Origin: Octopus vulgaris
Lineage: Eukaryota
Reading direction: 5' to 3'
Length of the DNA stretch: 64,000 nt
Assembly (NCBI GenBank): GCA_951406725.2
Contig: OX597840.1
Location: forward strand, 31,186,001-31,250,000
This document shows, piece by piece, positions 1-64,000 of this stretch (position 1 is the stretch's first letter; each line of letters starts with the position of its first letter). Both the position numbers and the translations under genes were made by a program. The notes under the pieces were generated by a model. That model was given only the letters and a program-made list of their open reading frames with translations, was not told where the DNA came from and did no database searches.

Positions 1-30
1 CTGTTCAACGTTCTTTCGAGTTTCTTACCT

Positions 31-74
<44 letters not shown>

Positions 75-106
75 TTATGTATGTAAATGGCATCCTCTTA
101 TATATA

Positions 107-1236
107 TGCGGCGAGCTGGCAGAAACGTTAGCACGCCGGGCGAAATGCGTAGTCGTATTTCGTCTGCCGTTACGTTCTGAGTTCAAATTCCGCCGAGGTC
201 GACTTTGCCTTTCATCCTTTTGCGGTTGACTAAATAAGTACCAGTTACGCATTGGGGTCGATGTAATCGACTTAATACCTATGTCTGTCCTTGTTTGTCC
301 CCTCTGTGTTTAGCCCCTTGTGGGTAGTAAAGAAATAGGTATTTCGTCTGCCGTTACGTTCTGAGTTCAAATTCCGCCGAGGTCGACTTTGCCTTCCGGG
401 GTCGATAAATTAAGTACCAGTTACGCATTGGGGTCGATGAAATCGACTTAATACCTATGTCTGTGCTTGTTTGTCTCCTCTGTGTTTAGCCCCTTGTGGG
501 TAGTAAAGAAATAGGTATTTCGTCTGCCGTTACGTTCTGAGTTCAAATTCCGCCGAGGTCGACTTTGCCTTTCATCCTTTTGGGGTCGATAAATTAAGTA
601 CCAGTTACGCATTGGGGTCGATGAAATCGACTTAATACCTATGTCTGTGCTTGTTTGTCTCCTCTGTGTTTAGCCCCTTGTGGGTAGTAAAGAAATAGGT
701 ATTTCGTCAGCCGCTACGTTCTGAGTTCAAATTCCGCCGAGGTCGACTTTGCCTTCCGGGGTCGATAAATTAAGTACCAGTTACGCATTGGGGTCGATGA
801 AATCGACTTAATACCTATGTCTGTGCTTGTTTGTCCCCTCTGTGTTTAGCCCCTTGTGGGTAGTAAAGAAATAGGTATTTCGTCTGCCGTTACGTTCTGA
901 GTTCAAATTCCGCCGAGGTCGACTTTGCCTTTCATCCTTTCGGGGTCGATAAATTAAGTACCAGTTACGCATTGGGGTCGATGTAATCGACTTAATACCT
1001 ATGTCTGTCCTTGTTTGTCCCCTCTGTGTTTAGCCCCTTGTGGGTAGTAAAGAAATAGGTATTTCGTCTGCCGTTACGTTCTGAGTTCAAATTCCGCCGA
1101 GGTCGACTTTGCCTTTCGGGGTCGATAAATTAAGTACCAGTTACGCATTGGGGTCGATGTAATCGACTTAATACCTATGTCTGTGCTTGTTTGTCCCCTC
1201 TGTGTTTAGCCCCTTGTGGGTAGTAAAGAAATAGGT
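107..1236 (+). mobile_element. SINE family A tandem array (1 head + 6 bodies)
   Basis: tRNA-like head GGCGAGCTGGCAGAAACGTTAGC...GAGTTCAAATTCC; central GCCTTTCATCCTTTCGGGGTCGATAAATTAAGTACCAG block; units restart at 338, 514, 698, 874 and 1058; flanked by ATCCTCTTATA(T/C)ATA duplication (92-106 / 1237-1251). Confidence 0.85.
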
Positions 1237-1390
1237 ATCCTCTTATACATACAATTACACTTGCTTCCGTGCATGCGCATCTGTGTGCGCGCGTGCGTAC
1301 ATTGACAACAATCCCTCGACTATCGCGAGTGCTATGTTCCAGAACCCACCGCGATAAGTGAAAATCCGCGAAGTAGAAACTTTGCTGTAT

Positions 1391-1629
1391 TCTTTTACTA
1401 GTTTCAGTCATTTGACTGCGGCCATTCTGGAGCACCGCCTTTTAGTCGAACAAATCGGCCCCAGGACTTATTCTTTGCGCGCCTAGTACTTATTCTATCG
1501 GTCTCCTTTTGCCGAACTACTAAACACACCAACATCGGTTATCAAGCGATGGTGGGAGAGAAACACAGACACACAAACATACTTACACACACACACACAC
1601 ACACACACGCGCGCGCGCACACGCACACA

Positions 1630-1663
<34 letters not shown>

Positions 1664-1859
1664 TACGTACACACACACACACATATACATATATACAACG
1701 GGCTTCTTTCAGTTTCCGTCTACCAAATCCACTCACAAGGCATTGGTCGGCCCGGGGCTATAGCAGAAGACACTTGCCCAAAGTGCCACGCAGTGGGACT
1801 GAACCCGGAACCATGTGGTTGGTAAGCAAGCTACTTACCACACAGCCACCCCTGCGTCT
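1391..1859 (-). mobile_element. SINE family B (tRNA head, internal microsatellite, GTAAAAGA tail)
   Basis: Reverse complement of GGCGCAGGAGTGGCTGTGTGGTAAG...GGTTCAGTCCC...CCTTGGGCAAGTGTCTT...(TA/TG)n...TGACTGAAACAAGTAAAAGA; more than 15 copies in the window. Confidence 0.85.
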
Positions 1860-1967
1860 ATGTTGTTACTCTTACTTCAAAACTCCTACTCCTGCACCTA
1901 TATAGCCACTCCTGCGCCTCTATACTTTATACTTTTTTATATTATTTGTATAATTTGTATATATTTA

Positions 1968-3215
1968 TCTCTCTATATATAAAGTTGTCTGTGTGGGTGT
2001 GTGGCAAGTTTGGTAGCCTTCAACTAACACTATCTCCTCCGAGACCCTGCGGCGCAATTTAACCAAAATTGAGAGTATGATAGAAGAAGGCTTGCTCTTC
2101 CTTTCGAAGAAGAAATAATTCAAATCTCTATGAAAATCTCTAATTTTTTAACGATTTTTTGATTGCTGTGTCGCCATTTTTCGGTGTATTTCAACCAGAA
2201 AAATGTTTACTTAAAGAGAATAACAAGCTACATAATGCAAAATTTTTACTTTTCAAAAATTCCAATTCTACAGGGTCGAAACATATCCGAGCAATGCCGG
2301 GTGATACGGCTAGTCTATATTTATAAAGCTGAAGTTGTCTGTGTGTGGCAGGTTTGGTAGCCTTCAACTAACACTATCTCCTCCGAGACCCTGTGGCGCA
2401 TTTTGACCAAAATTGAGAGTATGATAGAAGAAGGCTTGCTCTTCCTTCCGTAGAAAATAAAATTCAAATCGGAACATGTTAACACCAAAAATTATTTATA
2501 CCAAAAAGGTGCTTTTTTTCTATGAAAATTTCTAATTTTTTAACGATTTTTTGACTGCTGTGTCGCCATTTTTCGGTGTATTTCAACCAGAAAAATGTTT
2601 ACTTAAAGAGAATAACAAGCTACATAATGCAAAATTTTTACTTTTCAAAAATTCCAATTGTAAAGGGTCGAAACAAACCCGAGCAACGCCGGGTGATACT
2701 GCTAATCTATATATATAAAGCTGAAGTTGTCTGTGTATGGCAGGTTTGGTAGCCTTCAACTAACACTATCTCCTCCGAGACCCTGTGGCGCATTTTGACC
2801 AAAATTGAGAGTATGATAGAAGAAGGCTTGCTCTTCCTTCCGTAGAAAATAAAATTCAAATCGGAACATGTTAACACCAAAAATTATTTACACCAAAAAG
2901 GTGCTTTTTTTTGAAAATCTCTAATTTTTTTAACGATTTTTTGATTGCTGTGTCGCCATTTTTCGGTGTATTTCAACCAGAAAAATGTTTACTTAATGAG
3001 AATAACAAGCTACATAATGCAAAATTTTTACTTTTCAAAAATTCCAATTCTAAAGGGTCGAAACAAACACGAGCAACGCCGGGGATACTGCTAGTCTATA
3101 TATATGAAGCTGAAGTTGTTTGCGTATGGCAGGTTTGGTAGCCTTCAACTAACACTATCTCCTCCAAGACCCTGTGGCACAAATTGACCAAAATTGAGAG
3201 TATGATAGAAGAAGG
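1968..3215 (+). mobile_element. non-autonomous Helitron, tandem array of 3 units plus a partial fourth
   Basis: Units (1968, 2314, 2706, 3095) start TC(TC)TATATATAAAG and end in an ACCCGAGCAACGCCGGG hairpin followed by CTAG|T; head-to-tail arrangement typical of rolling-circle elements. Confidence 0.8.
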
Positions 3216-3483
3216 AGGAATCGACGTATGCTTAGATAATAAACCGCGATAAATGAACCGTGATATGGCGAGGGATTGCTGTATGCACATGTTCTTCTTT
3301 TGGAATATCTCGAAGCACACATATAAAGCTATAGATAATCCTTTTCCATATACTCACAAAGTCTGAAATTTTTAGGGGAAAAGGCTCGTCGATTATTTTG
3401 ACCCCATTGGACACACGGGTACTTATTTTATCGACCTCGAAAGGATAAAAGGCAATGTCGACCTCTGCGGAATTTGAACTGCA

Positions 3484-4190
3484 ATCATGATCATCATTGT
3501 TCGACCGTGGTCGAGACAATGGAATTTACCATGCTACGCCAGACTTCACGGTCCATCATGGCATTACGGAGGTCCTGTTGCTGGATGCCTGTATCCCTGG
3601 AGATTACATCAGGGTAGGAGAGTGTGCGCCCTCTGGTATCGCGAGCAGATGGCTTCCAGAGGAGAAGAGTAGAAATTACTTCTTTTTTCAGCTCTACAAC
3701 AATGTCCAGCAAACTGGACTCTCCTACCTTTCACAAGAGATGACACAGGTGGTAGTTTCCCATATATTTGCATTTTGGTTGGATGGCGTTTCCACAAGAG
3801 ATTTTGAGCTCTCATAAGGAGGCGAGTGTAGGTTCCATTCAACCGCTTCTCAAGCTTCTTTGATAACATCCAGGTTTCTGAGCCATATAGTAGAATTGGT
3901 TCGACTGTGGCTTTGAATATTTCAAGCTTGAAGTCTCTACTTAGATTTGATGACCAAATCTTATGCATGTCATTACAGGCTGACCAGGCCATACCCTTTC
4001 TAGTTAGAAAGTCTTTTCCAGATGATGATATGTATGACCCAAGATATCTATAATCAGAAACCATATTTAAGGGCGCGTTGTTGAGAGTATGGATGATGCA
4101 ATCACTGTTGGACAGGCACTTGTTTATGTATTCAGTTTTGGCCTCATTGATGTAAAGACCTACACAATTTGAGGCTTGTTCAAAGTTGCA
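3484..4190 (-). mobile_element. RTE-clade LINE, 5'-truncated (C-terminal RT region, frameshifted)
   Basis: ORF 3609-4064 YRYLGSYI...VEPILLYGSETW...RRVQFAGHC continues in a shifted frame to ...MMDREVWR; TGA-like short-repeat tail near 3484-3500. Confidence 0.85.
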
Positions 4191-4270
4191 GTCTAATGAC
4201 TAACACAAGTAAAAGATAAAAGAAAAAACCGAAAAATTGTTCAGAAAGCCTTTTGTTTGTTTATTCATAG

Positions 4271-45594
<41,324 letters not shown>

Positions 45595-46201
45595 ACAACG
45601 AACATTTGGAACGGCACTCGACATTTAGAACAGTTAAACGCCAAAGAATAATTGATACAATTGTTAAGCATCAAACGCTGATACAACAACCAAACCCAAA
45701 GTGTGGTCTCTGCTGCAAAAATAACAATTATTTCTGCCAATCACCAAGTGTTTTTTTTGTTTGTTGCTAAACACCAAATATTCGTATTGTTAAAGATTTA
45801 CAGCTAAATGTCAATTTTATAGAAATATGCCAAAATGTTTTTGGCTGCGAAACTTCAACAGTTGTCTCTTCTAACATAAAACAACAAAATATCTGGCAGT
45901 GAAATAACAGACGTTGATATAACAACTAAACCAGCTGATTATCACTTTAATACAAAATACCAAAATGTCTTTTGCTTCTAAGACTTCAAGAAATATTTTT
46001 ATTGCTGCTAAACATTAAGTGTTTTTGCTGTCAAATCCGAACAATTGTGTCTTCTGTTACGAAACGTCGAACGGTTTTGTAATTAAACGTAAACAGGTTT
46101 GATACGACGCGACGCGTATCTTTGCTGCTAAACACCAAATATTTTTTTAACAGTTGAAAAAATTAACCCTTTATTATTTAATATAAACTATTGTAAAATC
46201 G

Positions 46202-46226
46202 AATAAATTTATGATTGTTTAATAAA
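46202..46226 (+). terminator. candidate polyadenylation signals of the ABCG gene
   Basis: Two AATAAA hexamers (46202, 46221) about 610 nt after the stop, at the end of unique sequence just before a microsatellite block. Confidence 0.5.
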
Positions 46227-46294
46227 GTGTTCTTGTAAAAAAATCTTATGTATGTATGTATGTACGTACGTACGTATGTATGTATGTATGTATG

Positions 46295-46325
<31 letters not shown>

Positions 46326-46448
46326 ATATGTACGTCCGTGTATGTTTGTATATGTATATATAATCGTGTATATATATATACATATAAGTATATATATATT
46401 TGTAAATATACATATACACATGTACATATATGTATATATGCATATATT

Positions 46449-46486
<38 letters not shown>

Positions 46487-46569
46487 TATTTCATACATAT
46501 AGATGCATATGTATATACATATATAATTGTATATATATATATATATATATATATTTATTATATAGAAGG

Positions 46570-46620
46570 AGCTTCTACAGGACTAGTACTGTTTCATTCA
46601 AGAGAAATCTTCAGGAAGCT
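46570..46620 (-). ncRNA. type I hammerhead ribozyme in the Penelope pLTR
   Basis: Reverse complement of the 50745-50795 motif. Confidence 0.85.
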
Positions 46621-46994
46621 ATTTAACAAGAATTGTATTAGCATTTATACATTTAGGCAGGTTTAAAGGAGTGGTGGTGGGGGACTTTTTGGGGGTAGGC
46701 ATAGCGCAAAATATCATACTTGGGGGAGTGGTCAAGGAGTCAGTGGTAAGTTAGATGAAAGAATAAATAAATAAAAAAATAAAAAAATAAAAAATAAATA
46801 AAAAATAAAAAAATAAAAAAATAAAAAATATAAAAAATATATATAAAAAAATATATATATAAAATATATATATAAAAAAATATATATATAAAAAAAGGGG
46901 GGATAGAGTTATAGGTAAATAAGGAGATTCTCACTTATACCTATACACACATGTATACGTATCTACACACACATACATACACACACATATATAT

Positions 46995-47037
<43 letters not shown>

Positions 47038-47190
47038 CATATGTACACACATACATACATATCTACATACACACATACATACACCCGCCCACATATACAA
47101 ATTTATACACATGCACATGCCTATACCTGTCTACACATACACACACGTATATATGCATACACTCACTCCCATGCATGCACGCATACACAC

Positions 47191-47227
<37 letters not shown>

Positions 47228-47925
47228 CACGACCACACATACATATATACACATAAAAATATATATTCATACGCACATACACTCATGCACACACAACACA
47301 CCTAGTTCCCTATATACACATATTTACACCTATATATACATACACCCACATACACCTATGTACACATATATATATATAAACATATACACGCATACATATA
47401 TATACATGTGTGCACATACATACATACACACATATATACATACACATACACATACACATGTGTACCTATACATACCTACACATACACACATACATACATA
47501 CAAATATACATATACATATATATATATACAATCCAATACAGGCCCATTCCCTAATTTTAATTTTATTATCTTCATTTATTACTTTTGTTATCTTTGATCG
47601 CTAGGGCTAAGAATCCTGGCAATGGCTGCATGTCCATTTGTCTGTCTACTAGAAGGCAAGTACTCATTCCCGCACGCACACTCATTAGCACGTACATTCA
47701 CCCATTCGTACACTCATACACATACACGTACTCACGCGTTATATTCATACATACAAACATCTACATACGTTCACGTATATACACATACGTACTCGTACCT
47801 ACAGATTCGTGTCTACACTTTAGGAGGCTAGTCTATACATATACACCAATAAATATACATATATATATATATACCCGCATATACATACACACACACACAT
47901 ATATACTCCTACATACAGATACATA

Positions 47926-47975
<50 letters not shown>

Positions 47976-48473
47976 CATACACATACACACATACATATAC
48001 ACACACATACATACACATATATATACATACACAAACATATATACACACATATATATATACATACACACATACACACATACATACGTATACATACATACAT
48101 ACATCCATACATCCATACTTACATGCATTTATACGCATACACACACCCATCTATATATATGTATATATATATATATATATATATACACACTCACACATAC
48201 ATATACAAATCTACGCACACACATACATACATACACGTATACGCATACACGCACATACACATATACATGCGTACCCATACACGTGCACACACGCACGCGC
48301 ATCCATATATATACACACACACACATATATATACACGTGTGCAAGCATACATACATACATACTCATACGCGCACACATACTTACAAATACATATATGCAC
48401 ACACTTACACACATATATATACATACACATATACATGCATACATACATATATGCATACATACACACACGCACT

Positions 48474-48519
<46 letters not shown>

Positions 48520-48582
48520 TATATACATATATAGATATATATACACATACATACACATACACATACATACACACATATACAC

Positions 48583-48619
<37 letters not shown>

Positions 48620-48822
48620 TACATATATACACATATACATACATATACATACACACACACATACATATATACATATACACTGATACACATACCCATACAT
48701 ACACATGCATATACTTATATCACTACATACTCACATATATAAACATATATACATATACACACATACATATATACATGTACATACACATACGTATGCATAT
48801 ATATATATATATACATATATAT

Positions 48823-48869
<47 letters not shown>

Positions 48870-49127
48870 TACATATACACATATACATGTATACATACGC
48901 AAAAATGATACACATATATACACATACACACACACAGACAGATGCATATACATACATATATATATATAAACTACATATCTATATAAATACATACATAATA
49001 CACATATACACACACATATATATACATTCATGCATATACATATACAAGTATACATACACATACATACACACACACGCGCACACATACCTATACACACACA
49101 CATATACAAATACATACATACACACAT

Positions 49128-49163
<36 letters not shown>

Positions 49164-49529
49164 ACATGTACACATATACATATGTATATATATATCAACA
49201 AGGGAGGGTAAAGTTAATTAGTTATTAATCAATTTCATCAAGTGTTCAGTATGTAAAGGGACCATTATTATTTTGAGTAAACAATGTTAGAGGGAAAAAA
49301 ATTCTCTAAGTAGTGGAAGAGGCTAAAAAACTTTATTGGCTGCTATTTCTAGAAAGTTTAGTATGTGGCAAAGTAATTTATTTTATTTTCCTAAGCCCTA
49401 ATTATATAATATTTTATACATACATACACATACATAAGCACATACATTTACACATACATATGCATATACATATATACACATATACATACAAACACATATA
49501 CACATATACACACACACACACATACAAGC

Positions 49530-49574
<45 letters not shown>

Positions 49575-49814
49575 AATATATATACATATATATTTTTACA
49601 TGCATACATACACACACACACACATAATACATGCGTATATTCCTACTGTACCCATGCATTTCTATACATATATACATACATACATACGATACACATATAC
49701 AAGCGTGCACATATAATATGTGAAAGGTCTTAGGAGAAAAGGTAATCGGGGGTGCTAGGGGAACAGTGGGGTTGGGGGGGGTTGTAGGGGGGTTGTAGGG
49801 GGGGGGGGTTGTCA

Positions 49815-50432
49815 TCAATCAGGTTGCCGGGTAGGTCTATAGTTCTTGTAGTTCGCATACTTCTTATGCATGCAATTTGGGGAGTGTTCTGAAAATTTGT
49901 TAAGGAGAGGGCCTTTGGCGAACAAGATCTCTAGGCTCTCTGATATGCATAGGTCACAGCAGGTATGTCCTCCTGTGTACGAGCGCGCCTTCTGTAGTAG
50001 TTTCCACTTGGTCTTGAAGGGGATTGAGTTCCTTTTAAGGTACCAGATGTGGGCGGCGAGGGTAGTTTGGTTGGATTTATCCTGTCGCCGGAACGAGTGT
50101 GTATGTGCATACCAGCGGGTCTTAAAGCTGTTTGACGTCATTCCAATGTAGGATTTACTTTTATCGTCAAGGCCTGATCTTACCTCGCATTTATATACTA
50201 GGTCCCTCTGTAGGCAGTTGTTGTTGAGGGGGCAGGTGGTTTTATCATGGCAGTTGCAATTGCTATCGGACGTTGGATGGGCCCCGGAGAAAGTAGATAT
50301 GTTAAGTTTTTTCACATTGTTGTTGGCTAGGTTCCTGGCTAGGTTGGGCGTGGTAGAGTAGGAGAGTCTAATAGTGTTCTTATTTAGGATAGTGTAGTAC
50401 TTATGTTGGGTGGGGAAGTGTTTCTGTAGGAG
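49815..50432 (-). CDS. Penelope-like element C-terminal linker + GIY-YIG endonuclease (uninterrupted but 5'-truncated)
   Basis: LLQKHFPTQHKYYTILNKNTIRLSYSTTPN...CNC...CPLNNNCLQRDLVYKC...SYIGMTSNSFKTRW..H..SF...LAAHIW.LK...CDLCISE...LLNK...CMHKK*; LVY...YIG, catalytic R/E/N pattern. The CNC-CPL-C signature recalls Nematis-type PLEs (from memory). Confidence 0.88.
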   Translation of the reverse strand, partial: LLQKHFPTQHKYYTILNKNTIRLSYSTTPNLARNLANNNVKKLNISTFSGAHPTSDSNCNCHDKTTCPLNNNCLQRDLVYKCEVRSGLDDKSKSYIGMTSNSFKTRWYAHTHSFRRQDKSNQTTLAAHIWYLKRNSIPFKTKWKLLQKARSYTGGHTCCDLCISESLEILFAKGPLLNKFSEHSPNCMHKKYANYKNYRPTRQPD

Positions 50433-50744
50433 AGAATCTCCTTATTTACCTATAACTCTATCCCCCCTTTTTTTATATATATATTTTTTATATATATATT
50501 TTATATATATATTTTTTTATATATATTTTTTATATTTTTTATTTTTTTATTTTTTTATTTTATTTTTTTATTTTTTATTTTTTTATTTTTTTATTTATCT
50601 ATTCTTTCATCTAACTTACCACTGACTCCTTGACCACTCCCCCAAGTATGATATTTTGCGCTATGCCTACCCCCAAAAAGTCCCCCACCACCACTCCTTT
50701 AAACCTGCCTAAATGTATAAATGCTAATACAATTCTTGTTAAAT

Positions 50745-50795
50745 AGCTTCCTGAAGATTTCTCTTGAATGAAACAGTACTAGTCCTGTAGAAGCT
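50745..50795 (+). ncRNA. type I hammerhead ribozyme in the inverted Penelope pLTR
   Basis: AGCTTC-CTGAAGA-tTTC tctt GAAt-GAAACAG tactagtc CTGTA-GAAGCT; predicted cleavage after 50789 (GUA). Confidence 0.85.
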
Positions 50796-50878
50796 CCTTC
50801 TATATAATAAATTAATTTTACTCTGCTATGTATTGAGTACCTTACTTACTGTGGTTAACCCCGAATCAACCCGGGACC

Positions 50879-50936
<58 letters not shown>

Positions 50937-50940
<4 letters not shown>

Positions 50941-51127
50941 TCAGTCATTCGACTGCGGCCATGCTGGAGCACCGCCTTTAGTCGAGCAAATCGACCCCGG
51001 GACTTATTCTTTGTAAGCCCAGTACTTATTCTATCGGTCTCTTTTGCCGAACCGCTAAGTGACGCGGACGTAAACACACCGGCATCGGTTGTCAAGCAAT
51101 GCTAGGGGGACAAACACAGACACACAA

Positions 51128-51190
<63 letters not shown>

Positions 51191-51356
51191 TACGACAGGC
51201 TTCTTTCAGTTTCCGTCTACCAAATCCACTCACAAGGCATTGGTCGGCCCGGGGCTATAGCAGAAGACACTTGCCCAAGATGCCACGCAGTGGGACTGAA
51301 CCCGGAACCATGTGGTTGGTTAGCAAGCTACTTACCACACAGCCCCTCCTGCGCCT
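50937..51356 (-). mobile_element. SINE family B
   Basis: Reverse copy. Confidence 0.85.
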
Positions 51357-51394
51357 ATATATATATTTATGCGTGTATAAACATACATACATAC

Positions 51395-51431
<37 letters not shown>

Positions 51432-51508
51432 AATACATACATACAGCTAAATATATACATGGTCAACTGACGCGACACCTTTCTCACAAATATATATATG
51501 TATGTATA

Positions 51509-51550
<42 letters not shown>

Positions 51551-52011
51551 CTTATCCATCTCTCACTCTCTCTCTGTCTATTGTATTTACTCATGTATAA
51601 GTCAAATTATTTAATACTTGATTTTAACTGAGAAAAAAAACGTGGGGTGCGACTTATCCACAAGTTAAAGTTAAAACTATGAAGGTAAAAAATTGTCAGG
51701 ACAGATGTTAGCGTTTTATACATTGTTGTTAAGCAGGTTATGGGTCTATAATTTTTTGGTTCATTTGTTTCTTCATTTTTTGGAAGTAGGAATGTTAACC
51801 CATTGGAATGTTAAGCCAAGAGGGACTCATACTAGGATGTTGCAAAACATTGTTGTAAAGTTCATGACCTAGTTAGAATTTTCTTCAGGTTGAGTAGCCC
51901 ATCCCGCTCAAAAGGTCCCTGAATAATGGTTGTTTAAGGATGTTGAAAGAACCACCCATGTTTCCAGAGGTGAATTATTCAAACCCCAAAGAATCCCTCT
52001 CAACACATGGC

Positions 52012-52083
<72 letters not shown>

Positions 52084-52105
52084 CATTATTATTATTATTA
52101 TTATT

Positions 52106-52636
52106 GAGTGAGAGAGCAGTGCGTGCCCTCAAAGTGACACTGGGGTAAAATATACGAAGCCCAGTCTACCCATCATGACTACCCGTCTGATAAGGGTACA
52201 CCAGGCACATGCATCACAACCATATGTGCACGACATGGTGAACTCATATCAAGATAATCAGCGCATGACCTTGCAGGTGGAGCCCAGTTAGATTTTCTTC
52301 AGGTCCTGTAACCCATCCCGCACAAAAGGCTCCTGAATAAGGGTTGTTTAAGGATGCTGACTGAAACATCGATGTTTCCAGAGGTGAATTATTCAAGCCC
52401 CAAAGAATCCCTCTCAACACATGGCTATGATGCTCCCCCACTACTTCTGCTCGTGATCAGAGATGCACATATCGTCAGCCACTAAGGGACATGCTCAACT
52501 GGTTAAGGTCAAACAACTGACAAGCAAATCTGTGGTATTGAGCAGAATATTTGCTGTAGCCCATCTTTTATACCAAGACAAAACAATGTACATGATGACA
52601 CTTCCAATCAGTTAAGATCAGAAGCCATGAGAGCCA
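52106..52636 (-). mobile_element. family F (AAT)n-associated element
   Basis: Reverse homologue of 11257-11810 with (ATT)n at its 3' end. Confidence 0.7.
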
Positions 52637-52827
52637 TCATCATCATCATCATCATTATTATTATATATATATATATATACTCTTTTTACTCTTTTTACTT
52701 GTTTCAGTCATTTGACTGCGGCCGTGCTGGAGCACCGCCTTTAGTCGAGCAAGTCGACCCCGGGACTTATTCTTTGTAAGCCCAGTACTTATTATCATTA
52801 TTATCATTATTGTTATTGCTGTTGTTG

Positions 52828-52876
<49 letters not shown>

Positions 52877-53287
52877 CATTATTATTATTAATCTATTTAT
52901 ACACATAAGCTCGCATACTTAAGATAAAAGAATAAGTTGTTGATTCTCTAAATCTGGATTTACAACCCAGACCCACAAATACTTCTTCATATAAACGCGT
53001 ACACTTATAATGCACATCCATACACACATACATACATACATACTTAACCCCCCCCCACACGCACACAATGCAAATGTTTTTTTTTCATGTGAAGTTATAT
53101 AAAAACAGTTTAGCATTAAACTGAAAGAATACTTAACGGTTTTAATGAAGTACACATTAATTAATTAAATTTTGCAAAGAAGTGTTTGGCGGTGACTTCA
53201 AAGGTGTCGTCTGCTCGCCGTCGAAAACCACCAGCAAGAGAAATACATGCTAGGTGTGTGAGGGTCTGTGTCAATCCGTCTGTCTGC

Positions 53288-53739
<452 letters not shown>

Positions 53740-53849
53740 ATAGCCATCTATCTCTGCTTACATAACTACGCTTTCGTGTGTTTATATGAATATACATACA
53801 TACATACATACATACAAACATACATACATACATACATACATACATACAT

Positions 53850-53908
<59 letters not shown>

Positions 53909-53964
53909 GAAATATTAAAATTACTAAGTCTCTATAAAAGAGATTATGGCAGCGTTTACTGGAA

Positions 53965-54398
53965 ATTAATTGTTATCGCCATATTAATATGGCATTCTTA
54001 TAGATATAAGATTAATCGCTGCCATGGTCAGCTCCATGAGGCCACCGCCATCAAGATAGCTATTGATACACGATCTGTATCCATTATAACCTTCGAACAA
54101 GGGAGGTCAGCCGCTTCACACTGCCAGTCCGACAGCTACAGACGCGTTTCGGGGTATTGCCCCTTGTCAATGTAGCGCAGTCAGACCCGCAGGTGTCGCC
54201 ACTGACGTCTCTGTTCGAAGGCTTATATTTACCTAGTTTCAGTGTGAAGCGGCTGACCTCCCTTGTTCGAAGGTTATAATGGATACAGATCGTGTATCAA
54301 TAGCTATCTTGATGGCGGTGGCCTCATGGAGCTGACCATGGCAGCGATTATTCTTATATCTATAAGAATGCCATATTAATATGGCGATAACAATTAAT
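53965..54398. mobile_element. short Penelope-like insertion forming a 159-bp inverted repeat around a hammerhead
   Basis: Arms 53965-54123 and 54240-54398 are almost perfectly complementary. Confidence 0.8.
54135..54176 (-). ncRNA. minimal hammerhead ribozyme, U3-A8 variant
   Basis: GCTACA-TTGACAA-GGGG caata CCCC-GAAAC GC GTC-TGTAGC; all stems perfect, palindromic stem III ACGCGT. Confidence 0.82.
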
Positions 54399-54408
54399 AT
54401 ATATATAT

Positions 54409-54829
54409 ACTCTTTTTACTCTTGTTACTTGTTTCAGTGATTTGACTGCGGCCATGCTAGAGCACCGCCTTTAGTCGAGCAACTCGACTCCGGGACTTAT
54501 TCTTTGTAAGCCCAGTACTTATTCTATCAGTCTCTTTTGCCGAATCGCTAAGTAACGGGGACATAAACACAGCAGCATCGGTTGTCAAGCAATGCTAGAG
54601 AGACAAACACAGACACACAATCACACACACAAACACATACACATATATATATATATGCATATATACGACAGGCTTTCTTTCAGTTTCCGTCTACCAAATC
54701 CACCCACAAGGCTTTGGTCGGCCCGAGGCTATAGTAGAAGACACTTGCCCAAGGTGCCACGCAGTGGACCGAACCCGGAACCATGTGGTTGGTAAACAAG
54801 CTACTTACCACACAGCCACTCCTGCGCCT
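54409..54829 (-). mobile_element. SINE family B
   Basis: Reverse copy. Confidence 0.85.
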
Positions 54830-55095
54830 ATGTATGTTTCTGAATTTGGAGAAAAGTGTCATCTACAGGTGGCGCAGCTGCTTTATTTAATGGCAACTGC
54901 TTCTGACACCATTTTCGAAACATTTTGAAAGACAAGAAAAAGCAAACTTCTCTTGATACGATTCGAATGAAACGACATGTGTGAAAAATGGAGAAGTCTG
55001 TCCAAAAAGCGCAAATTAAGCGGAGTGCGAAAACGCTTGGGATTATTGTTCTTCCTCAAGTCTTAACGGAAGGAGATTCTCCTCCCAAACAATAA

Positions 55096-56890
55096 TCCAC
55101 CTCCTTCCGCTCCATCCTCTTCCTTGCGCTCCACCCTCCTCCTTCAGCTCCACCCTCCTCCTTCCGCTCCACCCTCCTCCTTCCGCTCCATCCTCTTCCT
55201 TCCGCTCCACCCTCTTCCTTCCGCTCCACCCTCTTCCTTGCGCTCCACCCAATTCCTTCCGCTCCATCCTCTTCCTTCCGCTCCATCCTCTTCCTTCCGC
55301 TCCACCCTCTTCCTTCCGCTCCATCCACTTCCTTCCGCTCCATCCTCTTCCTTCCGCTCCACCCTCTTCCTTCCGCTCCACCCTCTTCCTTCCGCTCCAC
55401 CCAATTCCTTCCGCTCCATCCTCTTCCTTCCGCTCCATCCTCTTCCTTCCGCTCCATCCTCTTCCTTCCGCTCCATCCTCTTCCTTCCGCTCCACCCTCT
55501 TCCTTGCTCCATCTTCTTGCGCTCCATCCTCTTCCTTGTGCTCCATCCTCTTCCTTCCGCCCCATCCTCTTCCTTCCGCCCCATCCTCTTCCTTCCGCCC
55601 CATCCTCTTCCTTGCGCTCCATCCTCTTCCTTCCGCTCCATCCTCTTCCTTCCGCTCCATCCTCTTCCTTCCGCTCCATCCTCTTCCTTCCGCTCCATCC
55701 TCTTCCTTCCGCTCCACCCTCTTCCTTCCGCTCCATCCTCTTCCTTCCGCTCCATCCTCTTCCTTCCGCTCCACCCTCTTCCTTGCGCTCCATCCTCTTC
55801 CTTGTGCTCCATCCTCTTCCTCCCGCCTCATCCCCTTCCTTCCGCTCCATCCTCCTCCTTCCGCTCCATCCTCCTCCTTCCGCCCCATCCCCTTCCTTCC
55901 ACTCCACCCTCTTCCTTGCTCTCCATCCCCTTCCTTGCGCTCCATCCTCTTCCTTGTGCTCCATCATCTTCCTTCCGCTCCATCTTCTTCCTTCCGCCCC
56001 ATCCTCTTCCTTCCGCTCCATCCACTTCCTTCCGCTCCATCCTCTTCCTTCCGCTCCATCCTCTTCCTTCCGCCCCATCCTCTTCCTTCCGCTCCATCCA
56101 CTTCCTTCCGCTGCATCCACTTCCTTCCGCTCCATCCTCTTCCTTCCGCCCCATCCTCTTCCTTCCGCCCCATCCTCTTCCTTCCGCTCCATCCTCTTCC
56201 TTCCGCTCCACCCTCTTCCTTCCGCTCCATCCTCCTCCTTCCACTCCATCCTCTTCCTTCCGCCCCATCCTCTTCCTTCCGCCCCATCCTCTTCCTTCCG
56301 CTGCATCCTCTTCCTTCCGCTCCATCCTCTTCCTTCCGCCCCATCCTCTTCCTTCCGCCCCATCCTCTTCCTTCCGCCCCATCCACTTCCTTCCTCCCCA
56401 TCCTCTTCCTTCTGCTCCATCCTCTTCCTTCCGCTCCATCCTCTTCCTTCCGCCCCATCCTCTTCCTTCCGCCCCATCCACTTCCTTCCGCCCCATCCAC
56501 TTCCTTCCGCTTCATCCCCTTCCTTCCGCTCCATCCTCTTCCTTCCGCCCCATCCTCTTCCTTCCGCTCCATCCTCTTCCTTCCGCCCCATCCTCTTCCT
56601 TCCGCCCCATCCCCTTCCTTCCGCTCCATCCTCTTCCTTCCGCTCCATCCTCTTCCTTCCGCTCCATCCTCTTCCTTCCGCTCCATCCTCTTCCTTCCGC
56701 TCCATCCTCTTCCTTGTGCTCCATCCTCTTCCTTCCGCCCCATCCACTTCCTTCCGCCCCATCCACTTCCTTCCGCTCCATCCCCTTCCTTCCGCTCCAC
56801 CCTCCTCCTTCAGCTCCATCCTCTTCCTTTCGCTCCATCCACTTCCTTCCGCCCCATCCTCTTCCTTCCGCCCCATCCACTTCCTTCCGC
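55096..56890. repeat. 19-bp pyrimidine/purine minisatellite (CTCCATCCTCTTCCTTCCG)n, about 90+ units, running into an assembly gap
   Basis: 19-nt period; explains the long ORFs in all frames. Confidence 0.95.
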
Positions 56891-56990
56891 NNNNNNNNNN
56901 NNNNNNNNNNNNNNNNNNNNNNNNNNNNNNNNNNNNNNNNNNNNNNNNNNNNNNNNNNNNNNNNNNNNNNNNNNNNNNNNNNNNNNNNNN
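56891..56990. other. assembly gap (100 N)
   Basis: Run of n; the true length and the continuity of the flanks are unknown. Confidence 1.
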
Positions 56991-57272
56991 AAGTGACGGG
57001 GACTTAAACACACCAGCATCGGTTGTCAAGCAATGCTAGGGGGACAAACACACACACACAAACACACACACATACACACATATATATACATATATATATA
57101 CATATATACGACAGGCTTCTTTCAGTTTCTGTCTACCAAATCCACTCACAAGGCATTGGTCGGCCCGGGGCTATAGCAGAAGACACTTGCCCAAGATGCC
57201 ACGCAGTGGGACTGAACCCGGAACCATGTGGTTGGTTAGCAAGCTACTTACCACACAGCCACTCCTGCGCCT
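56991..57272 (-). mobile_element. SINE family B (cut by the gap)
   Basis: Reverse partial copy. Confidence 0.85.
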
Positions 57273-58134
57273 ATATATATATTTATATACAACCGACTTC
57301 TTTCAGTTTCCGACTATGAAATCCTCTCACAAAGATTTAGTCGGACCGAAAGCAATTGCAGAATTCACTTGTCCAAGGTGCCTTCCATCGGGACTTGAAC
57401 CCGGGATCATTCGGATGGGGAGCTGACTTCTTATCGCACAGCCACGCGAAAAATATATGTTACTAAATTATAAAACGCAGTTAATAATAACAATGGGACG
57501 GTATTAACACGTAAGTCCTTATGAAAGTAAGGGTGCAAGCCTACAATAATTAATAATATACCTTAATTACAGGTCTTCCTAACCCGTTTAGTATTATTTT
57601 GAGAACACAGACCTATATTAAGTATGTTTATGAGAATTGTAGTTATAATCAGTGTGGTAGAGTTACAAGTACTTTCAACCAAAAGTCAATTATCATTTTT
57701 CGTCTCGCCGGTGAAGTAGTTCCCCTGACCCTTTTATAGGGTCACCCAGTTGAGATAGGTGGGAAAGAGGGGATGAAAAGGGTGCAGAGGAAAGGGGAGA
57801 GCTGGAAGGAAAGAGGAAAGGCGGGAAGGAAGGAAGTGTCCTCAAATTGTTGGTCTGACCCGAATACTTGCAGCTACAGAGATGACCCTGCAAAATGCAC
57901 CAAAGGCCCTAGGAGGTCTTGTTTAATCGGACGACGGGTTAAATATGTCTAACACTAACATTTCAGTAACTCATCTATGGCGGGATTTTTAACTCATGAC
58001 GCAGAGAACCAGCACAGAGACCGCAAGGCATCCAGTGTCATCAGACTGCTGATCTGGCCTGAATACCTGCTAAAAGAGAGATGACCCCTGCTAAGTGCAC
58101 CAAAGACCCGGGAGGGCTTGTTTAATCGGACGAC

Positions 58135-58731
58135 GCGAGCTGGCAGAAACGTTAGCACGCCGGGCGAAATGCTTAGCGGTATTTCGTCTGCTACTACGTT
58201 CTGGGTTCAAATTCCGCCGAGGTCGACTTTGCCTTTCATCCTTTCGGGGTCAATTAAATAAGTACTAGTTACGCACTGGGGTTCATATAATCGACTTAAT
58301 CCGTTTGTCTGTCCTTGTTTGTCCTCTCTGTGTTTAGCCCCTTGTGGATAGTAAAGAAATAGGCATTTCGCCTGCCGTTATGTTCTGAGTTCAAATTCCG
58401 CCGAGGTCGACTTTGCCTTTCATCCTTTCGGGGTCGATAAATTAAGTACCAGTTACGTACTGGGGTCGATGTAATCGACTTAGTCCCTTTGTCTGTCCTT
58501 GTTTGTCCTCTCTGTGTTTAGCCCCTTGTGGATAGTAAAGAAATAGGCATTTCGCCTGCCGTTATGTTCTGAGTTCAAATTCCGCCGAGGTCGACTTTGC
58601 CTTTCATCCTTTCGGGGTCGATAAATTAAGTACCAGTTACGTACTGGGGTCGATGTAATCGACTTAGTCCCTTTGTCTGTCCTTGTTTGTCCTCTCTGTG
58701 TTTAGCCCCTTGTGAGTAGTAAAGAAATAGG
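58135..58731 (+). mobile_element. SINE family A tandem array (3 bodies)
   Basis: Junction variant AAATAG|GCATTTCGCC is shared by units 2 and 3. Confidence 0.85.
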
Positions 58732-59275
58732 TTTACATATATCAACACAGCAAACCATGGCTGAGTTCGAACTCATACCGTTAAAAACTGGAACAAATGC
58801 CGCAAGACATCTCGACCGATGTTTTCCCATTTCCATCAACCAACCACTCTAGAGAGATACATTTTTATCGACCCCAAAGGAATGAAAGACAACGTAAAAC
58901 TCGTCCAATGGATGGTGCTGAGTCGTCAAAAATTTAAACCAAATTTTCCCAAAAAACTTGTCCGACCGTTCTATAGGCCTCCCCTTTGAGAAACACTGAT
59001 TTAATCTAAATTTGAGACACCAGCAAAAGAAGAAATAAAGATAGACATTTTTGATGTACTTGCGCGTACAAATGTACGTTCCCACGGCTTTATCGATCGC
59101 ATTCTTCCCTGGAATCGATTTTTGTAAGTTTTTCATGACTTATACAAGCCCTGATACCGTCGGTATCTACATATCAAATTTGAGCGCAATCGGATGGAGG
59201 ATGCCCGAGATCCTGGAAGACACACAAACAGACAGACAGACCGGATATACTATATTATAGTTAAATGTCTCTATG

Positions 59276-59666
59276 TGAGGCGCAATGGCCCAGTGGTTAG
59301 GGCAGCGGACTCGCGGTCATAGGATCGCGGTTTCGATTCCCAGACCGGGCGTTGTGAGTGTTTATTGAGCGAAAACACCTAAAAGCTCCGCGAGGCTCCA
59401 GCAGGGGGTGGTGGCGATCCCTGCTGTACTCTTTCACCACAACTTTCTCTCACTCTTGCTTCCTGTTTCTGTTGTACCTGTATTTCAAAGGGCCGGCCTT
59501 GTCACTCTCTCTGTGTCACGCTGAATATCCCCGAGAACTACGTTAAGGGTACACGTGTCTGTGGAGTGCTCAGCCACTTACACGTTAATTTCACGAGCAG
59601 GCTATTCCGTTGATTCGGTTCAACCGGAACCCTCGTCGTCGTGACCGACGGAGTGCTTCCATCCAT
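59276..59666 (+). mobile_element. SINE family C
   Basis: 11-bp TSD ATGTCTCTATG (59265-59275 / 59667-59677). Confidence 0.9.
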
Positions 59667-60013
59667 ATGTCTCTATGCATATATACATACAAGCAAATAT
59701 ACATGCCTCGCCTCTCCCGACCACAAAGCATCTGTTTCATACTTTGACTATAAAACATATCTTCTGAAATTTGTAGTCAAGCCAAATGTTATTGGAGACA
59801 TGCCTGGCTTCATAATGATTGCACCTTCAATATACCGTATTAGTATATTCCCATACTTGATAAGGGATTTAAGTAAATCCTGATGATGATATAATATATA
59901 GATCGAAACGTTCTATCTTGGTTTCAAAATGTCTTCTGCTTCAGCTAGTTTAGTAATTGGTTTTTGCATATGTTTATAAGACGTTACTATATTTGCATAT
60001 TGTATACATACAT

Positions 60014-60429
60014 AGGCGTAGGAGTGGCTGTGTGGTAAGTAGCTTGCTTACCAGCCACATGGTTCCGGGTTCAGTCCCACTGCGTAGCACATTGGGCAAG
60101 TGTCTTCTACTATAGCCTTCGGCCGACCAAAGCCTTGAGAGTGGATTTGGTAGACGGAAACTGAAAGAAGCCCGTCGTATATATGTATATGTATGTATAT
60201 ATGTGTGTGCGTGTGTGTGTGTCTGTGTTTGTCCCCCACCACAAACACCGCTTGACAACCGATGCTGGGGGTGTTTACGTCCCCGTAACTTAGCGGTTCG
60301 GCAAAAGAGCCCGATAGAATAAGTATTAGGATTACAAAGAATAAGTCCTGGGGTCGATTTGCTCGACTAAAGGTGGTGCTCCAGCATGACCACAGACACA
60401 TGATTGAAACAAGTAAAAGAATAAAAGAG
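60014..60429 (+). mobile_element. SINE family B
   Basis: Full copy. Confidence 0.85.
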
Positions 60430-60653
60430 ATACATACATGCATGCATACATACATACATACATGCATACATACATACATACCTACATACATATACTTGTA
60501 TATCTACATACATTCACAAACGCAGTCACACAGACGAACACATAATACACACACATATATGTGTATATCTATCTATCAATATGTGACCGCGTGGGTATCG
60601 TTGGCGAATTTTTTCCTCCGTCTTCCCTTCATTGGATCTTTCCTTTTTCTATG

Positions 60654-60686
60654 TTTCCGAAGAAGAGCTCCGCTCGAAACGTTTAA
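60654..60686 (+). ncRNA. minimal hammerhead-like motif (U4C, extra A, loopless stem III)
   Basis: TTT-CCGAAGA-a-GAGC tcc GCTC-GAAAC GTT-TAA; stem I weak. Confidence 0.55.
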
Positions 60687-60790
60687 TCCTCCTTCTTTCC
60701 TTCCTTTCCTGGGGGTCCAATAACACTATACTCGTCCCACGTCCTCGCGTTGTCGCGTTTTCTCTTTGTGTTTTCATGGCTGGATTAACT

Positions 60791-60902
<112 letters not shown>

Positions 60903-60905
60903 TTA

Positions 60906-60930
<25 letters not shown>

Positions 60931-60937
<7 letters not shown>

Positions 60938-61320
60938 TCTTTTACTTGTTTCAGTCATTTGACTGCGGCCATGCTGGAGCACCGCCTTTAGTCGAGCAAA
61001 TCGACCCCGGGACTTATTCTTTGTAAGCCCAGTACTTATTCTATCAGTCTCTTTTGCCGAACCGCTAAGTGACGGGGACGTAAACACACCAGCAATGCTA
61101 GGGTGACAAACACAAACACACAAACACAAACATATATATATATATATACATATATACGACGGGCTTCTTTCAGTTTCCGTCTACCAAATCCACTCACAAG
61201 GCATTGGTCAGCCCGGGGCTATTGCAGAAAACACTTGCCCAAGATGCCACGCAGTGGGACTGAACGCGGAACCATGTTGTTGGTAAACAAGCTACTTACC
61301 ACACAGCCACTCCTGCGGCT
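60931..61320 (-). mobile_element. SINE family B
   Basis: Reverse copy. Confidence 0.85.
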
Positions 61321-61481
61321 ATATATTTAGGAATAAACACACAGACACACACATACGCATGCGCGCGCGATTGTGCGTTTATTCATACATAAATATACAT
61401 ACGACATATATGATTATGTATGTATTTATATATATGTATACATACATATATGCATGTCTGTGAATACATACATACATATAT

Positions 61482-61674
61482 ACCTATTTCTTTACTACCC
61501 ACAAGGGGCTAAACACAGAGAGGAAAAACAAGACAGATGAGCAGATTAAGTCGATTACATCGACCCCAGTGCGTAACTGGTACTTATTTAATCGACCCCG
61601 AAAGGATGAAAGGCAAAGTCGACCTCGGCGGAATTTGAACTTAGAACGTAGCGGCAGACGAAATACCGCTAAGC
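61482..61674 (-). mobile_element. SINE family A, 5'-truncated
   Basis: Reverse body and tail. Confidence 0.8.
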
Positions 61675-62079
61675 TTTATCTTGCTTAAGAGTTAAGCAAG
61701 ATACTTAATCTCACGTTGTTGCAGTTAACTCAGCCGTAGAAATGAATTGAAGCGGCACTGATGTCAACCTGTATTGGCCTTTAATTTTCCTTGGATAATA
61801 TTGGTTTGGTATGGATGGTCGACTGCTGGACTTCCTTAAAACGACCTTGTCCGGACTTGTTCCTCGGAGGGGAACTTTCTAGGTGCACTCAAATGGTCAT
61901 TAATAACTGCCGGTGGCCTTTGTACTAATTTACATGTGCCTGTCTGTATATATATATATATATATAGTAGTAACAGAAAAGAGGAATTTCGATTGTCCCC
62001 ACGTAGTGAGTTGTAATGCATATAAGAAATTAAAAAAGGAAAATACGCACACTTACATGGTTTTAATATAATTTTTAAT

Positions 62080-62114
62080 ATATCGACCGGTTTCGCTATC
62101 GCTATTCATGATAT
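62080..62114 (-). ncRNA. minimal hammerhead ribozyme, A3-U8 variant
   Basis: ATATC-ATGAATA-GC gata GC-GAAAC CG GTC-GATAT; palindromic stem III ACCGGT. Confidence 0.62.
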
Positions 62115-62485
62115 TATGTTTAATTTATTTGAATATATATTTTTTCTTAAGAAGAAATTTGTTCTATGTTGTGTGTTATGAAATTCACGAGTGACATAAA
62201 GGGAGGTAATTGGTTGTTATAATTGTTATTGTGATATATATATATATATATATATCTACTCACAAGACTGTGGTAAGCGGCATGGGTATAGTAGAAGACA
62301 CACTTGCCCAAGGTGCCACCCATTCGGTGTTCTTATCGCACAGCCACAGCTGCGCTTGCACATGCAACTTTATTAATAAAGCATATTACTCTACCTTCGG
62401 TATTCGCGAACCATTTTTCACACCTTGTTTCACATTTATTTGCTTACTCTGGTATGTATATATGTATGTATGTATGTATGTGGTG

Positions 62486-62542
<57 letters not shown>

Positions 62543-62998
62543 ATGTGTGGGTGTGTGTGTGTATGTAGTTGTGTGTCTGTGTTTGTCCCCCACCATCGCT
62601 TGACAACCGATGCTCTGGTGTCGCTTTGCTCGACTAAAAGCGGTGCTCCAGCATGGCCGCAGTCAAATGACTGAAACAAATAAAAGAATAAAAGGATAAA
62701 AATGTATACATACACACACACACATACATATATATATGTATGTATACATGCATATATATATATATAGATATATGTATATATACACACACACATACATATA
62801 TATATATGTATGTATACATGCATATATATGTATATAGATATATGTATAAACACACACACACACCTCACACACAAACATACAGACGTAGATATACATACAT
62901 AATTGCAAGTGTGCATGCACGCAGATACCTGCACAAACATTCACCTTGGGGCCTCCGTTTGTATGCGTTTGCGTGTTTCATAGATTCTGATCATTATA

Positions 62999-63611
62999 GA
63001 CAGGAGCACTCCGTCGGTTACGACGATGAGGGTTCCGGTTGATCCGATCAACGGAACAGCCTGCTCGTGAAATTAACGTGTAAGTGGCTGATCACTCCAC
63101 AGACACGTGTACCCTTAACGTAGTTCTGGGGGATATTCAGCGTGACACAGAGAGTGACAAGGCCGGCCCCTTGAAATACATGTACAACAGAAACAGGAAG
63201 AAAGAGTGAGAGAAAGTTGTGGTGAAAGAGTACAGCAGGGATCACCACCATCCCCTACCGGAGCCTCGTGGAGCTTTTAAGTGTTTTCGCTCAATAAACA
63301 CTCACAATGCCCGGTCTGGGAATCGAAACCACGATCCTACGACCGCGAGTCCGCTGCCCTAACCACTGGACCATTGCGCCTCCATGTATATATATATATA
63401 AGCTGAAGGTTGGGCCTCTAAGAAGGCCTTTCGCGACACCAAAACCAAAAGTTTAATACACACACGAAACAATATACATTTAGAAGTAATATTTATCTCC
63501 ACTTAAACGTGGATATTTTATTAGAACAATCTTTGCTACGGTCTGGGAATCGAAACCGCGATCCTACGACCGCGAGTTCGCTGCCCTAACCACTGGGCCA
63601 TTGCGCCTCCA
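62999..63611 (-). mobile_element. composite SINE family C (extra tRNA head + ~155-bp spacer + full SINE)
   Basis: 12-bp TSD CTGATCATTATA (62987-62998 / 63612-63623) brackets the whole composite. Confidence 0.8.
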
Positions 63612-64000
63612 CTGATCATTATAACCAACTTGCGATGTATGGTGAAAAATGTTAGGGGCGGGGTCCGATGTCTTATTGTCTGGGAAATAGAAAAAAGGGT
63701 TGGCGTACACTGGCGTAGACTGGCGTAGACTGACGGAGCGGTGGAAGCGACGAGGGTGGTGGCTACGACGAAGAAGCGAGAGAAAGAGAAAGAGAGAGAG
63801 AGGGGGGTGATGGGAGAGAGAGAGGTGCGGTGGCGTATTTATAGCCTTGAGTCCGTGTGTTGTGAAATCCTTGCATCCATATAAAACGAGGAAGCAAGAA
63901 GAACTATTTAGGAACGCTGACGTAAAAGTACACGTAGTACACATACACGCCTGAAGAGACTATGTAAACAGACACACACGCACACACACACACACACACA

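What the first reader, a model, noticed from the sequence alone, without database searches (positions are those of the whole stretch)
54135..54176. Pristine U3-A8 hammerhead at the centre of a 159-bp hairpin
Seen: a minus-strand hammerhead with perfect stems I and II and core UUGACAA, lying between almost perfectly complementary 159-bp arms (53965-54123 / 54240-54398). Inference: a very recent, short Penelope-type insertion whose 3' end was copied in inverted orientation. A transcript would form long dsRNA with a ribozyme in the loop. This is the best single candidate for testing activity of the variant core.
Basis: partly seen in the sequence, partly recalled or inferred. Interest (0 to 1): 0.72.

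Follow-up and report, generated by a model that had tools for sequence, protein, structure and literature searches.

The report
Ordinary copy of a ribozyme repeat
This hairpin is one of hundreds of copies of a 363-base non-coding repeat that carries a predicted self-cutting hammerhead RNA (a known class, retrozymes); its mirror-image shape is the family's usual insertion form and likely records a Penelope-type jumping-gene enzyme copying the RNA onto both DNA strands from two fixed start points.

Summary
The hammerhead and the 159-bp arms are real, but the locus is not special. It is a 496-bp insertion (53903-54398) of a 362-363-bp tandem, non-coding repeat. The genome holds 213 exact copies of the 34-nt core. 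U3-A8 is family-wide, and no canonical-core copy was found. The hairpin is the normal product. In a sample chosen without regard to hairpin or ribozyme, 43 of 74 insertions are inverted, and 38 of those 43 pair one fixed short end with one fixed long end 62 nt further on. Target duplications of 12-14 bp flank whole units, and inner joints vary. This is the Penelope 'tail' footprint, and an autonomous Penelope-like element in the same window shows it too. No parent with a homologous terminal repeat was found. Truncations do not cluster at the predicted cut (2 of 114). Natural U3-A8 cores are already in print and reported active in vitro. This single-ribozyme copy is a poor test substrate; tandem copies are better. 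The scan found this family before on other DNA of this genome. Verdict: new member of the non-LTR retrozymes.

The parts
53903..54244 (-). Long arm: monomer positions u1-u342 of the 363-bp unit, ending at the family's 'long' 3' site
   Evidence: 99.4% to the monomer of L022; end class
53903..53964 (-). 62-nt tail between the short (u280) and long (u342) ends; unpaired in the hairpin
53965..54123 (-). Left hairpin arm (u280-u122 of the long arm); differs from the right arm and from the L022 monomer at 54012
54135..54176 (-). Type I hammerhead: stem I 54176-54171 / 54140-54135, core U3-A9 54170-54164, stem II 54163-54151, palindromic stem III 54147-54142, predicted cut between 54141 and 54140
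   Evidence: sequence; folds
54126..54187 (-). Extension of stem I (8 bp beyond a 3x1 bulge), start of a long rod that in the full monomer runs to u22/u157
54240..54244 (.). 5-nt microhomology at the inner joint, shared by both arms (u1-5 and u122-126 are reverse complements)
54240..54398 (+). Inverted arm: u122-u280, ending at the family's 'short' 3' site
   Evidence: 100% to the L022 monomer
53852..53902 (.). (AT)n target tract, left side
54399..54409 (.). (AT)n on the right; its length fits the family's 12-14-bp target duplication, which cannot be proven inside a microsatellite
   Evidence: inference

Best explanation
This is one of hundreds of copies of a 363-bp non-coding tandem repeat with a predicted U3-A8 hammerhead ribozyme (a non-LTR retrozyme), and its hairpin is the family's usual inverted insertion form, likely made by a Penelope-like reverse transcriptase/endonuclease acting in trans. 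Steps: (1, inferred) a tandem locus is transcribed, and the RNA folds into a rod and may be cut by dimeric hammerheads and circularised. (2, shown as a footprint) an AT-rich target, mostly (AT)n, is cut with a stagger of about 12-14 nt. (3, ends shown; priming inferred) each cut strand primes a cDNA on multimeric or circular RNA, one at u~342 and one at u~280. (4, shown as a footprint) the cDNAs stop early, most often at u140-152 at the base of the rod, and are joined, often through a few bases of microhomology (5 nt here). (5, follows from the sequence) this copy has one cut site and lacks u343-363, so it cannot release a unit-length RNA and is probably a dead end. A transcript from either strand would form 159 bp of duplex; only the minus strand carries the ribozyme.
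For: Family: 213 exact 34-nt cores, and 321 with positions 3, 7 and 8 free, of which the 100 listed all have T3/A8. Canonical-core pattern: 0 matches. U3 and A8 in 136 of 136 copies read in fetched loci, partly selected by the core. Tandem period 362-363 with no ORF between units. Ends: 64 of 75 two-arm loci pair a short with a long end. In the loci of the mid-unit pattern, 43 of 74 are inverted and 38 of 43 pair short with long. Target duplications of 12-14 bp at 13 distinct non-microsatellite loci. Arm overlap of 3 nt or more at 33 of 75 joints, against 5.5% for random pairs (BLAST extension inflates this). 20 of 215 arms cross two or more cut sites. The circular monomer folds at z -9.4, 0 of 100 shuffles as good. 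Within-genome comparison: an autonomous PLE-like element at window 46553-50890 has a short end, a long end about 70 nt further, (AT)n flanks and an inverted 5' copy. Papers: PMC11167929 (two internal RT start sites define the tail; both strands cut), PMC8557442 (inverted copy, tail at one end), PMC7229834 (retrozyme features).
Against: No autonomous element with a homologous terminal repeat among three PLE families examined; the best local alignment with the in-window PLE tail is at chance level (87 of 500 shuffles). No footprint of cleavage: 5' ends within 3 nt of the cut are 2 of 114, with 2.2 expected. Rfam does not recognise the motif. Covariation is weak: 3 of 84 predicted pairs change on both sides, covariation term -0.62, none in the hammerhead stems. 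The tail is 62 nt, longer than the 30-40 bp described for PLEs. The PLE label of the comparison elements rests on motifs read by eye, since Pfam and PDB searches found nothing above cut-off. 28 of 74 insertions show only one arm.
Confidence: 0.82

Rival explanations
1. The copies are 5'-truncated stubs of the terminal repeat of an autonomous PLE that I did not find, not an independent non-coding element.
For: The insertion anatomy is that of PLEs. U3-A8 cores occur in Cercyon PLE terminal repeats. My searches score only the best candidates (40 of 1804). One locus joins u102-285 to a PLE ORF.
Against: Units repeat head to tail every 362-363 bp, up to about 3.6 units, with nothing between. The 5' flanks of single-arm loci are unrelated to each other by eye. 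The ORF junction is a one-off: none of the 24 other fetched copies of that PLE carries the unit there. Two same-strand pairs kilobases apart held a LINE insertion and an (AT)n duplication, not a PLE ORF.
Confidence: 0.1
2. The 434-bp hairpin is a MITE or fold-back DNA transposon with 159-bp terminal inverted repeats that captured a ribozyme.
For: Near-perfect long inverted arms in an AT-rich target. One inner joint (u147/u113) recurs at four loci and its neighbour at a fifth.
Against: The ends are asymmetric because of the 62-nt tail. This locus's joint (u1/u122) occurs once among 75, arm lengths run from 27 to over 1100 nt, and either arm can hold tandem units. Duplications are 12-14 bp. The recurrent joint occurs with different arm lengths, as microhomology would give.
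Confidence: 0.02
3. The element is copied by a LINE (L1/Tx1-type) enzyme, and the inversion is ordinary twin priming.
For: Inverted 5' segments with microhomology and duplications of this size are known for L1 (recalled). An intact L1/Tx1-type LINE exists in this genome.
Against: There is no poly(A) or repeated 3' tail. The second site is fixed rather than scattered, and the two arms overlap in sequence. The same two-end pattern is seen on a PLE-like element of this genome.
Confidence: 0.04
4. The hairpin is a sequencing or assembly fold-back, or a later rearrangement of a plain insertion.
For: Fold-back chimeras next to (AT)n tracts occur in long-read data (recalled). I could not inspect reads over this locus.
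Against: Fixed, paired outer ends and target duplications around whole inverted units are not expected from chimeras. The arms differ at one base and only one carries the tail.
Confidence: 0.02

Closest known systems
Metazoan non-LTR retrozymes (Cervera and de la Pena 2020, PMC7229834, passages read; Li et al. 2026, bioRxiv 10.64898/2026.07.22.740005, abstract, introduction, part of the methods, discussion and search passages read)
   Same: Non-coding tandem monomer of 170-400 nt, one canonical type I hammerhead per unit, strongly self-paired, target duplications longer than 4 bp, coexisting with PLEs.
   Different: The core is U3-A8 throughout. More than half of the insertions are inverted with two fixed ends, which word searches of these two papers did not find described ('inverted' 0 times in PMC7229834; once, in a reference title, in the preprint). 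Circular RNA is not shown here. No homologous PLE terminal repeat was found.
Penelope-like element insertions with inverted pLTR and tail (Craig et al. 2021, PMC8557442, passages; Frangieh et al. 2024, PMC11167929, main text to the start of Methods)
   Same: Partial tandems, an inverted 5'-truncated copy, a tail at one end only, AT-rich or (TA)n targets, and two RT start sites.
   Different: No ORF; the tail is 62 nt rather than 30-40 bp; the unit is a complete tandem monomer.
U3-A8 hammerheads (Cervera and de la Pena 2014, PMC4209133, parts 1-2 of 4 read; Perreault et al. 2011, PMC3088659, passages)
   Same: The same compensatory core pair. About 1,300 hits in Schistosoma with Cercyon PLEs; dual ribozymes on opposite strands 100-700 bp apart were also noted there. 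Perreault et al. state such ribozymes had been proven active in vitro, citing a paper I could not read.
   Different: Here the ribozyme has canonical helix sizes (6-bp I, 4-bp II, palindromic III), not the minimal form, and sits in a retrozyme.

Membership tests
Type I hammerhead ribozyme | Core C3UGANG8A...GAAA...UH with a 3-8 Watson-Crick pair | tested here: met
   U3-A8 pair, other core positions canonical; fixed in the family
Type I hammerhead ribozyme | Stems I and II | tested here: met
   6 bp and 4 bp perfect; no compensatory change seen in them
Type I hammerhead ribozyme | Stem III, as a monomer or through a palindrome in a dimer | tested here: inconclusive
   The monomer stem would close a 2-nt loop, which the energy model forbids; the 6-nt palindrome duplex is -7.5 kcal/mol; palindrome intact in most copies (126 of 136 identical over the 7 nt)
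Type I hammerhead ribozyme | Match to an Rfam hammerhead model | tested here: not met
   No match at E<=10; this tests the library model, not the defining chemistry
Type I hammerhead ribozyme | Self-cleavage after GUC | not testable with these tools
   No raw RNA reads were served; no genomic truncation footprint
Non-LTR retrozyme | Tandem non-coding monomer of 170-400 nt with one type I hammerhead per unit | tested here: met
   362-363 bp period
Non-LTR retrozyme | No LTR and no coding capacity; low GC (<50%) | tested here: met
   No terminal direct repeats; only short frames and about 42% GC, both read by eye from the monomer; PBS and PPT not searched
Non-LTR retrozyme | Target duplication longer than 4 bp when visible | tested here: met
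   12-14 bp at 13 loci
Non-LTR retrozyme | Highly self-paired monomer | tested here: met
   z -9.4, 65% paired as a circle
Non-LTR retrozyme | Abundant circular RNA in vivo | not testable with these tools
   Only assembled contigs of runs guessed to be RNA
Autonomous Penelope-like element | RT plus GIY-YIG ORF between pseudo-LTRs | tested here: not met
   No ORF in or between units; the candidate long loci resolved otherwise
Penelope-type insertion footprint | Inverted 5'-truncated copy, tail at one end, AT-rich target | tested here: met
MITE | Symmetric terminal inverted repeats, uniform size, short fixed duplication | tested here: not met

The most novel reading that the evidence does not exclude
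The family is direct genomic evidence that an animal retrozyme is copied by a Penelope-type enzyme. A dimeric enzyme would prime both strands of one cut at two fixed internal sites of a circular RNA, and it would recognise those sites by shape or a short AT-rich motif rather than by homology to its own terminal repeat. That would make the proposed retrozyme-PLE partnership testable with one RNA and one protein from the same genome.
Probability: 0.45. Interest if true: 0.52.

Novelty: new member of a known kind. Interest (0 to 1): 0.3.

Why it matters
The locus itself matters little: it is a probable dead-end copy. The family is more useful. The papers I read propose, but do not show, that PLEs mobilise animal retrozymes. 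Here the insertions carry the Penelope two-site footprint, and a young PLE-like family with at least one open 722-residue frame (L229) is at hand for an in vitro test. A family with a fixed U3-A8 core in an otherwise canonical ribozyme also suggests that this core is tolerated in a spreading element, though cleavage may not be needed for spreading.

Tried and rejected
Cleavage footprint: I tested whether 5' truncations pile up at the predicted cut (u104/105). They do not (2 of 114 within 3 nt, 2.2 expected; 8 in u100-113, 4.4 expected, p 0.07). The pile-up is at u140-152 (24 of 114, 4.1 expected). The uniform expectation is rough, because the sample requires u197-229.

Parent search: five long loci were checked. 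L061 holds a LINE, and L062 a duplication in (AT)n. L063 joins a unit fragment to the start of an unrelated PLE. L064 and L065 showed no RT frame. Three PLE families had no homologous terminal repeat (24, 30 and 30 loci); the one strong hit, L193, is a unit inserted in (AT)n beside a PLE fragment. A Pfam family id recalled for PLEs is not in the library. A looser core pattern with a base other than A before U3 gave 7 matches, all with this family's stem II.

Expression: no RNA holder is on record. Two runs guessed to be RNA and two of unknown kind hold the unit as contigs. This is no evidence for or against transcription or circles.

Insertion polymorphism was not tested: both flanks are microsatellite or repeat, and only contigs were served.

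Papers not held: Lunse et al. 2017 and Przybilski and Hammann 2007. I opened no supplements; those of PMC7229834, PMC4209133 and the 2026 preprint might show inverted retrozyme insertions. The Atlas look-up of the PLE frame was unavailable.

Full report
Observation. On the minus strand, 54176-54135 reads a type I hammerhead: a 6-bp stem I, core UUGACAA, a 4-bp stem II with a 5-nt loop, GAAA, a 6-nt palindrome and GUC. It was the only hit of my motif scan of both strands of the window. The arms 53965-54123 and 54240-54398 match at 158 of 159 positions. The 42-mer folds better than shuffles (z -2.61), but stem III does not form in the minimum-energy structure, and as a monomer it would close a 2-nt loop. 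These helix sizes are those described for canonical metazoan type I hammerheads, which cleave as dimers (PMC4209133). Rfam gave no match.

It is one copy of a family. The genome (2.8 Gb, animal; cephalopod-like by its repeats, which is my impression and untested) holds 213 exact copies of the 34-nt core region and 321 when positions 3, 7 and 8 are left free. All 100 listed have T3 and A8, and only position 7 varies. A canonical-core pattern finds none. In fetched loci U3 and A8 stand in 136 of 136 copies, a count that is partly circular because many loci were found by the core. Contigs of four runs labelled as four organisms list variation at position 7 but none at positions 3 or 8 at 5% or more. 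The unit is a 362-363-bp tandem monomer (u1-u363, numbered from window 54244 downward) with at least two subfamilies about 86% alike. As a circle the monomer folds into a long rod around the ribozyme plus a branched half (z -9.4, 0 of 100 shuffles). Covariation support is weak (3 of 84 pairs).

The real extent here is 53903-54398: u1-342 on the minus strand, joined to u122-280 on the plus strand through a 5-nt overlap at 54240-54244. The copy is 99.4% identical to its five nearest relatives among 65 near-full arms: young, but not exceptional.

The hairpin is the family's normal insertion form. Of 139 fetched loci with matches I dropped 16 duplicates and set aside 11 complex ones. Of the remaining 112, 75 have two arms pointing outward, and 64 of these 75 pair an end near u280 with an end near u342. 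That set is biased toward hairpins by the first query. I therefore also scored the 73 loci that hold the 100 listed (of 103) matches of a mid-unit pattern needing neither ribozyme nor hairpin. They contain 74 insertions: 43 inverted (38 short plus long), 28 single-armed and 3 complex (L012 was classed by hand). Where the target is not a microsatellite, a 12-14-bp duplication flanks the whole inverted unit at 13 distinct loci (the scan covered the two-arm loci including duplicates, total not printed; lengths include chance overlap with the ends). Both arms therefore come from one event. Inner joints vary, this locus's joint occurs once in 75, and 33 of 75 overlap by 3 nt or more against 5.5% for random pairs (BLAST extension inflates the observed figure). 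These results exclude a MITE.

Mechanism. This anatomy matches what is described for Penelope-like elements: partial tandems, an inverted 5'-truncated copy, and a tail at one end only (PMC8557442). A purified PLE protein cuts both strands of AT-rich DNA and starts reverse transcription at two internal sites that delimit the tail; ribozyme cleavage was not needed for insertion in vitro (PMC11167929). I infer that each cut strand primes one cDNA, at u342 and at u280, on multimeric or circular RNA, and that the two cDNAs stall and are joined. The 5' ends pile up at u140-152 (24 of 114), at the 11-bp helix that closes the rod, and not at the predicted cut (2 of 114, 2.2 expected). 20 of 215 arms run through two or more cut sites. 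The genome thus gives no footprint of cleavage; an uncut multimer and a circle fit equally. This locus has a single cut site and lacks u343-363, so it cannot yield a unit-length RNA. A minus-strand transcript is predicted to keep stems I and II in the hairpin loop, but it would need a second molecule for stem III.

Partner. I found no parent. One locus joins u102-285 to the start of a young PLE-like frame, but none of the 24 other fetched copies of that element has the unit there, and the element has its own terminal repeat with a canonical core. Two further PLE-like families showed no homology. One of them lies in this window (46553-50890, minus strand). It has a CUGAAGA hammerhead-like motif, (AT)n flanks, a short end and a long end about 70 nt apart, and an inverted 5' copy; at L227 it forms a miniature hairpin of the same design. 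Its short site shares a brief AT-rich stretch with the unit's short site, but the alignment is at chance level (87 of 500 shuffles). It shows that this footprint is made by PLE-like elements in this genome; it is a candidate, not a proven, mobiliser. Its PLE label rests on RT and GIY-YIG-like motifs read by eye (recalled), since Pfam and PDB found nothing above cut-off.

Comparison and novelty. The element meets every testable feature of non-LTR retrozymes (PMC7229834); circular RNA and cleavage could not be tested. U3-A8 cores are in print for Schistosoma Cercyon PLEs and other natural ribozymes, and are reported active in vitro (PMC3088659). That PLEs mobilise retrozymes is proposed. I did not find the two-end inverted footprint described for retrozymes in six library searches or in word searches of the two retrozyme papers; supplements were not seen. 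After reaching this reading I found that the scan had reported a 363-nt and a 359-nt U3-A8 family with the same features elsewhere in this genome, and similar ones in other genomes; those notes are not independent evidence. Verdict: new member of a known kind, with the locus ordinary within its family; interest 0.30.

Noticed in passing
window 46553-50890 (-): A truncated copy of a very young PLE-like family (150 scored matches at 95-100% protein identity). It has an inverted 5' repeat, short and long ends, a CUGAAGA hammerhead-like motif, and a 3' region of about 2.9 kb made largely of (TA/TG) microsatellite-like sequence that is copied with the element.
   Followed up: partly
L229:5745-7910 (+): Open 722-residue frame of that family with RT and GIY-YIG-like motifs, not recognised by Pfam or PDB searches; most other copies seen are frameshifted.
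   Followed up: partly
L063:1483-6944 and L121: A unit fragment starting at u102, next to the predicted cut, is joined into the start of another young PLE-like family. It lies within a 1.1-kb inverted duplication that includes host sequence.
   Followed up: partly
L061:2036-7003 (-): An L1/Tx1-type LINE with two open frames (zinc knuckle; endonuclease plus RT) inserted within an array of the second subfamily.
   Followed up: partly
L069:1175-1614: Two u122-282 arms facing inward (tail to tail), the opposite of the usual arrangement.
   Followed up: no
L168:245 (-) and 3035 (+): A pair of canonical-core hammerhead-like motifs in opposite orientation near a PLE fragment, from another family.
   Followed up: no
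window 7129-7347: A separate near-perfect hairpin whose arms hold TTAGGG-like repeats.
   Followed up: no
window 54952-56500: A 19-bp minisatellite array just right of the locus.
   Followed up: no
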